Virus record (IMG/VR): IMGVR_UViG_2778261460_000004
Length of the DNA stretch: 47,736 bases
Source of the DNA: a virus
Lineage: Duplodnaviria; Heunggongvirae; Uroviricota; Caudoviricetes
Reading direction: 5' to 3' (one strand)
The notes beneath the pieces were generated by a model. It was not told the DNA's origin and searched no databases. It saw only the letters and a list, made by a program, of their open reading frames with translations. How positions within the stretch are numbered: the stretch's first letter is position 1; each line of letters starts with the position of its first letter. A program made the translations under genes and the position numbers. Shown here piece by piece: positions 1 through 47,736 of the stretch.

Positions 1-22
1 TAACTATTTGATAATTAATAAA

Positions 23-1318
23 TTAATTTTGCGCCACCTCGTTTTGGGGCATGGTTGGGGCAAACTCGCTTAGCTGTGTATTTAGCAGGGCTACCTGTGC
101 ATTATTGTTTTCAGACATCCATTTCCCGTATACCTGAAACACCATTTGCGCATCTGCATGTCCCATCTGGTTTGCTATGAATGCCGGGTTGGCACCGGCT
201 GTCAGCGACCAGCAGGCATAAGTATGTCTCGACTGATATGATTTGCGGTGGCGGAGTCCGGCACGTTTTATCGCTGCGTCCCACATCTGCCTTATTGAGT
301 CAACGGTAAAATGGTCACCATAATTTTTTACTCTCGCTGACACTTCAGGTTGAAAAACAAAGGTGCATTTTTGTTTTTCTGTTCTGCCGAACTCTCTGAG
401 GTGAACGTCAATAATATGTTCTTTGCTCAGCCTCGTTAGTGTCATCTGACTCCTGAGAGCGTCGATTGCAGGCTTGATAAGGTAAATTACCCGATTGGTA
501 CCAGCCTGTGTTTTCGGTACCGTAAAACGATCTTTTGCTAAATTTCTCCTGATCATCATTGTTCCATTTTTCAGATCTATGTCCTCCCACCCAAGCGCAC
601 ACAGTTCACCTGGGCGAATGCCTGTATAAACAGAAACACACCATAAATTTTTGGCCTGCTGATTTCTGCAGGCGTCGATAAGACGGATAAATTCCTCCCG
701 TGAAAGAGGATCAGGAATGGTTCTTGATTCCTTTAATGGCGAGATCCCCTTAAACGGATTATCTGCCAGGTAACCGTTATCAACACCAAACTGGAACACG
801 GCGTAAAGATTTGTCATGTAATTATTTACGGTGACAGCCGATCTCCCCGGTTGCGTAACAATATAATTACTTTTGGGGATCTGGTATCCAGTAAGTAACT
901 CTTTACGTACCGCCAGCAATTTTTCTTTATTAATCGACGAGGCAAGATTTTTTTCACCGATTATGCTCAGAATATTTTTGATGACGGCACGGTACGTGTT
1001 GAGTGACGTTTTTGCGACTTCCGTTTCTTTCAGTGCCAGAAATTTTTCAGCCAGTTCCTTTATGGTTAAATCTTGTCGGGCCTCACCAAATTTTTCCAGA
1101 TTGTGTGAGGAGGGAAACTGTTTTGCATAGTCGAAAACGCCGGTTTTTATTGCATAACAAACAGAGGCGCGCAGCTCACCTGCAATGCGCCTGTTTTTTG
1201 TCGTGTCAGGAACCCCCAGATTTTCCCTGACTCTTACACCTTTATAAACAAACCAGATACGTAATTTCCCTCCATGGTTTTCCACGCCTGTCGGATATTT
1301 CATTTTAGCTTCTCTCAT
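23..1318 (-). CDS. Tyrosine recombinase / phage integrase
   Basis: 431-aa ORF with C-terminal catalytic region (R...HxxR...Y, ending ...RHTYACWSLTAGANPAFIANQMGHADAQMVFQVYGKWM) typical of phage integrases; located at prophage end next to an excisionase. True start may be the internal Met (MKYPTGV...). My label-based reading suggested a 1-nt inconsistency near 1259-1261; track coordinates are used. Confidence 0.85.
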   Translation of the reverse strand: MREAKMKYPTGVENHGGKLRIWFVYKGVRVRENLGVPDTTKNRRIAGELRASVCYAIKTGVFDYAKQFPSSHNLEKFGEARQDLTIKELAEKFLALKETEVAKTSLNTYRAVIKNILSIIGEKNLASSINKEKLLAVRKELLTGYQIPKSNYIVTQPGRSAVTVNNYMTNLYAVFQFGVDNGYLADNPFKGISPLKESRTIPDPLSREEFIRLIDACRNQQAKNLWCVSVYTGIRPGELCALGWEDIDLKNGTMMIRRNLAKDRFTVPKTQAGTNRVIYLIKPAIDALRSQMTLTRLSKEHIIDVHLREFGRTEKQKCTFVFQPEVSARVKNYGDHFTVDSIRQMWDAAIKRAGLRHRKSYQSRHTYACWSLTAGANPAFIANQMGHADAQMVFQVYGKWMSENNNAQVALLNTQLSEFAPTMPQNEVAQN

Positions 1319-1337
1319 TGGTTAGTATTGTTTTTAG

Positions 1338-1589
1338 TCAAGTAAGATGACGTCTTGGTCTTGCTGATGCCTGACGTTCAATCCAGCGATCAATTTCTTC
1401 CAGGTTGTAAAAGCATGGGCTGTTATCCCATGGCATACCGTCATGGGCTACATGCTTATATTCCCTTCCTTCCATAAACGATTTTTCCCTGGCTTTTTTT
1501 AGCGTTCCCTTTTTTATTCCTTTCAGCGCAATTAGCTGTTCTTCGGATACCCATTTACCGGGAGAGACAATCATGATTACTTCGCTCAT
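1338..1589 (-). CDS. Excisionase-like protein (Xis)
   Basis: 83-aa basic protein immediately upstream of int on same strand; resembles Rac-type excisionase (recalled from memory). Confidence 0.7.
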   Translation of the reverse strand: MSEVIMIVSPGKWVSEEQLIALKGIKKGTLKKAREKSFMEGREYKHVAHDGMPWDNSPCFYNLEEIDRWIERQASARPRRHLT

Positions 1590-1658
1590 CGCTTTTATCT
1601 CTTACTTCAGATGAGCGCCGGTTGCAGAATACCAGTTACAACCGGCGATGGTTGAACA

Positions 1659-4139
1659 TTAAAAATCAGCCTGACTCGGGATCAGTTTTTGTATCGTAGC
1701 TGTAACGTATTTTGCCTGGTGACGGGCGTCATCCAGTGCATTGTGGCGCACGCCTTCGAATGGAATAACGGTTCTGGCATCAAAGTCGATTGTTTTTCCC
1801 AGCTCAACGATTGTGCGTACATCGCGATCGTTGTAGTAGCGCCACGGGCAGGGGATGTCCAGACGTTCGTATGAGGTGCGCAAAATTGCGTTATCGAAAG
1901 TCGCACCATTACCCCATACCTGAACGAATTTTTCATCTGAGTATTCGTTGATGAACTCCCGAAACTGCGAAAGGGCATCCTTCAGTTTTACCTGGTCTGT
2001 TAAAATGGCAGCTCTGGCTTCACTGGACTGCTTCAGCCACCATTCGATGGTTCCACCGTCAGGAACAGCCCCTGTATTCATTGCGTCAGTCAGACTGATA
2101 ACGATATAAAATACTGGCCCGATTTCCCCTGTTTGTGGGTCGAAGAAAACCGCACCAATAACCACGATGGGCGCATTGGTGTTGGTTCCCATTGTTTCAA
2201 GGTCGATCATCAGGTGGTACCACACTCTGCTGGTGGATGTGATAACGTGATGACCGTTCACCGCAATTAAGGAATCTGCCGTCTCGCCAGTTTCATTATC
2301 GCTGGCGTGGTCCTGAGCGCTGCCAGCATTCTCCTTGTGTGGATGTTCAGCGCCTTCCATTTCCTCCGGATCATTTTCCTGAACTTCAACCTGATTCTCT
2401 TCATCGAATGTTTCCTGGTATGTTGCGTCGCCCATCACCGCACCACAATCAGGGCAGTTGCCGCCACCGAGCTGACCGCAGGCGGTGCAGACTTTTTCCG
2501 CTTCCTGTTGCGCTACCGGTTCGGATTGTTTCGTTTCTGGTTCGTTTTGTAACGCATTTGGGCTGTTTTGTTCCGCTTTTGGGTCGTTCTGTTCCGATTC
2601 TTGCTGGTTCTGGTTCACAGAATCGCGGGTTTCAATCCCCTTCACCCATTTCGGATCATTCGGGTCGCTAATCCCTGCAACAAATTCTCCGCGAGAGGCA
2701 GCAAGCAACTTATCGGCGTCAGGCTGGCTGATATTGGCTGCCTGCATAATTTTGTTTACTTCGTCAGCGGTAACTTTTACCGGCTCCGGTTGTGCGGTCG
2801 TGTCAGATGCACCAGTATTTTGTTGTGAACCTGAGTATGTGCCGTTTTTGCGGGCAAAATATTCTTCTTTCGTGATTTCAGTAGCCCCTGCAGCCAGCGC
2901 CTTATTCAGACCAGAAAGTTTGTTTGCACGACCATATTTTTCGCCATCCTTATCGGTGAAAAGGAAGTAGAACGGCCCCTCACGCTCTACAGATGGTTCA
3001 GTTTCCAGCGTGCTTTCATTTTTTTGGGTATCAGATACTTCAGTTTCCACTGCATCAGTTTGTGCTGCTGACGGCTGGAGAATATCAGTAGTGTTCTGGT
3101 CTGTTTCTTCATCCTCAAACACGCCCTTTGTCGCCAGGTATTCAGTGATGTATTTGTTCAGTGCCACGGGATCTTTGTGAATGTCGATCGGACGCTCACG
3201 GACAAGGCCAAAAATAGTCTGACGGTCGTAGCGAACGGCATCGGGTTGTTTGCGCATTGATGCGGAAATGCGCTTCCAGTCTTCGCGATCTTTGTCGATA
3301 ACTTCATTTTTTGCCCAACGATGGATGCTGCCGTCAATGTTTCCGGCATTAATATCGCCAGGCCACAGAGCGTAGGCCAGTTCTTCATCCAGCGTTTTCC
3401 ATGTCTGCTTGTATTCGCGACGAATGGCGGTAGTGGCGGGGTTGATTTTTCCTGCTGAGTTTTCAGTGTGCTGCCGGTTGACTCTGGCGCGGGCAAGATC
3501 AACAACAGACGTGTATTTCCCGGTTTCTTTGCGTTCGGCTTCGCGACGTTTTTTCCAGGTGCGTAATTCTGTCTGGATCTCAGGCCATTTTGCGCCCGGC
3601 TTACATTTATGTTTAACCCACCCGATGGCGAACAGCTTTAGTTCTGAATACATGACGTTAACTTCAGGCATTTTCATCAGTGCCTCAACGATATGCCCGT
3701 CGAATGTTGCCATGTCCTCCTGCAACAATTCCTGTGCACTAATCACCATATCAACGGTGATGTTTTCACATGTACCGAACTTAACCAGGACCGCGTTCTG
3801 TACTTCAAGGGACAGCTTGTCAAAATTGACGTTCATCGGATCGGATTCTGGTTCGACCGGAACAAAGGAAGCGCCTTCCTCATCCCAGCGGTTTTCCAGC
3901 ATATATTCGGTATCCCAGGAGTCGATGGCAGGGCGGGGCATGCCGGGTTTATCCTCGCAGACAAGAAATTTATAAGCGCAGTCCTGAGCAGCCGGATATT
4001 GCTCCAGGAATTGCCAGGTAAATTTGGCACGGGCGCGGCGTTCGTCGCCGGCTTCAATGGCAGTGGCTACAGCGACTGCACCTTCTTCCTTTATTGCCTG
4101 TTCGTCCGGAATGGCGGCGCAAATAAAGACTTTACTCAT
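1659..4139 (-). CDS. Large prophage exonuclease with C-terminal DnaQ-like DEDDh 3'-5' exonuclease domain (exodeoxyribonuclease VIII-like / YdfE-like)
   Basis: 826 aa. C-terminal motifs LMIDLETMG (Exo I, D-x-E), [12 protein letters not shown] (Exo II) and [13 protein letters not shown] (Exo III, H-x4-D). Central Cys cluster [16 protein letters not shown] (zinc-ribbon-like) and Gln/Glu-rich low-complexity linker. No RecT/Bet partner seen. Confidence 0.7.
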
Positions 4140-4219
4140 TTTGTTTTAACCTCATTACAGATTTAAGGGTGAACAAATCCCTGCCATTGCTGGCATATAA
4201 AAATGAAACCGGATATTAA

Positions 4220-4423
4220 TTACGGTGCTGTTTTAAGTCCTGCCGGGATTTCGTTATTGTCCATGTGAATAACTTTATCGACCGGATAGCAGTTACCGGG
4301 AATTTTTTGTTCCGCTGCGGCAGCCATGCATTCTTTCATTGAGTCATGTATGCCAATAACAAGATCGACTGGTTCGCCTGTATTAAGAAAAACTGTCAGA
4401 ACGAGTGCAAATGCTGTATTCAT
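4220..4423 (-). CDS. ydfD: YdfD-like small protein (reported lysis protein of Qin)
   Basis: 67-aa product from internal Met (MNTAFALVLTVFLNTGEPVDL...KIPGNCYPVDKVIH...), hydrophobic N-terminus; start overlaps dicB stop (ATGA); synteny dicF-dicB-ydfD as in Qin. Identity from memory, moderate. Confidence 0.55.
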   Translation of the reverse strand: MNTAFALVLTVFLNTGEPVDLVIGIHDSMKECMAAAAEQKIPGNCYPVDKVIHMDNNEIPAGLKTAP

Positions 4424-4608
4424 TGCCAGCGTCCTTTTTGCATCAGGCGTAAACGGGCCAGCATTGAAAGAATGCATATTTTATTTAATAACTCCCGTTC
4501 GTGTTTTCTCTTATTAATGGCATCTTCAGTAAATGCAGGGTTACTGATTCTGACACCAATTTCAAAACAACCTTCAGACGTATTGACGTTTGGTAATAAC
4601 GTTTCCAT
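4420..4608 (-). CDS. dicB: Cell division inhibitor DicB (MinC-activating)
   Basis: 62-aa product METLLPNVNTSEGCFEIGVRISNPAFTEDAINKRKHERELLNKICILSMLARLRLMQKGRWQ, near-identical to recalled K-12 DicB; directly downstream of the DicF sequence. Confidence 0.85.
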   Translation of the reverse strand: METLLPNVNTSEGCFEIGVRISNPAFTEDAINKRKHERELLNKICILSMLARLRLMQKGRWQ

Positions 4609-4777
4609 TATCGCGTCCTCAACAATGAATTTTGTGATGCGGTGCCTGGTGCCTCCAGGTGACGTTAACCAGTTAACAATTAACGCCGGATGCAGAGAAT
4701 CCACCCATAACACTGTTTTTGGTTTTAACTGTTCCGCGTGCGCTTAGCCGCATTCACCGCATCACAAAATTCACTTT

Positions 4778-4836
4778 AAAAAGGGCGGCAGAGCAGTCAC
4801 GAAGTAAAACTGATACCGCCAAACGTCACCAGAAAA
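4778..4836 (-). ncRNA. dicF: DicF small regulatory RNA (ftsZ-targeting sRNA) with 3' terminator-like hairpin
   Basis: Reverse complement of 4784-4836 reads TTTTCTGGTGACGTTTGGCGGTATCAGTTTTACTTCGTGACTGCTCTGCCGCCC followed by a T-run, matching the recalled 53-nt DicF with about 1 mismatch; position between ydfA-type genes and dicB matches the known dicB operon. Confidence 0.75.
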
Positions 4837-5171
4837 TTGATAACAGAGGGCGTTGCAGCGGGGTTGTCACTTAAGCGTATGGTCAACCTGACAACCCGGT
4901 GTCCTCAACGGGGAAGGGATAACCCCGCCATACTTACCGCCGCGCTATTTCGCGGATTGCCACAACCGGAAGCGCACGGTCGACGAAAATTTAACGACAG
5001 ACCATTTATGAACTAACAGCCTCGCCGTGCGCTTTCGCGTTATGCCCTGACTTTTCAGGGAAAATTAACCAGTGGTAAACTGGTGCTGCCGGATGCTCAC
5101 CCGTGTCCGGCGCACGCACTCCACCTAACCCGTGGAGAACTCCTTAATTACCAACCCATCAGGAGGGGGAA

Positions 5172-5393
5172 ATGACTAGTAAAAATGTAAATATCCAGTT
5201 TAACCATGATGTTTCTCCTGCTGGACTTGCGGATGAACTCACTGCTATAAAAACGGCAATTATGCTACTTGCGGCTAAGTTGCCAGCAGCATCACAACCA
5301 TCAGATATTTGTGACTCATTACGTAAGATGAATTCAACAAAATGCAACGAGATGGCATCACTTATTGAAATAGCTATTGATTTTAATGATTAA
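5172..5393 (+). CDS. Hypothetical 73-aa protein, oriented against the early-left operon
   Basis: ATG preceded by strong SD (AGGAGGGGGAAATG); convergent with and overlapping by 11 nt the 3' end of the 124-aa minus-strand gene; no recognisable motifs. Confidence 0.4.
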   Translation: MTSKNVNIQFNHDVSPAGLADELTAIKTAIMLLAAKLPAASQPSDICDSLRKMNSTKCNEMASLIEIAIDFND

Positions 5394-5757
5394 TCGAAAT
5401 CTCATGGCTAACTGTAACACTCCCGTCTGTGGCGGGATGCTTTAAATCACAGGAATTAATGCTTCTTGTTGCGAAGTAATTTTCAAGGGGGTTCATTCGA
5501 ATCCCTTTCTGTTTCATTAACAAGCCAAATCCCTTATCAATGATGTCCATTAATTCCAGGAAGTCTTTTTTATGTAAATCCTGGTTATCAGAGAGTTGCT
5601 TCTCTTCGTACAGTCCGATAAAGGCACGACGCACGTTACCGGATATATTATCGATGGTTTCTTTTTCTACGGTACTCAGGTCAAGAGTCGCCAATTGAGA
5701 ATGAACTATATTCGCTGCCATTTCCTGGAATGGCATTGGTAAATCTTTAAATTCCAT
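5383..5757 (-). CDS. Hypothetical 124-aa protein in dicB operon (position of ydfB/ydfC)
   Basis: Likely start at internal Met (MEFKDLPMPFQ...) with GAGG 6 nt upstream; 12 nt downstream of ydfA stop; no recognised family. Confidence 0.5.
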   Translation of the reverse strand: MEFKDLPMPFQEMAANIVHSQLATLDLSTVEKETIDNISGNVRRAFIGLYEEKQLSDNQDLHKKDFLELMDIIDKGFGLLMKQKGIRMNPLENYFATRSINSCDLKHPATDGSVTVSHEISINH

Positions 5758-5768
5758 CGTCAACCTCA

Positions 5769-5921
5769 TCAGTCAGTATTTCTGGCTAACCAGCGACGCG
5801 CGCCAGCTTCGGTTTTAAACGTTTTGCTTTTGGTATACGTCATCGCCGTGAACGTGCCGTCTTGGTTTGGAAACACGCCGTATACCAGAGACTCGTTGTT
5901 GCCAAGATCGATAGTATCCAT
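5769..5921 (-). CDS. ydfA: YdfA-like small protein (first gene of dicB operon)
   Basis: 50-aa product MDTIDLGNNESLVYGVFPNQDGTFTAMTYTKSKTFKTEAGARRWLARNTD matches recalled K-12 YdfA; track ORF extends upstream to 5999. Confidence 0.65.
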   Translation of the reverse strand: MDTIDLGNNESLVYGVFPNQDGTFTAMTYTKSKTFKTEAGARRWLARNTD

Positions 5922-6103
5922 GCTGACCTCATTTCCCCTTAACGCCGGGGTGGCGGAACAAAAACCTGCTGCATAGTTAAAGTTGAACCCTGCCGTCATG
6001 TTCTTACGCCTCGGGCTGGCTACTTAACCCCTGACCACTGCCTGGTAACTCGAAGTATTGCCCTGCATTCTGTGGGGCGGGGTGGGTTGGTATGAAAAGA
6101 AGG

Positions 6104-6141
6104 ATACCCATAGGTATTTAAAAAGTAAATACCCATGGGTA
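6104..6141. promoter_or_regulatory. Putative left operator sites (OL-like) between repressor gene and ydfA
   Basis: Two palindromes ATACCCATAGGTAT (6104-6117) and TACCCATGGGTA (6130-6141) flanked by A/T runs; share ATACCC-N3/4-GGT core with the sites in the divergent promoter region. Confidence 0.45.
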
Positions 6142-6183
6142 ACTTTTTGCGGTGTCTTAACTGGTGACTAGTTGTTTGGTGAG

Positions 6184-6603
6184 CTATGATGCGTTTTGTG
6201 CTTTCTTTTTACGGATTTCTTCGTAGATCATATTGTAATACTGTTTTTTCTCTTCAAGAGTTTTTAATAAGTTATCCGCTTCACTTTCTGGCAGTTCGTC
6301 TAAGAGATCTAAAAAAATACGTTGTCGTGGCGTTAGAACCCTTGTTTCATAACTGGAGGCTGTGTTCGTTGATGATGAAACGATACCATCCATCCATCCC
6401 CGGGGTAACCCAAAGGACTCTTCGATAATCTCCACCATATCATCAGCGATCCGTTTTTTTCCCTTTTTCCCCTCTGGGTACAACATTCTTGATACATAAG
6501 AAGGCTCGCGCCCGATCTTTCTGGCCACGTTAACCGCTTTACCATCGCATTTCTCATCACGAATTTTGATGAGTTGCTGTCGTCTAAATTCATATTTGTC
6601 CAT
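6184..6603 (-). CDS. Prophage repressor, DicA/RacR-family HTH protein (cI analogue)
   Basis: 139 aa; N-terminal HTH-like segment (GKAVNVARKIGREPSYVSRML); C-terminal LPESEADNLL motif reminiscent of DicA; divergent from Cro-like gene across an operator-rich intergenic region. Confidence 0.7.
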   Translation of the reverse strand: MDKYEFRRQQLIKIRDEKCDGKAVNVARKIGREPSYVSRMLYPEGKKGKKRIADDMVEIIEESFGLPRGWMDGIVSSSTNTASSYETRVLTPRQRIFLDLLDELPESEADNLLKTLEEKKQYYNMIYEEIRKKKAQNAS

Positions 6604-6631
6604 AGGTAAATAATAGATGCGATTACTGCAA

Positions 6632-6678
6632 GGTAAACAACCTGCGGGTATTGACTTTTGTTTACCTGCGGGTATTCT
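6632..6678. promoter_or_regulatory. Divergent promoter/operator region of the immunity switch (OR-like)
   Basis: 13-mer ACCTGCGGGTATT repeated at 6640-6652 and 6664-6676; inverted repeat GGTAAACA/TGTTTACC (6632-6639, 6658-6665); TTGACT hexamer at 6651-6656. Confidence 0.5.
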
Positions 6679-6703
6679 TTGCTGTGTTTACTAAGGAGTA
6701 GCT

Positions 6704-6985
6704 ATGGAAGAATTAAGAATATTTCTCAATTCTCTTTCGTCAGATGAACAGCGTATGTTTGCATGCGAGTGTGGTACCAGCATCGGTTATCTAAGAAAGG
6801 CATTGAGTAAAGGTCAAGTGTTAGGGGCATCGTTATGTGTCCTTATTGAGCGAGCCAGTAATGGTGAAGTTACACGTCAGCAACTAAGGCCTTTTGATTG
6901 GATGAATATTTGGCCCGAGCTGGAAGATACCAAAATGTTAACACAACCACTTTCTAGGAGCTTGATTCATGAAAATCAAGCATGA
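6704..6985 (+). CDS. Cro/YdaS-like HTH regulator
   Basis: 93 aa, first gene rightward of the repressor; SD AAGGAG 6 nt upstream of ATG; resembles Rac YdaS (from memory). Confidence 0.6.
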   Translation: MEELRIFLNSLSSDEQRMFACECGTSIGYLRKALSKGQVLGASLCVLIERASNGEVTRQQLRPFDWMNIWPELEDTKMLTQPLSRSLIHENQA

Positions 6986-7394
6986 ACACATCCGCATGGC
7001 GATGAATGCCTGGGCGCATCCGGACGGTGAAAAAGTTCCGGCAGCTGAAATAACCAGGGCTTATTTTGAACTGGGTATGACGTTCCCAGAACTGTATGAC
7101 GACAGCCATCCGGAAGCCCTGGCTCGCAATACCCAGAAAATTTTCCGCTGGGTAGAGAAAGACACCCCTGATGCAGTTGAAAAAATTCAGGCGTTGTTAC
7201 CAGCTATCGAAAAAGCAATGCCACCTCTGCTGGTGGCCCGAATGCGCAGCCATAGCTCAGCCTATTTTCGGGAACTAGTGGAGACGCGGGAACGACTGGT
7301 GAGAGACGCTGATGATTTTGTCGCAGTGGCGATCGCTGGTTTCAACCAGATGAATCGTGGTGGCCCTGCAGGAAATATTGTGGCTGTGCATTGA
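6969..7394 (+). CDS. YdaT-like (CII-like) protein
   Basis: 141 aa starting MKIKHEHIRMAMNAW..., overlapping Cro-like gene end; matches recalled Rac YdaT. Confidence 0.6.
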   Translation: MKIKHEHIRMAMNAWAHPDGEKVPAAEITRAYFELGMTFPELYDDSHPEALARNTQKIFRWVEKDTPDAVEKIQALLPAIEKAMPPLLVARMRSHSSAYFRELVETRERLVRDADDFVAVAIAGFNQMNRGGPAGNIVAVH

Positions 7395-7465
7395 CTCGCA
7401 ATATTCATACCGGATCACTTCCGGCAATTTGTGAGTAAAAAGATTCGGTATCAAAAGAGGTGAGT

Positions 7466-8536
7466 ATGGCTAACGCCTGGCTCAGATTATGGCATGACAT
7501 GCCAAATGACCCTAAGTGGCGAACAATTGCCAGGGTGTCAGGGCAGCCAATTGCAACAGTGATGGCAGTGTATATCCACCTCCTGGTGAGCGCGTCACGA
7601 AATGTCACGCGAGGTCACATTGATGTCACGACAGAAGATTTGGCAAGTGCGCTCGACGTGACAGAAGAGGTAATTGATTCAATTTTGCAGACGATGCAGG
7701 GGCGGGTACTTGATGGTGATTTAATCACTGGATGGGAAAAACGCCAGGTGCTTAAAGAGGACAACGGCAATATTTCGCAAACCGCAAAATCTCCTGCAGA
7801 GCGCAAGAGGGCGCAGCGAGAGAGGGAAAGAAAGCGGGAACAAAATGGCGATTGTCACGGCGCGTCACGAAATGTCACGCACATGTCACGACGAGTCACG
7901 ACAGATAAAGATACAGATAAAGATACAGATCAAGAAGATCAAAACACTATGGTCCATGGCGTAAAAAACGCCACGAACCAGGCAGGGGATGTTCAGACCG
8001 TCAATCTTGGTCAGCCAGCAGGCACGACACCGGAAGCCGATTCAGCGTATGCGCTGAAAGCCGATTCGGGCGCTGTGCAGCAGGTGATGACCGCAAGGGC
8101 GGAGCAATCACACCAACTGCAGCAGTCTGAAGCCGATTCCGCCATTCAGCGGGAAGCCGATCGGGTAGTCCCGGAAAACACCGGGCAGTCTGTGGGACGA
8201 GTGGATTATCCGGATGTGTTCGAACAGGTCTGGCGGGAGTACCCGTTGCGTGCTGGGGCAAACCCGAAGAAATCCGCTTTCAGTGCCTGGAAGGCCAGAT
8301 TACGCGAGGGGGTGCCACCAGAGGCCATGCTGGATGGCGTGAGGCGTTACGCAAGATACTTGGCGGCTACCGGGAAAACGGGAACGGAATTTGTTCAGCG
8401 AGCGACGACGTTTTTTGGACCGGACCGGAATTTTGAGAACCCCTGGTTGCTCCCGGTAAGCGGCACGAACAACCAGCGTTGTGTGAATCATATTTCTGAA
8501 CCGGATAACGAAATTCCGCCGGGCTTCAGGGGGTAA
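7466..8536 (+). CDS. Replication initiation protein (O-like / YdaU-like) containing the origin iterons
   Basis: About 356 aa from ATG at 7466 (track ORF from GTG 7460); SD AAAGAGGTGAG; two GTCACG iteron clusters lie inside the coding sequence and encode repeated peptides SASRNVTRGHIDVTT / GASRNVTHMSRRVTT. Confidence 0.6.
   Translation: MANAWLRLWHDMPNDPKWRTIARVSGQPIATVMAVYIHLLVSASRNVTRGHIDVTTEDLASALDVTEEVIDSILQTMQGRVLDGDLITGWEKRQVLKEDNGNISQTAKSPAERKRAQRERERKREQNGDCHGASRNVTHMSRRVTTDKDTDKDTDQEDQNTMVHGVKNATNQAGDVQTVNLGQPAGTTPEADSAYALKADSGAVQQVMTARAEQSHQLQQSEADSAIQREADRVVPENTGQSVGRVDYPDVFEQVWREYPLRAGANPKKSAFSAWKARLREGVPPEAMLDGVRRYARYLAATGKTGTEFVQRATTFFGPDRNFENPWLLPVSGTNNQRCVNHISEPDNEIPPGFRG
7588..7637. 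repeat. Iteron cluster 1 (GTCACG-type repeats), candidate ori element
   Basis: gagcgcgtcacgaaatgtcacgcgaggtcacattgatgtcacgacag: four or five (C/T)GTCAC(G/A) copies. Confidence 0.5.
7851..7945. repeat. Iteron cluster 2 plus GATAAAGATACA tandem repeat, candidate ori element
   Basis: attgtcacggcgcgtcacgaaatgtcacgcacatgtcacgacgagtcacgacag followed by gataaagatacagataaagatacagatcaagaagatcaaaac; 21-mer GCGCGTCACGAAATGTCACGC shared with cluster 1. Confidence 0.5.
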
Positions 8537-8576
8537 GTGTTAATTTCTGGTCATGAGGTAATTTTCAGGAGGGCTT

Positions 8577-8999
8577 GTGGCAAAAGTTTTTACACAAGAA
8601 GAGCGGGAAAAAATTAAAGGGCAGGTTCTTGAACTCGTACGCCAGAGTGGGCGCGAGACGTTACGACAACTGGAAGCTAAAACTGGGGCAACAAGATATC
8701 TGATGAGCGTTCTGGCCAGAGAGCTGGTTGCCAGTGGCGATGTATACAATTCTGGCTACGGGTTATTCCCGTCTGAACAGGCTCGGAAAGACTGGCAAAA
8801 TGCCCGCAAAAAATTATCGAGGGCAAAGCTGAAGAAACCGGTTGTGGTTGATCCGGACCTTATCTGGTCATTACCTGACGGAGAAATACGTCGCTACGAC
8901 AGTCGCCTAAACATAATCTGTCGCGAGTGCCGGAAGAGCGAAGTTATGCAGCGCATATTGTCGTTTTATCAGGGGGATGTTCGGTATTTATTGAAGTGA
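8577..8999 (+). CDS. Hypothetical 140-aa protein downstream of replication initiator
   Basis: GTG/ATG start after SD-like GGAGGG; C-terminal CRECRK motif; no helicase-loader (P/DnaC) features recognised. Confidence 0.4.
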   Translation: MAKVFTQEEREKIKGQVLELVRQSGRETLRQLEAKTGATRYLMSVLARELVASGDVYNSGYGLFPSEQARKDWQNARKKLSRAKLKKPVVVDPDLIWSLPDGEIRRYDSRLNIICRECRKSEVMQRILSFYQGDVRYLLK

Positions 9000-9072
9000 C
9001 GAGATTAAAGTGCATTAGTTCAGATGCAAATTGACATTTTGTGGCACAGGGTAGAGCTAGCGTGGTTGTCCG

Positions 9073-9092
9073 CTTTGTGCCAAGAGCAGACG
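9073..9092. repeat. Direct repeat copy 1 flanking transporter/DUF2254 module
   Basis: CTTTGTGCCAAGAGCAGACG; near-identical 20-mer at 12744-12763. Confidence 0.5.
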
Positions 9093-9333
9093 CTGGTAAT
9101 TCGTGCCTAATATACTTCACTTAACTTATATCCCAGCTTTGATACAGATCATACAAATTAAATGCCCCAGTAATTGGCAGGCTGAGTAACTTAAAACTCC
9201 TTAGAATATAGGATGATTTGTATCGGCACTCATTCCACCATGCATTCCGATTAATCCCGCATAGCCAGTTGAACTTTGCTACTCTGTGAGAGGTAGTACC
9301 TTCTATCCAGTGCGGATTTAATTAATGGAATAA

Positions 9334-11337
9334 ATGATTATGAGTGAAAATGATACAACCCCAAAGAAGTCTACAAGCCAGATTAACAAAGCGGTATTCT
9401 TTACATCTGCTTTGCTAATTTTCCTTCTTGTCGCCTTTGCCGCCGTATTCCCGGATGTCGCCGACAAAAATTTTAAACTACTTCAGCAACAAATCTTCAC
9501 GAATGCCAGCTGGTTCTACATACTTGCTGTGGCCCTGATTTTACTGAGCGTCACGTTCCTTGGACTCTCACGTTACGGTGATATAAAGCTGGGCCCAGAC
9601 CATGCGCAGCCTGATTTCAGCTACCACTCCTGGTTCGCGATGCTTTTTTCGGCAGGGATGGGGATCGGCCTGATGTTCTTTGGCGTTGCCGAACCTGTGA
9701 TGCATTATCTTTCGCCACCTGTCGGCACTCCAGAGACCGTTGCGGCAGCGAAGGAAGCCATGCGCCTGACGTTCTTCCACTGGGGTCTGCACGCATGGGC
9801 AATTTATGCCATCGTGGCGCTGATTCTGGCCTTTTTCAGTTACCGTCACGGTCTGCCTTTAACGCTGCGTTCTGCGCTCTATCCCATTATCGGCGATCGC
9901 ATTTACGGGCCTATAGGCCACGCGGTTGATATCTTCGCCGTGATAGGCACTGTCTTTGGCGTTGCAACATCGCTGGGTTACGGTGTATTGCAGGTGAATG
10001 CCGGTTTGAACCATCTTTTCGGCGTGCCCATCAATGAAACGGTACAGGTCATTTTGATCGTGGTCATCACGGGGTTAGCGACGATTTCGGTGGTGTCCGG
10101 CCTGGACAAGGGAATACGCATCCTGTCTGAGCTTAATCTGGGCCTGGCGGTGTTGCTCCTGGCGCTGGTCTTGTGCCTGGGTCCCACTGTGCTTCTGCTG
10201 AAGTCATTTGTGGAAAATACGGGTGGTTATCTGTCGGAACTGGTGAGTAAAACGTTCAACCTTTACGCGTATGAACCCAAGTCGAGCAACTGGCTGGGGG
10301 GCTGGACATTATTATACTGGGGATGGTGGCTTTCATGGTCGCCGTTTGTAGGTATGTTCATTGCACGCGTTTCCCGCGGCAGGACAATTCGTGAGTTCGT
10401 GACTGGCGTGTTGTTTGTTCCCGCCGGCTTTACGCTCATGTGGATGACGGTGTTTGGAAACAGCGCCATCTATCTCATCATGAACCAGGGCGCCACTGAC
10501 CTCGCCAATACCGTTCAGCAGGATGTTGCGCTTGCCCTGTTTAATTTCCTGGAGCATTTCCCGTTCTCTTCCGTGCTGTCATTCATTGCAATGGCGATGG
10601 TCATCGTCTTCTTTGTAACGTCTGCTGATTCGGGGGCAATGGTTGTGGATACTCTGGCATCAGGTGGGGTGGCAAACACGCCCGTCTGGCAGCGAATTTT
10701 CTGGGCATCGCTCATGGGCGTTGTTGCTATTGCCCTGCTGATCGCAGGGGGGCTGAGTGCGTTGCAAACCGTAACGATAGCGAGTGCATTGCCCTTCTCA
10801 GTTATCTTATTAATATCCATATACGGACTGTTAAAAGCCCTGCGTCGGGATTTGACCAAGCGTGAAAGCCTTAGCATGGCGACTATTGCTCCTACGGCTG
10901 CACGTAACCCAATTCCCTGGCAGAGAAGGTTACGCAATATCGCGTATTTGCCGAAGCGCTCTCTTGTGAAACGTTTTATGGACGACATTATCCAACCCGC
11001 CATGACGCTGGTTCAGGAGGAACTTAACAAGCAGGGAACGATAAGCCACATCAGTGACGCCGCCGAGGATCGTATTCGCCTTGAAGTCGATTTGGGCAAC
11101 GAGCTGAATTATATATATGAAGTGAGGCTTCGCGGGTATAACTCACCGACCTTCGCGCTCGCTGCGCTGGATAATGATGAGCAGCAGAGTGAACAACATC
11201 GATATTATCGCGCTGAAGTCTATCTCAAAGAGGGCGGCCAAAATTATGATGTAATGGGCTGGAATCAGGAACAGCTGATTAATGACATACTGGACCAGTA
11301 CGAAAAACACCTGCACTTCCTGCATCTGGTTCGTTAA
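9334..11337 (+). CDS. BCCT-family transporter (BetT-like choline/glycine betaine transporter)
   Basis: 667 aa; multiple TM segments; BCCT signature WTLLYWGWWLSWSPFVGMFIARVSRGRTIREF; long cytoplasmic C-terminal extension as in BetT. Confidence 0.85.
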   Translation: MIMSENDTTPKKSTSQINKAVFFTSALLIFLLVAFAAVFPDVADKNFKLLQQQIFTNASWFYILAVALILLSVTFLGLSRYGDIKLGPDHAQPDFSYHSWFAMLFSAGMGIGLMFFGVAEPVMHYLSPPVGTPETVAAAKEAMRLTFFHWGLHAWAIYAIVALILAFFSYRHGLPLTLRSALYPIIGDRIYGPIGHAVDIFAVIGTVFGVATSLGYGVLQVNAGLNHLFGVPINETVQVILIVVITGLATISVVSGLDKGIRILSELNLGLAVLLLALVLCLGPTVLLLKSFVENTGGYLSELVSKTFNLYAYEPKSSNWLGGWTLLYWGWWLSWSPFVGMFIARVSRGRTIREFVTGVLFVPAGFTLMWMTVFGNSAIYLIMNQGATDLANTVQQDVALALFNFLEHFPFSSVLSFIAMAMVIVFFVTSADSGAMVVDTLASGGVANTPVWQRIFWASLMGVVAIALLIAGGLSALQTVTIASALPFSVILLISIYGLLKALRRDLTKRESLSMATIAPTAARNPIPWQRRLRNIAYLPKRSLVKRFMDDIIQPAMTLVQEELNKQGTISHISDAAEDRIRLEVDLGNELNYIYEVRLRGYNSPTFALAALDNDEQQSEQHRYYRAEVYLKEGGQNYDVMGWNQEQLINDILDQYEKHLHFLHLVR

Positions 11338-11385
11338 CAGCAACATGCCGCCACAGAGGCGGCATTTATTTATCCCGGCTGCAAT

Positions 11386-12678
11386 ATGAGGGAATGCAGA
11401 ATGATTTCACGCTGGAAATGGATGCTGAAGCAGACATTTAAAAAACTATGGTTCAGGGCAACGTTATTCGCAATTGTCGCAATAATAACGGCCCTTTTAT
11501 CAATTCTTTTTAAATCAATGATACCTGAGTCGGTTTCCGTGAAGGTTGGTGCGGAAGCAGTCGATAACATTCTGAACATACTGGCATCGAGTATGCTGGC
11601 CGTGACCACATTTTCGCTGAGCATCATGGTCACAGCCTACGGTTCAGCCACTACTAATGTGACTCCCAGAGCTACTCGTTTAGTTGTTGAAGACGTCACC
11701 ACACAAAATGTACTGGCCACCTTCATCGGTTCTTTTCTCTTCAGTCTGGTAGGGATTATTGCCCTCAATATGGGAGCTTATGGAGAAAGGGGGAGAGTCA
11801 TTTTATTCATTGTAACACTGGTTGTCATTGCCTTAATCCTCATCACATTGCTTCGCTGGATACAGCATTTGACCTCTCTGGGGAGGGTTGGTGAGACAAC
11901 GGCAAAAGTAGAACAGGCGGCCATCGAAACATTTATTGCGAGAGCAAGAAATCCCTGTCTCGGCGGATATCCATGGCTTGAGAACAATGAACAGCCGAAA
12001 GGAACGGTTGCAGTTTATCCGAAAAAGATTGGCTATGTTGAATATGTTGATATGGTGAAACTCAGCAAGCTGCTGACCAATGATCCCCGTCATGTATACC
12101 TCGTGGCGCAGCCGGGCAGTTTCATACATCCGTCCACGCCAGTTTTGTACCTGAGTCAGGGCCAGGAGTCATCAATCAGCACCGATTTACTTGAGACGAT
12201 TATTGTCTCGGATGTACGTTCATTTGCTCAGGACCCCCGATTTTGTCTTAGCGTCATGGCCGAAATAGCCTGCCGAGCCCTTTCCCCCGCAGTGAACGAT
12301 CCTGGAACCGCCATTGATGTCATTGGCAGAGGTGTACGTATACTTTCCGCTTACGCGCAGAATAAATCTGATGAAATAGAAGTGAAATATCCTTCTGTAC
12401 ATGTTGCACCACTTCAGAATAACGATCTACTTGAAGACTTTTTCTCACCTGTTGCGCGCGATGGTGCCAGTATGAGGGAAATTCAGATAAGGGTACTTAA
12501 AGGACTGTCGATGCTGAGTAAGGGTTGGCCTGGAATTTTTGCTGAAGCCGCACAAACCCTAGCATTTGAAACATTAGAGCATGCTACTCGTGCTGACCAT
12601 ATAGATTCTGACAGATATCTAATAAAATCAATTTATTATAATTTATTTAGTGGCGAAGATTCTAATAAAAAACCATAG
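11386..12678 (+). CDS. Membrane protein with N-terminal TM helices and large soluble domain (DUF2254-like)
   Basis: 430 aa; about 4-5 hydrophobic helices in first 170 aa; about 50 bp downstream of the BCCT gene on same strand. Family assignment from memory, moderate. Confidence 0.55.
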   Translation: MRECRMISRWKWMLKQTFKKLWFRATLFAIVAIITALLSILFKSMIPESVSVKVGAEAVDNILNILASSMLAVTTFSLSIMVTAYGSATTNVTPRATRLVVEDVTTQNVLATFIGSFLFSLVGIIALNMGAYGERGRVILFIVTLVVIALILITLLRWIQHLTSLGRVGETTAKVEQAAIETFIARARNPCLGGYPWLENNEQPKGTVAVYPKKIGYVEYVDMVKLSKLLTNDPRHVYLVAQPGSFIHPSTPVLYLSQGQESSISTDLLETIIVSDVRSFAQDPRFCLSVMAEIACRALSPAVNDPGTAIDVIGRGVRILSAYAQNKSDEIEVKYPSVHVAPLQNNDLLEDFFSPVARDGASMREIQIRVLKGLSMLSKGWPGIFAEAAQTLAFETLEHATRADHIDSDRYLIKSIYYNLFSGEDSNKKP

Positions 12679-12743
12679 TTGCGGAGCAAGCGATACGGTT
12701 GTTGGCAAGTCAAGGGCAAAGCATTCGCGTGAGAGTGGGCGTC

Positions 12744-12763
12744 TGCTTTGTGCCAAAAGCTGA
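12744..12763. repeat. Direct repeat copy 2 flanking transporter/DUF2254 module
   Basis: CTTTGTGCCAAAAGCTGACG (18/20 identical to 9073-9092). Confidence 0.5.
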
Positions 12764-12850
12764 CGTTTGTGGTTCTTGAAACATATCTTATAATGCGGCC
12801 AGTTTTTGTTGACCACTGCACTCCTTAATTATGTATGTAGAAGATAAATA

Positions 12851-13189
12851 ATGAAAAGACTGCTGATATTGATCCTTCTGGGTTTTTCCTGTGTATCACA
12901 AGCCAAGTCAGTAATGCGTTGTGAGGGCGACAAAGCGGTTGTCTTCGACAAAGAACGGGCAACTATTGATTATGAGGGGCGTGTTTTTGAGAATGCATAC
13001 CAGAGAACGTTGAGTGGGATGGTCATAATCGCTGGCACTGACGATCTAGGCTATGAAGGTGAATTGTTGTTTTCGAAAGTCAAAGGCGTTGGCGCATGGA
13101 GCTTCAATATCAGCGAAAGCGAGGAAATGTCCCCTCCAGAAGCTAAGTCACGGAAAACGATTTTATCTATAGATTGCACTCCGCAGTAG
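12851..13189 (+). CDS. Small secreted/periplasmic protein (signal peptide)
   Basis: 112 aa; N-terminal MKRLLILILLGFSCVSQA looks like a Sec signal peptide; two Cys in mature part; AT-rich gene. Confidence 0.5.
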   Translation: MKRLLILILLGFSCVSQAKSVMRCEGDKAVVFDKERATIDYEGRVFENAYQRTLSGMVIIAGTDDLGYEGELLFSKVKGVGAWSFNISESEEMSPPEAKSRKTILSIDCTPQ

Positions 13190-13473
13190 GATGGAAGAAG
13201 CGGGTGTTACTATTGAAAAACCACATGTTCGCTCCTCGCTCAAAGCTGCCTGTCATGCTTGCTTAAAAAACAGGCTTAACGTAGGATATTTTCCGTTTTC
13301 CAAGCGGACCCCATAAGTGGCGCATTAGGCACAAGTGGTTGAGGGGATGGGAAGCCATAACGGAAAATGATTTTGACAGTGACAACGCAGCTTTCAGTTA
13401 TGCATATGACCACTTTTTAAAAAGTGATTTCTCAAAAAATAGAAATAAATAACAAATTTTCTAATGGTGTCAA

Positions 13474-14532
13474 ATGGAAAGTATCGCGCTATACAACTGG
13501 GCTACAAGTGTTTTGTCTTCTATTACAGAAGATTTGAATGAACATTACTATAAAGAAATTAATGGCAGTCTCGCTTTACAATTTGAAACTACAGATATTG
13601 TGAACGCTAGAGCTTTAGTTTACTCAGAGCGTGATGAACCACCAAGGCATGCTATATCAATCACATATAAATTAATCCGATCATTATATGATGATGCTGC
13701 TGCTTTTGTAGATTATGTTCACTCTGGTAAAGATGATGAAGTTTATGATATGTGGTTTAATGGGCAAACCAACTTTAGCACTTTAAGAAATGAGTGGGAT
13801 AAAACTAATTTCACTAAAAACATTTTTCTAGCAGGTTTGACATGGGTTTTTTTTCATGAGTTAGGACACTTAACTCAGGGCCATTTATTTATAAGGAACA
13901 GGTATAGTTCCGAAATTAATGTAATGTCTGAAATTCACTTAAATAATTTATCATCAGACAATAACGATGCATCTGCCATTTGGCACGCAACGGAACTTGC
14001 AGCCGATTATTTTTCCACATACATGTGTGTAATAGAAATTGTTCGACAACTTGCCATTAATGAAGATTGCGAATTGGCAATTTGCTTTTTGACATGTGGT
14101 ATATCATTAATGTTACATCGTTTTCAAGGCGAAAAACTTTATGAGGTTCAAACAGAACCAGTTGGTACACATCCTAGGCCATTCGTAAGGCTTGAAATGA
14201 TCGTGCCTTTAATTTTTGAAATACTTTCTATTCCAAACACAGATCAACGTCGTAGTTATGTGCTTGCAGGTGGTGAATCGGCCAACAGGGTTGGACTTTT
14301 CTGGATAAGAAAGACTGGAATAATGGAGGGTATTCCTGAACATTATCTTATCGAAGGTACATTGAACCGGCCTGGAGTTGTTGAGTATTTGAGGCATATC
14401 ATTTTTATTTGGGATAGCATTTCATCTGAAATCTCTGAGATGTTCACTTTTGGCACAAAAAAAATGCTTCTTAACTTCACGAATGTACTTCGGACTACAC
14501 CGGATTTGAATGATGATACACAGGAAAAATAA
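13474..14532 (+). CDS. Putative cytoplasmic zinc metallopeptidase-like protein (HExxH motif)
   Basis: 352 aa; motif VFFHELGHLTQGH at residues 126-138 (HExxH plus downstream His); no signal peptide; AT-rich, atypical composition for the host. Confidence 0.5.
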   Translation: MESIALYNWATSVLSSITEDLNEHYYKEINGSLALQFETTDIVNARALVYSERDEPPRHAISITYKLIRSLYDDAAAFVDYVHSGKDDEVYDMWFNGQTNFSTLRNEWDKTNFTKNIFLAGLTWVFFHELGHLTQGHLFIRNRYSSEINVMSEIHLNNLSSDNNDASAIWHATELAADYFSTYMCVIEIVRQLAINEDCELAICFLTCGISLMLHRFQGEKLYEVQTEPVGTHPRPFVRLEMIVPLIFEILSIPNTDQRRSYVLAGGESANRVGLFWIRKTGIMEGIPEHYLIEGTLNRPGVVEYLRHIIFIWDSISSEISEMFTFGTKKMLLNFTNVLRTTPDLNDDTQEK

Positions 14533-15044
14533 TGCTGATCAGTGTTAATTAACAATTCGCATAATATAGGGGGGCTGTACCGGAACCGCCAGAAATTTCT
14601 GGCGCAGTGAATTAGTCGAATTTTGAAGCATGTTTGGCATGTGCTGACGTGTACGTTTATGGTGCCGTGAGTGAGAATTTATCCGTACCAGCTATGTGAG
14701 ACGCTGCGGTCAGTGATTTTTCGTTCCAAACGGCCATTTCTTTACTGTCCGGTTGACGGCGGTCTTACGTACAGGCAGACAACCGCAAACATTATGCGTC
14801 ACGGAAATTTCTGCGGTTCTGGCGTACAACCCCAAATTAACGTCCGCTCATCGCTCAAAGCGGACTAGAAGGTTAGCTTGCGTCGGACTTGGCGTATTTA
14901 AAGAAGTACTGGTGGTGACTGGTTGTTGTGTTCCATTTCTACAGAACAAAATCACAGAAACTATACCCAATAGTTGTATCTCATCAATGATGAGACAGCC
15001 TCATATTTATCAGGACTGGTGTACGTCCAATACAGGAGGTTGTC

Positions 15045-15134
15045 GTGCTGGTTCTCAAATGTGCGCTGGCTATTGCAGCTGTAATGGCAATTTATTGTCT
15101 TGCTGTTGTTCTTATGGATCGCCTTTCTGATTGA
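15045..15134 (+). CDS. Small hydrophobic peptide (29 aa), type-I-toxin-like
   Basis: GTG start 5 nt after AGGAGG; product MLVLKCALAIAAVMAIYCLAVVLMDRLSD (single predicted TM helix); below the ORF-track size cutoff. Confidence 0.3.
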   Translation: MLVLKCALAIAAVMAIYCLAVVLMDRLSD

Positions 15135-15345
15135 TTTTATATTGGCGAGGTAACGGGAGTTAAGTAGAATGGCTGCGGGTGCTTGAGGCTATCTGTCTCA
15201 GGCATGAACACCAAAGGCAGATAGAGAAAAGCCCCAGTTAACATTACGCGTCCTGCAAGACGCTTAACATTAATCTGAGGCTCAATCTATGAACGGCAAA
15301 TCTAGGTTAGCCTCTTACGTGCCGAAAGGCAAGGAGAAGCAGGCT

Positions 15346-15501
15346 ATGAAGCAGCAAAAGGCGATGTTAATCGCCCTGATCGTCATCTGTTTAACCGTCA
15401 TAGTGACGGCACTGGTAACGAGGAAAGACCTCTGCGAGGTACGAATCCGAACCGGCCAGACGGAGGTCGCTGTCTTCACAGCTTACGAACCTGAGGAGTA
15501 A
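15346..15501 (+). CDS. hokD: Hok-family type I toxin HokD (RelF)
   Basis: 51-aa product MKQQKAMLIALIVICLTVIVTALVTRKDLCEVRIRTGQTEVAVFTAYEPEE matches recalled HokD; in-frame upstream extension (from 15289) may correspond to a mok-like frame; antisense Sok-like RNA expected upstream but not delimited. Confidence 0.85.
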   Translation: MKQQKAMLIALIVICLTVIVTALVTRKDLCEVRIRTGQTEVAVFTAYEPEE

Positions 15502-15667
15502 GAGACCAGGCGGGGGAGAATCCCTCGCCACCTCTGATGTGTCAGGCATCCTCAACGCACCCGCACTTAACCCGCTTCGGCGGGTTTTGTTTTTTCCTAG
15601 CATTCTGGTTTACAATTCGCACGCCAGCCTGAACAACTGGCACCTGCTGCGCCAGCAGAGACAACCG

Positions 15668-15946
15668 ATGGCGCACGATACCAAATTACACAATTCTGAT
15701 GATTCTGCCGTCTTTGCCAGCAGGCACGGGCGGCGTTCCCGCACTTTCAAATCTGACTGGTTCCAGCATCCCCCATGCACTGAAGAACAGGCCGAGTGGC
15801 TAATTCAGTGCTACCGCAGACACGGATACGAGATTAAGAAAGCCCTCAGCCTCGATTATCGTCACTGGATAATCTCCGTCAGGCTTCCTTACTCCGAACG
15901 CCCACCGCGTCCGTCCCGCACATTCCAGCAACGCATCTGGAGGTAA
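15668..15946 (+). CDS. Rem-like small protein
   Basis: 92-aa product from internal Met (MAHDTKLHNSDD...); position between hokD and ydfU as in Qin. Confidence 0.45.
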   Translation: MAHDTKLHNSDDSAVFASRHGRRSRTFKSDWFQHPPCTEEQAEWLIQCYRRHGYEIKKALSLDYRHWIISVRLPYSERPPRPSRTFQQRIWR

Positions 15947-15947
15947 C

Positions 15948-17003
15948 GTGCGGGTATTACTTCGACCTGTTCTGGTACCGGAACTCGGGCTGGTGATCGT
16001 TAAGCCGGGCCGGGAATCCATGCCGGTATTCCACAATACCCGGGTACTGGTGGAGCCGGAACCGAAAAGCATGCGTAATCTGCCGTCCGGGGTCGTTCCT
16101 GCCGTTCGCCAGCCGCTAGTGGAAGACAAAACATTGCTGCCGTTTTTCAGTAACGCACGGGTGATTCGTGCTGCTGGTGGTGCTGGTGCATTGTCTGACT
16201 GGCTGTTGCGCCATATTAAATCCTGCCAGTGGCCTCATGGTGATTACCATCACAGCGAAACCGTCATACATCGTTACGGTGCTGGCGCGATGGTGTTGTG
16301 CTGGCACTGTGACAACCAGTTGCGTGACCAGTCCTCCGAATCACTTGAGCAACTTGCTCATCAAAACCTGTCAGCATGGATGATTGACGTCATACGCCAT
16401 GCAATGAATGGCACGCAGGAGCGGGAGTTATCGCTGGCTGAATTATCCTGGTGGGCGGTCTGCAATCAAGTGGCGGACGCGCTTCCGGAGGCAGTATTAC
16501 GTCGTTCTTTGGGGTTACGTGCGGAAAAAATCCGCTCCTTGTACCGCGAAAGCGACATCGTACCGGGAGAGCAGACCGCCACCAGCATACTGAAGCAGCG
16601 CACAAAAAATCTTGCGCCGCTGCCTCACGCCCACCAGCAAAACCCGCCACAGGAAAAGACGGTGGTCAGCATTGCCGTTGATCCGGAGTCACCGGCTCAG
16701 TATCTCCAGCGCCAGAAACCACAACGGGAAGAGATGCCTGTATACACGCGCTGGGTAAAAACGCAGAAATGCATGACGTGCGGTAATCAGGCAGATGATC
16801 CGCATCACATCATTGGTCATGGACTGGGAGGGATGGGAACAAAGGCTGATGATTTGTTTGTTATTCCGCTGTGCCGTAAATGTCATAACGAACTGCACGC
16901 CGGGGTAAAAGATTTTGAAGAAAAACACGGCAGCCAGCTGTTGTTGCTGATTCGTTTTTTAATGCACGCGAGAAATTCGGGTGTCCTGAAGTGGAAAGCA
17001 TGA
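15948..17003 (+). CDS. ydfU: YdfU-like DUF968 protein with HNH-like Cys/His cluster
   Basis: 351 aa; C-terminal CMTCGNQADDPHHIIGHGLGGMGTKADDLFVIPLCRKCHNELH motif; nin-region position upstream of rusA and Q. Confidence 0.75.
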   Translation: MRVLLRPVLVPELGLVIVKPGRESMPVFHNTRVLVEPEPKSMRNLPSGVVPAVRQPLVEDKTLLPFFSNARVIRAAGGAGALSDWLLRHIKSCQWPHGDYHHSETVIHRYGAGAMVLCWHCDNQLRDQSSESLEQLAHQNLSAWMIDVIRHAMNGTQERELSLAELSWWAVCNQVADALPEAVLRRSLGLRAEKIRSLYRESDIVPGEQTATSILKQRTKNLAPLPHAHQQNPPQEKTVVSIAVDPESPAQYLQRQKPQREEMPVYTRWVKTQKCMTCGNQADDPHHIIGHGLGGMGTKADDLFVIPLCRKCHNELHAGVKDFEEKHGSQLLLLIRFLMHARNSGVLKWKA

Positions 17004-17369
17004 ATGACTGAACGCATAGAATTTGTTTTGCCTTACCCGCCGACGGTGAACACCTACTGGCGACGTCGTGGCAGTACATATTTTGTATCAAAAGCCGGTG
17101 AGCGTTATCGCCGTGATGTGGCGCTCATTGTTCGCCAGCAGCGACTGAAATTGAACCTGTCCGGAAGGCTGGCAATAAAAATTATTGCAGAGCCACCGGA
17201 TAAACGTCGTCGTGACCTGGACAATATCCTGAAAGCACCACTGGATGCGCTGACGCATGCCGGACTTCTCATAGACGACGAGCAGTTTGATGAAATCAAT
17301 ATTGTGCGCGGTCAGCGCGTTCCTGGGGGGCGGCTGGGCGTGAAGATTTACAAAATTGAGAGTGAGTGA
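17004..17369 (+). CDS. rusA: Holliday junction resolvase RusA
   Basis: 121 aa; RusA-like motifs PPTVNTYW and RRRDLDNILKAPLDALTHAGLLIDDEQ. Confidence 0.85.
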   Translation: MTERIEFVLPYPPTVNTYWRRRGSTYFVSKAGERYRRDVALIVRQQRLKLNLSGRLAIKIIAEPPDKRRRDLDNILKAPLDALTHAGLLIDDEQFDEINIVRGQRVPGGRLGVKIYKIESE

Positions 17370-17920
17370 TCGTAAATATGATATACCCGGAAATTACAGG
17401 CAAAAGCGGCGAGCATTTACGTCTTAAACCGCTGGAAGCCGTCTGGATCCAGGGGAAATTACGGATGTGGGGGCGTTGGTCGTATATAGGTGGTGGCAAA
17501 ACAGGAAATATGTTCAATCAGTTGCTGGCATCCAAAAAACTGACAAAAACCGCGATCAATGAAGCCCTGCGTAGAATCAGGGAGTCAGGGATTGATAAAC
17601 CAGAGCTGGAAGCATTCTTGCGAGAGATGATCGCTGGCAGACAGAAGAGCTGGTTGTCTCACTGTACTGATGCAGAGGCGTTACGCATTGATGGGGTGAT
17701 AAGTAAAGCGCTTGCACGTTATCCTGGATTGATTGATATCCTGCGGCAAAGGTACGAAGGGCGGGGGATGAGTAAACGCAAAATGGCTGAATTGTTGAAT
17801 GAGGTTCACCCTGAGTGGTGCTATGCAACATGCCGCAATCGTATAGATATGTGGCTGAGAATAGCTGAGTTTATTCTGTATCCACTGATGCGAGATGCAT
17901 TTTCTTTTACTGACGCTTAG
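17366..17920 (+). CDS. Late gene antiterminator Q (phage 21/Qin QuuQ type)
   Basis: 184 aa directly upstream of a promoter-plus-terminator region and the late/lysis genes; overlaps rusA stop. Confidence 0.7.
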   Translation: MIVNMIYPEITGKSGEHLRLKPLEAVWIQGKLRMWGRWSYIGGGKTGNMFNQLLASKKLTKTAINEALRRIRESGIDKPELEAFLREMIAGRQKSWLSHCTDAEALRIDGVISKALARYPGLIDILRQRYEGRGMSKRKMAELLNEVHPEWCYATCRNRIDMWLRIAEFILYPLMRDAFSFTDA

Positions 17921-18083
17921 AATCTGGAGGGCGTTTGTTGTTGCACGAAGAGGATTTTTGGCTGGTGGTAAGGTTTATGCAGTTTTAAAAAAAACTTGTA
18001 TTTTTAGCCATAAACTGTTTCAATCCAGCTACGCTTCGCAAAGCTGTACCGCGAGGCGAATAGCAGACATGGACACCTGAAAG
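17921..18083 (+). promoter_or_regulatory. Putative late promoter pR' and Q-utilisation region
   Basis: Intergenic AT-rich segment between Q and a strong intrinsic terminator, as in lambdoid pR'-qut-tR' arrangement; exact -35/-10 not assigned. Confidence 0.4.
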
Positions 18084-18108
18084 AACCCGCTTTATGCGGG
18101 TTTTTTTA
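18084..18108 (+). terminator. Rho-independent terminator (tR'-like)
   Basis: AACCCGC-TTTAT-GCGGGTT hairpin followed by TTTTTTT. Confidence 0.65.
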
Positions 18109-18230
18109 TGCCTGAAAAACGGCACAGAACATTAAACGCGCTGGTAGTTGTGAATACTGGTCTTTCAGCTTGCTGGCTTTTTCGACAAGAGGTATTGGTA
18201 TGTCACGTTAACCGGAAAAGGGAAAAAGGC

Positions 18231-18428
18231 ATGCTAAAACAGCAGGATATGACCGAAACCGCCAGAGTGGTGTTTAATGAATTAAGCGTCACCGAACCGG
18301 CGACCGTCGGGGAAATTGCGCAGAATACTTACCTTTCACGCGAACGCTGCCAGTTAATACTGACTCAGCTTGTTATGGCGGGGCTGGCAGATTATCAGTT
18401 CGGTTGTTACAGACGCCTTCCGCAGTGA
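18231..18428 (+). CDS. Small hypothetical protein upstream of methyltransferase (possible winged-helix regulator)
   Basis: 65-aa product from internal ATG (MLKQQDMTETARVVFNELSVTEPATVGEIAQNTYLSRERCQLILTQLVMAGLADY...); the track ORF start at 18108 lies inside the terminator T-run and is unlikely to be used. Confidence 0.35.
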   Translation: MLKQQDMTETARVVFNELSVTEPATVGEIAQNTYLSRERCQLILTQLVMAGLADYQFGCYRRLPQ

Positions 18429-18578
18429 GGGCTTTTTAATTTGTGGTAATGGGCGGCTGGTGGGTGTTAGCGGCACCTGCCAGCCATCTGCTCATGCGTT
18501 AGGGTCACAAGCAAACCTCAGGCCCATCTGCTTTGCGCAAAAGCGGTATGAGCCTATCAGAGAAGTGCTTATTGATCT

Positions 18579-19628
18579 ATGGCCAATACTGTAAAAATAT
18601 CCAGTTGTGAGTTAATCAACGCTGATTGCCTGGAATTTATCCAGACCTTACCGGAAAATTCTGTCGATCTGATAGTCACAGACCCGCCATACTTTAAAGT
18701 GAAGCCCGAGGGCTGGGATAACCAGTGGAAGGGCGATGATGATTACCTGAAATGGCTGGACCAGTGTCTGGCGCAGTTCTGGCGGGTACTGAAGCCTGCC
18801 GGAAGTCTTTACCTGTTCTGTGGTCATCGCCTGGCATCTGACACCGAAATCATGATGCGTGAACGCTTTAATGTGCTGAACCACATTATCTGGGCGAAGC
18901 CGTCCGGACGCTGGAACGGGTGCAATAAGGAAAGTCTGCGGGCGTATTTTCCGGCAACAGAGCGCATTCTGTTTGCAGAACATTATCAGGGACCGTATCG
19001 CCCGAAAGATGATGGCTATGTGGAGCAGGGGCGCGAGCTAAAACAGCACGTCATGGCCCCGCTGATTTCTTACTTTCGTGATGCGCGTAAATCACTGGGA
19101 ATAACGTCAAAACAGATAGCGGAAGCCACCGGAAAGAAAAACATGGCTTCGCACTGGTTTGGTACCAGTCAGTGGCAGTTACCGAACGAGGGTGATTACA
19201 ACAAATTGCAGGCGTTGTTTGCGCGTGTTGCGGCAGAAAAACATCAGCGCGGGGAACTGGAAAAGCCACACCACCAGCTGGTCAGCACATACAGTGAGCT
19301 GAACTGGCAGTATACGGAACTGCTGAGTGAATATAAAAATTTGCGGCGGTATTTCGGTGTGACGGCGCAGGTTCCGTACACCGATGTCTGGACGCATAAA
19401 CCGGTGCAGTACTATCCAGGGAAACATCCGTGCGAAAAACCGGCAGAAATGCTGCAGCAGATAATCAACGCGAGCAGTCGTCCGGGAGACCTGGTTGCAG
19501 ATTTTTTTATGGGTTCAGGTTCAACGGTAAAAGCGGCGATGGCACTGGGGCGTTGTGCGATTGGTGTTGAGCTGGAGACCGGACGTTTTGAACAGACAGT
19601 CAGGGAAGTTCAGGATTTAATCGTTTGA
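18579..19628 (+). CDS. DNA methyltransferase, beta-class (DPPY motif IV before FxGxG motif I), N6-adenine or N4-cytosine; orphan
   Basis: 349 aa; LIVTDPPYF near N-terminus and DFFMGSGST near C-terminus; no restriction endonuclease gene adjacent. Confidence 0.85.
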   Translation: MANTVKISSCELINADCLEFIQTLPENSVDLIVTDPPYFKVKPEGWDNQWKGDDDYLKWLDQCLAQFWRVLKPAGSLYLFCGHRLASDTEIMMRERFNVLNHIIWAKPSGRWNGCNKESLRAYFPATERILFAEHYQGPYRPKDDGYVEQGRELKQHVMAPLISYFRDARKSLGITSKQIAEATGKKNMASHWFGTSQWQLPNEGDYNKLQALFARVAAEKHQRGELEKPHHQLVSTYSELNWQYTELLSEYKNLRRYFGVTAQVPYTDVWTHKPVQYYPGKHPCEKPAEMLQQIINASSRPGDLVADFFMGSGSTVKAAMALGRCAIGVELETGRFEQTVREVQDLIV

Positions 19629-19677
19629 AACGGATGAGATTGCAGAATTAATTACGCACCATTATTATTCTGCTCCC

Positions 19678-19753
19678 GGCCCTTTAGCTCAGTGGTGAGA
19701 GCGAGCGACTCATAATCGCCAGGTCGCTGGTTCAAATCCAGCAAGGGCCACCA
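19678..19753 (+). tRNA. tRNA-Ile2-like (anticodon CAU; ileX/ileZ-like), could formally be Met
   Basis: 76 nt GGCCCTTTAGCTCAGTGG...CTCATAA anticodon loop...TTCAAATCC...AAGGGCCACCA; one mismatch in anticodon stem. Confidence 0.8.
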
Positions 19754-19754
19754 A

Positions 19755-19831
19755 TCGCCACTAGCTCATCAGGAAAGAGCGTCAACCCTTTAAGTTGAGT
19801 GTGCGAGGTTCGAGTCCCCGGTGGCGGTCCA
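19755..19831 (+). tRNA. tRNA-like gene, atypical (anticodon loop CCUUUAA, possibly Lys-UUU or a degenerate Arg tRNA)
   Basis: Acceptor stem TCGCCAC/GTGGCGG, T-loop TTCGAGT, 3' CCA present; C at position 33 and one T-stem mismatch make the assignment uncertain. Confidence 0.5.
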
Positions 19832-19833
19832 GT

Positions 19834-19909
<76 letters not shown>

Positions 19910-19912
19910 TAT

Positions 19913-19987
<75 letters not shown>

Positions 19988-20279
19988 GTTAGAGTCTTTC
20001 AGTCTGCGATGATGGGAAATCCCGGAGTGACTGAAAGACGTTTAGGTTATGAATGATCGCCTTTTTTTGCAAAATTGCTGTGCAGAAATACTAACCTTCG
20101 GGCAGGCGATCATTCATAAGCACTCTGCTTTTATTCCGATTAACTGTGGGTGGTTTGTTGGATAGAGTGCTTTCCTTACTGTATATATCGTTTCGCCCGC
20201 TTTTGCGGTTTTTTCTTTTTAAATCCCTTTCATTTCTCAGTGTAAAACTACGCCATCCGTTATTTGCGGAGGTGAGGCT

Positions 20280-20495
20280 ATGAAATCCATGGACAAAATT
20301 TCAACGGGCATTGCCTACGGCACCTCCGCAGGCAGTGCTGGCTACTGGTTTTTACAGTGGCTTGATCAAGTTAGTCCGTCACAGTGGGCTGCGATTGGTG
20401 TACTGGGGAGTCTGATTCTGGGCTTCCTGACTTATCTGACAAATCTGTACTTCAAAATCAGAGAAGACAAGCGTAAGGCTGCACGGGGAGAGTAA
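20280..20495 (+). CDS. Pinholin (S21/EssQ type) with dual start
   Basis: 71 aa [71 protein letters not shown] matches recalled phage 21 S pinholin. Confidence 0.9.
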
Positions 20496-20499
20496 TTCA

Positions 20500-20844
20500 A
20501 TGACTCAAAACTATGAAGTGATTGTGAAAGGGATCCGCAATTTTGAGAATAAAGTTACGGTAACTTTAGCGTTACGGGACAAAAAACGCTTTGACGGTGA
20601 AATTTTTGACCTGGACATCTCGCTGGACCGTGTTGAAGGTGCCGCGCTGGAGTTTTATGAGGCAGCAGCCAGAAGGAGCATCAGACAGGTCTTCCTGGAT
20701 GTTGCTGCCGGGTTATGTGAAGGGAGTGAGCAGTCGCCGGAAAAGCGCCCCGTAATTTTAGAGGCGCATAATGTGTGGATAACCTACAAAGGAAAGCTAC
20801 CGGGAAGAATTACTGGTTCTCTGAAGACTCCACCGAAATGGTAA
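20500..20844 (+). CDS. YdfR-like protein (DUF1327-like) inserted between holin and endolysin
   Basis: 114 aa starting 5 nt after holin stop; synteny essQ-ydfR-rrrQ as in Qin; function unknown. Confidence 0.55.
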   Translation: MTQNYEVIVKGIRNFENKVTVTLALRDKKRFDGEIFDLDISLDRVEGAALEFYEAAARRSIRQVFLDVAAGLCEGSEQSPEKRPVILEAHNVWITYKGKLPGRITGSLKTPPKW

Positions 20845-21082
20845 TTTTACCAGCATATTTTTCTTCCAGTAATGCCGCCAGCCACTTGAAAGAATTTTGT
20901 TGTTCCTGGGACCATTTGGGGTTGCGTGACTCAAGCAGAAGCGATGCCAGTGTTGGTTTCATTTGTTCTTTGGGAATTGAGAAAGCCAGATATGAAAATG
21001 CAACAGTGAGGGCATTTACATCATCCCGAAGCCTGGAAATGCAGTCGAGCAACTCCTGTAGAGAAATGGTGTTATTGTCCAT
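20810..21082 (-). CDS. Hypothetical 90-aa protein, antisense-oriented inside lysis cassette
   Basis: ATG preceded by AAGAGGA at 6-nt spacing on minus strand; divergent from endolysin across a 105-bp region; overlaps ydfR-like 3' end by 35 nt. Confidence 0.4.
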   Translation of the reverse strand: MDNNTISLQELLDCISRLRDDVNALTVAFSYLAFSIPKEQMKPTLASLLLESRNPKWSQEQQNSFKWLAALLEEKYAGKITISVESSENQ

Positions 21083-21187
21083 AAATAATCCTCTTGATTG
21101 TCTTTACCTTTTCCCCGCCTGATTCAACAGGCCGGGACAGATAAACATATCCAGGGTTCAGAAACCGATAAATCCTGATAAATATCC

Positions 21188-21721
21188 ATGAACGCAAAAA
21201 TCAAATACGGCCTGTCAGCGGTCGTTCTGGCGCTGATTGGAGCAGGCGCATCTGCTCCTCAAATACTTGACCAGTTTCTGGATGAAAAAGAGGGTAACCA
21301 CACTACGGCATACCGCGATGGTTCCGGTATATGGACCATCTGTCGTGGTGCCACAATGGTGGATGATAAGCCCGTCATACCGGGAATGAAGCTGTCGAAG
21401 GAAAAATGCGACCAGGTTAACGCTATTGAACGTGATAAGGCGCTGGCATGGGTGGAGCGCAATATTAAAGTACCTCTGACCGAACCACAGAAAGCGGGTA
21501 TAGCGTCATTTTGTCCCTATAACATTGGCCCCGGTAAGTGTTTCCCGTCGACGTTTTATAAGCGGCTGAATGCCGGTGATCGTAAAGGTGCCTGCGAGGC
21601 GATTCGCTGGTGGATTAAGGACAGGGGGCGCGATTGCCGCATTCGTTTAAATAACTGTTATGGTCAGGTTATTCGTCGTGACCAGGAAAGCGCATTAGCC
21701 TGTTGGGGGATAGAGCAGTGA
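21188..21721 (+). CDS. SAR endolysin (T4-lysozyme-type, RrrQ-like)
   Basis: 177 aa; hydrophobic Gly/Ala-rich N-terminal SAR segment ([15 protein letters not shown]); lysozyme catalytic region [20 protein letters not shown]. Confidence 0.9.
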
Positions 21722-22185
21722 GCAGAGTTGCCGCGATTATTTATGCTCTGGTTATCTGCATCATCGTCTGCCTGTCGTGGGCGGTCAATCATTACCGTGA
21801 TAACGCCATCGCCTATAAAGAACAGCGTGATAAAAAAGTCAGTGAGCTGAAGCAGGCGACCGCCACCATTACTGACATGCAGCAGCGCCAGCGTGCTGCT
21901 GATGCACTTGATGCTAAATACACGAAGGAGTTAGCTGATGCGAAAGCTGAAAATGATGCTCTTCGGCGCAAGCTTGATAATGGTGGTCGGGTGTTCGTCA
22001 AAGGGAAATGCCCTGTGCCATCCTCAGCCGAAACCTCCAGCGCCTCCGGCATGGGCAATGATGCCACCGTCGAACTCTCTCCAGTTGCTGGACGAAACGT
22101 TCTCGGTATCCGGGACGGAATCATCAGCGATCAAACAGCACTGAGAACGCTTCAGGAATACATCAGGACGCAATGCCTTCGATGA
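21718..22185 (+). CDS. Spanin inner-membrane subunit Rz
   Basis: GTG start overlapping endolysin stop; N-terminal TM ([27 protein letters not shown]), coiled-coil body; track ORF begins earlier at an alternative start. Confidence 0.8.
21938..22144 (+). CDS. Spanin outer-membrane lipoprotein Rz1, embedded in +1 frame of Rz
   Basis: 68 aa with lipobox (LIMVVGCSS) and Pro-rich segment [16 protein letters not shown]. Confidence 0.7.
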
Positions 22186-22359
22186 TAGCGATAATTTTAC
22201 TTATCATTCTTCACATCTGGCTCTGTAGACAGGGTGGTGAACACTTCTGGAGTGAATCCAGATTAAACATCTCATTGCTGATGCTTGATATTGAGCATAT
22301 TGCGCGCGGTAAGGGGCTGCGTTGAGATAAGAGCCAGTCATTACAAATACCAGGATTTA

Positions 22360-22385
22360 GCCTCGCATTCGCGGGGCTTTTTATT
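22360..22385 (+). terminator. Rho-independent terminator-like hairpin after lysis genes
   Basis: GCCTCGC-ATTC-GCGGGGC followed by TTTTTATT; a second hairpin AAAGCCACT...AGTGGCTTT lies at about 22402-22428. Confidence 0.45.
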
Positions 22386-22676
22386 GCCATTACAAAAGCC
22401 ACTTCCTACAGAGTGGCTTTGATAATGGTTTATACCCTACACGGGATAACTTAACTGATATCCCTTTTAAAGGATAAAGGTATTCAAGCCTGACACATCA
22501 TGCGCTGTATCGTCGCCGTATTCCCGTATTAACAGAGACCGTAGCCCGACGGGGAACTCCTTCTGCGCGAGTGTGCGGGAATAATCAAAAACGATGCACA
22601 CCGGGGTTACCGGGTACACATATTTCATCATGCCAGCGAGTCCGGTTCTGGCGCGGAAGAAACCGGATGTTATTAT

Positions 22677-23102
22677 TTAGTGCGGAAATATTTGTGTAGT
22701 GTTCTGAATGTTCTCAGTAAAGAGTAATGAATTATCAAAGGTATAGTAATACCTTTTGTTTTCGTGGATATTTGTAATCCATCTGAAAACCCCTGCTGTA
22801 GCAAGATTTTTCCTGTATTCGTAAAATGATAACTCTCCTGATTTGAATCCTTTTAATGTGGCTTCTATAAGGCATTTATTTTTTGAAAATCTTACATTTA
22901 CAACCTTACCCTGTCCTTTTATTAAAACCGTATTATCGTTTTCAAGAACAAGATGAATATTCTCTGTGGCTAAATAGTAAATGTAATGTGAGACATTGTG
23001 ACGTTTTAGTTCAGAATAAAACCAGTGATAGTTTAAATTATTTCGCACTTTATCAAATATTTGTTTAAAAATGACTACCTGATCCATAGATAAACCTTCC
23101 AT
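22677..23102 (-). CDS. Hypothetical AT-rich 141-aa protein between Rz and cos (moron position)
   Basis: Strongly AT-rich codon usage unlike flanking phage genes; Tyr/Asn/Lys-rich; no signal peptide or lipobox, so not Bor. Confidence 0.45.
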
Positions 23103-23144
23103 ATGATATGAGAGCGCGTAGTTTGCAAGATCGTTTTTATCGTT

Positions 23145-23378
23145 TCAATCTGGTCTGACCTGTTTTCTGAGCAATTCAGTAATGTCACTCTTTTCTTTGT
23201 TTGCTTCAGGCGAAACTCTTTTTTCTGAGCACAGTCTCCGGCGGCAGGCTTCAATGACCCAGGCTGAGAAATTCCCGGACCCTTTTTGAACAAGAGCGAT
23301 GTTAATTTGTTCAATCATTTGGTTAGGAAAGCGGATGTTGCGGGTTGTTGTTCTGCGGGTTCTGTTCTTCGTTGACAT
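23145..23378 (-). CDS. YlcI-like ribbon-helix-helix protein (DUF3950-like)
   Basis: 77 aa MSTKNRTRRTTTRNIRFPNQMIEQINIALVQKGSGNFSAWVIEACRRRL... matches recalled DLP12 YlcI. Confidence 0.6.
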   Translation of the reverse strand: MSTKNRTRRTTTRNIRFPNQMIEQINIALVQKGSGNFSAWVIEACRRRLCSEKRVSPEANKEKSDITELLRKQVRPD

Positions 23379-23577
23379 GAGGTTGCCCTGTATTCAGTGT
23401 CGCTGATTTGTATTGTCTGAAGTTGTTTTTACGTTAAGTTGATGCAGATCAATTAATACGATACCTGCGTCATAATTGATTATTTGACGTGGTTTGATGG
23501 CCTCCACGCACGTTGTGATATGTAGATGATAATCATTATCACTTTACGGGTCCTTTCCGGTGATCCGACAGGTTACG

Positions 23578-23760
23578 GGGCGGCGACCTCGCGGGTTTTC
23601 GCTATTTATGAAAAATTTCCGGTTTAAGGCGTTTCCGTTCTTCTTCGTCATAACTTAATGTTTTTATTTAAAATACCCTCTGAAAAGAAAGGAAACGACA
23701 GGTGCTGAAAGCGAGCTTTTTGGCCTCTGTCGTTTCCTTTCTCTGTTTTTGTCCGTGGAA
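23578..23760 (+). other. Lambda-type cos site (cosN 12-nt cohesive end at 23578-23589, followed by cosB)
   Basis: GGGCGGCGACCTCGCGGGTTTTCGCTATTTATGAAAA... matches the recalled lambda left end; sequence just upstream (...CCGACAGGTTACG) matches the lambda right end. Confidence 0.85.
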
Positions 23761-23766
23761 TGAACA

Positions 23767-24286
23767 ATGGAAGTCAACAAAAAGCAGCTGGCTGACATTT
23801 TCGGTGCGAGTATCCGTACCATTCAGAACTGGCAGGAACAGGGAATGCCCGTTCTGCGAGGCGGTGGCAAGGGTAATGAGGTGCTTTATGATTCTGCCGC
23901 CGTTATAAAATGGTATGCCGAAAGGGATGCTGAAATTGAGAACGAAAAGCTGCGCCGGGAGGTTGAAGAACTGCGGCAGGCCAGCGAGGCAGATCTCCAG
24001 CCAGGGACTATTGAGTACGAACGCCATCGACTTACGCGTGCGCAGGCCGACGCACAGGAACTGAAGAATGCCAGAGACTCCGCTGAAGTGGTGGAAACCG
24101 CATTCTGTACTTTCGTGCTGTCGCGGATCGCAGGTGAAATTGCCAGTATTCTCGACGGGATCCCCCTGTCGGTGCAGCGGCGTTTTCCGGAACTGGAAAA
24201 CCGACATGTTGATTTCCTGAAACGGGATATCATCAAAGCCATGAACAAAGCAGCCGCGCTGGATGAACTGATACCGGGGTTGCTGA

Positions 24287-24312
<26 letters not shown>
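23767..24312 (+). CDS. nu1: Terminase small subunit Nu1
   Basis: 181 aa, MEVNKKQLADIFGASIRTIQNWQEQGMPV... near-identical to lambda Nu1. Confidence 0.95.
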
Positions 24313-27993
<3,681 letters not shown>

Positions 27994-28013
<20 letters not shown>

Positions 28014-29313
28014 TCTCCCGCATATTGCCAGCATGGCCTTTAATGAGCCGCTGATGCTTGAACCCGCCTATGCGCGGGTTTTCTTTTGTGCGCTTGCAGG
28101 CCAGCTTGGGATCAGCCGCCTGACAGATGCGGTGTCCGGTGACAGCCTGACTGCCCCGGAGGCACCCGCGACGCTGGCGTTATCCGGTGATGATGACGGA
28201 CCACGACAGGCCCGCAGTTATCAGGTCATGAACGGCATCGCCGTGCTGCCGGTTTCCGGCACGCTGGTCAGCCGGACGCGGGCGCTGCAGCCGTACTCGG
28301 GGATGACCGGTTACAACGGCATTATCGCCCGTCTGCAACAGGCTGCCAGCGACCCGATGGTGGACGGCATTCTGCTCGATATGGATACGCCCGGCGGGAT
28401 GGTGGCGGGGGCATTTGACTGCGCTGACATCATCGCCCGTGTGCGTGACATAAAACCGGTATGGGCGCTTGCCAACGACATGAACTGCAGTGCAGGTCAG
28501 TTGCTTGCCAGTGCCGCTTCCCGGCGCCTGGTCACGCAGACCGCCCGGACAGGCTCCATCGGCGTCATGATGGCTCACAGCAATTACGGCGCTGCGCTGG
28601 AGAAACAGGGCGTGGAAATCACGCTGATTTACAGCGGCAGCCATAAGGTGGATGGCAACCCCTACAGCCATCTTCCGAATGGCGTCCGGGAAACACTGCA
28701 GTCCCGGATGGATGCAACCCGCCAGATGTTTGCGCAGAAAGTGTCGGCATATACCGGCCTGTCCGTGCAGGCTGTGCTGGATACCGAGGCTGCAGTGTAC
28801 AGCGGTCAGGAGGCCATTGATGCCGGACTGGCTGATGAACTTGTTAACAGTACCGATGCGATCACCGTCATGCGTGATGCACTGGATACACGTAAATCCC
28901 GTCTCTCAGGAGGGCGAATGACCAAAGAGACTCAATCAACAACTGTTTCAGCCACTGCTTCGCAGGCTGACGTTACTGACGTGGTGCCAGCGACGGAGGG
29001 CGAAAACACCAGCGCGGCGCAGCCGGACGTGAACGTGCAGATCACCGCTGCGGTTGCGGTAGAAAACAGCCGCATTATGGGGATCCTCAACTGTGAGGAG
29101 GCTCACGGACGCGAAGAACAGGCACGCGTGCTGGCCGAAACCCCCGGTATGACCGTGGAAACGGCCCGCCGCATTCTGGCCGCAGCACCACAGAGTGCAC
29201 AGGCGCGCAGTGATACTGCGCTGGATCGTCTGATGCAGGGGGCACCGGCACCGCTGGCTGCAGGTAACCCGGCATCTGATGCCGTTAACGATTTGCTGAA
29301 CACACCAGTGTAA
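27994..29313 (+). CDS. C: Head maturation protease C (with nested scaffold Nu3 in-frame at C-terminal part)
   Basis: GTG start at 27994 (VTAELRNLPHIASMAFNEPLM...), in frame with longer track ORF from 27859; matches lambda gpC. Confidence 0.9.
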
Positions 29314-29322
29314 GGGATGTTT

Positions 29323-29655
29323 ATGACGAGCAAAGAAACCTTTACCCATTACCAGCCGCTGGGCAACAGTGACCCGGCTCATACCGCAACCGCGCCCGGC
29401 GGATTGAGTGCGAAAACGCCTGCAATGACCCCGCTGATGCCGGACACCTCCACCCGTAAGCTGGTTGCGTGGGATGGCACCACCGACGGTGCTGCCGTTG
29501 GCATTCTTGCGGTTGCTGCTGATCAGACCAGCACCACGCTGACGTTCTACAAGTCCGGCACGTTCCGTTATGAGGATGTGCTCTGGCCGGAGGCTGCCAG
29601 CGACGAGACGAAAAAACGGACCGCGTTTGCCGGAACGGCAATCAGCATCGTTTAA
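29323..29655 (+). CDS. D: Capsid decoration protein D
   Basis: 110 aa [12 protein letters not shown]...; matches lambda gpD. Confidence 0.9.
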
Positions 29656-29709
29656 CCTGACCCTTCATCACTAAAGGCCGCCTGTGCGGCTTTTTTACGG
29701 GATTTTTTT

Positions 29710-30735
29710 ATGTCGATGTACACAACCGCCCAGCTGCTGGCGGCAAATGAGAAGAAATTTAAGTTTGATCCGCTGTTTCTGCGTCTCTTTTTCCGTGAGA
29801 GCTATCCCTTCACCACGGAGAAAGTCTATCTCTCACAAATTCCGGGACTGGTAAACATGGCGCTGTACGTTTCGCCGATTGTTTCCGGTGAGGTTATCCG
29901 TTCCCGTGGCGGCTCCACCTCTGAATTTACGCCGGGATATGTCAAGCCGAAGCATGAAGTGAATCCGCAGATGACCCTGCGTCGCCTGCCGGATGAAGAT
30001 CCGCAGAATCTGGCGGACCCGGCTTACCGCCGCCGTCGCATCATCATGCAGAACATGCGTGACGAAGAGCTGGCCATTGCTCAGGTCGAAGAGATGCAGG
30101 CAGTTTCTGCCGTGCTTAAGGGCAAATACACCATGACCGGTGAAGCCTTCGATCCGGTTGAGGTGGATATGGGCCGCAGTGAGGAGAATAACATCACGCA
30201 GTCCGGCGGCACGGAGTGGAGCAAGCGTGACAAGTCCACGTATGACCCGACCGACGATATCGAAGCCTACGCGCTGAACGCCAGCGGTGTGGTGAATATC
30301 ATCGTGTTCGATCCGAAAGGCTGGGCGCTGTTCCGTTCCTTCAAAGCCGTCAGGGAGAAGCTGGATACCCGTCGTGGCTCTAATTCCGAGCTGGAGACAG
30401 CGGTGAAAGACCTGGGTAAAGCGGTGTCCTATAAGGGGATGTATGGCGATGTGGCCATCGTCGTGTATTCCGGACAGTACGTGGAAAACGGCGTCAAAAA
30501 GAACTTCCTGCCGGACAACACGATGGTGCTGGGGAACACTCAGGCACGCGGTCTGCGCACCTATGGCTGCATTCAGGATGCGGACGCACAGCGCGAAGGC
30601 ATTAACGCCTCTGCCCGTTACCCGAAAAACTGGGTGACCACCGGCGATCCGGCGCGTGAGTTCACCATGATTCAGTCAGCACCGCTGATGCTGCTGGCTG
30701 ACCCTGATGAGTTCGTGTCCGTACAACTGGCGTAA
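29710..30735 (+). CDS. E: Major capsid protein E
   Basis: 341 aa, matches lambda gpE. Confidence 0.95.
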   Translation: MSMYTTAQLLAANEKKFKFDPLFLRLFFRESYPFTTEKVYLSQIPGLVNMALYVSPIVSGEVIRSRGGSTSEFTPGYVKPKHEVNPQMTLRRLPDEDPQNLADPAYRRRRIIMQNMRDEELAIAQVEEMQAVSAVLKGKYTMTGEAFDPVEVDMGRSEENNITQSGGTEWSKRDKSTYDPTDDIEAYALNASGVVNIIVFDPKGWALFRSFKAVREKLDTRRGSNSELETAVKDLGKAVSYKGMYGDVAIVVYSGQYVENGVKKNFLPDNTMVLGNTQARGLRTYGCIQDADAQREGINASARYPKNWVTTGDPAREFTMIQSAPLMLLADPDEFVSVQLA

Positions 30736-30776
30736 TCGTGGCCCTTCGGGGCCATTTTCTCTCTGTGGAGGAGTTC

Positions 30777-31175
30777 ATGACGAAAGATGAGCTGATTGCC
30801 CGTCTTCAGGAGCTGGGTGAGCAACTGAACCGCGATGTCAGTTTGACGGGAACGAAAGAAGAACTGGCGCTCCGTGTGGCAGAGCTGGAAGAGGAGCTTG
30901 ATGACACGGATGAAACTGCCGGTCAGGACACCCCTCTCAGCCGGGAAAATGTGCTGACCGGACATGAAAATGAGGTGGGATCAGCGCAGCCGGATACCGT
31001 GATTCTGGATACGTCTGAACTGGTCACGGTCGTGGCACTGGTGAAGCTGCATACTGATGCACTTCACGCCACGCGGGATGAACCTGTGGCATTTGTGCTG
31101 CCGGGAACGGCGTTTCGTGTCTCTGCCGGTGTGGCAGCCGAAATGACAGAGCGCGGCCTGGCCAGAATGCAATAA
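30777..31175 (+). CDS. FI: DNA packaging protein FI
   Basis: 132 aa from internal ATG (MTKDELIARLQ...), matches lambda gpFI. Confidence 0.9.
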   Translation: MTKDELIARLQELGEQLNRDVSLTGTKEELALRVAELEEELDDTDETAGQDTPLSRENVLTGHENEVGSAQPDTVILDTSELVTVVALVKLHTDALHATRDEPVAFVLPGTAFRVSAGVAAEMTERGLARMQ

Positions 31176-31186
31176 CGGGAGGCGCT

Positions 31187-31540
31187 GTGGCTGATTTCGA
31201 TAACCTGTTCGATGTTGCCATTGCCCGCGCCGATGAAACGATACGCGGGTACATGGGAACGTCAGCCACCATTACATCCGGTGAGCAGTCCGGCGCAGTA
31301 ATACGTGGTGTTTTTGATGACCCTGAAAATATCAGCTATGCCGGACAGGGCGTGCGCGTTGAAGGCTCCAGCCCGTCCCTGTTTGTCCGGACTGATGAGG
31401 TGCGGCAGCTGCGGCGTGGAGACACGCTGACCATCGGTGAGGAAAATTTCTGGGTAGATCGGGTTTCGCCGGATGATGGCGGAAGTTGTCATCTCTGGCT
31501 TGGGCGTGGCGTGCCGCCTGCCGTTAACCGTCGCCGCTGA
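31187..31540 (+). CDS. FII: Head-tail connector FII
   Basis: 117 aa, matches lambda gpFII. Confidence 0.9.
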   Translation: MADFDNLFDVAIARADETIRGYMGTSATITSGEQSGAVIRGVFDDPENISYAGQGVRVEGSSPSLFVRTDEVRQLRRGDTLTIGEENFWVDRVSPDDGGSCHLWLGRGVPPAVNRRR

Positions 31541-31551
31541 AAGGGGGATGT

Positions 31552-32130
31552 ATGGCCATAAAAGGTCTTGAGCAGGCCGTTGAAAACCTCAGCCGTATCA
31601 GCAAAACGGCGGTGCCTGGTGCCGCCGCAATGGCCATTAACCGCGTTGCGTCATCCGCGATATCGCAGTCTGCGTCACAGGTTGCCCGTGAGACAAAGGT
31701 ACGCCGGAAACTGGTAAAGGAAAGGGCCAGGCTGAAAAGGGCCACGGTCAAAAATCCGCAGGCCAGAATCAGGGTTAACCGGGGGGATTTGCCCGTAATC
31801 AAGCTGGGTAATGCGCGGGTTGTCCTGTCCCGCCGCAGGCGTCGTAAAAAGGGGCAGCGTTCATCCCTGAAAGGTGGCGGCAGCGTGCTTGTGGTGGGAA
31901 ACCGTCGTATTCCCGGCGCGTTTATTCAGCAACTGAAAAATGGCCGGTGGCATGTCATGCAGCGTGTGGCCGGGAAAAACCGTTACCCCATTGATGTGGT
32001 GAAAATCCCGATGGCGGTGCCGCTGACCACGGCGTTTAAACAGAATATTGAGCGGATACGGCGTGAGCGTCTTCCGAAAGAGCTGGGCTATGCGCTGCAG
32101 CATCAACTGAGAATGGTAATAAAGCGATGA
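31552..32130 (+). CDS. Z: Tail completion protein Z
   Basis: 192 aa, matches lambda gpZ. Confidence 0.9.
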   Translation: MAIKGLEQAVENLSRISKTAVPGAAAMAINRVASSAISQSASQVARETKVRRKLVKERARLKRATVKNPQARIRVNRGDLPVIKLGNARVVLSRRRRRKKGQRSSLKGGGSVLVVGNRRIPGAFIQQLKNGRWHVMQRVAGKNRYPIDVVKIPMAVPLTTAFKQNIERIRRERLPKELGYALQHQLRMVIKR

Positions 32131-32522
32131 AACATACTGAACTCCGTGCAGCCGTACTGGATGCACTGGAGAAGCATGACACCGGGGCGACGTTTTTTGA
32201 TGGTCGCCCCGCTGTTTTTGATGAGGCGGATTTTCCGGCAGTTGCCGTTTATCTCACCGGCGCTGAATACACGGGCGAAGAGCTGGACAGCGATACCTGG
32301 CAGGCGGAGCTGCATATCGAAGTTTTCCTGCCTGCTCAGGTGCCGGATTCAGAGCTGGATGCGTGGATGGAGTCCCGGATTTATCCGGTGATGAGCGATA
32401 TCCCGGCACTGTCAGATTTGATCACCAGTATGGTGGCCAGCGGCTATGACTACCGGCGCGACGATGATGCGGGCCTGTGGAGTTCAGCCGATCTGACTTA
32501 TGTCATTACCTATGAAATGTGA
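32127..32522 (+). CDS. U: Tail terminator protein U
   Basis: 131 aa, matches lambda gpU. Confidence 0.9.
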
Positions 32523-32529
32523 GGACGCT

Positions 32530-33270
32530 ATGCCTGTACCAAATCCTACAATGCCGGTGAAAGGTGCCGGGACCACCCTGTGGGTTTATAAGGGGAGCGG
32601 TGACCCTTATGCGAATCCGCTTTCAGACGTTGACTGGTCGCGTCTGGCAAAAGTTAAAGACCTGACGCCCGGCGAACTGACCGCTGAGTCCTATGACGAC
32701 AGCTATCTCGATGATGAAGATGCAGACTGGACTGCGACCGGGCAGGGGCAGAAATCTGCCGGAGATACCAGCTTCACGCTGGCGTGGATGCCCGGAGAGC
32801 AGGGGCAGCAGGCGCTGCTGGCGTGGTTTAATGAAGGCGATACCCGTGCCTATAAAATCCGCTTCCCGAACGGCACGGTCGATGTGTTCCGTGGCTGGGT
32901 CAGCAGTATCGGTAAGGCGGTGACGGCGAAGGAAGTGATCACCCGCACGGTGAAAGTCACCAATGTGGGACGTCCGTCGATGGCAGAAGATCGCAGCACG
33001 GTAACAGCGGCAACCGGCATGACCGTGACGCCTGCCAGCACCTCGGTGGTGAAAGGGCAGAGCACCACGCTGACCGTGGCCTTCCAGCCGGAGGGCGTAA
33101 CCGACAAGAGCTTTCGTGCGGTGTCTGCGGATAAAACAAAAGCCACCGTGTCGGTCAGTGGTATGACCATCACCGTGAACGGCGTTGCTGCAGGCAAGGT
33201 CAACATTCCGGTTGTATCCGGTAATGGTGAACTTGCTGCGGTTGCAGAAATCACCGTCACCGACAGTTAA
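32530..33270 (+). CDS. V: Major tail tube protein V
   Basis: 246 aa from ATG at 32530 ([20 protein letters not shown]...), with C-terminal Ig-like domain; matches lambda gpV. Confidence 0.9.
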
Positions 33271-33285
33271 TCCGGAGAGTCAGCG

Positions 33286-33708
33286 ATGTTCCTGAAAACC
33301 GAATCATTTGAACATAACGGCGTGACCGTCACGCTTTCTGAACTGTCAGCCCTGCAGCGTATTGAGCATCTTGCCTGGTTGAAAGAGCAGGAAAAAAAGG
33401 CTGAATCCAGTGGCAACCTGCAGGTGTCTGTAGAGGAGCTTATCAGAGGCGGGGCTTTTCTGGTGGCGATGTCTCTGTGGCATAGCCATCCGCAGAAGAC
33501 AAAGATGCCGTCCATGAATGAAGCCGTTAAACAAATTGAGCAGGAAGTGCTTACCACCTGGCCCACAGAGGCAATTGCTCATGCTGAAAATGTGGTAATG
33601 CGTCTGTCCGGTATGTCTGAGTTTGTGGTGAATAATGCCCCTGAACAGGCAGAGGACGCCGGGCCTGCAGAGCCTGTTTCTGCGGGAAAGTGTTCGACGG
33701 TGAGCTGA
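33286..33708 (+). CDS. G: Tail assembly chaperone G
   Basis: 140 aa, matches lambda gpG. Confidence 0.9.
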   Translation: MFLKTESFEHNGVTVTLSELSALQRIEHLAWLKEQEKKAESSGNLQVSVEELIRGGAFLVAMSLWHSHPQKTKMPSMNEAVKQIEQEVLTTWPTEAIAHAENVVMRLSGMSEFVVNNAPEQAEDAGPAEPVSAGKCSTVS

Positions 33709-34124
33709 GTTTTGCCCTGAAACTGGCGCGTGAGATGGGGCGACCCGACTGGCGCGCCATGCTTGCCGGGATGTCATCCACGGAGTATGCCGACTGGCAC
33801 CGCTTTTACAGTACCCATTATTTTCATGATGTTCTGCTGGATATGCACTTTTCCGGGCTGACGTACACCGTACTCAGCCTGTTTTTCAGCGATCCGGATA
33901 TGCATCCGCTGGATTTCAGTCTGCTGAACCGGCGCGAGGCTGACGAAGAGCCTGAAGATGATGTGCTGATGCAGAAAGCGGCAGGGCTTGCCGGAGGCGT
34001 CCGCTTTGGCCCGGACGGGAATGAAGTTATCCCCGCTTCCCCGGATGTGGCGGACATGACGGAGGATGACGTAATGCTGATGACAGTATCAGAAGGGATC
34101 GCAGGAGGAGTCCGGTATGGCTGA
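33690..34124 (+). CDS. T: Tail assembly protein T, expressed as G-T fusion by programmed -1 frameshift
   Basis: Slippery heptamer GGGAAAG at 33684-33690 near G 3' end; -1 frame ORF continues to 34124, as in lambda gpGT. Confidence 0.85.
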   Translation: MFDGELSFALKLAREMGRPDWRAMLAGMSSTEYADWHRFYSTHYFHDVLLDMHFSGLTYTVLSLFFSDPDMHPLDFSLLNRREADEEPEDDVLMQKAAGLAGGVRFGPDGNEVIPASPDVADMTEDDVMLMTVSEGIAGGVRYG

Positions 34125-36696
34125 ACCGGTAGGCGATCTGGTCGTTGATTTAAGTCTGGATGCGGCCAGATTTGACGAGCAGATGGCCAGAGTCAGGCGT
34201 CATTTTTCCGGTACGGAAAGTGATGCGAAAAAAACAGCGGCAGTCGTTGAACAGTCGCTGAGCCGACAGGCGCTGGCTGCACAGAAAGCGGGGATTTCCG
34301 TCGGGCAGTATAAAGCCGCCATGCGTATGCTGCCTGCACAGTTCACCGACGTGGCCACGCAGCTTGCAGGCGGGCAGAGTCCGTGGCTGATCCTGCTGCA
34401 ACAGGGTGGTCAGGTTAAGGACTCCTTCGGCGGGATGATCCCCATGTTCAGGGGGCTTGCCGGTGCGATCACCCTGCCGATGGTGGGGGCCACCTCGCTG
34501 GCGGTGGCGACCGGTGCGCTGGCGTATGCCTGGTATCAGGGCAACTCAACCCTGTCCGATTTCAACAAAACGCTGGTCCTTTCCGGCAATCAGGCGGGAC
34601 TGACGGCAGATCGTATTCTGGCCCTGTCCAGAGCCGGGCAGGCGGCAGGGCTGACGTTTAACCAGACCAGCGAGTCACTGACGGCGCTGGTGAATGCCGG
34701 TGTGCGTGGTGGTGAGCAGTTTGAGGCGATCAGCCAGAGTGTGGCGCGTTTCTCCTCTGCATCCGGCGTGGAGGTGGACAAGGTCGCTGAAGCCTTCGGG
34801 AAGCTGACCACAGACCCGACGTCGGGACTGACAGCGATGGCACGTCAGTTCCATAACGTGACGGCGGAGCAGATTGCGTATGTTGCTCAGTTGCAGCGTT
34901 CCGGAGATGAAGCCGGGGCATTGCAGGCGGCGAACGAGGCCGCAACGAAAGGGTTTGATGACCAGACCCGCCGCCTGAAAGAGAACATGGACACGCTGGA
35001 GACCTGGGCAGACAGGACAGCACGGGCATTCAAATCCATGTGGGATTCGGTGCTGGATATTGGTCGCCCGGACACTGCCCAGGGAATGCTGGAGAAAGCA
35101 GAAAAGGCTTTTGATGAGGCGGACAAAAAATGGCAGTGGTATCAGAGCCGGAGCCACCGGCGCGGTAAAACCTCAGCATTTCTTGCCAATCTCCGGGGAG
35201 CATGGGAGGACAGAGCGAATGCGCAACTTGGGCTTTCAGCCGCCACGTTGCAGGCCGATCTTGAAAAGGCCAGAGAGATGGCAGCAAAGGACTGGGCCGA
35301 GTCTGAGGCATCACGGCTGAAATATACCGAAGAGGCGCAGAAGGCTTACGAACGCCTGCAGACGCCGCTGGAGAAATATACCGCCCGTCAGGAAGAACTG
35401 AACAAGGCACTGAAAGACGGGAAAATCCTGCAGGCAGATTACAACACGCTGATGGCGGCGGCGAAAAAGGATTATGAAGCGACGCTGAAAAAGCCGAAAC
35501 AGTCCGGCGTGAAAGTGTCTGCGGGCGATCGTCAGGAAGACAGTGCTCATGCTGCCCTGCTGACGCTTCAGGCTGAACTCCGGACGCTGGAGAAGCATGC
35601 CGGAGCAAATGAGAAAATCAGCCAGCAGCGCCGGGATTTGTGGAAGGCGGAGAGTCAGTTCGCGGTACTGGAGGAGGCGGCGCAACGTCGCCAGCTGTCC
35701 GCACAGGAGAAATCCCTGCTGGCGCATAAAGATGAGACGCTGGAGTACAAACGCCAGCTGGCTGCACTTGGCGACAAGGTTACGTATCAGGAGCGCCTGA
35801 ACGCGCTGGCGCAGCAGGCGGATAAGTTCGCACAGCAACAACGGGCAAAACGGGCAGCCATTGAGGCGAAAAACCGGGGGCTTACTGACCGGCAGGCAGC
35901 GCGGGAAGCCACAGAACAGCGCCTGAAGGAACAGTATGGCGATAATTCGCTGGCGCTGAATAACGTCATGTCAGAGCAGAAAAAGACCTGGGCGGCTGAA
36001 GACCAGCTTCGCGGGAGCTGGATGGCAGGCCTCAGGTCCGGCTGGAGTGAGTGGGAAGAGAGCGCCACGGACAGTATGTCGCAGGTTAAAAGTGCAGCCA
36101 CGCAGACCTTTGATGGTATTGCGCAGAATATGGCGGCGATGCTGACCGGCAGTGAGCAGAACTGGCGCAGCTTCACCCGTTCCGTGCTGTCCATGATGAC
36201 AGAAATTCTGCTTAAGCAGGCAATGGTGGGGATTGTCGGGAGTATCGGTAGCGCCATTGGCGGGGCTGTTGGTGGCGGCGCATCCGCATCAGGCGGTACA
36301 GCCATTCAGGCAGCTGCGGCGAAATTCCATTTTGCAACCGGAGGATTTACGGGAACCGGCGGCAAATATGAGCCAGCGGGGATTGTTCACCGTGGTGAAT
36401 TTGTCTTCACGAAGGAGGCAACCAGCCGAATTGGTGTCGGCAACCTGTACCGCCTGATGCGGGGCTATGCGGAAGGTGGTTATGTGGGCGGTGCCGGAAG
36501 TCCGGCGCAGATGCGGCGGGCTGAAGGCATTAATTTTAATCAGAACAATCACGTGGTGATTCAGAACGACGGTACGAATGGTCTGCCAGGTCCACAGATG
36601 ATGAAGGCAGTGTATGACATGGCCCGCAAAGGTGCCCGTGATGAAATTCAGACACAGATGCGTGATGGTGGCCTGTTCTCCGGAGGTGGACGATGA
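34117..36696 (+). CDS. H: Tail tape measure protein H
   Basis: 859 aa, largely collinear with lambda gpH. Confidence 0.95.
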   Translation: MAEPVGDLVVDLSLDAARFDEQMARVRRHFSGTESDAKKTAAVVEQSLSRQALAAQKAGISVGQYKAAMRMLPAQFTDVATQLAGGQSPWLILLQQGGQVKDSFGGMIPMFRGLAGAITLPMVGATSLAVATGALAYAWYQGNSTLSDFNKTLVLSGNQAGLTADRILALSRAGQAAGLTFNQTSESLTALVNAGVRGGEQFEAISQSVARFSSASGVEVDKVAEAFGKLTTDPTSGLTAMARQFHNVTAEQIAYVAQLQRSGDEAGALQAANEAATKGFDDQTRRLKENMDTLETWADRTARAFKSMWDSVLDIGRPDTAQGMLEKAEKAFDEADKKWQWYQSRSHRRGKTSAFLANLRGAWEDRANAQLGLSAATLQADLEKAREMAAKDWAESEASRLKYTEEAQKAYERLQTPLEKYTARQEELNKALKDGKILQADYNTLMAAAKKDYEATLKKPKQSGVKVSAGDRQEDSAHAALLTLQAELRTLEKHAGANEKISQQRRDLWKAESQFAVLEEAAQRRQLSAQEKSLLAHKDETLEYKRQLAALGDKVTYQERLNALAQQADKFAQQQRAKRAAIEAKNRGLTDRQAAREATEQRLKEQYGDNSLALNNVMSEQKKTWAAEDQLRGSWMAGLRSGWSEWEESATDSMSQVKSAATQTFDGIAQNMAAMLTGSEQNWRSFTRSVLSMMTEILLKQAMVGIVGSIGSAIGGAVGGGASASGGTAIQAAAAKFHFATGGFTGTGGKYEPAGIVHRGEFVFTKEATSRIGVGNLYRLMRGYAEGGYVGGAGSPAQMRRAEGINFNQNNHVVIQNDGTNGLPGPQMMKAVYDMARKGARDEIQTQMRDGGLFSGGGR

Positions 36697-37022
36697 AAAC
36701 CTTCCGCTGGAAAGTGAAACCCGGTATGGATGTGGCTTCGGCCCCTTCTGTAAGAAAGGTGCGCTTTGGTGATGGCTATTCCCAGCGAGCGCCTGCCGGG
36801 CTGAATGCCAACCTGAAAACGTACAGCGTGACGCTTTCTGTTCCCCGTTGGGAGGCCACGGCGCTGGAGTCGTTTCTGGCTGAGCACGGGGGCTGGAAAG
36901 CCTTTCTGTGGACGCCGCCTTATGAGTGGCGGCAGATAAAGGTGACCTGCGCAAAATGGTCGTCGCGGGTCAGTATGCTGCGTGTTGAGTTCAGCGCAGA
37001 GTTTGAACAGGTGGTGAACTGA
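36693..37022 (+). CDS. M: Tail tip protein M
   Basis: 109 aa, matches lambda gpM. Confidence 0.9.
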   Translation: MKTFRWKVKPGMDVASAPSVRKVRFGDGYSQRAPAGLNANLKTYSVTLSVPRWEATALESFLAEHGGWKAFLWTPPYEWRQIKVTCAKWSSRVSMLRVEFSAEFEQVVN

Positions 37023-37720
37023 TGCAGGATATCCGGCAGGAAACACTGAATGAATGCACCCGTGCGGAGCAGTCGGCCAGCGTGGTGCTCTGGGAAATCG
37101 ACCTGACAGAGGTCGGTGGAGAACGTTATTTTTTCTGTAATGAGCAGAACGAAAAAGGTGAGCCGGTCACCTGGCAGGGGCGACAGTATCAGCCGTATCC
37201 CATTCAGGGGAGTGGTTTTGAACTGAATGGCAAAGGCACCAGTACGCGCCCCACACTGACGGTTTCTAACCTGTACGGTATGGTCACCGGGATGGCGGAA
37301 GATCTGCAGAGTCTGGTCGGTGGAACGGTGGTCCGGCGTAAGGTTTACGCCCGTTTTCTGGATGCGGTGAACTTCGTCAACGGAAACAGTGGCGCCGATC
37401 CGGAGCAGGAGGTGATCAGCCGCTGGCGCATTGAGCAGTGCAGCGAACTGAGCGCGGTGAGTGCCTCTTTTGTACTGTCCACGCCGACGGAAACGGATGG
37501 CGCTGTTTTTCCGGGACGTATCATGCTGGCCAACACCTGCACCTGGACCTATCGCGGCGATGAGTGCGGTTATAGCGGTCCGGCGGTCGCGGATGAATAT
37601 GACCAGCCGACGTCCGATATCACGAAGGATAAATGCAGCAAATGCCTGAGTGGCTGTAAGTTTCGCAATAATGTCGGCAACTTTGGCAGCTTCCTTTCCA
37701 TTAACAAACTTTCGCAGTAA
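37022..37720 (+). CDS. L: Tail tip protein L
   Basis: 232 aa, matches lambda gpL. Confidence 0.9.
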   Translation: MQDIRQETLNECTRAEQSASVVLWEIDLTEVGGERYFFCNEQNEKGEPVTWQGRQYQPYPIQGSGFELNGKGTSTRPTLTVSNLYGMVTGMAEDLQSLVGGTVVRRKVYARFLDAVNFVNGNSGADPEQEVISRWRIEQCSELSAVSASFVLSTPTETDGAVFPGRIMLANTCTWTYRGDECGYSGPAVADEYDQPTSDITKDKCSKCLSGCKFRNNVGNFGSFLSINKLSQ

Positions 37721-37725
37721 ATCCC

Positions 37726-38469
37726 ATGACAGAGACAGAATCAGCGATTCTGGCGCACGCCCGGCGATGTGCGCCAGCGGAGTCGTGCGGCTTCGTGGTG
37801 AGAACGCCGGAGGAGGAAAGATATTTTCCCTGCGTGAATATCTCCGGTGAGCCGGAGGCGTATTTCCGTATGTCGCCGGAGGACTGGCTGAGTGCAGAAA
37901 TGCAGGGAGAGATTGTGGCGCTGGTCCACAGCCACCCCGGTGGTCTGCCCTGGCTGAGTGAGGCCGACCGGCGGCTGCAGGTACAGAGTGATTTGCCGTG
38001 GTGGCTGGTCTGCCGGGGGGCGATTCATAAATTCCGCTGTGTGCCGCATCTCACCGGGCGACGCTTTGAGCACGGGGTGACGGACTGTTACACGCTGTTC
38101 CGGGACGCTTACCATCTGGCGGGGATTGAGATGCCGGATTTTCATCGTGAGGATGACTGGTGGCGTAACGGCCAGAATCTCTATCTTGACAATATGGAGG
38201 CGACTGGTTTTTACCGTGTCGCACTGACAGAGGCGCAGCCGGGCGATGTGCTGCTGTGCTGCTTTGGTTCATCGGTGCCGAATCATGCCGCCATTTACTG
38301 TGGTGATGGCGAGCTGCTGCACCATATTCCTGAACAACTGAGCAAACGAGAGAGGTACACCGACAAATGGCAGCGACGCACACACTCCCTCTGGCGTCAC
38401 CGGGCATGGCGCGCATCTGCCTTTACGGGGATTTACAACGATTTGGCCGCCGCATCGACCTTCGTGTGA
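37726..38469 (+). CDS. K: Tail tip assembly protein K (JAB/MPN and NlpC/P60-like)
   Basis: 247-aa ORF with HSHPGG JAMM motif; lambda gpK is often annotated from a downstream Met. Confidence 0.85.
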   Translation: MTETESAILAHARRCAPAESCGFVVRTPEEERYFPCVNISGEPEAYFRMSPEDWLSAEMQGEIVALVHSHPGGLPWLSEADRRLQVQSDLPWWLVCRGAIHKFRCVPHLTGRRFEHGVTDCYTLFRDAYHLAGIEMPDFHREDDWWRNGQNLYLDNMEATGFYRVALTEAQPGDVLLCCFGSSVPNHAAIYCGDGELLHHIPEQLSKRERYTDKWQRRTHSLWRHRAWRASAFTGIYNDLAAASTFV

Positions 38470-39008
38470 AAACGGGGGCTGAAGCCATCCGGGCGCTGGC
38501 CACACAGCTCCCGGCGTTTCGTCAGAAACTGAGCGATGGCTGGTATCAGATACGGATTGCCGGGCGTGATACAGGTGAAAACGAATTATCAGCCCGTCTG
38601 AATGAGCCGCTGGCAAATGGTGCCGTGATCCATATCGTGCCGCGTCTGGCGGGTGCTAAAAGTGGCGGTGTGTTTCAGGCTGTGCTGGGGGCGGCTGTTA
38701 TGGCGGTTGCTATATGGATGCCGGGGGTAGGAATTATGGCGAGTAATCTGCTGTTTTCTCTCGGTGCCAGTATGACGCTTGGCGGTGTTGCACAGATGCT
38801 GGCCCCTAAACCCAAAACCCCCCGCACACAGACAACGGATAACGGCAAACAGAACACCTATTTTTCTTCACTGGATAATATGGTTGCCCAGGGCAATGTC
38901 CTGCCCGTTCTGTACGGTGAAATGCGTGTGGGGTCGCGGGTGGTATCTCAGGAGATCAGCACGGCAGACGAAGGGGATGGTGGTCAGGTTGTGGTGATTG
39001 GTCGCTGA
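38367..39008 (+). CDS. I: Tail tip assembly protein I
   Basis: 213 aa MAATHTLPLASPGMARICLYGDLQRFGRR..., matches lambda gpI with a shorter central region. Confidence 0.85.
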   Translation: MAATHTLPLASPGMARICLYGDLQRFGRRIDLRVKTGAEAIRALATQLPAFRQKLSDGWYQIRIAGRDTGENELSARLNEPLANGAVIHIVPRLAGAKSGGVFQAVLGAAVMAVAIWMPGVGIMASNLLFSLGASMTLGGVAQMLAPKPKTPRTQTTDNGKQNTYFSSLDNMVAQGNVLPVLYGEMRVGSRVVSQEISTADEGDGGQVVVIGR

Positions 39009-39068
39009 TGAAAAACGTTTTATGTGAAACCGCCTCCGGGCGGTTTTGTCGTTTATGGAGCGTGAGGA

Positions 39069-42000
39069 ATGGGTAAAGGCAGCAGTAAGGGGCATACTCC
39101 GCGCGAAGCGAAGGACAACCTGAAGTCCACGCAGTTGCTGAGTGTGATCGATGCCATCAGCGAAGGGCCGGTTGAAGGTCCGGTGGATGGATTAAAAAGC
39201 GTGCTGCTGAACAGTACGCCGGTGCTGGACAGTGAGGGGAATACCAATATATCCGGCGTCACGGTGGTGTTCCGGGCCGGTGAGCAGGAGCAGACACCGC
39301 CGGAGGGATTTGAATCCTCCGGCTCCGAGACGGTGCTCGGTACAGAAGTGAAATATGACACGCCGATCACCCGGACCATCACGTCGGCAAACATTGACCG
39401 TCTGCGTTTTACTTTCGGCGTGCAGGCACTGGTGGAAACCACCTCAAAGGGGGACAGGAATCCATCGGAAGTCCGCCTGCTGGTTCAGATCCAGCGTAAT
39501 GGTGGCTGGGTGACGGAAAAAGACATCACCATTAAGGGCAAAACCACCTCGCAGTATCTGGCCTCGGTGGTGGTGGGTAACCTGCCGCCGCGCCCGTTCA
39601 ATATCCGGATGCGCAGGATGACGCCGGACAGCACCACAGACCAGCTGCAGAACAAAACGCTCTGGTCGTCATACACCGAAATCATCGATGTGAAACAGGG
39701 CTACCCGAACACGGCACTGGTCGGCGTGCAGGTGGATTCGGAGCAGTTCGGCAGCCAGCAGGTGAGCCGTAATTATCATCTGCGCGGGCGCATTCTGCAG
39801 GTGCCGTCGAACTATAACCCGCAGACGCGGCAATACAGCGGTATCTGGGACGGAACGTTTAAACCGGCATACAGCAACAACATGGCCTGGTGTATGTGGG
39901 ATATGCTGACCCATCCGCGCTACGGCATGGGGAAACGTCTTGGTGCAGCGGATGTAGATAAATGGGCGCTGTATGTCATCGGCCAGTACTGCGACCAGTC
40001 GGTGCCGGACGGCTTTGGCGGCACGGAGCCGCGCATCACCTGTAATGCGTACCTGACCACACAGCGCAAGGCGTGGGATGTGCTCAGTGATTTCTGCTCG
40101 GCGATGCGCTGTATGCCGGTATGGAACGGGCAGACGCTGACGTTCGTGCAGGACCGACCATCAGATAAGGTGTGGACCTATAACCGCAGTAATGTGGTGA
40201 TGCCGGATGATGGCGCGCCGTTCCGCTACAGCTTCAGCGCCCTGAAGGACCGCCATAATGCCGTTGAGGTGAACTGGATTGACCCGAACAACGGCTGGGA
40301 GACGGCGACAGAGCTTGTTGAAGATACGCAGGCCATTGCCCGTTACGGTCGTAACGTCACGAAGATGGATGCCTTTGGCTGTACCAGCCGGGGGCAGGCG
40401 CACCGCGCCGGGCTGTGGCTGATTAAAACGGAACTGCTGGAAACGCAGACCGTGGACTTCAGCGTGGGTGCGGAAGGGCTTCGCCATGTACCGGGGGATG
40501 TCATTGAAATCTGCGATGATGACTATGCGGGTATCAGCATCGGCGGGCGCGTGCTGGCGGTGAACAGCCAGACCCGGACGCTGACGCTCGACCGTGAAAT
40601 CACGCTGCCATCCTCCGGTACCACGCTGATAAGCCTGGTTGACGGAAGTGGCAATCCGGTCAGCGTGGAGGTTCAGTCCGTCACCGACGGCGTGAAGGTG
40701 AAAGTGAGCCGTGTTCCTGACGGCGTTGCCGGATACAGCGTGTGGGGGCTGAAGCTGCCGACGCTGCGCCAGCGCCTGTTCCGCTGTGTGAGTATCCGTG
40801 AGAACGACGACGGCACGTATGCCATCACTGCCGTGCAGCATGTGCCGGAAAAAGAGGCCATCGTGGATAACGGAGCGCACTTTGACGGCGACCAGAGCGG
40901 CACGGTGAATGGTGTCACGCCGCCAGCGGTGCAGCACCTGACCGCAGAAGTCACCGCAGACAGTGGGGAGTATCAGGTGCTGGCGCGCTGGGACACGCCG
41001 AAGGTGGTGAAGGGTGTGAGCTTTATGCTTCGCCTGACCGTGGCCGCCGATGACGGCAGTGAGCGGCTGGTCAGCACGGCCCGGACGACGGAAACCACTT
41101 ACCGCTTCACACAACTGGCGCTGGGGAACTACAGGCTGACAGTCCGGGCGGTAAATGCATGGGGACAGCAGGGCGATCCGGCGTCGGTATCGTTCCGGAT
41201 CGCCGCACCGGCAGCGCCGTCGCGGATTGAGCTGACGCCGGGCTATTTTCAGATAACCGCCACGCCGCATCTTGCCGTTTATGATCCGACGGTACAGTTT
41301 GAGTTCTGGTTCTCGGAAAAGCGGATTGCGGATATCAGGCAGGTTGAAACCACAGCCCGCTATCTTGGTACGGGGCTGTACTGGATAGCTGCCAGTATCA
41401 ATATCAAACCGGGCCATGATTATTACTTTTATATCCGCAGTGTGAACACCGTTGGCAAATCGGCATTCGTGGAGGCCGTCGGTCGGGCGAGCGATGATGC
41501 GGAAGGTTACCTGGATTTTTTCAAAGGCAAGATAACCGAATCCCATCTCGGCAAGGAGCTGCTGGAAAAAGTCGACCTGACGGAAGATAACGCCAGCAGA
41601 CTGGATCAGTTTTCGAAAGAGTGGAAAGACGCCAACGATAAATGGAATGCCATGTGGGGCGTCAAAATTGAGCAGACCGAAGACGGTAAGCATTATGTCG
41701 CGGGACTTGGCCTCAGCATGGAGGACACGGAGGAAGGCAAACTGAGCCAGTTCCTGGTTGCCGCTAACCGTATCGCGTTTATTGATCCGTCTAATGGCAA
41801 CACAAGACCAATGTTTGTTGGTCAGGGCGATCAGATATTCATGAACGACGTGTTCCTGAAACGCCTGACGGCTCCGACCATTACCAGCGGCGGTAATCCT
41901 CCGGCATTTTCCCTGACACCGGACGGGCGGCTGACGGCGAAAAATGCCGATATCAGCGGTAACGTGAATGCGAACTCCGGGACGCTCAACAACGTCACGA

Positions 42001-42461
42001 TTAATGAGAGCTGTACTATTAAGGGGATGCTTGATGCTAACCAGGTGCGTGGTGATTTTGTAAAAACGACAGGGCATCGATTTCCGCACCCCGGAGAATA
42101 CCCACAGGGTTCACTTACCGTTCATATTAAGGACGATCATGCCTTTGACAGGCAGATTATAATTCAACCAATCATGTACGGTGCACCACCATATTTTAGT
42201 AAAAATGATGGCGCTAATATCTACGATACCTGCAGATTAATTGTGCGCAAAAATGGCAATGTAATCTATGACAAATCCACTAGTGGTTCGAAAAGGACAA
42301 CAGTCGTGTACAGCAATATCATTGATATGCCAGTGGGGGACGGAGATGTAATATTAACATTTGAAGTTCAGTCGAGCGGCAGTGGAGAGCCCAGAACATG
42401 GATCAGTGATTTAATGGTCTCGGTAACGAAAAAAGCCGCATCCGGTATCAGTATCAGTTGA
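39069..42461 (+). CDS. J: Central tail fibre / host specificity protein J
   Basis: 1130 aa, lambda gpJ-like for about the first 990 aa; C-terminal about 140 aa (receptor-binding region) differs from my recollection of lambda J. Confidence 0.9.
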
Positions 42462-42530
42462 AATTTTTATAACCCCAATACGGGCGCCAGAAATGGCGCC
42501 TTTTTTATTGCAGAAAAGCGAGAGGTAATT

Positions 42531-43130
42531 ATGCGTAAAGTTTGTGCAGCCATTTTGTCCGCAGCCATCTGTCTGGCCGTATCCGGTGCGCCTGCATGGG
42601 CGTCTGAACATCAGTCCACACTGAGCGCAGGGTATCTTCATGCCCGTACGAACGCTCCCGGCAGCGATAATCTGAACGGGATTAACGTGAAATACCGTTA
42701 TGAGTTTACGGACACGCTGGGGCTGATTACGTCCTTCAGTTATGCCAATGCTGAGGATGAGCAAAAAACGCACTACAGCGATACCCGCTGGCATGAAGAT
42801 TCCGTGCGTAACCGCTGGTTCAGCGTGATGGCAGGGCCGTCTGTGCGCGTGAATGAATGGTTCAGCGCGTATGCGATGGCGGGTATGGCTTACAGCCGTG
42901 TGTCGACCTTCTCCGGGGATTATCTCCGCATAACTGACAACAAGGGGAAAACGCACGATGTGCTGACCGGAAGTGATGACGGTCGCCACAGCAACACGTC
43001 TCTGGCGTGGGGAGCTGGCGTGCAGTTTAACCCGACCGAATCCGTGGCCATTGATATTGCTTATGAAGGCTCCGGCAGTGGTGACTGGCGCACTGCCGGT
43101 TTCATCGTGGGTGTCGGTTATAAGTTCTGA
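42531..43130 (+). CDS. lom: Outer membrane protein Lom (Ail/Lom family)
   Basis: 199 aa with signal peptide and beta-barrel pattern ending ...GFIVGVGYKF. Confidence 0.85.
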   Translation: MRKVCAAILSAAICLAVSGAPAWASEHQSTLSAGYLHARTNAPGSDNLNGINVKYRYEFTDTLGLITSFSYANAEDEQKTHYSDTRWHEDSVRNRWFSVMAGPSVRVNEWFSAYAMAGMAYSRVSTFSGDYLRITDNKGKTHDVLTGSDDGRHSNTSLAWGAGVQFNPTESVAIDIAYEGSGSGDWRTAGFIVGVGYKF

Positions 43131-43194
43131 TTAGCCAGGTAACACAGTGTTATGACAGCCCGCCGGTTCAGGCGGGCTTTTTTGTGGGGGGAAT

Positions 43195-45660
43195 ATGGCA
43201 GTACGGATTTCAGGTGTACTGAAAGATGGCGCAGGTAAGCCGATACAAAACTGCACCATTCAGCTAAAGGCCAGGCGCAACAGCACCACGGTGGTGGTGA
43301 ACACAGTGGCCTCAGAAAACCCGGATGAAGCCGGGCGTTACAGCATGGACGTTGAGTACGGTCAGTACAGCGTTATTCTGTTGGTGGAAGGATTCCCGCC
43401 GTCACATGCCGGGATCATCACCGTGTATGAAGATTCCCAACCCGGTACGCTGAATGATTTTCTCGGTGCCATGACGGAGGATGATGCCCGTCCTGAGGCA
43501 CTGCGCCGTTTTGAACTGATGGTGGAAGAGGTGGCGCGTAACGCGTCCGCAGTGGCACAGAACACGGCAGCCGCGAAGAAGTCAGCCAGCGATGCCAGCA
43601 CATCAGCCCGTGAGGCGGCAACCCATGCGACTGATGCTGCAGACTCAGCACGCGCAGCCAGAACGTCAGCCGGACAGGCCGCGACGTCGGCTCAGGAGGC
43701 TTTTTCCAGCGCAGGAACGGCATCAGCAAAGGCCACTGAAGCATCAAAAAGTGCTGCCGCAGCAGAGTCCTCAAAAAGCGCGGCGGCCACCAGTGCCGGT
43801 GCCGCGAAAACGTCAGAAACGAATGCTGCAGCGTCACAACAATCAGCAGCCACTTCTGCATCCACCGCGACTACGAAAGCGACAGAAGCTGCCACCTCAG
43901 CCCGGGATGCGTCGGCTTCAAAAGAGGCGGCAAAATCATCAGAAACGAACGCATCCTCGAGCGCCAGTAGTGCAGCCTCCTCGGCAACGGCGGCAGGAAA
44001 TTCCGCGAAGGCTGCAAAAACGTCCGAGACGAACGCTAAGTCTTCTGAAACGGCAGCGGAACAGAGTGCCTCCGCAGCAGCAGACTCAAAAACAGCGGCT
44101 GCATCATCTGCCAGTGCCGCGTCAACAAGTGCCGCGCAGGCATCAGCCAGTGCCACCGCCGCCGGAAAATCGGCAGAAAGTGCTGCATCATCCGCTTCAA
44201 CAGCCACAACGAATGCTGGCGAAGCCACTGAGCAGGCCACGGCAGCAGCGAGGTCTGCTTCCGCAGCGAAGACATCCGAGACGAACGCGAAAGCGTCGGA
44301 AACCCGTGCAGAATCCTCAAAAACGGCAGCGGCATCGTCCGCCAGTTCGGCGGCGTCATCGGCATCATCGGCATCTGCTTCAAAAGATGAGGCGACCAGA
44401 CAGGCGTCAGCAGCGAAGGGCAGCGCCACGACGGCATCCACGAAGGCGACAGAGGCAGCTGGCAGTGCGACAACTGCATCCCGGAGTAAAAGTGCGGCTG
44501 AATCAGCTGCAACCCGCGCGGAAGCTGCGGCTACACGGGCAGAGGATATAGCCTCTGCTGTGGCTCTTGAAGATGCGAGCACGACAAAAAAGGGAGTTGT
44601 AAAGCTCAGTAATAGTACTGACAGCACGTCACAAACAGAGGCAGCAACACCCCTGGCCGTCAAAAACGTAATGGATGCACTGAATGAAGTTTCATCTGCC
44701 ATTGGGGATGATCCGCAATTTGCGACAACAGTAATGAATGCGCTGGCAGGAAAGCAACCATTAAACGACATACTGTCATCATTGGCCGCCCTGGTTACAA
44801 CCGGGAACAAACTGGCCTATTTCAGCAGTAAAAATGTCATGTCGCTGGCGGATTTTTCAGCAACTGGTCGTTCGCTGATTAGCTGCGGTACAGAGTAAGA
44901 GGTTCTGGATTATCTGGGAATAAAAAGCACCGCCACACTGGAGGTACAGAAAGATATTTTCGACCGGGCTGATGGTGTACTGGCTTTGCCTGGTGCATTC
45001 GGATTTGGGGCATTAACTTCTGTGACGCAGTATTTTAGTGCCGGTAATGGGCCGTCAGAGTTTGCAGCCTGGTGTGTGCAGACCCCCCCTGGGCGGTATC
45101 GTGTGGAACAACGTTCAGGTTCGGATATTAATCCCATTATCCCGGATATTGTTTTTACCGGAATACTGGAAATCAAAGTCCCGGACAGAGTATCCGACCC
45201 GGATGATCATAAGAGAAAAGGAAAGCTGCTGACCTTTTACGGTCAGTATGGCGATGTGTATAAGACCATGCTTAAGCCAGGTTCTACCACCCCATCACTG
45301 GAAACCTGGAAGAATGGTTATATGAACAAAAGCGGACTTGCCGGGTTGCTAGGAAATGATACTGCTGAACCAGAAACTGGCAGTCTTATTCTGGCGGCGT
45401 ATTACGGGACATCAGACAGTGATAACAGTAGAACACTGCAGAGAGGAGCAATTTATCCGGGATCACGACTGGCACACGTAGAGTTGGCAGCTGATGCGGC
45501 CATCGGTGCAGGTGTTAAAGGTACTGCTCCTGTCTGCTATGTGCGAGGGTTATCATTTTCACACTCGCTACCGGGAGCATACAGATCGCTATCTGGCTCA
45601 CAAGGGGCGAGAGTTGACAGCAGCAAGGCTATTGTTGGAATGTTTGTCCGTATCGGGTGA
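43195..45660 (+). pseudogene. stf: Side tail fibre gene stf interrupted by an in-frame TAA (44896-44898); N-terminal ORF 43195-44898 (567 aa), C-terminal remainder 44899-45660 open in the same frame
   Basis: No other stop codon in frame for 254 codons after the TAA; downstream part lacks an ATG/SD (track start is TTG); N-terminal part is an Ala/Ser/Thr-rich repeat shaft. Confidence 0.6.
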
Positions 45661-45666
45661 TAGAAG

Positions 45667-46233
45667 ATGAAAATAAAAGATATAAAAAACCCTCAAAGTC
45701 TGGAAAGTGGGGCGATAGATTGTGAGGTATTATTTTTCAGCATGGACGAATATTTGCCTTATACAGCGACACAGGAAGACACAACCAGGACTGGCCGGCA
45801 AATCTGGCAGGAACTGCAAAGCGGCAAATGGGGCAAAATCGCCCCGTTCACCATCACGCCGGAACTTATTACGGCAGCGAAGGATGCCAAAAAGCGGGAA
45901 ATCGAGGCCTGGCGTGCAGAACAGGAGGCGAAGCCGTTCACGTTCGAATGGAACGGTCGCACCTGGAACGGTGGCCCCGACTCGATGGCGCGATTGTATC
46001 CGGCGGTGATGGCATCGAAGTCTGATACAGCACGTGACGTTACGGTGTGGGGCGATGCTGATAATCAGCAGGTGAAACTGTCGATGCCGGAACTGGAAGA
46101 GCTGGCGGCAGCAATGGCGCTGACACAGGTCGAGCGCAATGACGAGATTTATCGTCGTCAGCGTGAGATGAAGGAAGAACTGAATAATCTTGATGATTTA
46201 CGCTCAATCCGAGCGTTTGACGTTACGCAATAA
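45667..46233 (+). CDS. tfa: Tail fibre assembly protein Tfa
   Basis: 188 aa; typical Tfa position and size immediately after stf. Confidence 0.8.
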   Translation: MKIKDIKNPQSLESGAIDCEVLFFSMDEYLPYTATQEDTTRTGRQIWQELQSGKWGKIAPFTITPELITAAKDAKKREIEAWRAEQEAKPFTFEWNGRTWNGGPDSMARLYPAVMASKSDTARDVTVWGDADNQQVKLSMPELEELAAAMALTQVERNDEIYRRQREMKEELNNLDDLRSIRAFDVTQ

Positions 46234-46452
46234 AAAAACACTGATATGCCAGCCCCTTGTAAAAATATTGAACAGGGACGCTTTGAGATGAATTGGATTT
46301 ACATGGGGCACCTTGGGGCATATATGGGACATAAAAAGGCCTCAGACAAACAGCAAAATCGAGTTCAGGAGTTTTTAGAAAAAATACAACCATCTGAAAA
46401 AACTTAGAAAACGACCAAAAATCCACAGGATGGCAAAAAATATCTATGAATT

Positions 46453-47736
46453 ATGGATTTCCAGTTATATTCGCTCGGCGCAGCGTTAGTGTTTCATGAA
46501 ATATTTTTTCCTGAATCATCAACGGCAATGGCGTTAATTTTGGCAATGGGAACCTACGGTGCAGGTTATGTGGCGCGTATTGTCGGAGCATTTATTTTCG
46601 GCAAAATGGGCGACAGAATAGGGCGTAAAAAAGTGCTCTTTATTACCATCACCATGATGGGGATCTGTACCACCTTAATTGGTGTGTTACCGACCTATGC
46701 ACAGATTGGTGTTTTTGCCCCCATCTTGCTGGTGACGCTGCGTATTATTCAGGGGTTGGGTGCAGGTGCGGAAATTTCCGGTGCCGGTACGATGCTGGCG
46801 GAATATGCACCAAAAGGTAAGCGCGGAATTATCTCCTCATTTGTAGCTATGGGAACTAACTGCGGAACCTTGAGCGCAACGGCAATCTGGGCCTTTATGT
46901 TCTTCATTCTCAGTAAAGAGGAACTGCTGGCGTGGGGATGGCGTATACCGTTCCTGGCGAGCGTTGTCGTGATGGTCTTTGCTATCTGGTTACGTATGAA
47001 TCTGAAAGAAAGCCCGGTCTTTGAGAAGGTTAATGACAGCAACCAACCCACAGCAAAACCTGCACCTGCTGGTAGCATGTTCCAGAGCAAATCCTTCTGG
47101 CTGGCAACAGGGCTGCGTTTTGGTCAGGCGGGTAACTCCGGGTTAATTCAGACTTTCCTTGCAGGCTATTTAGTGCAGACGTTATTGTTTAACAAAGCAA
47201 TTCCAACAGATGCATTGATGATTAGTTCGATTCTCGGCTTTATGACCATTCCGTTCCTTGGTTGGTTATCCGATAAAATTGGTCGCCGGATCCCGTATAT
47301 TATTATGAATACCTCCGCGATTGTGCTGGCATGGCCAATGCTTTCTATCATTGTAGATAAAAGCTATGCCCCGAGCACCATTATGGTTGCACTGATTGTG
47401 ATTCATAACTGTGCGGTGCTGGGATTATTTGCTCTGGAAAACATTACCATGGCAGAAATGTTCGGCTGTAAAAACCGCTTTACCCGGATGGCTATTTCTA
47501 AAGAAATTGGTGGTCTTATCGCTTCCGGTTTTGGTCCTATCCTGGCGGGTATTTTCTGCACCATGACGGAATCCTGGTATCCGATCGCCATTATGATCAT
47601 GGCATATTCAGTGATTGGTTTAATCTCTGCGCTGAAAATGCCAGAGGTGAAAGACCGTGATTTAAGTGCGCTGGAAGACGCTGCGGAAGATCAACCGCGT
47701 GTTGTAAGAGCTGCGCAACCTTCCAGAAGTCTGTAA
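46453..47736 (+). CDS. ydfJ: MFS transporter YdfJ (metabolite:H+ symporter family), 5'-truncated by prophage insertion
   Basis: 427 aa with GKMGDRIGRKK loop motif; begins inside the first TM helices of a normal MFS protein; matches recalled K-12 YdfJ, which is annotated as interrupted by Qin. Confidence 0.8.
   Translation: MDFQLYSLGAALVFHEIFFPESSTAMALILAMGTYGAGYVARIVGAFIFGKMGDRIGRKKVLFITITMMGICTTLIGVLPTYAQIGVFAPILLVTLRIIQGLGAGAEISGAGTMLAEYAPKGKRGIISSFVAMGTNCGTLSATAIWAFMFFILSKEELLAWGWRIPFLASVVVMVFAIWLRMNLKESPVFEKVNDSNQPTAKPAPAGSMFQSKSFWLATGLRFGQAGNSGLIQTFLAGYLVQTLLFNKAIPTDALMISSILGFMTIPFLGWLSDKIGRRIPYIIMNTSAIVLAWPMLSIIVDKSYAPSTIMVALIVIHNCAVLGLFALENITMAEMFGCKNRFTRMAISKEIGGLIASGFGPILAGIFCTMTESWYPIAIMIMAYSVIGLISALKMPEVKDRDLSALEDAAEDQPRVVRAAQPSRSL

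What the first reader, a model, noticed from the sequence alone, without database searches (positions are those of the whole stretch)
18231..19628. Orphan beta-class DNA methyltransferase downstream of Q, preceded by a small putative DNA-binding protein
The methyltransferase (DPPY then FxGxG) has no partner endonuclease. Phage-borne orphan MTases commonly protect the phage genome from host restriction or alter host gene expression. The upstream 65-aa ORF could act like a controller protein, but this is speculative. Its position in the late operon means it is expressed on induction.
Basis: partly seen in the sequence, partly recalled or inferred. Interest (0 to 1): 0.35.

Follow-up and report, generated by a model that had tools for sequence, protein, structure and literature searches.

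The report
Prophage non-specific adenine methylase cassette
This is a prophage copy of the already characterised M.EcoGII-type enzyme, which methylates every adenine to shield phage DNA from restriction; the new observation is a conserved, folded RNA leader in front of the gene that no database describes.

Summary
Window 18579-19628 encodes an intact 349-aa beta-class N6-adenine methyltransferase, and 18231-18428 encodes a real 65-aa winged-helix protein. Both lie after a Q-type antiterminator and its terminator, ahead of the tRNAs and lysis genes.

The enzyme is not an unknown orphan. It is about 90% identical over its full length to M.EcoGII, the characterised non-specific adenine methyltransferase. 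[quoted passage not shown] No target motif is therefore expected, and a lysogen-versus-cured methylome should show nothing.

The small ORF is under purifying selection (dN/dS 0.13). However, it is missing from about a third of genus-level relatives and is not a C-protein-type regulator.

The constant partner of the methylase is the 130-150 nt spacer (about 18443-18578). It is as conserved as codon positions 1 and 2 of the enzyme. It folds into five helices with extensive compensatory changes from Escherichia to Vibrio and Acinetobacter, always ends at a start codon, and matches no Rfam family.

In Mu-like relatives a Com zinc-ribbon gene sits between this RNA and the methylase, as in Mu com-mom.

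Verdict: a known enzyme family, with an undescribed leader RNA whose mechanism is unresolved.

The parts
17366..17920 (+). Q-type late antiterminator (context: it defines the late operon that the cassette heads)
   Evidence: Pfam DUF1133 at 335.6 bits and Phage_antitermQ at 27.8 bits against a cutoff of 26. PGAP calls it 'DUF1133 family protein' in 99%-identical genomes.
17996..18024 (+). Putative late promoter PR' (TTGTAT, 17 nt, TGnTTCAAT). Inferred by eye only.
   Evidence: Read from the sequence. The consensus scan did not report it. A transcript from about 18031 to the terminator coincides with a weak full-length isrK match at 18033-18106 (21.6 bits, below the gathering score).
18085..18108 (+). 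Intrinsic terminator (tR'-like): AACCCGC-UUUAU-GCGGGUU followed by U7. Homology with phiP27 and Stx-phage cassettes starts here.
   Evidence: Fold of 18030-18112 gives -31.8 kcal/mol, z=-4.88. An equivalent hairpin plus U-run with a different stem sequence is present in all aligned relatives. The megablast match begins at query base 197, which is window 18096.
18231..18428 (+). 65-aa winged-helix protein. It is a frequent but facultative companion of the cassette.
   Evidence: dN/dS is 0.126 with a third-position diversity excess. 334 homologues were found, and the 120 listed are named (where named) from Enterobacterales genera. The AF2 model has pLDDT 85.8 with an H-H-H-beta-hairpin fold. Foldseek finds winged-helix domains of O-methyltransferases, IclR/MarR regulators and the SelB-SECIS complex, all with E>1e-3. 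Pfam TrmB/MarR/DprA_WH matches are all below their cutoffs. It is present in 27 of 45 genome loci.
18415..18441 (+). GC hairpin plus U-rich tract overlapping the small ORF's stop codon (TGA lies in the loop). It is terminator-like and weak in this window.
   Evidence: Flagged by the terminator scan. Its energy is -8.6 kcal/mol, z=-0.35. A hairpin of varying sequence plus a U-rich tail sits directly 5' of the RNA in 29 of 42 loci, including loci that lack the small ORF.
18443..18578 (+). Conserved structured leader RNA with five helices: P1 18450-54/18522-26; P2 18455-66/18474-85; P3 18489-96/18506-13; P4 18529-34/18540-45; P5 18547-53/18567-73. It ends at the MTase AUG.
   Evidence: Covariance models R1 and R2 were built and searched. 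On the 44-sequence alignment, 87.7% of cells are paired and 32 of 38 pairs show two-sided changes, against 14.8+-2.0 in shuffles and 12-16 when slid. It also exceeds controls on a structure-blind MAFFT alignment. RNAalifold recovers P1, P2 and P4 independently. Leader identity is 0.79, against 0.46 for MTase third codon positions. Indels break every reading frame. There is no Rfam match.
18579..19628 (+). M.EcoGII-family beta-class N6-adenine DNA methyltransferase (349 aa)
   Evidence: PF01555 at E=1.6e-44. Identity to M.EcoGII is 316/350 and to the phage 1720a-02 enzyme 311/348. PGAP calls it 'DNA-methyltransferase'. Related DNA is present in 2203 of 5426 complete E. coli genomes.

Best explanation
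The locus is the anti-restriction cassette that heads the late operon of a lambdoid prophage. It is tightly gated.

The enzyme (18579-19628) is a close homologue of M.EcoGII. By inference from that enzyme, it transfers a methyl group from SAM to N6 of adenine in essentially any sequence context, acting as a dimer whose helix-turn-helix four-helix-bundle domain grips nucleic acid without reading bases.

In the lysogen it stays off. Transcription from the late promoter stops at the tR'-like terminator (18085-18108). A second hairpin/U-tract (18415-18441) lies before the gene, and the start codon has no Shine-Dalgarno sequence.

After induction, Q-modified RNA polymerase reads through both terminators. 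It transcribes the winged-helix ORF, the leader and the methylase together with the tRNAs and lysis genes. Replicating phage DNA then becomes heavily m6A-modified before packaging, and so resists adenine-methylation-sensitive restriction in the next host.

The 130-150 nt structured leader directly 5' of the start codon is the conserved cis-partner of the enzyme. I infer that it sets or gates translation initiation of the first downstream cistron. That cistron is the methylase here, and a Mu Com-type translational activator gene in Mu-like relatives.

The winged-helix protein is an accessory of unknown role.

Shown here: gene identities, family membership by sequence, synteny, RNA structure and conservation. 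Inferred: non-specific activity of this particular copy, silence in the lysogen, read-through on induction, and the direction and trigger of control by the leader.
For: Enzyme family: the enzyme is 90% identical to M.EcoGII at the same length and without internal indels. It carries 11 of 13 clade-I residues. It is 89% identical to the phage 1720a-02 enzyme, which Murray et al. name as very similar.

Published biology of the family: M.EcoGII and M.EcoGI are non-specific, prophage-borne, unexpressed in the lysogen and harmful when constitutive (PMC5778455; review PMC12707154). Reconstructed ancestors of the clade are also non-specific, and the enzyme is a dimer with a Rossmann core plus an HTH bundle (PMC11551740).

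Late-operon position: a Q homologue lies upstream, followed by a strong terminator. No + strand promoter was found by the scan between 17300 and 19900.

Synteny: the same order (terminator, [wHTH], leader, MTase) follows three different Q families in E. coli, Klebsiella, Buttiauxella and Salmonella.

Leader RNA: statistics are. Distant copies lie on the same strand upstream of MTases only 38-58% identical (L176, L182, L185, L189, L232, L263), with fully compensated P2, P3 and P4. The 3' end of the model lands on the start codon of the next cistron in every lineage.

Mu parallel: Com-family zinc ribbons (PF10122 at 48, 34.6 and 23.7 bits) lie between the RNA and the MTase and overlap its start, as com does with mom in Mu. 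Alpha-class non-specific MTases behind com in Mu-like prophages are a published precedent (PMC3299994).
Against: No activity, expression or methylome data exist for this copy. The M.EcoGII sequence used came from a machine-read PDF with at least two garbled spots, so 90% is approximate. The 33 differences cluster in the linker and target-recognition region.

The promoter assignment is by eye, and the scan did not find it. The second terminator is weak in this window (z=-0.35).

For the leader, a simple occlusion model is not supported. The predicted unpaired probability of -8..+3 is 0.44 in the native context and 0.47 with the leader shuffled. Candidate alternative pairings show almost no compensatory change.

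Several MTase homologues (L154, L164, L177-L181) have no detectable leader, so it is not obligatory for the family.
Confidence: 0.75

Rival explanations
1. It is a sequence-specific orphan methyltransferase, like Dam or CcrM. It would mark one motif, be active in the lysogen, and act on host or phage gene expression.
For: It is an orphan MTase of the same Pfam family and beta class as CcrM and M.RsrI. Its 33 differences from M.EcoGII lie mostly in the putative target-recognition region.
Against: Identity to the non-specific enzyme is 90% over the full length, against only motif-level similarity to the specific enzymes (E of 1e-16 to 1e-25, in two short stretches). M.EcoGI, 95% identical to M.EcoGII, and much more distant reconstructed ancestors are all non-specific. 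The gene sits behind terminators with no promoter of its own. The family is reported silent in lysogens.
Confidence: 0.07
2. The 65-aa protein is the controller of the methylase. Like a C protein, it would bind DNA near the cassette and switch transcription of the enzyme on or off.
For: It has a winged-helix fold and is under strong purifying selection. It lies immediately upstream of the MTase in 97 of 108 viral contexts and across genera. A conserved block precedes it. Winged-helix ORFs of other sequence types occupy the same position in Vibrio-type and Pseudocitrobacter-type cassettes.
Against: It is not an Xre-type HTH, and every Pfam match is below its cutoff. There is no endonuclease to time. 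It is absent from 15 genus-level loci that retain the RNA and MTase, and from the Com-type loci L182 and L189. Transcription here is already governed by Q. The best fold matches include non-DNA-binding winged helices: O-methyltransferase dimerisation domains and the SelB-RNA complex.
Confidence: 0.12
3. The conserved spacer acts as DNA rather than as a folded RNA, for example as an operator, promoter or recombination site.
For: P4 is a near-perfect DNA palindrome in every lineage, including a self-complementary centre (GCGC, TGCA, GATC, GTAC). This is typical of sites bound by dimeric proteins. Mosaic junctions fall inside the element in L065 and L091.
Against: P2, P3 and P5 are not palindromes, yet they keep pairing through two-sided changes. 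G-U pairs are frequent (UG 12 and GU 7 in P2, GU 30 in P5). These would be C-A mismatches on the other strand, so the structure is strand-specific. The model hits only the sense strand. The element always abuts a start codon.
Confidence: 0.07
4. The enzyme's main substrate is RNA: m6A on phage or host transcripts, possibly including its own leader as a feedback loop.
For: M.EcoGII methylates ssRNA and RNA in hybrids in vitro. A structured RNA with conserved unpaired adenines is physically linked to the gene.
Against: The initial rate of M.EcoGII on RNA is about 1% of its rate on DNA, 0.12 against 11.12 (PMC11551740 Table S3). The clade residues this copy carries are those of the low-RNA-activity clade, including Q179. 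The parallel with Mu mom and the com-linked MTases points to DNA protection.
Confidence: 0.05

Closest known systems
M.EcoGII / M.EcoGI (E. coli O104:H4 C227-11 prophages; Murray et al. 2018, PMC5778455)
   Same: 349 aa, beta-class order (DPPY then FxGxG), about 90% identity, prophage-borne. A relative in phage 1720a-02 has the same small ORF, spacer and MTase layout.
   Different: About 33 substitutions, mainly in the linker and recognition region. Activity of this copy is untested. The published work does not mention the upstream winged-helix ORF or the leader RNA.
Phage Mu com-mom operon
   Same: A toxic, broad-spectrum adenine modification encoded in a late operon, silent in the lysogen, with control at translation initiation. 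Distant relatives of this MTase carry a true Com homologue overlapping the MTase start.
   Different: Mom is not a methyltransferase. This window has no Com. The Mu com leader does not match the RNA model, with a best score of 6.2 bits.
Hia5 / Hin1523 / Nma1821 (Drozdz et al. 2012, PMC3299994)
   Same: Near non-specific N6-adenine MTases of prophages that occupy the mom position behind com. They are undetectable in uninduced cells.
   Different: They are alpha-class (the reverse motif order) and unrelated in the recognition domain. They sit in Mu-like, not lambdoid, phages.
Controller (C) proteins of Type II restriction-modification systems
   Same: A small putative nucleic-acid-binding protein encoded just upstream of a modification gene.
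   Different: C proteins are Xre-type HTH dimers that time an endonuclease through C-box operators. Here the fold is a winged helix, there is no endonuclease, and the gene is dispensable in many lineages.

Membership tests
M.EcoGII family of non-specific beta-class N6-adenine MTases | N6_N4_Mtase catalytic domain with DPPY N-terminal to FxGxG | tested here: met
   PF01555 at 152.9 bits. DPPY is at residues 35-38 and FMGSG at 310-314.
M.EcoGII family of non-specific beta-class N6-adenine MTases | Full-length close similarity to M.EcoGII (349 aa, no domain gain or loss) | tested here: met
   316/350 identical, with the two gaps at OCR-garbled spots. 311/348 identical to the 1720a-02 enzyme. 11 of 13 clade-I diagnostic residues.
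M.EcoGII family of non-specific beta-class N6-adenine MTases | Encoded on a lambdoid prophage | tested here: met
   It lies between a Q homologue and the tRNA/lysis genes. The same cassette occurs in phiP27 and many Stx2 phages.
M.EcoGII family of non-specific beta-class N6-adenine MTases | Methylates adenine in any sequence context | not testable with these tools
   Inferred from homology only. It needs LC-MS, restriction protection or long-read methylome data.
M.EcoGII family of non-specific beta-class N6-adenine MTases | Silent in the lysogen, harmful when constitutive | not testable with these tools
   Consistent with two upstream terminators, no promoter of its own and no Shine-Dalgarno sequence.
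R-M controller (C) protein (for the 65-aa ORF) | Xre-type helix-turn-helix fold | tested here: not met
   Only winged-helix families match, all below their cutoffs. The AF2 model is a winged helix.
R-M controller (C) protein (for the 65-aa ORF) | Linked to a restriction endonuclease gene | tested here: not met
   No endonuclease is adjacent, here or in the related loci.
R-M controller (C) protein (for the 65-aa ORF) | Obligate coupling to the modification gene | tested here: not met
   Present in 27 of 45 genome loci. Fifteen loci keep the RNA and MTase behind unrelated genes.
Mu com-mom type translational control | Com zinc-ribbon activator gene overlapping the start of the modification gene | tested here: not met
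   No Com-like ORF in the window. It is met in relatives L182, L189 and L263 (PF10122 above cutoff) and in L178, L211 and L304 by cysteine pattern only.
Mu com-mom type translational control | Start codon sequestered in an inhibitory hairpin | tested here: inconclusive
   P5 ends 5 nt before the AUG, but predicted accessibility is no lower than with a shuffled leader (0.44 against 0.47).
Any described RNA family (Rfam 15, including the SAM and SAH riboswitch classes) | Match to a curated covariance model | tested here: not met
   No hit at E<=1 in window 18429-18578. No hit at E<=0.1 in six diverse representatives.

The most novel reading that the evidence does not exclude
The spacer is a previously undescribed class of cis-regulatory RNA: a three-way junction plus two hairpins, about 140 nt. 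It would gate translation of a toxic, non-specific DNA hypermethylase, or of the Com activator that precedes that enzyme in Mu-like phages. It may respond to a protein (the winged-helix neighbour, the dimeric methylase itself, or Com) or to a metabolite such as SAM or SAH. Its P4 hairpin, with an always self-complementary tetraloop, could mediate loop-loop dimerisation or bind a dimeric protein.
Probability: 0.5. Interest if true: 0.7.

Novelty: new member of a known kind. Interest (0 to 1): 0.45.

Why it matters
The enzyme itself is ordinary. Homologous cassette DNA is found in about 40% of complete E. coli genomes, often in several copies, and M.EcoGII, the founding member of the family, is already a commercial reagent.

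Three things are worth knowing.

First, annotations such as 'DNA methylase, hypothetical protein' in Stx-converting and other lambdoid phages hide a non-specific hypermethylase. Its product would make virion DNA refractory to many restriction systems and to some sequencing or cloning steps.

Second, lysogen methylomes will not reveal it.

Third, how cells and phages keep such a dangerous enzyme off is not explained in the papers read here. This analysis gives a concrete, testable candidate: a strongly conserved leader RNA, found from Escherichia to Acinetobacter, that always abuts the start codon. There is also a direct evolutionary link to the classic Mu Com system.

If the leader proves to be a ligand- or protein-responsive switch, it would be a new regulatory RNA class. 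It could also be a practical tool for tight control of toxic genes.

Tried and rejected
- **Rfam.** Nothing matched in the spacer at E<=1, nor in six diverse representatives at E<=0.1.
- **Mu com leader against the RNA model.** The best score was 6.2 bits, so there is no relation.
- **Com homologue in the window.** tblastn with seven Com proteins and a CxxC...CxxC scan found none.
- **Coding explanations for the spacer.**
  - The 74-aa ORF 18370-18594 spans it here, but 1-nt indels put homologous segments in different frames in relatives.
  - The mini-ORF AUG-GGC-GGC-UGG-UGG-GUG (MGGWWV...) lacks a usable Shine-Dalgarno sequence. It is absent from distant members, where the AUG is simply part of P1.
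- **RBS occlusion by the leader.** The partition-function accessibility of -8..+3 is not lower than with a shuffled leader.
- **Pseudoknot or switch pairings.** These were GCUCAU/AUGAGC, CAC/GUG, GGUCA/UGAUC (the P3 loop resembles the 16S 3' end) and AUCAG/CUGAU. They are 73-86% pairable but rest on invariant bases, so they are neither shown nor excluded.
- **A sigma-70 promoter for the small ORF or the MTase.** The scan found none on the + strand. The conserved block upstream of the small ORF has no credible -10 element.
- **Pas prophage sRNAs (2026 preprint).** These have a different location and host range.
- **Literature searches.** Searches for an EcoGII leader or for EcoGII regulation found nothing.
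- **Viral scan with a frameshifted Vibrio MTase.** The L182-seeded scan mostly returned the enteric family again.
- **True M.EcoGII sequence from an O104:H4 genome.** I could not fetch it, so I relied on the OCR copy from a supplement.
Full report
**Observation**

The window around the finding is the nin/late junction of a lambdoid prophage. It contains a DUF968 protein (15948-17003), RusA (17004-17369) and a Q-type antiterminator (17366-17920; DUF1133 335.6 bits, Phage_antitermQ 27.8 bits). These are followed by the two ORFs of the finding, four tRNA genes (19678-19987), and then holin, lysozyme and Rz.

ORF 18579-19628 is an intact 349-aa protein matching PF01555 at E=1.6e-44. DPPY is at residues 35-38 and FxGxG at residues 310-314, which is the beta-class order. 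Its solved relatives are beta-class enzymes.

ORF 18231-18428 (65 aa) is the CDS that PGAP and RefSeq also call in close relatives.

**What the methyltransferase is**

Megablast finds the 1.55-kb cassette in phiP27 (90.8%), in phage 1720a-02 (88.5%) and in many Stx2-converting phages. The homology starts inside the terminator at window 18096. The cassette DNA also matches 2203 of 5426 complete E. coli genomes, with a median of two places per genome.

Murray et al. (PMC5778455) describe M.EcoGII as a 349-aa beta-class enzyme on an O104:H4 prophage. It methylates adenine in any context, is not expressed in the lysogen, is harmful when constitutive, and has 'a very similar MTase in phage 1720A-02'.

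I took the M.EcoGII sequence from Supplementary Table S1 of PMC11551740. The window protein is 316/350 identical to it and 311/348 identical to the 1720a-02 enzyme. That sequence was machine-read from a PDF and has at least two garbled spots, so the figure is approximate.

At the 13 positions that the same paper uses to separate the M.EcoGII clade from the SUPREM clade, the window protein has the M.EcoGII-clade residue at 11. That paper also reports that the enzyme is a dimer of a Rossmann core plus a four-helix HTH bundle, and that reconstructed ancestors remain non-specific.

By every sequence criterion I can test, this is a member of the M.EcoGII family. Its non-specific activity is inferred, not shown.

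**Expression logic**

Between Q and the cassette lies a strong hairpin followed by U7 (18085-18108). Region 18030-18112 folds at -31.8 kcal/mol, z=-4.88.

I read a weak extended -10 promoter at 17996-18024, which the consensus scan does not report. The roughly 75-nt RNA it would produce coincides with a weak full-length isrK match that is below threshold.

The scan finds no + strand promoter between 17300 and 19900.

A second hairpin with a U-rich tail (18415-18441) overlaps the small ORF's stop codon. It is weak in this window (z=-0.35). However, a hairpin of varying sequence plus a U-rich tail sits at this position in 29 of 42 genus-level relatives.

The MTase start codon is preceded by ...GCUUAUUGAUCU-AUG, with no Shine-Dalgarno core.

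This layout fits the published silence of the family in lysogens and expression only from Q-modified polymerase.

**The small ORF**

It is a genuine gene. Diversity by codon position is 0.26/0.22/0.52, and median dN/dS is 0.126.

334 homologues were found. The 120 listed are at least 81% identical, and those with names come from Enterobacterales genera.

AlphaFold gives a confident winged helix (pLDDT 85.8). Foldseek matches are generic winged helices: dimerisation domains of small-molecule O-methyltransferases, IclR and MarR regulators, and the SelB domain bound to SECIS RNA. None reaches E<=1e-3. Pfam matches (TrmB, MarR_2, DprA_WH) are all below their cutoffs.

Synteny is strong among close relatives. 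97 of 108 viral contexts have the small ORF, spacer and MTase, and the same order follows three different Q families in four genera.

Among one-per-species genomes, however, only 27 of 45 loci carry it. Fifteen loci keep the spacer and MTase behind unrelated genes, and the Com-type loci L182 and L189 lack it.

It is therefore a frequent but dispensable accessory. It fails the defining features of a C protein.

**The unexpected part: the spacer is a structured RNA**

An alignment across genera showed that the 150 nt between the ORFs is better conserved than either ORF and carries 1-nt indels. A 21-mer from it occurs exactly in at least 120 IMG/VR contigs.

Across 42 genus-level loci, leader identity is 0.79. 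This compares with 0.46 for MTase third codon positions and 0.82 for first and second positions.

I defined five helices: P1 closes a three-way junction with P2 and P3, followed by hairpins P4 and P5. I then built a covariance model. It finds the element once in the window, on the sense strand, at 18438-18590.

It finds the element directly upstream of the MTase in about 45 Enterobacterales genome loci. It also finds divergent copies upstream of MTases only 38-58% identical, with scores from 22 to 43 bits:
- Pseudocitrobacter (L176)
- a Vibrio plasmid (L185)
- an unclassified gammaproteobacterium (L182)
- Acinetobacter (L189)
- metagenomic contigs L232, L263 and L305

In these copies P2, P3 and P4 have entirely different sequences but keep pairing.

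On the 44-sequence alignment, 87.7% of cells pair and 32 of 38 pairs show changes on both sides. Shuffles give 14.8+-2.0 and slid controls give 12-16. The covariation score is 0.294 against 0.04-0.08. That alignment is fitted to the model, so I applied two checks:
- On a structure-blind MAFFT alignment of closer relatives, the structure still beats the controls: 87.9% paired against at most 44%, and 11 pairs with two-sided changes against 5-7.
- RNAalifold independently recovers P1, P2 and P4.

One pair (18489-18513) has four pair types and no mismatch among 71 sequences in which both positions are present. Frequent G-U pairs make the fold strand-specific.

No Rfam family matches. Literature searches found no description.

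**Link to Mu com-mom**

In L182, L189, L263, L185 and L232, a small zinc-ribbon ORF lies between the RNA and the MTase and overlaps the MTase start. Three of these pass the Pfam threshold for the Mu Com family (48, 34.6 and 23.7 bits against a cutoff of 22.9). L178, L211 and L304 have a similarly placed small ORF with the Com-like cysteine pattern, and no RNA; these three were not scanned against Pfam.

This is the arrangement of com and mom in Mu. It also matches the com-linked alpha-class non-specific MTases of Mu-like prophages (PMC3299994).

In every lineage the 3' end of the RNA model lands on the start codon of the next cistron: the MTase in enterics, and com elsewhere. That is why I assign the RNA to control of translation initiation.

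The window itself has no Com, and the Mu com leader does not match the model.

**What remains unresolved**

The direction and trigger of control by the leader are unknown.
- Simple occlusion of the start region is not supported: unpaired probability is 0.44 against 0.47 with a shuffled leader.
- Alternative pairings that would make a switch are possible but lack compensatory support.
- P4 is a near-perfect palindrome with a self-complementary tetraloop in all lineages. This could mean a dimeric protein site or loop-loop pairing.
- Some MTase homologues have no detectable leader.

**Comparison and verdict**

The enzyme is a new copy of a known, characterised family. It misses the family identity and its consequences: no motif, and silence in the lysogen. 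It also over-reads the small ORF.

The undescribed leader RNA is the interesting residue. I give it about an even chance of being a new regulatory RNA class, with the mechanism still to be established.

Noticed in passing
window 19678-19987: ARAGORN calls the four tRNA genes after the methylase as Met(CAT), Lys(TTT), Thr(TGT) and Gly(TCC). In 99%-identical cassettes of other E. coli genomes and in phiP27, the same position holds Ile/Arg/Arg (ileZ-argN-argO type) tRNAs. The tRNA module therefore swaps independently of the methylase.
   Followed up: partly
window 18033-18106: The short RNA expected from the late promoter up to the tR'-like terminator gives a weak but full-length match to isrK, a Salmonella sRNA family in Rfam (described there as an Hfq-binding RNA): 21.6 bits, below the gathering score of 50. 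The region folds far better than shuffles (z=-4.88).
   Followed up: partly
window 18160-18210: A conserved block, CTTGCTG-N9-11-(A/C)CCAGAGTTATCTGTATGTCAC, lies between the first terminator and the small ORF in genera from Escherichia to Rosenbergiella. No credible -10 element or covarying hairpin was found, and its function is unknown.
   Followed up: partly
window 18529-18545 (P4 of the leader); also L189, L263, L185, L176: The P4 hairpin is a near-perfect palindrome in every lineage, and its tetraloop is always self-complementary (GCGC, UGCA, GAUC, GUAC). RNA hairpins do not need this. It suggests a dimeric binding partner or loop-loop pairing.
   Followed up: partly
L182 2865-3050; L189 2820-3008; L263 222-401; L232 1335-1451; L178 2850-3026; L211 and L304: A small four-cysteine zinc-ribbon gene sits directly upstream of, and overlapping, distant M.EcoGII-family methylase genes, often in Mu-like contexts. 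Those of L182, L189 and L263 pass the Pfam threshold for the Mu Com family. L232 (and L185) fall below it, and L178, L211 and L304 were recognised by cysteine pattern only. I did not find this described for the beta-class family.
   Followed up: yes
L138 2558-2797 and L150 2558-2797: In Kosakonia and one other locus, the position of the winged-helix ORF is taken by a 79-aa cysteine-rich protein (CxxC...CxxC...CxxC), ahead of the same leader and methylase.
   Followed up: no
L185 (Vibrio sinus plasmid) 2703-4016: The methylase reading frame is broken (nine stop codons in the matched frame), yet the leader RNA and a Com-like ORF upstream look intact.
   Followed up: no
window 19994-20039 and 20047-20119: Two perfect inverted repeats lie between the tRNAs and the holin gene: 11-nt arms 24 nt apart, and 16-nt arms 41 nt apart (TTATGAATGATCGCCT / AGGCGATCATTCATAA). 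No explanation was sought.
   Followed up: no
window 18573-18578 and 18503-18508: The bases just before the methylase AUG (UGAUCU) contain UGAUC, which complements 16S rRNA GAUCA and sits in register with an absent Shine-Dalgarno core. The P3 loop carries GGUCAC (GAUCAC in seven relatives), which resembles the 16S 3' end and could pair with that UGAUC. A Dam site (GATC) lies 2 nt from the AUG. There is no compensatory evidence.
   Followed up: partly
window 15948-17003: The DUF968 protein upstream of RusA also has a weak HNH-nuclease match (HNHc_6, 31.7 bits). It is a common nin-region gene. The cassette occurs without it elsewhere, so it is not a partner endonuclease.
   Followed up: no

What the first reader, a model, noticed from the sequence alone, without database searches (positions are those of the whole stretch)
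20500..21187. Insertion inside the lysis cassette: YdfR-like gene and a divergently oriented 90-aa gene between holin and endolysin
In phage 21-type cassettes the pinholin and SAR endolysin genes are adjacent. Here about 690 bp separate them. One gene (114 aa) follows the holin in the same direction. A second (90 aa, minus strand) has its own good RBS, overlaps the first gene's 3' end and is divergent from the endolysin, implying an independent promoter inside the late operon. The function of either is unknown to me; candidates include lysis-timing control or a lysogen-expressed moron.
Basis: seen in the sequence. Interest (0 to 1): 0.45.

Follow-up and report, generated by a model that had tools for sequence, protein, structure and literature searches.

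The report
Swappable backward gene in phage lysis cassette
The DNA between this prophage's holin and endolysin genes holds two real, already annotated genes of unknown function: the common late gene ydfR and a backward-facing 90-aa accessory gene that sits in a slot where related phages carry other small genes.

Summary
In a phage-21-type cassette, 692 bp separate the pinholin gene from the SAR endolysin gene. This spacer holds ydfR (114 aa, + strand) and a convergent 90-aa ORF on the minus strand that overlaps ydfR by 35 nt.

Both are real genes and both are already annotated. ydfR (DUF1327) is a standard part of Qin-type cassettes and matches 4349 of 5426 complete E. coli genomes. The 90-aa ORF is PHROG 2411. 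It is intact in 161 of 164 loci and has dN/dS of 0.18-0.28. Relatives at 30-60% identity occur in a Citrobacter prophage, on IncF plasmids, in an iha island, and in the Serratia/Chimaeribacter core genome between dinI and bssS.

The 90-aa gene lies on a ~285-bp, low-GC module that collinear phages lack. At the same slot, other phages carry four other small backward ORF families. Every occupied slot has a minus-strand TATGTT motif, and all but one also a GC hairpin. None of the 29 empty slots has the motif.

Best reading: a lysogen-expressed moron encoding a soluble four-helix protein, not a lysis component. Its function is unknown, and the promoter is inferred, not shown. This is ordinary in kind, with a modestly interesting slot architecture.

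The parts
20280..20495 (+). Phage-21-type class II holin (pinholin), 71 aa, with dual start Met1/Met4
   Evidence: PF04971 at 1.4e-35 and phrog_9876/phrog_20 'holin'. The MKSMDK start is read directly from the sequence.
20500..20844 (+). ydfR (DUF1327), 114 aa. It is a late-operon gene starting 4 nt after the holin stop, and its last codons and stop codon come from the cargo module.
   Evidence: PF07041 at 140 bits; phrog_406 at 3.9e-66. PGAP calls it 'YdfR family protein'. The tail PPKW* contrasts with PPESQP* in cargo-less phages.
20810..21082 (-). 90-aa cargo gene (PHROG 2411). It encodes an acidic, soluble, predicted four-helix protein; residues 81-90 are a tail encoded antisense to ydfR.
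   Evidence: phrog_2411 over its full length at 3.2e-57. Intact in 161/164 loci. dN/dS 0.18-0.28 overall, but 0.81 for codons 81-90. AF2 model pLDDT 70.9 with helices 8-17, 22-33, 38-52 and 59-77 and a disordered tail. pI 4.8 and no transmembrane segment.
20838..21125 (.). Cargo module of ~285 bp that is absent from collinear phages (boundaries approximate). GC is 43%, against 51% for the window.
   Evidence: Alignment with PhiR40_1 and mEp460. GC content. Present in 1221/5426 complete E. coli genomes.
20741..20767 (-). Possible weak intrinsic terminator for the cargo transcript, lying inside ydfR: stem GCGCCUC/GGGGCGC followed by UUUUCC.
   Evidence: RNAfold dG -12.1, located 45-65 nt after the cargo stop codon. 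The consensus scan did not call it. This is an inference only.
21089..21095 (-). Shine-Dalgarno sequence AAGAGGA of the cargo gene, 6 nt before the ATG
   Evidence: Read from the sequence.
21113..21137 (-). GC-rich stem-loop in the presumed 5' leader of the cargo transcript
   Evidence: dG -17.8. An equivalent hairpin (dG -14 to -18) precedes all five cargo families and the Citrobacter homologue.
21144..21154 (-). Conserved motif CTGGATATGTT, containing the -10-like hexamer TATGTT (21149-21144)
   Evidence: Present in 76/76 slots that hold cargo or cargo remnants, and in 0/29 empty slots. Occurs once in the window. Retained in the iha-linked relic and, as TATGAT, in the Citrobacter prophage.
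21167..21172 (-). -35-like hexamer TTTATC (3 of 6 matches), 17 nt upstream of TATGTT. It lies in the conserved leader of the endolysin gene.
   Evidence: This region has very low diversity, pi 0.02. It is a weak match and scored below the threshold of the promoter scan.
21188..21721 (+). SAR-type endolysin, 177 aa, with an Ala/Gly-rich N-terminal segment and Glu35/Asp44/Thr50
   Evidence: PF00959 at 7e-24; phrog_7 'endolysin'. The triad spacing is read from the translation. Highest hydropathy is at residues 9-27.
21718..22185 (+). Rz spanin gene (start codon uncertain; GTG at 21718 overlaps the endolysin stop), with Rz1 embedded at 21938-22144
   Evidence: PF03245 at 4.2e-29; phrog_13. The embedded 68-aa ORF has a lipoprotein-like N-terminus.

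Best explanation
The spacer between holin and endolysin holds two unrelated genes.

(1) ydfR is a regular late gene of Qin/phage-21-type lysis cassettes. It is read from the Q-dependent late transcript directly after the pinholin gene. Its product is a soluble, basic protein with a predicted three-strand sheet plus a long helix. The K-12 orthologue binds the catalytic half of RNase E and co-purifies with RNA. My inference is that YdfR acts on host RNA metabolism late in infection, and is not part of the membrane or cell-wall lysis machinery.

(2) The 90-aa gene is a moron. It is a ~285-bp, low-GC cargo module recombined into a fixed slot between the 3' end of ydfR and the leader of the endolysin gene. 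It faces against the late operon, so it can be expressed only from its own start site. The best candidate start site is the conserved TATGTT motif (21149-21144), followed by a stable 5' stem-loop (21137-21113) and a strong Shine-Dalgarno sequence.

On this model the gene is expressed in the lysogen, and is overrun when antiterminated late transcription sweeps through. Its product is a small, acidic, soluble four-helix protein. It belongs to an unnamed enterobacterial family that is a core gene between dinI and bssS in Serratia and Chimaeribacter. The protein most likely acts by binding a host protein, as a small stress or physiology modulator.

Shown: both genes are real and under purifying selection; the module is an indel; the slot holds alternative cargo; the motif and hairpin go with the cargo.
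Inferred: promoter activity, expression in the lysogen, and any biochemical function.
For: The 90-aa ORF is a real gene:
- ORF integrity 161/164, against 68/164 for the shadow frame.
- dN/dS 0.18-0.28.
- Homologues at 30-60% identity.
- Confident helical model.

The module is an add-on:
- Indel relative to PhiR40_1 and mEp460.
- GC 43% against 51% for the window.
- Present in 1221 of 5426 E. coli genomes, while ydfR matches 4349.

The slot is exchangeable:
- phrog_2572, phrog_1853, phrog_18136 and phrog_10490 occupy the same place, all reversed.
- Only phrog_10490 shows any similarity to the 2411 family, and it is marginal.

The start-site element:
- The TATGTT motif is in 76/76 slots that are occupied or hold cargo remnants, and all but one of these also have the hairpin. 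The motif is in 0/29 empty slots.
- The same element precedes the Citrobacter homologue, whose neighbour is the holin gene rather than the endolysin gene.

The gene is not tied to lysis:
- Core synteny rne-pyrC-dinI-X-bssS-solA in Serratia and Chimaeribacter.
- Copies on IncF plasmids next to an autotransporter gene.
- An intact copy beside iha, with only a relic of the endolysin 5' end.
- An intact copy in strain EPSSH018, where IS3 elements interrupt the holin gene and ydfR.
- No transmembrane segment.

ydfR:
- Binds the RNase E N-terminal half in two-hybrid and pull-down assays, and co-purifies RNA (PMC13232886).
- Overlaps the rrrQ start in K-12 Qin.
Against: - No sigma-70 consensus promoter is detected upstream of the 90-aa gene. 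TATGTT with TTTATC scores only 7 of 12.
- There is no transcript or protein evidence. No paper mentions the gene.
- The motif and hairpin could instead serve the + strand late mRNA, for example by protecting or exposing the endolysin leader when a long untranslated spacer lies upstream.
- Frameshifted alleles occur in several genomes, and dN/dS among close copies is only moderately low.
- Fold searches gave only generic helical-repeat matches. PADLOC, Pfam and NCBIfam gave nothing. The proposed 'small regulator' role therefore rests on context alone.
- In the cited study, overproducing YdfR changed few transcripts, so its role at RNase E is unproven.
- The YdfR model is of low confidence (pLDDT 63.5).
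Confidence: 0.6

Rival explanations
1. The 90-aa protein (alone or with YdfR) is a lysis regulator that tunes pinholin triggering or SAR-endolysin release.
For: It sits inside the lysis cassette and overlaps ydfR. The Citrobacter homologue also lies next to a holin gene.
Against: - It is antisense to the late operon, so it would be silenced exactly when the lysis genes are transcribed.
- It has no membrane segment.
- It is absent from most cassettes of this type. For example, only 3 phage records carry it, against 362 records that match the cassette.
- It is a core non-phage gene in Serratia.
- It is kept intact where the lysis genes are destroyed.
- The slot also accepts four other ORF families.
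Confidence: 0.08
2. The selected function lies in the transcript, not the protein. Leftward transcription from the slot runs into ydfR and the holin gene, and acts as an antisense or transcriptional-interference lock on leaky lysis-gene expression in lysogens.
For: - All five cargo families have the same reversed orientation and share the same start element.
- The cargo ORF ends inside ydfR.
- Only a weak terminator-like hairpin follows it, and no terminator is called by the scan.
Against: - The protein is under purifying selection and has distant homologues.
- The gene is kept in places with no holin gene downstream: the iha island, plasmids and the Serratia core genome.
- Many functional cassettes have an empty slot.
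- This reading could coexist with a protein function.
Confidence: 0.12
3. The cargo gene is a prophage-encoded defence or superinfection-exclusion factor, as is common at moron hot spots.
For: It sits in an exchangeable hot spot with several alternative small genes. It is carried by prophages, plasmids and islands.
Against: - No PADLOC match.
- It is a single small soluble helical protein with no enzymatic or membrane domain.
- It is a conserved core gene at a fixed chromosomal position in Serratia and Chimaeribacter, which is atypical for defence genes.
Confidence: 0.1
4. The minus-strand ORF is not a gene. It is a chance or shadow ORF in a non-coding spacer, or the + strand ORF 20775-21122 is the real one.
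For: The + strand shadow frame shares third codon positions and gave a similar or lower dN/dS in the first small sample. Some alleles are frameshifted.
Against: - The shadow frame is broken in 96 of 164 loci, while the 90-aa frame is broken in 3.
- There is a strong Shine-Dalgarno sequence.
- Homologues at 30-60% identity occur in four other genomic contexts, each with its own start and stop codons.
- The structure model is confidently helical.
Confidence: 0.03

Closest known systems
Morons of lambdoid phages (for example lambda bor, which is transcribed against the late operon just after the lysis genes; concept of Hendrix and Juhala; from my own knowledge)
   Same: - An extra gene that is present in some otherwise collinear phages and absent from others.
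- Lower GC than its surroundings.
- Placed in the late region beside the lysis genes and reversed, so it can be expressed from the prophage independently of late transcription.
- K-12 DLP12 carries borD, reversed, right after rzpD.
   Different: - It lies inside the lysis cassette, between ydfR and the endolysin gene, rather than after it.
- It overlaps the 3' end of ydfR.
- No verified promoter or terminator.
- The product is a soluble protein, not a lipoprotein, and no phenotype is known.
- The slot shares one start element among five cargo families.
Phage 21 / DLP12 pinholin-SAR endolysin cassette (S21-R21-Rz/Rz1)
   Same: - P21-type holin with a dual start.
- Lysozyme with an N-terminal SAR-like segment and the E35/D44/T50 spacing.
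- Embedded Rz1.
   Different: S and R are adjacent in DLP12. Here, 692 bp carrying two genes lie between them.
K-12 Qin cassette essQ-ydfR-rrrQ, with YdfR (P76160, DUF1327)
   Same: Same gene order and the same YdfR family. The K-12 protein binds the RNase E N-terminal half.
   Different: - K-12 ydfR encodes 103 aa and overlaps the rrrQ start, and there is no cargo module.
- Here YdfR is 114 aa with a module-derived tail, and the endolysin gene starts 343 nt after the ydfR stop.
Unnamed chromosomal gene between dinI and bssS in Serratia and Chimaeribacter (for example P0207, P0204, P0226)
   Same: Same protein family: profile E-values 1e-20 to 1e-23 and 33-39% identity. The conserved core pattern is L-x2-L-x6-V-x2-L-x2-AF-x-YL ... 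ES.
   Different: It is a core gene with fixed synteny, not on a mobile element. It has a different upstream region, without the TATGTT-hairpin element. E. coli K-12 has no gene at that position.

Membership tests
Phage-21-type pinholin/SAR-endolysin lysis cassette | Class II holin of the P21 S family with a dual-start motif | tested here: met
   PF04971 at 121.5 bits against a cut-off of 26. The protein begins MKSMDK, with Met1 and Met4.
Phage-21-type pinholin/SAR-endolysin lysis cassette | Endolysin with an N-terminal signal-anchor-release segment and a Glu-8aa-Asp-5aa-Thr catalytic triad | tested here: met
   PF00959 at 85 bits. The N-terminus is Ala/Gly-rich, with maximal hydropathy at residues 9-27. 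E35, D44 and T50 are read from the translation. Release from the membrane cannot be tested here.
Phage-21-type pinholin/SAR-endolysin lysis cassette | Rz/Rz1 spanin pair downstream, with Rz1 embedded | tested here: met
   PF03245 at 101.8 bits; phrog_13. A 68-aa ORF with a lipoprotein-like start lies inside the Rz gene.
YdfR / DUF1327 (PF07041) | Profile match above the curated cut-off | tested here: met
   140.4 bits against a cut-off of 25, covering residues 1-112. phrog_406 at 3.9e-66.
YdfR / DUF1327 (PF07041) | Binding to the RNase E N-terminal half, as reported for K-12 YdfR | not testable with these tools
   Reported only for the K-12 protein (PMC13232886). The interaction surface mapped to residues 1-72, which is the conserved part of the family.
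PHROG 2411 (the 90-aa family) | Full-length profile match | tested here: met
   3.2e-57 over residues 1-90 of a 90-position profile. The Citrobacter and Serratia homologues also match it.
Moron (independent transcription unit added to a phage genome) | Present in some phages and absent from otherwise collinear relatives | tested here: met
   A ~285-bp indel relative to PhiR40_1 and mEp460. Of 105 slots, 29 are empty.
Moron (independent transcription unit added to a phage genome) | Base composition differs from the flanking phage genes | tested here: met
   GC is 0.431, against 0.47-0.52 for the neighbouring genes and 0.513 for the window.
Moron (independent transcription unit added to a phage genome) | Own promoter and terminator | tested here: inconclusive
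   No consensus promoter or terminator is found. A conserved -10-like TATGTT with a 5' hairpin goes with the cargo in 76/76 occupied slots against 0/29 empty slots. A weak hairpin followed by UUUU lies 45-65 nt after the stop codon.
Moron (independent transcription unit added to a phage genome) | Expressed from the repressed prophage | not testable with these tools
   No transcript data could be found, and no paper mentions the gene.
Antiholin or membrane-bound lysis regulator | Transmembrane or membrane-associated segment, co-transcribed with the holin gene | tested here: not met
   The maximal 19-residue hydropathy is 0.88. The gene lies on the strand opposite to the holin gene.
Known anti-phage defence systems (PADLOC-DB) | Match to a defence-protein model | tested here: not met
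   No hit at E <= 1 for the 90-aa protein, for YdfR, or for two homologues.

The most novel reading that the evidence does not exclude
The junction between ydfR and the endolysin gene in phage-21-type cassettes is a dedicated 'socket'. A conserved outward-facing start element (TATGTT plus a 5' stem-loop) drives whichever of at least five interchangeable small cargo genes is plugged in. Its leftward transcription into ydfR and the pinholin gene would double as an antisense safety catch on lysis-gene leakage in lysogens. The 2411-family cargo would be a stress-response modulator captured from the dinI-bssS neighbourhood of Yersiniaceae.
Probability: 0.12. Interest if true: 0.6.

Novelty: new member of a known kind. 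Interest (0 to 1): 0.33.

Why it matters
About one complete E. coli genome in five, including BL21, carries this 90-aa gene. Most carry ydfR. Neither gene has a known function. Placing the 90-aa gene in a family with a fixed chromosomal home in Serratia gives two tractable systems for finding its phenotype. Defining a slot with a shared start element and five alternative cargo genes gives a concrete place to look for lysogen-expressed prophage functions. None of this changes current understanding of lysis, and the kind of feature (a moron next to lysis genes) is familiar.

Tried and rejected
- **Codon-position and dN/dS test on the first 25 unique sequences.** This could not separate the 90-aa frame from the + strand shadow frame (0.38 against 0.29), because the two frames share third positions. 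More divergent loci, ORF integrity and distant homologues resolved it.
- **Sequence searches.** PDB sequence searches for both proteins found nothing. Pfam at E <= 10 on 18 family members gave no recurrent hit. NCBIfam and PADLOC gave nothing.
- **LexA box or shared promoter upstream of the Serratia homologues.** None was seen.
- **Known RNA families in 20000-22500.** None.
- **Search for the motif-hairpin element in other contexts.** My pattern was too narrow and returned only phrog_1853 slots next to the endolysin gene.
- **P0033-based locus search.** No loci were found.
- **Literature.** Searches for the protein accessions, PHROG number or 'ybl58' returned no papers. A search on morons with holin/endolysin found nothing about this slot.
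- **Homology among cargo families.** I considered that the alternative cargo ORFs might all be distant homologues. hhalign gives 34% probability for phrog_10490 only, and under 1% for phrog_2572, phrog_1853 and phrog_18136.

Full report
**Context.** The window is a lambdoid prophage of the Escherichia type. Upstream of the finding lie a Q-like antiterminator (DUF1133), a DNA methylase and four tRNA genes. Downstream lie the Nu1/terminase, portal, head and tail genes. The lysis cassette is of the phage-21 type.
- The 71-aa holin belongs to the P21 S family and has the MKSM dual start.
- The 177-aa lysozyme has an Ala/Gly-rich N-terminus and Glu35/Asp44/Thr50.
- Rz has an embedded Rz1.

**Observation.**
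- ydfR (20500-20844, 114 aa) starts 4 nt after the holin stop.
- A 90-aa ORF runs on the minus strand from 21082 to 20810, behind AAGAGGA plus a 6-nt spacer. It overlaps the ydfR 3' end by 35 nt.
- The endolysin ATG is at 21188.

The arrangement is common and already annotated. At least 80% of the 1451-bp region is found in 1029 of 5426 complete E. coli genomes. There PGAP annotates 'class II holin / YdfR family protein / hypothetical protein / lysozyme'. PHROGs holds both proteins, as phrog_406 and phrog_2411, both of unknown function.

**Is the minus-strand ORF a gene?** A first codon-position test was uninformative. The + strand shadow ORF (20775-21122) shares third codon positions with the 90-aa frame and gave a similar dN/dS. 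With 164 loci the picture is clear.
- The 90-aa frame is intact in 161 loci and the shadow frame in only 68. Variable sites fall 16/14/35 on codon positions 1/2/3.
- Against diverged copies with dS of about 1, dN/dS is 0.18-0.25. Within the close set it is 0.19 for codons 1-57, 0.40 for codons 58-80, and 0.81 for codons 81-90.
- An exhaustive profile search, followed by a profile-seeded search, found full-length relatives at 30-60% identity in Citrobacter, Serratia, Chimaeribacter, Sodalis, Gibbsiella and Acerihabitans.
- AlphaFold gives a four-helix protein (pLDDT 70.9) with residues 80-90 disordered.
- The protein is acidic (pI 4.8) and has no membrane segment.

So the gene is real. Its functional core is residues 1 to about 80. 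The last ten codons are a by-product of reading into ydfR.

**What is inserted and what is not.** ydfR is a standard part of Qin-type cassettes. It matches 4349 of 5426 genomes, and in K-12 Qin its stop overlaps the rrrQ start. K-12 DLP12 shows the S-R-adjacent form without ydfR.

The 90-aa gene does sit on an indel. Compared with phages PhiR40_1 and mEp460, the window has ~285 extra bases (about 20838-21125). These replace the last codons of ydfR (PPKW* instead of PPESQP*) and end about 60 bp before the endolysin ATG. The module has 43% GC, against 51% for the window, and occurs in 1221 of 5426 complete genomes.

**The slot.** Other phages carry different reversed ORFs at the same place.
- Stx2 phage 86 has orf6 (phrog_1853, 104 aa).
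- PhiR63_1 has an unannotated 86-aa ORF (phrog_2572).
- IMG/VR contigs add phrog_18136 (87-91 aa) and phrog_10490 (95 aa).
- Only phrog_10490 shows marginal similarity to the 2411 family (hhalign probability 34%). The other three show none.

I examined 105 IMG/VR loci that contain the exact 27-nt endolysin leader.
- 71 carry one of the five cargo families.
- 5 carry remnants: a 52-aa ORF in three loci, an IS insertion, and a deletion.
- 29 are empty.

All 76 occupied or remnant slots carry, on the cargo strand, CCC(Y)GGATATGTT. In all but the deletion remnant this is followed after 12-17 nt by a GC-rich stem-loop (dG -14 to -18) and then, 40-55 nt on, the cargo ATG. None of the 29 empty slots has the motif. 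These counts are not corrected for relatedness.

In the window the motif is at 21154-21144, the hairpin at 21137-21113, and the motif is unique in the window. In a Citrobacter freundii prophage the 2411 homologue sits divergently upstream of the holin gene, not the endolysin gene. It is still preceded by CCCTGGTTATGAT and a near-identical hairpin. The element therefore travels with the cargo rather than with the endolysin gene.

I read the element as a weak -10 (TATGTT, paired with TTTATC at 17 nt in the E. coli slots) plus a 5' stabilising stem-loop. It scores below the threshold of consensus scans, and nothing here shows that it fires. An alternative reading is a + strand RNA element that serves endolysin expression when a long untranslated spacer lies upstream. 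The Citrobacter case argues against that alternative.

**Where else the gene lives.**
- In Serratia and Chimaeribacter it is a core gene in the fixed order rne-ABM-pyrC-dinI-X-bssS-solA. There it has its own leader after the dinI terminator and no LexA box.
- E. coli K-12 has the same neighbourhood with a 286-bp gap and no gene between dinI and bssS.
- About 72 conjugative IncF plasmids carry a copy at 63% identity, 300 bp downstream of an autotransporter gene.
- Sixty genomes carry a copy at 75% nucleotide identity beside iha, among IS elements. This copy still has the TATGTT motif and a decayed relic of the first ~17 endolysin codons, yet the 90-aa ORF is intact.
- In strain EPSSH018 an identical module is intact while IS3 copies interrupt the holin gene and ydfR.

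These contexts argue that the gene is kept for a function unrelated to lysis.

**Function.** No library names the family, and fold searches return only generic helical repeats. The best-supported statement is that it is a soluble, small helical protein that probably works by binding another protein, and that it is expressed outside the late programme.

ydfR is much less diverse than the flanking holin and lysozyme genes in the same loci (pi 0.01-0.06 against 0.12-0.29 and 0.04-0.18). I cannot explain this.

**Verdict.** The feature is a familiar kind of thing: an accessory gene (moron) beside phage lysis genes, next to a common uncharacterised late gene. Both genes are already annotated. The modest added value is threefold:
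- the family's chromosomal home in Yersiniaceae;
- the five-way exchangeable slot;
- the motif-hairpin element that goes with the cargo.

Whether that element is a promoter, and whether leftward transcription affects the holin gene, can be settled with simple transcript mapping.

Noticed in passing
window 20500-20790, compared with 20280-20495 and 21188-21721: Across 86 unique cassette sequences, ydfR has far lower nucleotide diversity (pi 0.013-0.06) than the flanking holin gene (0.12-0.29) and lysozyme gene (0.04-0.18). This includes synonymous sites. It could reflect a recent sweep, a recombination boundary or an RNA-level constraint; I could not tell which.
   Followed up: no
L084:1320-1580 (-), L086:1577-1891 (-), and IMG/VR loci L204, L206, L254: Four further small reversed ORF families (phrog_2572, phrog_1853, phrog_18136, phrog_10490) occupy the same slot between ydfR and the endolysin gene in other phages. 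The PhiR63_1 ORF is not annotated in its GenBank record.
   Followed up: partly
L168:6001-6285, L175:4001-4282, L179:4001-4270: The 90-aa family is a core chromosomal gene between dinI and bssS in Serratia and Chimaeribacter, a few kb from rne. E. coli K-12 has an empty 286-bp gap at the syntenic position (L187).
   Followed up: partly
L184:3946-4218 (-) and upstream to 4350: A copy of the 90-aa gene at 75% identity lies beside iha in an IS-rich island in 60 complete E. coli genomes. It still has a decayed relic of the endolysin 5' end upstream, while the ORF itself is intact.
   Followed up: yes
L186 (E. coli EPSSH018, NZ_CP125889.1 159500-166500): A cassette whose ydfR and cargo module are 100% identical to the window has IS3 insertions in the holin gene and in the ydfR 3' end. 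The 90-aa ORF and the lysozyme gene remain intact.
   Followed up: no
L188:4989-5267 and L183:3967-4221: About 72 conjugative IncF plasmids of E. coli carry a 63%-identical homologue roughly 300 bp downstream of a large autotransporter gene.
   Followed up: no
L171:6239-6430 (-): In the Citrobacter freundii prophage the 2411 homologue overlaps, 3'-to-3' by 14 nt, a 63-aa ORF on the opposite strand that has no Pfam match. This is the same convergent-overlap geometry as with ydfR.
   Followed up: no
window 19678-19987: Four tRNA genes lie between the methylase gene and the holin gene. ARAGORN calls the first tRNA-Met (CAT), while PGAP calls the equivalent gene in strain E2 tRNA-Ile. The others are Lys (TTT), Thr (TGT) and Gly (TCC).
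   Followed up: no
window 22677-23102 (-) and 23145-23378 (-): Two more reversed genes lie just after the spanin genes: one DUF1398 (YdfO/YbcV-like) and one DUF3950 (YnfO-like). A hairpin followed by a T-run at 22359-22378 (+) lies between them and Rz. This looks like a second moron site.
   Followed up: no
window 4783-4834 (-) and 15177-15351 (+): There are Rfam matches to DicF RNA (75 bits) and to the sok antitoxin RNA of a hok/sok locus (110 bits) elsewhere in the prophage.
   Followed up: no
proteins P0137 and P0158; L086:761-1567; L084:821-1372: YdfR proteins share residues 1 to about 112 but have very different C-terminal extensions (103 to 296 aa in total). Some carry an internal duplication of the N-terminal domain. 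The variable tails begin exactly at the left edge of the cargo slot.
   Followed up: partly
proteins P0043, P0046, P0049, P0050, P0056, P0063: Several E. coli genomes carry 94-aa frameshift variants of the 90-aa gene. They diverge after about residue 57 (after about residue 38 in P0063) into the +1 frame, so the C-terminal half is lost in some prophages.
   Followed up: no

Follow-up and report, generated by a model that had tools for sequence, protein, structure and literature searches.

In the 47,736-nt stretch of viral DNA analysed here (the window), an AT-rich open reading frame lies between the lysis genes and cos and points against the late operon. The question is what kind of gene this is and whether it serves the virion, the lytic cycle or the lysogen. 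An earlier note, written from the sequence without database searches, had taken it for a moron in the position of the lambda gene bor and had recognised no motif in its product. The gene is in fact already known and ordinary: it is the DUF1398 accessory gene (YdfO, YbcV or lambda p78) in its usual lambdoid place.

An AT-rich gene of the DUF1398 family

The ORF (22677..23102, minus strand, 141 aa) is intact and is present as the earlier note gave it. Its GC content is 0.305 in comparison with 0.513 for the whole window (30.5% vs 51.3%) and 0.45-0.53 for the neighbouring genes. The lowest-GC 426-bp stretch of the 47.7 kb falls here, with a minimum of 0.298 at 22667 (z = -3.2); only 0.07% of such stretches are as low. 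The contrast is far beyond chance, and the sharp compositional break that had been described is upheld.

The mechanical ORF reaches the ATG at 23102. The natural product is probably the 136-aa protein that starts at the ATG at 23087 (coding sequence 22677..23087, minus strand). There is a Shine–Dalgarno-like GGAAGG at 23095..23100 (minus strand, read from the sequence), 7 nt upstream of this ATG, and there is no purine-rich or Shine–Dalgarno-like stretch upstream of the first ATG at 23102. Consistent with this, diverse family members in a 16-sequence alignment align from the methionine encoded at 23087, and the RefSeq/PGAP annotation is of the 411-nt, 136-aa form. The 141-aa form is the one used for the structure 2HH8.

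The protein matches the Pfam family DUF1398 (PF07166) over the full profile, from position 1 to 119 of 119, with an E-value of 3.4e-43 and a score of 146.9 bits where the cut-off is 22. A phmmer search of the PDB returns 2HH8, the NMR structure of the 'hypothetical protein YdfO' from the Qin prophage of E. coli, with an E-value of 2.8e-72, which places the window protein in the fold of the solved family structure. The comparison with YbcV and DUF1398 that the earlier note had suggested thus gives the answer. The novelty implied by its remark that no motif was recognised does not survive, as this is a full-length DUF1398 protein of a family with a solved structure and is routinely annotated. 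The ORF is a genuine gene for a soluble DUF1398 protein, orthologous to lambda p78, DLP12 YbcV and Qin YdfO, and the family identity is near certain. The profile, searched against PDB sequences and Pfam at permissive E-values, found nothing beyond 2HH8 and DUF1398, and the DUF1398 fold is an orphan.

In the same 16-sequence alignment, which reaches down to 21% identity, nine positions are invariant or nearly so (L27, Y35, T41, N43, G84, A96, G99, W103 and Y114 in the 136-aa numbering) and the window protein has all nine. The conserved columns consist of hydrophobic, aromatic or glycine residues, and there is no recognisable catalytic set among the conserved positions of these 16 sequences. There is no lipobox, the one cysteine is residue 72 and the maximum Kyte–Doolittle 19-residue mean is 0.39, so that neither a transmembrane segment nor a signal peptide is predicted. 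We considered Bor itself as an identity for the protein and rejected it on these features and because Pfam yields only DUF1398; the earlier note had come to the same view from the missing lipobox and signal peptide. It had also called the protein rich in tyrosine and asparagine, which is correct (Asn 10.6%, Tyr 7.1% of residues) and is expected from AT-rich codons.

A confident AF2 model predicts a first half consisting of helices 3-17 and 20-29 and strands 32-38, 44-48 and 53-56, and a second half consisting of helices 71-82 and 88-97 and strands 102-106, 111-115 and 121-126. This topology is suggestive of a duplicated alpha-alpha-beta-beta-beta unit. An hhalign comparison of the two halves (P 0.003, probability 10%) gives weak sequence support for an internal duplication.

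The leftward cassette between Rz and cos

To the left of the gene is the lysis cassette, with a phage lysozyme gene (21188..21721), a holin-sized ORF, Rz (21703..22185; Pfam Phage_lysis) and the embedded Rz1 ORF (21938..22144), all on the plus strand. To the right, the lambda 12-nt cohesive-end sequence of cos, GGGCGGCGACCT, is matched exactly at 23578..23589 (plus strand) and bounds the cassette; it is followed by Nu1 (23767..24312; Pfam Phage_Nu1, E 9e-101) and, downstream of Nu1, by the gene for the large terminase (24287..26212). The placement of the gene between Rz/Rz1 and cos, opposite to the late operon, is therefore as the earlier note had it.

Directly upstream of the DUF1398 gene, on the same strand, there is a gene for a 77-aa protein of the YlcI/YnfO family (DUF3950; 23145..23378, minus strand; Pfam PF13132, E 2e-20; NCBIfam YlcI_YnfO_N, E 9e-9), with a gap of 42 nt to the 141-aa ORF. 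The DUF1398 gene is the second gene of a leftward cassette, after this ynfO-like gene, and is antisense to the late transcript. Loci of E. albertii, Escherichia sp., Shigella and E. coli, and Qin-like loci, show the same order nu1 - ynfO - DUF1398 - Rz, and in one of them Nu1 is only 37% identical. The window has the minimal layout: Rz/Rz1, a small hydrophobic 50-aa ORF, a pair of terminators, DUF1398, the ynfO-like gene and cos.

The two terminators stand back to back. The hairpin after Rz (22359..22378, plus strand) was found by a consensus scan (8 pairs, 6 of them GC, then a T-run). The other, a candidate intrinsic terminator of the leftward unit at 22398..22422 (minus strand), has the form AAAGCCACT-N8-AGTGGCTTT followed by TTGT; the simple consensus scan did not pick it up, and the 61-nt segment that contains it folds with -21 kcal/mol (ViennaRNA). 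A further hairpin lies 3' of the DUF1398 stop codon at 22640..22665, with arms CCGGTT...AACCGG in the window and CCGGCT...AGCCGG in the Qin-like copy, which is a compensatory change. In 22100..23800 no Rfam element came close to its gathering score. The promoter matches upstream of the ynfO-like gene reach 8/12 at best; they are no better than in shuffled sequence, which gave more of them, and we found no convincing sigma-70 promoter for the cassette.

Between the gene and its candidate terminator there is a 54-aa ORF (22467..22631, minus strand), which is probably no gene. Profile searches gave it no family match and its frame is broken by stop codons in lambda and in two of the loci collected (L005 and L009), so we rejected it as a third gene of the cassette. 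It overlies non-coding DNA that is conserved with lambda and DLP12. In lambda and HK630 the equivalent DNA bears the promoter annotated upstream of bor. In HK630 this is a minus-strand feature located between p78 and bor, and we take it to be the bor promoter; the corresponding region is present in the window despite the absence of bor.

Taken in the sense of Hendrix and Juhala, as an autonomous additional gene of a phage, the description as a moron stands in part. The base composition fits, and so does the patchy presence of the gene at this junction, where bor and p79 on either side also come and go. The minus-strand hairpin with its T-rich tail (22422..22398) would be its own terminator, and the promoter matches are weak.

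The close pairing with the ynfO-like gene raises the idea of a type II toxin-antitoxin-like or abortive-infection pair, in which the small, basic YnfO-like protein would serve as a ribbon-helix-helix (RHH) antitoxin-repressor, with DUF1398 as the toxin. The small gene is indeed upstream, on the same strand and 42 nt away, its sequence pattern (a basic N-terminal tail, RNIRFP, a helix, G-x-N and a helix) is RHH-like by eye, and its AF2 monomer (pLDDT 68) has an extended N-terminus followed by helices 19-32, 34-52 and 57-72. However, the RHH assignment finds no support in profile or structure searches: Pfam gives only DUF3950 at E-values up to 10, phmmer against the PDB gives nothing and the best Foldseek hit in the PDB has an E-value of 9.7. 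It is kept here as an impression of the sequence pattern. The two genes are also separable, as about 0.56 kb with a convergent p79/ybcW-like gene lies between them in lambda and DLP12-like loci, and every paralogue at 53% identity or less lacks a ynfO neighbour. Neither the DUF1398 nor the YnfO-like protein matches any of 5,027 PADLOC models (PADLOC-DB 2.0) at E 1e-3 or better. Finally, YdfO was made in quantity for NMR and overexpression libraries report only a glycogen phenotype, from which we infer that strong toxicity is unlikely. Taken together, the data make such a pair very unlikely.

Some annotations point instead to a component of the virion or envelope. The protein matches PHROG 413 (E 6e-89), which carries the label 'head protein' and the category 'head and packaging', its gene is close to cos and the terminase genes, and lambda-derived records (the lambda record and COG5562) bear the label 'envelope protein'. 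Against this, transcription runs opposite to the late operon, the protein has no signal peptide, transmembrane segment or lipobox, and paralogues are common as solitary chromosomal genes without phage context. Additionally, lambda p78 is non-essential for plaque formation in a genome-wide CRISPRi study, with EOP values of 1.9 and 1.3 (PMC10695390). We found no support for 'head protein' in the sequence, the context or these lambda essentiality data, and in the sources found both labels come without an experimental reference. They look like annotation transferred by position, and a structural role is highly improbable. The 'head protein' label of PHROG 413 has been copied by many recent phage annotations.

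Divergence and distribution of the gene

Pairwise dN/dS values against the lambda, Qin-like and DLP12-like copies are 0.18-0.33 in all divergent pairs: the gene is under purifying selection. The two outer segments, residues 1-56 and 98-136, are under strong constraint (omega 0.10-0.22), while residues 57-97, which comprise the linker and helices 3-4, diverge faster (dN 0.33 in comparison with 0.04-0.11 elsewhere). We rejected positive selection on this segment on account of its omega of 0.26-0.56 together with a dS that is raised as well; the pattern looks like mosaicism or relaxed constraint.

Its extreme AT content, and the failure to find a strong promoter match, might suggest that the ORF is a chance reading frame or a decaying pseudogene in AT-rich DNA. 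The full-length family match, the signature of purifying selection, the confident AF2 model and the transcripts of paralogues measured in several studies all argue against this, and leave it hardly any probability.

At a nucleotide identity of at least 80%, the ORF has matches in 2,717 of the 5,426 complete E. coli genomes, and in 1,064 of these the identity reaches at least 95%; the RefSeq label on the matching DNA is 'DUF1398 domain-containing protein'. Per E. coli genome, a 1.2-kb query (the ORF with its flanks) is found at 2 places in the median and at 15 at most. The gene is found in only 43 of 50,697 phage records, which are all lambda-like or lambda itself, and 239 records share parts of the 1.2-kb region. 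A phmmer search of 1.84 billion representative sequences gave only 183 clusters with an E-value of 1e-3 or lower, many of which are fragments. The gene is genuinely present in Escherichia, Shigella, Citrobacter, Klebsiella, Kluyvera, Raoultella, Pseudocitrobacter and Salmonella diarizonae, and there are distant single-domain chromosomal members in the Weeksellaceae (Bacteroidota). In the locus search, for which an alignment of seven sequences was used because the first alignment was too diverse, the lambdoid ynfO/cos context is limited to copies with at least 75% identity and to L058, a copy that is degraded and frameshifted. The copies at 24-53% identity stand alone and mostly lie in AT-rich islands.

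A different class of match was set aside. Lambda p78 and ylcI occur on contigs of about 3.5 kb or about 48.5 kb in dozens of unrelated assemblies (loci L011-L032 and L043-L047 included), among them Pseudomonas, Kitasatospora, Brevibacillus, Flavobacterium, Cohnella, Bacillales and others, and in records assigned to Staphylococcus aureus, to a spider and to a 'Campylobacter phage'. These '75% identical' matches in unrelated taxa are almost certainly contamination with lambda control DNA, which inflates the apparent taxonomic range of both DUF1398 and DUF3950. Longer matches that were considered as domain fusions were mostly noisy contigs of about 3.5 kb from the same control DNA and were rejected.

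Many morons at lambdoid hot spots act in exclusion or defence by binding. The DUF1398 protein, expressed in the lysogen, might likewise be a superinfection-exclusion, anti-phage defence or anti-defence factor whose binding partner belongs to an incoming phage or to a host immune system. The gene lies at a classic moron hot spot, adjoining the place of bor in lambda, it is accessory and patchy among phages, and it is present in several copies per E. coli genome. The faster evolution of residues 57-97 could be read in the same way, but their omega values, with dS raised too, speak against it. The PADLOC models gave no match, and the distant paralogues of Klebsiella, Kluyvera, Salmonella diarizonae and the Bacteroidota are solitary, without phage context. 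Loss of ydfO was among the changes in one spontaneous phage-resistant APEC mutant, which is anecdotal (PMC8711792). On balance we regard a role of this kind as unlikely.

Several other loci in the prophage deserve mention. There is a second AT-rich island at approximately 13195..14558, with a GC content below 0.38, which contains a 352-aa ORF (13474..14532, plus strand) with the zinc-protease motif FFHELGHLTQGH. This ORF has no Pfam match and resembles the phage-exclusion protease Lit weakly (PADLOC E 1.5e-5; NCBIfam PRK09672 E 7e-4, far below the cut-off). We list this nin-region ORF as a candidate abortive-infection gene of the Lit type; it is possibly more interesting than the DUF1398 gene. 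The early region carries cargo at 9334..12678 (plus strand), namely genes for a BCCT (betaine/carnitine/choline) transporter of 667 aa (Pfam E 7e-199) and for a DUF2254 membrane protein of 430 aa. This pair is 99.9% identical in many E. coli genomes, sometimes beside IS elements. The Rfam sok antitoxin RNA is matched at 15177..15351 (plus strand; 110 bits, gathering score 59), which indicates a putative hok/sok-type type I toxin-antitoxin locus in the prophage. The DicF antisense sRNA is matched at 4783..4834 (minus strand; Rfam, 75 bits), and near it are a DicA-like repressor fragment (6184..6603, weak NCBIfam match) and a protein with a YdaT_toxin domain (6969..7394). By these matches this is a Qin/Rac-like immunity region. 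Finally, there are four tandem tRNA genes (Met-CAT, Lys-TTT, Thr-TGT and Gly-TCC; 19678..19987, plus strand), with the lysis cassette on one side and a type II DNA methyltransferase gene (18579..19628; PADLOC MTase_II, E 9e-159) on the other.

Expression, proposed role and known relatives

In lambdoid phages the Q-antiterminated late transcript crosses the p78 region in the opposite direction (lambda transcription map), and DNA of 30% GC is a typical target of H-NS in E. coli. These two points together suggest that the DUF1398 gene is most likely expressed from the resident prophage and not lytically. The published expression data concern paralogues that are 76-80% identical to the window allele. 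Genomic SELEX has located PdhR sites at ybcV/ybcW and at ynfO/ydfO of K-12, and ybcV mRNA is down 10-fold in a pdhR mutant (PMC7660256). There is a 17-mer in the window, AACAGGTCAGACCAGAT at 23148..23164, that is identical to the K-12 ynfO/ydfO SELEX site. This palindrome, read on the minus strand, covers the final codons of the ynfO-like gene and is 46-62 nt upstream of the ATG at 23102; it is a candidate PdhR box. In exponential phase an imidazolium ionic liquid raises ydfO expression 12-fold by microarray and 117-fold by qPCR (PMC4077768), and overexpression of the H-NS-associated T4 protein MotB raises DLP12 ybcV and ybcW more than 1000-fold (PMC7827196). Additionally, ydfO is differentially expressed on induction of DicC (bioRxiv 2024.09.21.614188) and ybcV is up in an evolved sabinene-tolerant strain (PMC7181518).

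Reports of phenotypes are few. Overexpression of ybcV alters glycogen staining (PMC2853380), and glycogen is the only phenotype reported for ybcV or ydfO in overexpression libraries. ydfO has been scored as 'essential' only by TraDIS (PMC5821084), and we infer that this reflects poor transposon access in AT-rich DNA bound by H-NS. Overexpression of YdfO is also said to protect against oxidative stress, with Wang et al. (2010) as the source (PMC4077768). The text of that source (PMC3105296) names YfdK, YfdO and YfdS of CPS-53 and does not contain the string 'ydf'. We therefore reject this claim for YdfO; it is most likely a mix-up of gene names, and later tables have repeated it. Altogether, three labels or claims in wide circulation appear baseless: 'head protein', 'envelope protein' and the oxidative-stress resistance of YdfO. 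Otherwise, no phenotype was found documented in the literature consulted for any DUF1398 gene.

The reading that we prefer, with a probability of roughly one half, is that the gene encodes a cytoplasmic binding protein that is expressed in the lysogen, silenced by H-NS and responsive to stress or to PdhR, that is, a moron. H-NS would keep expression low and particular conditions would switch the gene on. From the K-12 copies, candidate conditions for de-repression would be the PdhR/pyruvate status, stress from membrane-active cations and antagonism of H-NS, with PdhR as a likely activator. Because the predicted duplicated fold has no conserved residues of a catalytic type, we propose that the protein acts stoichiometrically, by binding; its partner could be a macromolecule of the host or of an incoming phage, or a small ligand. 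This mode of action is the weak part of the proposal. The function would be one of lysogenic conversion, to the benefit of the lysogen, and not one in the virion or in replication. For the earlier note, membership of a characterised family whose known role is unrelated would have told against a moron; the family found is not of that kind, because DUF1398 is itself uncharacterised.

A bolder version would make DUF1398 a class of lysogen-expressed effectors. These would be built on the orphan duplicated alpha-alpha-beta-beta-beta platform, whose architecture faintly resembles the ligand-binding platforms of the MHC class I type, and would bind a specific molecule of the host or of a phage. They would be silenced by H-NS and released through PdhR or by envelope or cation stress, with residues 57-97 setting the specificity for the target. 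We think this quite unlikely. If it were true, the window allele, which differs from those of lambda and Qin mainly in residues 57-97, would have a different specificity, and one of the last unexplained conserved genes of lambda would gain a function. As it stands, the window adds one more allele with a divergent central segment and no other leverage on the role of DUF1398. It is also a reminder that a conserved lambda gene is still without an assigned function despite a solved structure in the PDB.

Among the closest known counterparts is lambda p78 (lambdap78; J02459, 47048..47452 complement; 136 aa, 'putative envelope protein'), which is 75% identical in amino acids and approximately 83% in nucleotides. 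The two genes share their strand and their position with respect to cos and the ynfO-like gene. The window aligns with the lambda p78 region over 22501..23161 and, at 98% identity, with the lambda ynfO-like/cos/nu1 region over 23216..23800. There are two differences between the loci. In lambda, bor lies downstream of p78, and the ynfO-like gene is separated from p78 by 0.56 kb of DNA that carries p79 (ybcW-like) on the plus strand; the window has neither bor nor this segment. Since lambda carries both bor and p78, the gene in the window occupies the p78 slot and bor is merely missing, so that the earlier assignment to the bor position has to be corrected. Bor is a serum-resistance lipoprotein with a signal peptide. 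Its gene resembles the DUF1398 gene in being moron-like, antisense to the late operon and located between Rz and cos, but Bor has no sequence relationship to the window protein and the two genes coexist in lambda.

Qin YdfO (UniProt P76156; PDB 2HH8, NMR) is strongly diverged from the window protein in the central segment 57-97. Qin is a defective prophage, whereas the window looks like a complete lambdoid prophage. DLP12 YbcV, E. coli YcgX and the solitary copies of Klebsiella, Kluyvera, Salmonella diarizonae and Epilithonimonas belong to the same family and have the same length, and each is lower in GC than its surroundings. In contrast with the lambdoid loci, the YcgX-type copies (46-53% identity) and those at 24-39% identity have no ynfO, Rz or Nu1 neighbours; in E. 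coli, YcgX forms a stand-alone island between bluR and iraM.

Follow-up and report, generated by a model that had tools for sequence, protein, structure and literature searches.

The window, the whole 47,736-nucleotide stretch of viral DNA analyzed here (IMG/VR record IMGVR_UViG_2778261460_000004), carries a lambda-type J gene in which the receptor-binding domain (RBD) has probably been replaced by a rare allele of the same family, giving a fiber tip that would most probably target a trimeric porin, with a specificity unlike that of lambda. The features of the J region are as follows.

39069..42461, + strand: gene J, central tail fiber/tip attachment protein, 1130 aa, intact (ORF list)
39069..42023, + strand: lambda-like J body, aa 1 to 985, 96.4% amino acid identity to lambda gpJ, GC content 57.9%
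42024..42458, + strand: divergent RBD, aa 986 to 1130, with the Ig-like Ig_GpJ_C fold, a rare allele (identity, Pfam, AF2/Foldseek, and GC content)
42066..42422, + strand: allele-specific DNA core, encoding approximately aa 1000 to 1118, including the putative contact loops L1 to L4 (blastn)
42462..42530, + strand: spacer between J and lom, containing a terminator-like hairpin (42482-42501, with a T-run; terminator scan)

The J protein and its C-terminal domain

Profile, architecture, and position all place this protein in the lambda J family. It scored 2269.5 bits against NCBIfam lambda_TipJ (NF049904; cut-off, 1950) over aa 1 to 1130, and its Pfam domains (FNIII-A_GpJ, Phage-tail_3, Ig_J, Ig_J_second, Phage_Tail_Tip, and Ig_GpJ_C, in that order) are placed just as they are in lambda gpJ. 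The tail genes H-M-L-K-I precede the gene, and lom and stf follow it, an ORF order that agrees with those of lambda and strain Santai. The exact protein is already public, under a generic name, as NCBI WP_097312384.1. Lambda gpJ itself (NP_040600/P03749; structures 8iyk, 8xck, and 8xcj), which binds LamB, has 1132 aa, compared with 1130 here, and the same Pfam architecture.

The initial annotation had described J as collinear with lambda gpJ for most of its length and had suspected that the C-terminal end differed. Both points held up on alignment. BLASTP against lambda gpJ (NC_001416) gave an overall identity of 89%. The body, which comprises hub domains, FNIII domains, the alpha-helical shaft, and the central straight fiber, accounts for the highly identical aa 1 to 985 and is the conserved signal transduction machinery. 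Segment alignment to lambda gpJ gave 40.1% identity with four indels for aa 986 to 1130. Thus, the C terminus is not lambda-like, and the boundary previously placed at DANQVRGDF (aa 989) is a few residues from the measured one at aa 985/986.

The end of J nevertheless matched PF12421 (Ig_GpJ_C) at aa 1010 to 1130 (E = 1e-30; 107 bits versus a gathering score of 26.2). Because homology to the lambda RBD is retained, this end is a divergent RBD and not an unrelated domain. An AF2 model of the RBD contained eight strands with a moderate pLDDT of 69, low in loop L2. The top four Foldseek matches of the model were 9wca, 9wcb, 8xck, and 8xcj (E of ∼1e-14; TMq of 0.64 to 0.67), the first two being structures of A8 gpJ, bound to OmpC or alone, and the last two those of lambda gpJ, bound to LamB or alone. 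A sequence search of the PDB returned A8 gpJ at E = 6e-42. These matches confirmed, for the predicted structure, the Ig-like beta-sandwich fold of the solved gpJ RBDs.

Four putative receptor-contact loops were assigned: L1 (aa 1004 to 1013), L2 (aa 1040 to 1053), L3 (aa 1073 to 1076), and L4 (aa 1104 to 1114). They were assigned to the distal face by the order of the strands in the AF2 model, not by coordinates. Relative to all other RBD types, identity was 20 to 30% in these loops and 47 to 60% in the scaffold, and the top-loop motifs DDHxFDRQ, KNG, IDMPxGxG, and KKxxxGISI were conserved. The lambda RBD has the same Ig_GpJ_C family, strand order, and top-loop motifs but is only 39% identical in the core and 22% in the loops, with indels in all four loops and DNA that cannot be aligned past ∼42031; the window RBD is therefore not a lambda-type (LamB-specific) allele. 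The indels fall at lambda positions ∼1011-14, 1045, 1070 (as placed by the aligner), and 1102-04. These positions match or neighbor the four hotspots of natural indels (1012, 1048-49, 1077-78, and 1107) in what has been called the "specificity region" of J (residues 960 to 1132) (PMC6646904). Residues 1012 and 1107 are needed for the switch of lambda to OmpF (PMC6646904).

Among the characterized J types, lambda uses LamB, whereas 434, A8, 1A2, and phi330 use OmpC. The window RBD belongs to none of the characterized OmpC clusters (defined at ≥70% identity), with a core identity of 41 to 44% to each. Of the solved structures, the OmpC-binding A8 gpJ (9wca/9wcb) is the best match in both sequence and structure (Foldseek E = 7e-15, with 51% identity over the aligned model). 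A8 has an L1 of equal length and the C-terminal "...KK..AGISIS" in common with the window RBD but differs in the lengths of L2, L3, and L4; its core is 44% identical, and its contact loops are 27% identical. It occurs naturally in Stx1a/Stx2a-converting phages and in PhiR70_1 (Brodel et al. 2024, PMC11338833); a panel of 23 OmpC variants was used in that study.

The OmpC-binding J of 434, whose RBD is of the mEp460 type (96%), agrees with the window J in the linker CTIKGML(D/E)A(N/T)QVRGDFVK as well as in a motif at the C terminus; its core is 44% identical, and its L1 and L2 loops are much longer. With 1A2 gpJ, an O157-type allele that binds OmpC(EDL933), the window RBD has in common the scaffold and the beta4 motif CRLIVRKNG (7/8 residues), with 41% core and 20% loop identity. 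The possibility that the allele is the tail of a published A8 or 1A2 chimera was rejected: the reconstructed 1A2 tail was only 41 to 45% identical, and three 12- to 18-nt strings from the window were absent from the 1A2 and A8 DNA in the supplement of PMC11338833. The DNA in that supplement contains machine-reading errors, and the 1A2 reconstruction was validated at 100% identity by two database proteins (P0043 and P0046).

The RBD cassette and its distribution

The RBD has a GC content of 43.5%, compared with 57.9% for the rest of J and 55.6% for the lambda RBD. DNA identity to lambda falls from 0.84 to 0.90 to 0.56 or less between ∼41950 and ∼42040, and this break in composition and identity far exceeds chance variation. 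In blastn comparisons with lambda, 434, A8-type, phage 21, and mEp460 sequences, similarity ended at ∼42031 to 42068 and resumed at ∼42402 to 42428; the DNA core had no nucleotide similarity to other RBD types that blastn could detect. Across 50,697 phage records, with the distant mode included, ∼24% of a 1,501-nt query was unmatched. The junction blocks at the cassette edges, on the other hand, are common to other RBD types. Homologous recombination at these conserved junctions would have exchanged the C-terminal Ig-like RBD for the rare allele, with the 434/mEp460 type as a plausible partner because its flanking DNA junctions are 83 to 91% identical to those of the window.

Comparison of loci carrying the allele shows that the RBD cassette, ∼0.5 kb in length, is transferred separately from the remainder of J. 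The segment from 42021 to 42530 was 99.3 to 100% identical at the nucleotide level in seven prophage contigs, in which the flanks were 87 to 96% identical, and the same RBD sits on a J backbone of 1158 aa in O157:H16 Santai. The J-lom intergenic segment was 100% identical in 7/7 IMG/VR loci with the allele and travels with the cassette. Although the backbones have diverged, the RBD retains 98.6 to 100% nucleotide identity across 24 genomes and 7 viral contigs, which points to recent and successful horizontal spread.

The allele is rare. Of 5426 complete E. coli genomes, 24 carried it; none of the 50,697 phage records did. It did not turn up in the GTDB species-representative genomes, so that nothing places it in hosts other than E. 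coli. Strains with the prophage include avian and human ones. Among 1.84 billion representative proteins, 95 matches were obtained, none above 57% identity, and therefore no closer donor lineage was found. The sole sequence more than 70% identical to the RBD (P0001) is the same allele. The closest nonidentical relative, an unnamed protein from Logan run SRR30896110 (P0002), is 54 to 56% identical. Like the window allele, P0002 has a low-GC RBD; unlike the window J, it is a distant, non-lambda J-like fiber on a contig of 40.5% GC with a T4-like uvsW gene, and its contact loops are only 26% identical.

Receptor specificity

Receptor specificity is likely to be unlike that of lambda, because the four predicted contact loops all differ and each contains an indel. 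Of the earlier proposal of a different receptor and host range, altered specificity is the part that most likely stands, given the replacement of four loops with indels at receptor-controlling positions; the sequence neither names the receptor nor proves that it is other than LamB. Assignment of the receptor by homology was rejected. The allele is about equidistant (39 to 44% core identity) from lambda, the LamB binder, and from the OmpC binders 434, A8, and 1A2, and homology gives no discrimination because the OmpC binders are as far from one another (38 to 56% identity among the three proven OmpC-binding types) as from the window allele. The RBDs of phi330 (OmpC), 434 (OmpC), and lambda (LamB) have been reported to be 35 to 40% identical pairwise.

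By analogy with every characterized member of the domain family, the receptor is most probably a trimeric porin. OmpC is the single most likely candidate, and naming it is a guess that falls somewhat short of probable; another porin such as OmpF is unlikely, a non-porin less likely again, and LamB comes last. On the preferred reading, three RBD copies would form the fiber tip as in the lambda and A8 structures, and the four distal loops, by their presumed role, would insert into the outer-membrane protein. Binding would spread the loops, and this movement would be relayed via the conserved "top" of the domain. The signal may then pass through the near-lambda-identical fiber, shaft, and hub and trigger opening of the tail.

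An outer-membrane protein other than a porin (FhuA, BtuB, OmpX, TolC, etc.) is an improbable target of the RBD. Its loops are unlike those of any characterized allele, which leaves some room for a novel target, and J proteins of this class may also contact non-porins, since Gifsy-1 J was reported to bind BtuB and OmpX besides OmpC (PMC12312913). FhuA and BtuB, whose users among the lambdoid phages the initial annotation had put forward for comparison, are unlikely receptors. In the FhuA-dependent phages HK022 and N15, J ends after Phage_Tail_Tip without a PF12421 domain, and cor and small genes come next. In the window, by contrast, J carries PF12421 and lom comes next, with no cor, the opposite of the HK022/N15/phi80 type of FhuA module. 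In addition, the solved lambda and A8 complexes pair a three-fold-symmetric RBD trimer with a trimeric porin.

Slightly less probable still is continued use of LamB, perhaps of another LamB variant or in another binding mode, in which case host range would not be fundamentally changed. The conserved fold and scaffold are consistent with this possibility, and very different RBDs can share a receptor, as the OmpC types do. Against it, the four loops are as different from those of lambda as described above, with indels at or near sites where point changes alter receptor use, and all characterized non-lambda alleles use OmpC. The LamB-type RBD is, moreover, also rare, occurring in 98 of 5426 E. 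coli genomes (including laboratory strains such as K-12 C3026, B C3029, and C43(DE3)), compared with ∼1800 to 2100 for the OmpC types (∼1800 for the A8 type).

A further reading that we consider doubtful is that the RBD recognizes an outer-membrane protein or porin variant new as a lambda-like receptor and may be a recent import from low-GC virulent phages, a pool suggested by the setting of its nearest relative, P0002, on the low-GC contig with T4-like uvsW. If so, lambda-based delivery vectors would gain a new module for receptor retargeting, and the passage of an RBD from a virulent to a temperate lineage of phages would be documented.

Host range in lambda-like phages is set primarily by the C-terminal domain of J, which is also the part exchanged to retarget lambda-derived DNA delivery particles; in the chimeras built for in-gut base editing (A8 and 1A2), the fusion point was lambda J residue 964. 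A natural allele with wholly different loops is thus a candidate for retargeting and for mapping loop sequence to porin choice. Biologically, the exchange is unsurprising, since a description of the natural diversity, recombination, and indel hotspots of the region dates from 2018, and the probable tip swap here is an ordinary case of the well-documented change of host specificity in lambda-like phages. The window J illustrates cleanly the mobility of the RBD cassette apart from the rest of J.

lom, stf, and the downstream gene

Three genes follow J.

42531..43130, + strand: lom, Ail/Lom outer-membrane beta-barrel, 199 aa (PF06316, E = 1e-126)
43195..45660, + strand: stf, side tail fiber gene, one frame with a single in-frame TAA (44896-44898), truncated 567-aa product (translation)
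45667..46233, + strand: tail fiber assembly/tail fiber family gene, 188 aa (phrog_1141 "tail fiber protein," E = 4e-84; DUF4376)

J, lom, and a broken stf had been proposed to make up the adsorption apparatus together. The single TAA codon bears out the broken stf; lom does not belong in this group, being a lysogen-expressed Ail/Lom protein with no part in virion adsorption. A linked, co-varying module of lom and RBD was considered and rejected: lom identity ranged from 87 to 98% among loci with the same RBD, and the window lom is ∼90% identical to the lom of many phages with other RBD types. The divergence from lambda runs on through lom because the lom of lambda is itself unusual.

The stf product has phage_tail_N at aa 1 to 134, and its C-terminal part matches the C terminus of the tail fiber family phrog_2636. 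The stf of strain Santai is intact. Because the stf nonsense codon indicates some decay of the prophage, function of this copy of J is not guaranteed. It is, however, very unlikely that the allele has been left to decay in a cryptic prophage and has lost its role in adsorption: the premature stop lies in the same operon and the allele is rare, but the J ORF is full-length and intact, the RBD is highly conserved across the genomes and contigs with diverged backbones, the scaffold and top-loop motifs are intact, and laboratory lambda, whose stf is broken (orf-401/orf-314), is fully infective. The gene at 45667..46233 is placed like tfa of lambda and of strain Santai.

Divergence and homology of the J C terminus

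The C-terminal receptor-binding domain (RBD) of the window J protein is a new, rare member of the swappable Ig-like RBDs of lambda-type J. Its interest is practical, as a candidate module for retargeting; conceptually, it holds no surprise.

39069..42461, plus strand: J, an ORF of 1130 aa

J was compared with gpJ of phage lambda (NC_001416; 1132 aa). Protein alignment gave 89% identity over the full length, and segment alignment resolved a body (aa 1 to 985; 96.4% identity) and a tail (aa 986 to 1130; 40.1% identity and four indels). DNA identity to lambda was 0.9 to 1.0 over most of the gene, 0.74 at 41949-42038, and ≤0.56 from ∼41994 on, and GC content, 57.9% in the J body, was only 43.5% over the final 441 bp. 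These results confirmed that J is lambda-like for most of its length with a tail unlike that of lambda, as the initial annotation had proposed, and its boundary at DANQVRGDF (aa 989) agreed with the segment identities, the DNA identity, and the GC shift. The tail matched Pfam PF12421 (Ig_GpJ_C, "C-terminal receptor binding domain") at aa 1010 to 1130 (E = 1e-30) and is thus still homologous to that of lambda. Window J and lambda gpJ have a six-domain architecture in common, the whole protein scored above the NCBIfam lambda_TipJ cutoff, and NCBI already lists an identical protein as WP_097312384.1 ("host specificity protein J"). J has a further mosaic patch of smaller size at 41566-41871 (aa ∼833 to 935; helical shaft/start of the straight fiber), where four of seven related prophage contigs lacked any alignment, yet were alignable on both sides.

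Identity of the window allele over the RBD core and occurrence of RBD types in complete E. coli genomes (n = 5426)
lambda (LamB-binding): 39%; 98/5426, a count that takes in laboratory strains
A8 (OmpC-binding): 44%; ∼1800/5426
434 (OmpC-binding): 44%; ∼2100/5426
1A2 (binds OmpC of EDL933): 41%
phage 21: 44%
P0002 (protein from Logan run SRR30896110; nearest relative): 50%
window allele: 24/5426

Stx1a-converting phages and PhiR70_1 have an RBD identical to the A8 sequence of PDB 9wca. The 1A2 sequence was rebuilt from error-ridden supplement text and confirmed at 100% identity by database proteins P0043 and P0046.

Rarity and exchange of the RBD cassette

The allele (aa 986 to 1130) was found in 24 of the 5426 genomes, at 98.6 to 99.8% nucleotide identity, and in seven IMG/VR prophage contigs. 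It was absent from 50,697 phage records, where the last 160 aa had no match closer than 51.5% and ∼360 nt of the query went unmatched even by sensitive blastn, and it was not found in any GTDB species-representative genome. Among 1.84 billion representative proteins, only 95 matches were obtained, none above 57% identity; clustering these with the matches of the first search gave five named types plus ∼14 sequences less than 70% identical to any reference. The allele is thus among the minor, uncharacterized branches of a family that is small and well known.

Across the seven viral contigs, 42021-42530 (the RBD and the intergenic region with a terminator hairpin) was 99.3 to 100% identical to the window, while the adjoining 150 nt of J were only 88 to 92% identical. 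The remaining J was 89 to 98% identical where alignable (one 300-nt stretch was unalignable in four loci), lom 87 to 98%, and stf 75 to 94%. Strain O157:H16 Santai has this RBD as part of a J of 1158 aa. Nucleotide similarity to other RBD types ended at ∼42031-42068 and returned at ∼42402-42428, which defines an allele-specific core of ∼350 nt. The core is bracketed by junction blocks common to RBD types: an upstream linker (GTLNNVTIN...GDFVK) and a downstream block of a 10-residue motif plus the terminator. This anatomy would be expected from exchange by homologous recombination, and the published finding that the phylogeny of the specificity region differs from that of the rest of J (PMC6646904) agrees with cassette exchange.

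The RBD GC content was 43.5% in the window, 47.2% in the A8 type, and 47.8% in the 434/mEp460 type, compared with 57 to 58% in the remaining J and 55.6% in lambda's own RBD. The low GC content of the non-lambda RBDs relative to the J body suggests a foreign, lower-GC source pool. P0002, the nearest nonidentical relative (54 to 56% identity to the window RBD), ends a frameshifted, distant J-like fiber gene on Logan contig SRR30896110_547 (L009:1-994; 40.5% GC). On the same contig lie HNH/endonuclease genes, an M15 endolysin, and a uvsW helicase with 81% nucleotide identity to T4-like (Phi1/RB49-group) phages, a hint that RBDs of the lambda type are also in circulation among low-GC phages, probably virulent ones.

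Among genome matches H41 to H65, 15 of the 24 carriers were avian isolates (chicken, turkey, duck, "poultry"), nine of which came from a single series (Z1323CEC); for a tenth record of that series, the match was confined to the shared last 40 nt. In strain SM107, the chromosome and a 111-kb plasmid (NZ_CP130669.1) each carried the allele, which may indicate a phage-plasmid or a prophage duplication.

RBD fold and candidate receptors

A PDB sequence search ranked A8 gpJ (9wca/9wcb; E = 6e-42) above lambda gpJ (8xcj/8iyk; E ∼1e-29). An AlphaFold2 model of aa 961 to 1130 (pLDDT 69) had eight strands, and its top four Foldseek matches were A8 gpJ, closed and OmpC bound, and lambda gpJ, closed and LamB bound. 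The lambda RBD is an Ig-like domain whose four "bottom" loops, L1 to L4, enter the LamB trimer; on binding, the loops spread, the domain top is drawn inwards, and the straight fiber twists, after which the helical shaft flips, the FNIII strings are released, and the hub opens (PMC11101478).

Putative receptor-contact loops of window J, placed by strand order (topology) of the AlphaFold2 model, not by coordinates
L1: aa 1004-1013
L2: aa 1040-1053
L3: aa 1073-1076
L4: aa 1104-1114

These loops were 20 to 30% identical to those of every other allele and differed in length, compared with 47 to 60% identity for the RBD outside them, and the alternating "top" motifs DDHxFDRQ, KNG, IDMPxGxG, and KKxxxGISI were conserved across alleles. 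Within a specificity region defined as 960 to 1132, Maddamsetti et al. reported four indel hotspots (1012, 1048-49, 1077-78, and 1107) among 1207 natural J homologs, and changes at residues 1012 and 1107 were universally required for lambda's gain of OmpF use (PMC6646904). The four indels relative to lambda (∼1011-14, 1045, 1070, and 1102-04, as placed by the aligner) coincide with or fall near these hotspots. Together, loop divergence, conserved top motifs, and indel positions suggest that the receptor-touching part of J was exchanged and the signal-relay part (scaffold top plus aa 1 to 985) retained.

Phage 434 is a classical OmpC-dependent lambdoid. Its receptor has been reported as OmpC (PMC12502783), and since the mEp460-type RBD was 96% identical to that of 434, this abundant prophage type (∼2100/5426 E. 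coli genomes) can be read as OmpC specific. The three OmpC-binding types were only 38 to 56% identical to each other, and the RBDs of phi330, 434, and lambda share 35 to 40% (PMC12502783); percent identity thus cannot assign a receptor. The proposal of a receptor different from that of lambda was partly supported: the divergent RBD and its loops favor it, while identity values do not name the receptor.

All members of the domain family characterized so far bind a trimeric porin, and every characterized non-lambda allele uses OmpC. The J proteins of HK022 and N15, which are FhuA-dependent lambdoids, end after Phage_Tail_Tip without Ig_GpJ_C and are followed by cor, whereas window J has Ig_GpJ_C and is followed by lom, with no cor. 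By analogy, a trimeric porin of some kind is probably the receptor. OmpC itself is a tentative assignment, just short of probable; another porin such as OmpF is unlikely. A nonporin target, kept as a candidate because Gifsy-1 J was reported to bind BtuB and OmpX besides OmpC (PMC12312913), is decidedly unlikely, and LamB is, if anything, more doubtful.

Genes downstream of J

42531..43130: lom, a typical Ail/Lom beta-barrel
43195..45660: stf, a single 821-codon reading frame with one in-frame TAA at 44896-44898
46453-47736: MFS metabolite/H+ symporter ORF (TIGR00883, just above cutoff), directly after the tail-fiber genes

The divergent block seemed to continue into lom, which had only ∼50% nucleotide identity to lambda lom over most of its length. 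Window lom was ∼90% identical to its counterparts in cdtI, Stx2a_WGPS6, mEp460, and many more phages with other RBDs; lom is thus unlinked to the RBD, and the apparent extension reflects lambda's own outlier lom. Lom is not a virion adsorption protein, and its proposed place in the adsorption apparatus was not upheld. The "broken stf" is real: the stop (...SCGTE*EVLDYLG...) interrupts an otherwise single frame whose downstream part still matches a tail-fiber C terminus, which makes this a recent nonsense mutation rather than a deletion or frameshift. Particles, if the prophage makes any, would rely on J alone, as laboratory lambda does. The symporter ORF continues past the right end of the window; the profile alignment indicates that it may miss its first few residues, and on that ground it may be a host gene at the prophage boundary.

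What the first reader, a model, noticed from the sequence alone, without database searches (positions are those of the whole stretch)
43195..45660. Side tail fibre gene split by a single in-frame TAA
After the TAA at 44896-44898 the same frame stays open for 254 more codons with no ATG/SD, so stf is either a nonsense pseudogene or needs read-through. Lambda PaPa is a known precedent for a lab-acquired stf defect (a frameshift). The shaft region contains at least four copies of an AKTSETNA(K/A)SSE-type repeat that could drive recombinational length variation.
Basis: seen in the sequence. Interest (0 to 1): 0.4.

Follow-up and report, generated by a model that had tools for sequence, protein, structure and literature searches.

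The report
Prophage tail-fibre gene with nonsense mutation
A side tail fibre gene of a lambda-like prophage in E. coli has been cut short by a single C-to-T change that turned a glutamine codon into a stop; nearly identical prophages in other strains carry the intact gene, so this is an ordinary strain-specific knockout, like the one in laboratory lambda.

Summary
The two parts are one gene. Every homologue, from 35% to 99.9% identity, is a single ORF across this point. No in-frame start after the stop has a Shine-Dalgarno sequence, and no plus-strand promoter lies in the interval. Five independent assemblies carry the same prophage gene at the same ydfJ site, differ by 1-3 nt in 3.1 kb, and all have CAA (Gln) and an uninterrupted 821-codon stf. 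A metagenome contig also has CAA. The TAA is therefore a derived, private C>T ochre mutation (Q568*). It removes the 253-aa distal, presumably receptor-binding, module. All other late genes are full length. The prophage's four tRNAs include no suppressor, and the stop is not conserved, so programmed read-through is not supported. The only other record with TAA is the window's own source assembly (GCA_002485695.1), so a base-call error cannot be formally excluded. The four shaft repeats are real. They show no length variation in 60 sampled E. coli copies, but one is exactly a mosaic joint. One curiosity: the metagenome copy carries a different nonsense mutation (W626*). Low interest; known kind.

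The parts
43195..45660 (+). Complete stf (side tail fibre) reading frame: 821 sense codons in the intact sister alleles, interrupted here at codon 568
   Evidence: The intact 821-aa ORF in L004 is at 2529-4994.
43195..43596 (+). N-terminal virion-attachment (collar) domain, Pfam PF08400 phage_tail_N, aa 1-134
   Evidence: E 2.8e-72. PDB 9e7m 'Tail fiber protein' matches aa 1-94 at E 3.8e-51.
43801..44288 (+). Ala/Ser-rich shaft segment with four AAK(T/S)SETNA repeat copies (43801-43826, 43927-43952, 44011-44036, 44263-44288)
   Evidence: Copy 3 is exactly the mosaic joint with the 1,101-aa Stf of strain GPEC1054.
44545..44688 (+). Conserved tail-fibre motif (…KKGVVKLSNSTDSTSQTEAATPLAVK…) shared with Mu gpS. 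The common E. coli Stf module ends just downstream of it, at about 44651.
   Evidence: 5yvq/8ju3, query aa 451-498. (matches end at query 1415-1457).
44896..44898 (+). Premature ochre stop TAA (Q568*). The derived base is T at 44896; the ancestral codon is CAA.
   Evidence: CAA in L002, L004, L005, L006, L007 and L008; TAA only in the window and in its own source assembly (L003/L010).
44899..45660 (+). Orphaned 3' part of stf: 253 codons plus TGA, encoding the distal (presumed receptor-binding) module. It has no start signal of its own.
   Evidence: No Pfam hit. The model (pLDDT 77) resembles the distal parts of the Goslar and Av-05 tail fibres.
45667..46233 (+). Intact downstream gene in the tfa position (188 aa, DUF4376), the presumed fibre-assembly partner of the lost module
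   Evidence: PF14301. The same gene pair occurs in phage Av-05. The identical protein is found in 9 contigs.
43157..43178 (+). Terminator-like hairpin plus T-run between lom and stf
42531..43130 (+). lom (Ail/Lom outer-membrane protein), upstream neighbour
46453..47736 (+). Host ydfJ fragment. It marks the right end of the prophage (Qin-type integration site).
   Evidence: 99.4% identical to E. coli ydfJ

Best explanation
The region is one gene, the side tail fibre gene stf of an otherwise intact-looking lambdoid prophage inserted in E. coli ydfJ. In this strain a single C-to-T transition at 44896 changed Gln-568 (CAA) into an ochre stop (TAA). Translation therefore ends after 567 residues. 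The product keeps the N-terminal collar domain and most of the shaft but lacks the last 253 residues, the distal module that in related fibres forms the tip and works with the downstream assembly protein. By analogy with lambda PaPa, virions from this prophage would carry no functional side fibres and would adsorb through the central J fibre only. Shown here: the stop, its derived state, the unity of the gene, the lack of restart signals, and the lack of a suppressor tRNA. Inferred: loss of fibre assembly, and viability of the fibreless phage.
For: The TAA is in frame and 253 open codons follow it. Homologues at 35-62% identity, including the phage Av-05 fibre and Salmonella and E. coli prophage fibres, align on both sides of the stop as single ORFs. 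L004-L008 are four NCBI assemblies and one Logan assembly. They carry the same gene at the same ydfJ site with 1-3 differences in 3,110 nt, all have CAA at codon 568, and none has an internal stop. L005 and L007 lie next to a different ydfJ allele (36 differences), so CAA occurs in at least two host backgrounds and is ancestral. Metagenome contig L002 also has CAA. There is no usable SD-like motif before any in-frame start after the stop and no plus-strand promoter. The prophage tRNAs are Met-CAT, Lys-TTT, Thr-TGT and Gly-TCC, none a suppressor. All other late genes from Nu1 to J, plus lom and tfa, are called at normal lengths. In lambda, a truncating stf frameshift abolishes side fibres, which are non-essential (PMC12617516), and Stf-loss mutants arise readily (PMC2762979).
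Against: The TAA is seen only in the window and in GCA_002485695.1 contig NNVM01000013.1. That contig is base-for-base identical to the window over 22,580 nt and is evidently its source, so there is no independent read-level confirmation. No expression or virion data exist. Whether the 567-aa fragment is degraded or attaches as a stub is not known.
Confidence: 0.88

Rival explanations
1. Sequencing or assembly error: the strain really has CAA like its sisters, and the stop is a consensus base-call mistake.
For: The only record with TAA is the window's own source assembly. The exact 567-aa product is on record nowhere else. The window differs from L008 by this single base in 3,319 nt.
Against: Single-base substitution errors in assembly consensus sequences are rare (general knowledge). 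The site is not in a homopolymer or repeat (context GGTACAGAGTAAGAGGTT). The window carries a second private substitution in the same gene (A43882), which suggests real divergence in this lineage.
Confidence: 0.08
2. Functional read-through or suppression: the UAA is decoded at a useful rate by a host or phage suppressor tRNA, or by near-cognate tRNAs, so full-length Stf is still made.
For: The downstream frame is perfectly preserved. The prophage carries a tRNA-Lys(UUU), which is near-cognate to UAA.
Against: The preserved frame is explained by how recent the mutation is: 1-3 differences in 3.1 kb from the intact sisters. The stop is absent from all relatives, so nothing has evolved around it. 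No suppressor anticodon occurs among the four prophage tRNAs. UAA is the most efficiently terminated stop in E. coli, and a trimeric fibre needs three full-length chains (general knowledge).
Confidence: 0.02
3. Two genuine genes: an N-terminal shaft protein and a separately translated C-terminal tip protein.
For: Gene callers on the source assembly emitted a 212-aa ORF starting at GTG 45022.
Against: No usable SD motif precedes any in-frame start, and the first ATG is 124 codons downstream. There is no promoter. Every homologue is one ORF. The only short homologue, P0002, is truncated by a contig end.
Confidence: 0.01
4. The nonsense allele is real and was positively selected: fibre loss was advantageous, for example through slower adsorption in structured habitats, rather than being neutral decay in the lysogen.
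For: Both window-private changes across 7,070 nt compared with L004 and L006 are non-synonymous changes in stf. The related metagenome copy L002 has an independent nonsense mutation, W626*. That makes 2 nonsense among 11 substitutions in the C-terminal module, P about 0.05 under neutrality. Lambda Stf-loss mutants are strongly selected in biofilm-like conditions (PMC2762979).
Against: The numbers are tiny and P about 0.05 is borderline. The L002 stop could be a metagenome assembly error. At least five copies are intact. The tape-measure protein of the window is not identical in the sisters, so the prophages are not isogenic outside the compared 7 kb.
Confidence: 0.12

Closest known systems
Lambda PaPa stf (orf-401/orf-314) versus Ur-lambda stf
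   Same: It is the same gene, in the same position (J-lom-stf-tfa), with the same N-terminal domain (PF08400; 86% nt identity over the first ~905 nt; PDB 9e7m match). In both cases a point lesion truncates Stf before the distal receptor-binding part while tfa stays intact, and the side fibres are dispensable (PMC12617516).
   Different: The lesion here is a nonsense substitution (CAA>TAA), not a 1-bp frameshift. It sits in a natural draft-genome prophage, not a laboratory stock. The lost tip is a different and much rarer module: it has no megablast match in 5,426 complete E. coli genomes, and its partner is a DUF4376 protein (Pfam PF14301), not lambda's Tfa.
Intact sister alleles of the same prophage (GCA_002942665.1, GCA_015518505.1, GCA_036626555.1, GCA_038076055.1, Logan SRR14679120)
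   Same: They are 99.9% identical over lom-stf-tfa and lie at the same ydfJ integration site.
   Different: They have CAA at codon 568 and Ser at codon 230, giving an 821-aa Stf.
Tail fibre Av05_0076 plus Av05_0077 of lytic phage Av-05 (Vequintavirinae)
   Same: The distal module and the downstream DUF4376-type partner are homologous: 69% nt identity over 315 nt spanning the stop site, plus matching protein motifs such as VLDYLGIK and LPGAFGFG.
   Different: It is a 416-aa fibre without the lambdoid PF08400 N-terminus or the Ala/Ser shaft, it is one uninterrupted ORF, and it belongs to a myovirus.
Experimentally evolved lambda Stf-loss ('GP') mutants
   Same: Stf function is lost spontaneously through small lesions within stf (PMC2762979).
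   Different: Most of those were indels at homonucleotide runs. Here the change is a base substitution outside the gene's A6 and C7 runs.

Membership tests
Lambdoid side tail fibre Stf | N-terminal 'prophage tail fibre N-terminal' domain (PF08400) | tested here: met
   aa 1-134, E 2.8e-72, full profile coverage. PDB 9e7m tail fibre protein matches aa 1-94.
Lambdoid side tail fibre Stf | Gene position at the end of the late operon: J - lom - stf - tfa | tested here: met
   J at 39069-42461, lom at 42531-43130, stf at 43195-45660, and a tfa-position gene at 45667-46233.
Lambdoid side tail fibre Stf | One continuous ORF encoding attachment domain, shaft and distal tip | tested here: not met
   The window has TAA at codon 568. 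The feature is met in the sister alleles L004-L008. The window copy is therefore a disrupted allele of a member, not a functional member.
Lambdoid side tail fibre Stf | Trimeric fibres visible on virions that accelerate adsorption | not testable with these tools
   Needs induction, electron microscopy and adsorption assays.
Nonsense (ochre) pseudogene allele | Premature stop where close orthologues have a sense codon one base change away | tested here: met
   TAA versus CAA in six related sequences.
Nonsense (ochre) pseudogene allele | Sequence downstream of the stop remains homologous and in frame, without start signals of its own | tested here: met
Nonsense (ochre) pseudogene allele | The stop is real in the organism's DNA and not a base-call error | not testable with these tools
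   The only record with TAA is the source assembly itself. No reads are available.
Programmed stop-codon read-through / recoding | Stop codon conserved among homologues | tested here: not met
   It is absent from all homologues, from 35% to 99.9% identity.
Programmed stop-codon read-through / recoding | Cognate suppressor tRNA supplied by the element | tested here: not met
   The four prophage tRNAs have anticodons CAT, TTT, TGT and TCC.
Tail fibre assembly partner (tfa position), DUF4376 type | Small gene immediately 3' of the fibre gene that co-varies with the fibre's distal module | tested here: met
   PF14301. The same pairing occurs in Av-05 and in L009 next to the 62%-identical module. 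Chaperone activity itself was not tested.

The most novel reading that the evidence does not exclude
Fibre loss in this prophage family is recurrent and adaptive in nature. Two independent nonsense alleles in the same rare distal module (Q568* here, W626* in metagenome contig L002), and the fact that both window-private substitutions fall in stf, would be a natural counterpart of the laboratory selection that produced lambda PaPa and of the 'hypermutable stf' idea.
Probability: 0.12. Interest if true: 0.35.

Novelty: new member of a known kind. Interest (0 to 1): 0.12.

Why it matters
It matters little beyond annotation. The stf interval of this genome should be annotated as one pseudogene (Q568*), not as the fragment ORFs emitted by gene callers. 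Phage induced from this strain should be expected to lack side fibres, and so to differ in adsorption rate, and perhaps host range, from its intact sisters. The intact/broken sister pair differs by 1-2 bases, which makes it a ready-made natural isogenic pair for testing what this rare, structurally uncharacterised distal fibre module binds. The independent stop in a metagenome copy hints weakly that Stf loss recurs in nature.

Tried and rejected
1. A megablast of the C-terminal module against 5,426 complete E. coli genomes found nothing, so intact copies had to be found another way. 2. The search for related loci on the species-representative genomes found no relative. 3. An exact-pattern scan of IMG/VR found nothing. 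4. A look-up of the exact 567-aa product found nothing on record. 5. The large protein search returned no hit above 64% identity and missed the 821-aa sister proteins. They were recovered only through the exact Tfa look-up. 6. P0002 looked like a possible stand-alone C-terminal gene, but it runs off a contig end. 7. P0010 is a lambda-V-like N-terminus fused to the module on a 2-kb Logan contig. I judged it a chimeric assembly and did not pursue it. 8. Fetching the sisters' full prophages through the tape-measure protein failed, because that exact protein occurs only in the source assembly. A whole-prophage test of whether stf is specifically targeted was therefore not possible. 9. The Foldseek search of the PDB gave no significant match for the lost module. 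10. A literature search for the assembly accession found nothing. 11. I considered Dcm-site deamination as the cause. I rejected it by inspection: the mutated C is in GAGCAAGAG, which is not CCWGG.

Full report
OBSERVATION. The window is a lambdoid prophage. It runs from the integrase at 23-1318 on the minus strand, through the Nu1-to-J late operon, to lom (42531-43130), stf (43195-45660) and a tfa-position gene (45667-46233). It is inserted in E. coli ydfJ: the flank 46240-47736 is 99.4% identical to ydfJ of many E. coli genomes. An ORF starts at ATG 43195 and ends at TAA 44896-44898 after 567 codons. The same frame then stays open for 253 further sense codons to the TGA at 45658-45660. The chance of 253 stop-free codons is about 5e-6. 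After the stop, the first in-frame ATG is codon 692. The earlier in-frame TTG and GTG codons, and indeed every in-frame start candidate in the first 247 codons after the stop, have no Shine-Dalgarno-like motif 5-15 nt upstream; only ATG 45640, six codons before the end, has a weak AAGG. The sigma-70 consensus scan finds no plus-strand promoter between 43100 and 46300. Four AAK(T/S)SETNA copies begin at aa 203, 245, 273 and 357. At the DNA level they are 26-nt copies, 77-81% identical to the reference copy.

ONE GENE OR TWO. The first 1,415-1,457 nt of stf form a very common module, about 92% identical in 4,754 of 5,426 complete E. coli genomes and in many lambdoid phages, including lambda itself. 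In contrast, the segment 44600-45700 has no megablast match in any complete E. coli genome. Its best phage match is the tail fibre gene of the lytic Vequintavirinae phage Av-05: 69% identity over 315 nt that span the stop position. The Av-05 fibre is a single 416-aa ORF. It aligns on both sides of the stop (GRVIIGQDSKTGVLDYLGIK versus GRSLISCGTE*EVLDYLGIK) and is followed by a homologue of the window's downstream gene. A search of 5.8 billion protein clusters found 941 relatives. The 14 that I aligned, at 34-62% identity, come from E. coli, Salmonella and Citrobacter prophages. Every one that reaches the site reads through it as one ORF. The single short hit, P0002 (238 aa), is truncated by the end of its contig. 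The hypothesis of two separate genes is therefore rejected.

ANCESTRAL STATE. An exact-pattern scan with the codon wild-carded found metagenome contig L002 (Ga0079226_10091243). From 44430 onward it is 99.2% identical to the window, and it has CAA at the site. A look-up of the exact 188-aa downstream protein found nine contigs, all at the same ydfJ site. In L004, L005, L006, L007 and L008 (four NCBI assemblies and one Logan assembly), the lom-stf-tfa interval differs from the window by 1-3 nt in 3,110. Codon 568 is CAA in all five, and where the whole gene is present (L004-L007) stf is an uninterrupted 821-codon ORF; L008, which starts inside the gene at window 44418, is open over the 413 codons it holds. 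L005 and L007 carry a different ydfJ allele, with 36 substitutions in the ydfJ flank. The intact allele therefore exists in at least two host backgrounds. TAA is thus a derived, private C>T transition, Q568*. The window also carries one other private change, A43882, which gives Thr-230 where all the others have Ser.

CAVEAT ON INDEPENDENCE. L003 and L010 (GCA_002485695.1, contig NNVM01000013.1) are identical to the window at all 22,580 compared positions. This assembly is evidently the window's source, so its TAA is not independent confirmation. No reads are available, and a base-call error cannot be formally excluded. I give that about 8%: the site is in neither a homopolymer nor a repeat, and the lineage has a second private substitution nearby.

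WHAT IS LOST AND THE LIKELY CONSEQUENCE. The 567-aa product retains the PF08400 N-terminal domain at aa 1-134. This domain matches the solved 'Tail fiber protein' chain of PDB 9e7m over residues 1-94. [quoted passage not shown] The product also retains the Ala/Ser-rich shaft and the conserved KGxVxLS…AATPxAVK motif shared with Mu gpS. It lacks the last 253 residues. That module has no Pfam family and no significant match among solved structures. An AlphaFold2 model (mean pLDDT 77) is mostly beta-strand with a few helices, and its best matches are the tail fibre proteins of phage Goslar (E 5.5e-11) and phage Av-05 (E 3.8e-8) in the viral structure library. It always travels with a DUF4376 gene in the tfa position. 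From established knowledge of lambda Stf/Tfa and T4 gp37/gp38, I infer that this module is the receptor-binding tip, whose folding depends on the downstream partner. Without it, no functional fibre should assemble. [quoted passage not shown] All other late genes in the source contig are called at normal lengths. The phage could therefore still be viable, using J alone. These consequences are inferred, not shown.

READ-THROUGH. The prophage's tRNA cluster (19678-19987) encodes Met-CAT, Lys-TTT, Thr-TGT and Gly-TCC, with no suppressor. The stop is absent from every relative, so no read-through mechanism can have evolved around it. The intact downstream frame is explained by how recent the mutation is. 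I give functional read-through about 2%.

THE REPEATS. I sampled 60 records at even steps through 4,228 E. coli matches to the shaft. In every one the subject span equals the query span, so there are no indels. Several matches do begin at window 43800, the start of repeat copy 1, or end at 44036, the end of copy 3. The 1,101-aa Stf of strain GPEC1054 is collinear with the window up to the last residue of the third AAKTSETNA and unrelated immediately after it. The repeats therefore mark module-exchange joints, consistent with the known mosaicism of tail fibre genes, and do not act as in-place length variators.

A MINOR CURIOSITY. L002 has CAA at codon 568 but carries its own stop, TGG>TGA at codon 626 (window 45072). 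Counting all substitutions among copies in the C-terminal module, 2 of 11 are nonsense. With about 3.3% of possible mutations being nonsense, P is about 0.05 under strict neutrality. Lambda Stf-loss mutants are strongly selected in structured environments (PMC2762979), so recurrent adaptive loss is conceivable. However, the sample is tiny, and the L002 stop could be a metagenome assembly error.

VERDICT. This is a real, ordinary feature: a strain-specific ochre allele (Q568*) of a lambdoid stf gene, whose intact form exists in sister prophages. It is a new instance of a well-known kind of lesion and is of low interest.

Noticed in passing
L002:1225-1227 (equivalent to window 45070-45072): The near-identical metagenome copy has CAA at codon 568 but carries a different in-frame stop, W626* (TGG>TGA). 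This is a second, independent disruption of the same rare distal module, or else a metagenome assembly error.
   Followed up: partly
window 43882: A second window-private substitution in stf: ACA (Thr-230) where all sisters and L002 have TCA (Ser). Together with Q568* these are the only differences from L004 and L006 across about 7 kb.
   Followed up: partly
window 44011-44036 (and 43801-43826): The third AAKTSETNA repeat copy is exactly the point where this Stf and the 1,101-aa Stf of E. coli GPEC1054 (L021) stop being collinear. Matches on two E. coli plasmids start exactly at the first copy. The repeats behave as mosaic recombination joints.
   Followed up: partly
window 44700-46233; L001:2697-4516: The distal fibre module and its DUF4376 partner gene are shared as a pair between this temperate lambdoid prophage and the lytic Vequintavirinae phage Av-05. 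This is evidence of fibre-tip exchange between very different phage types.
   Followed up: partly
window 19678-19987: A cluster of four prophage tRNA genes (Met-CAT, Lys-TTT, Thr-TGT, Gly-TCC), separated by only 1-3 nt.
   Followed up: no
window 9334-12678: Cargo genes inside the prophage: a 667-aa BCCT-family transporter and a 430-aa ORF at the position of a DUF2254 protein. The identical BCCT protein occurs in more than 500 collection blocks, mostly in Rac-type prophage contexts (recET, kilR, sieB neighbours).
   Followed up: no
P0010 (Logan contig, 2,052 nt): A 387-aa ORF that fuses a lambda V-like tail-tube N-terminus (PF16461) to the last ~200 residues of this fibre module at 64% identity. 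It is probably a chimeric assembly or a large deletion.
   Followed up: no
P0032, P0056, P0113: Tail-fibre homologues that NCBI records name 'shikimate transporter, partial'. This looks like an annotation error, possibly spill-over from the MFS transporter gene (ydfJ) next to such prophages.
   Followed up: no
window 45083-45089 and 44586-44591: A C7 run and an A6 run inside stf. Homonucleotide runs are where most spontaneous lambda stf knockouts arise (PMC2762979). Both are in frame here.
   Followed up: no
window 43692-44702 (-) and 45022-45660 (+): The source assembly's gene calls in the stf interval are a 336-aa minus-strand ORF and a 212-aa ORF starting at GTG 45022. Both are artefacts of calling genes on a pseudogene in an Ala/Ser-rich region that is open in several frames.
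   Followed up: yes
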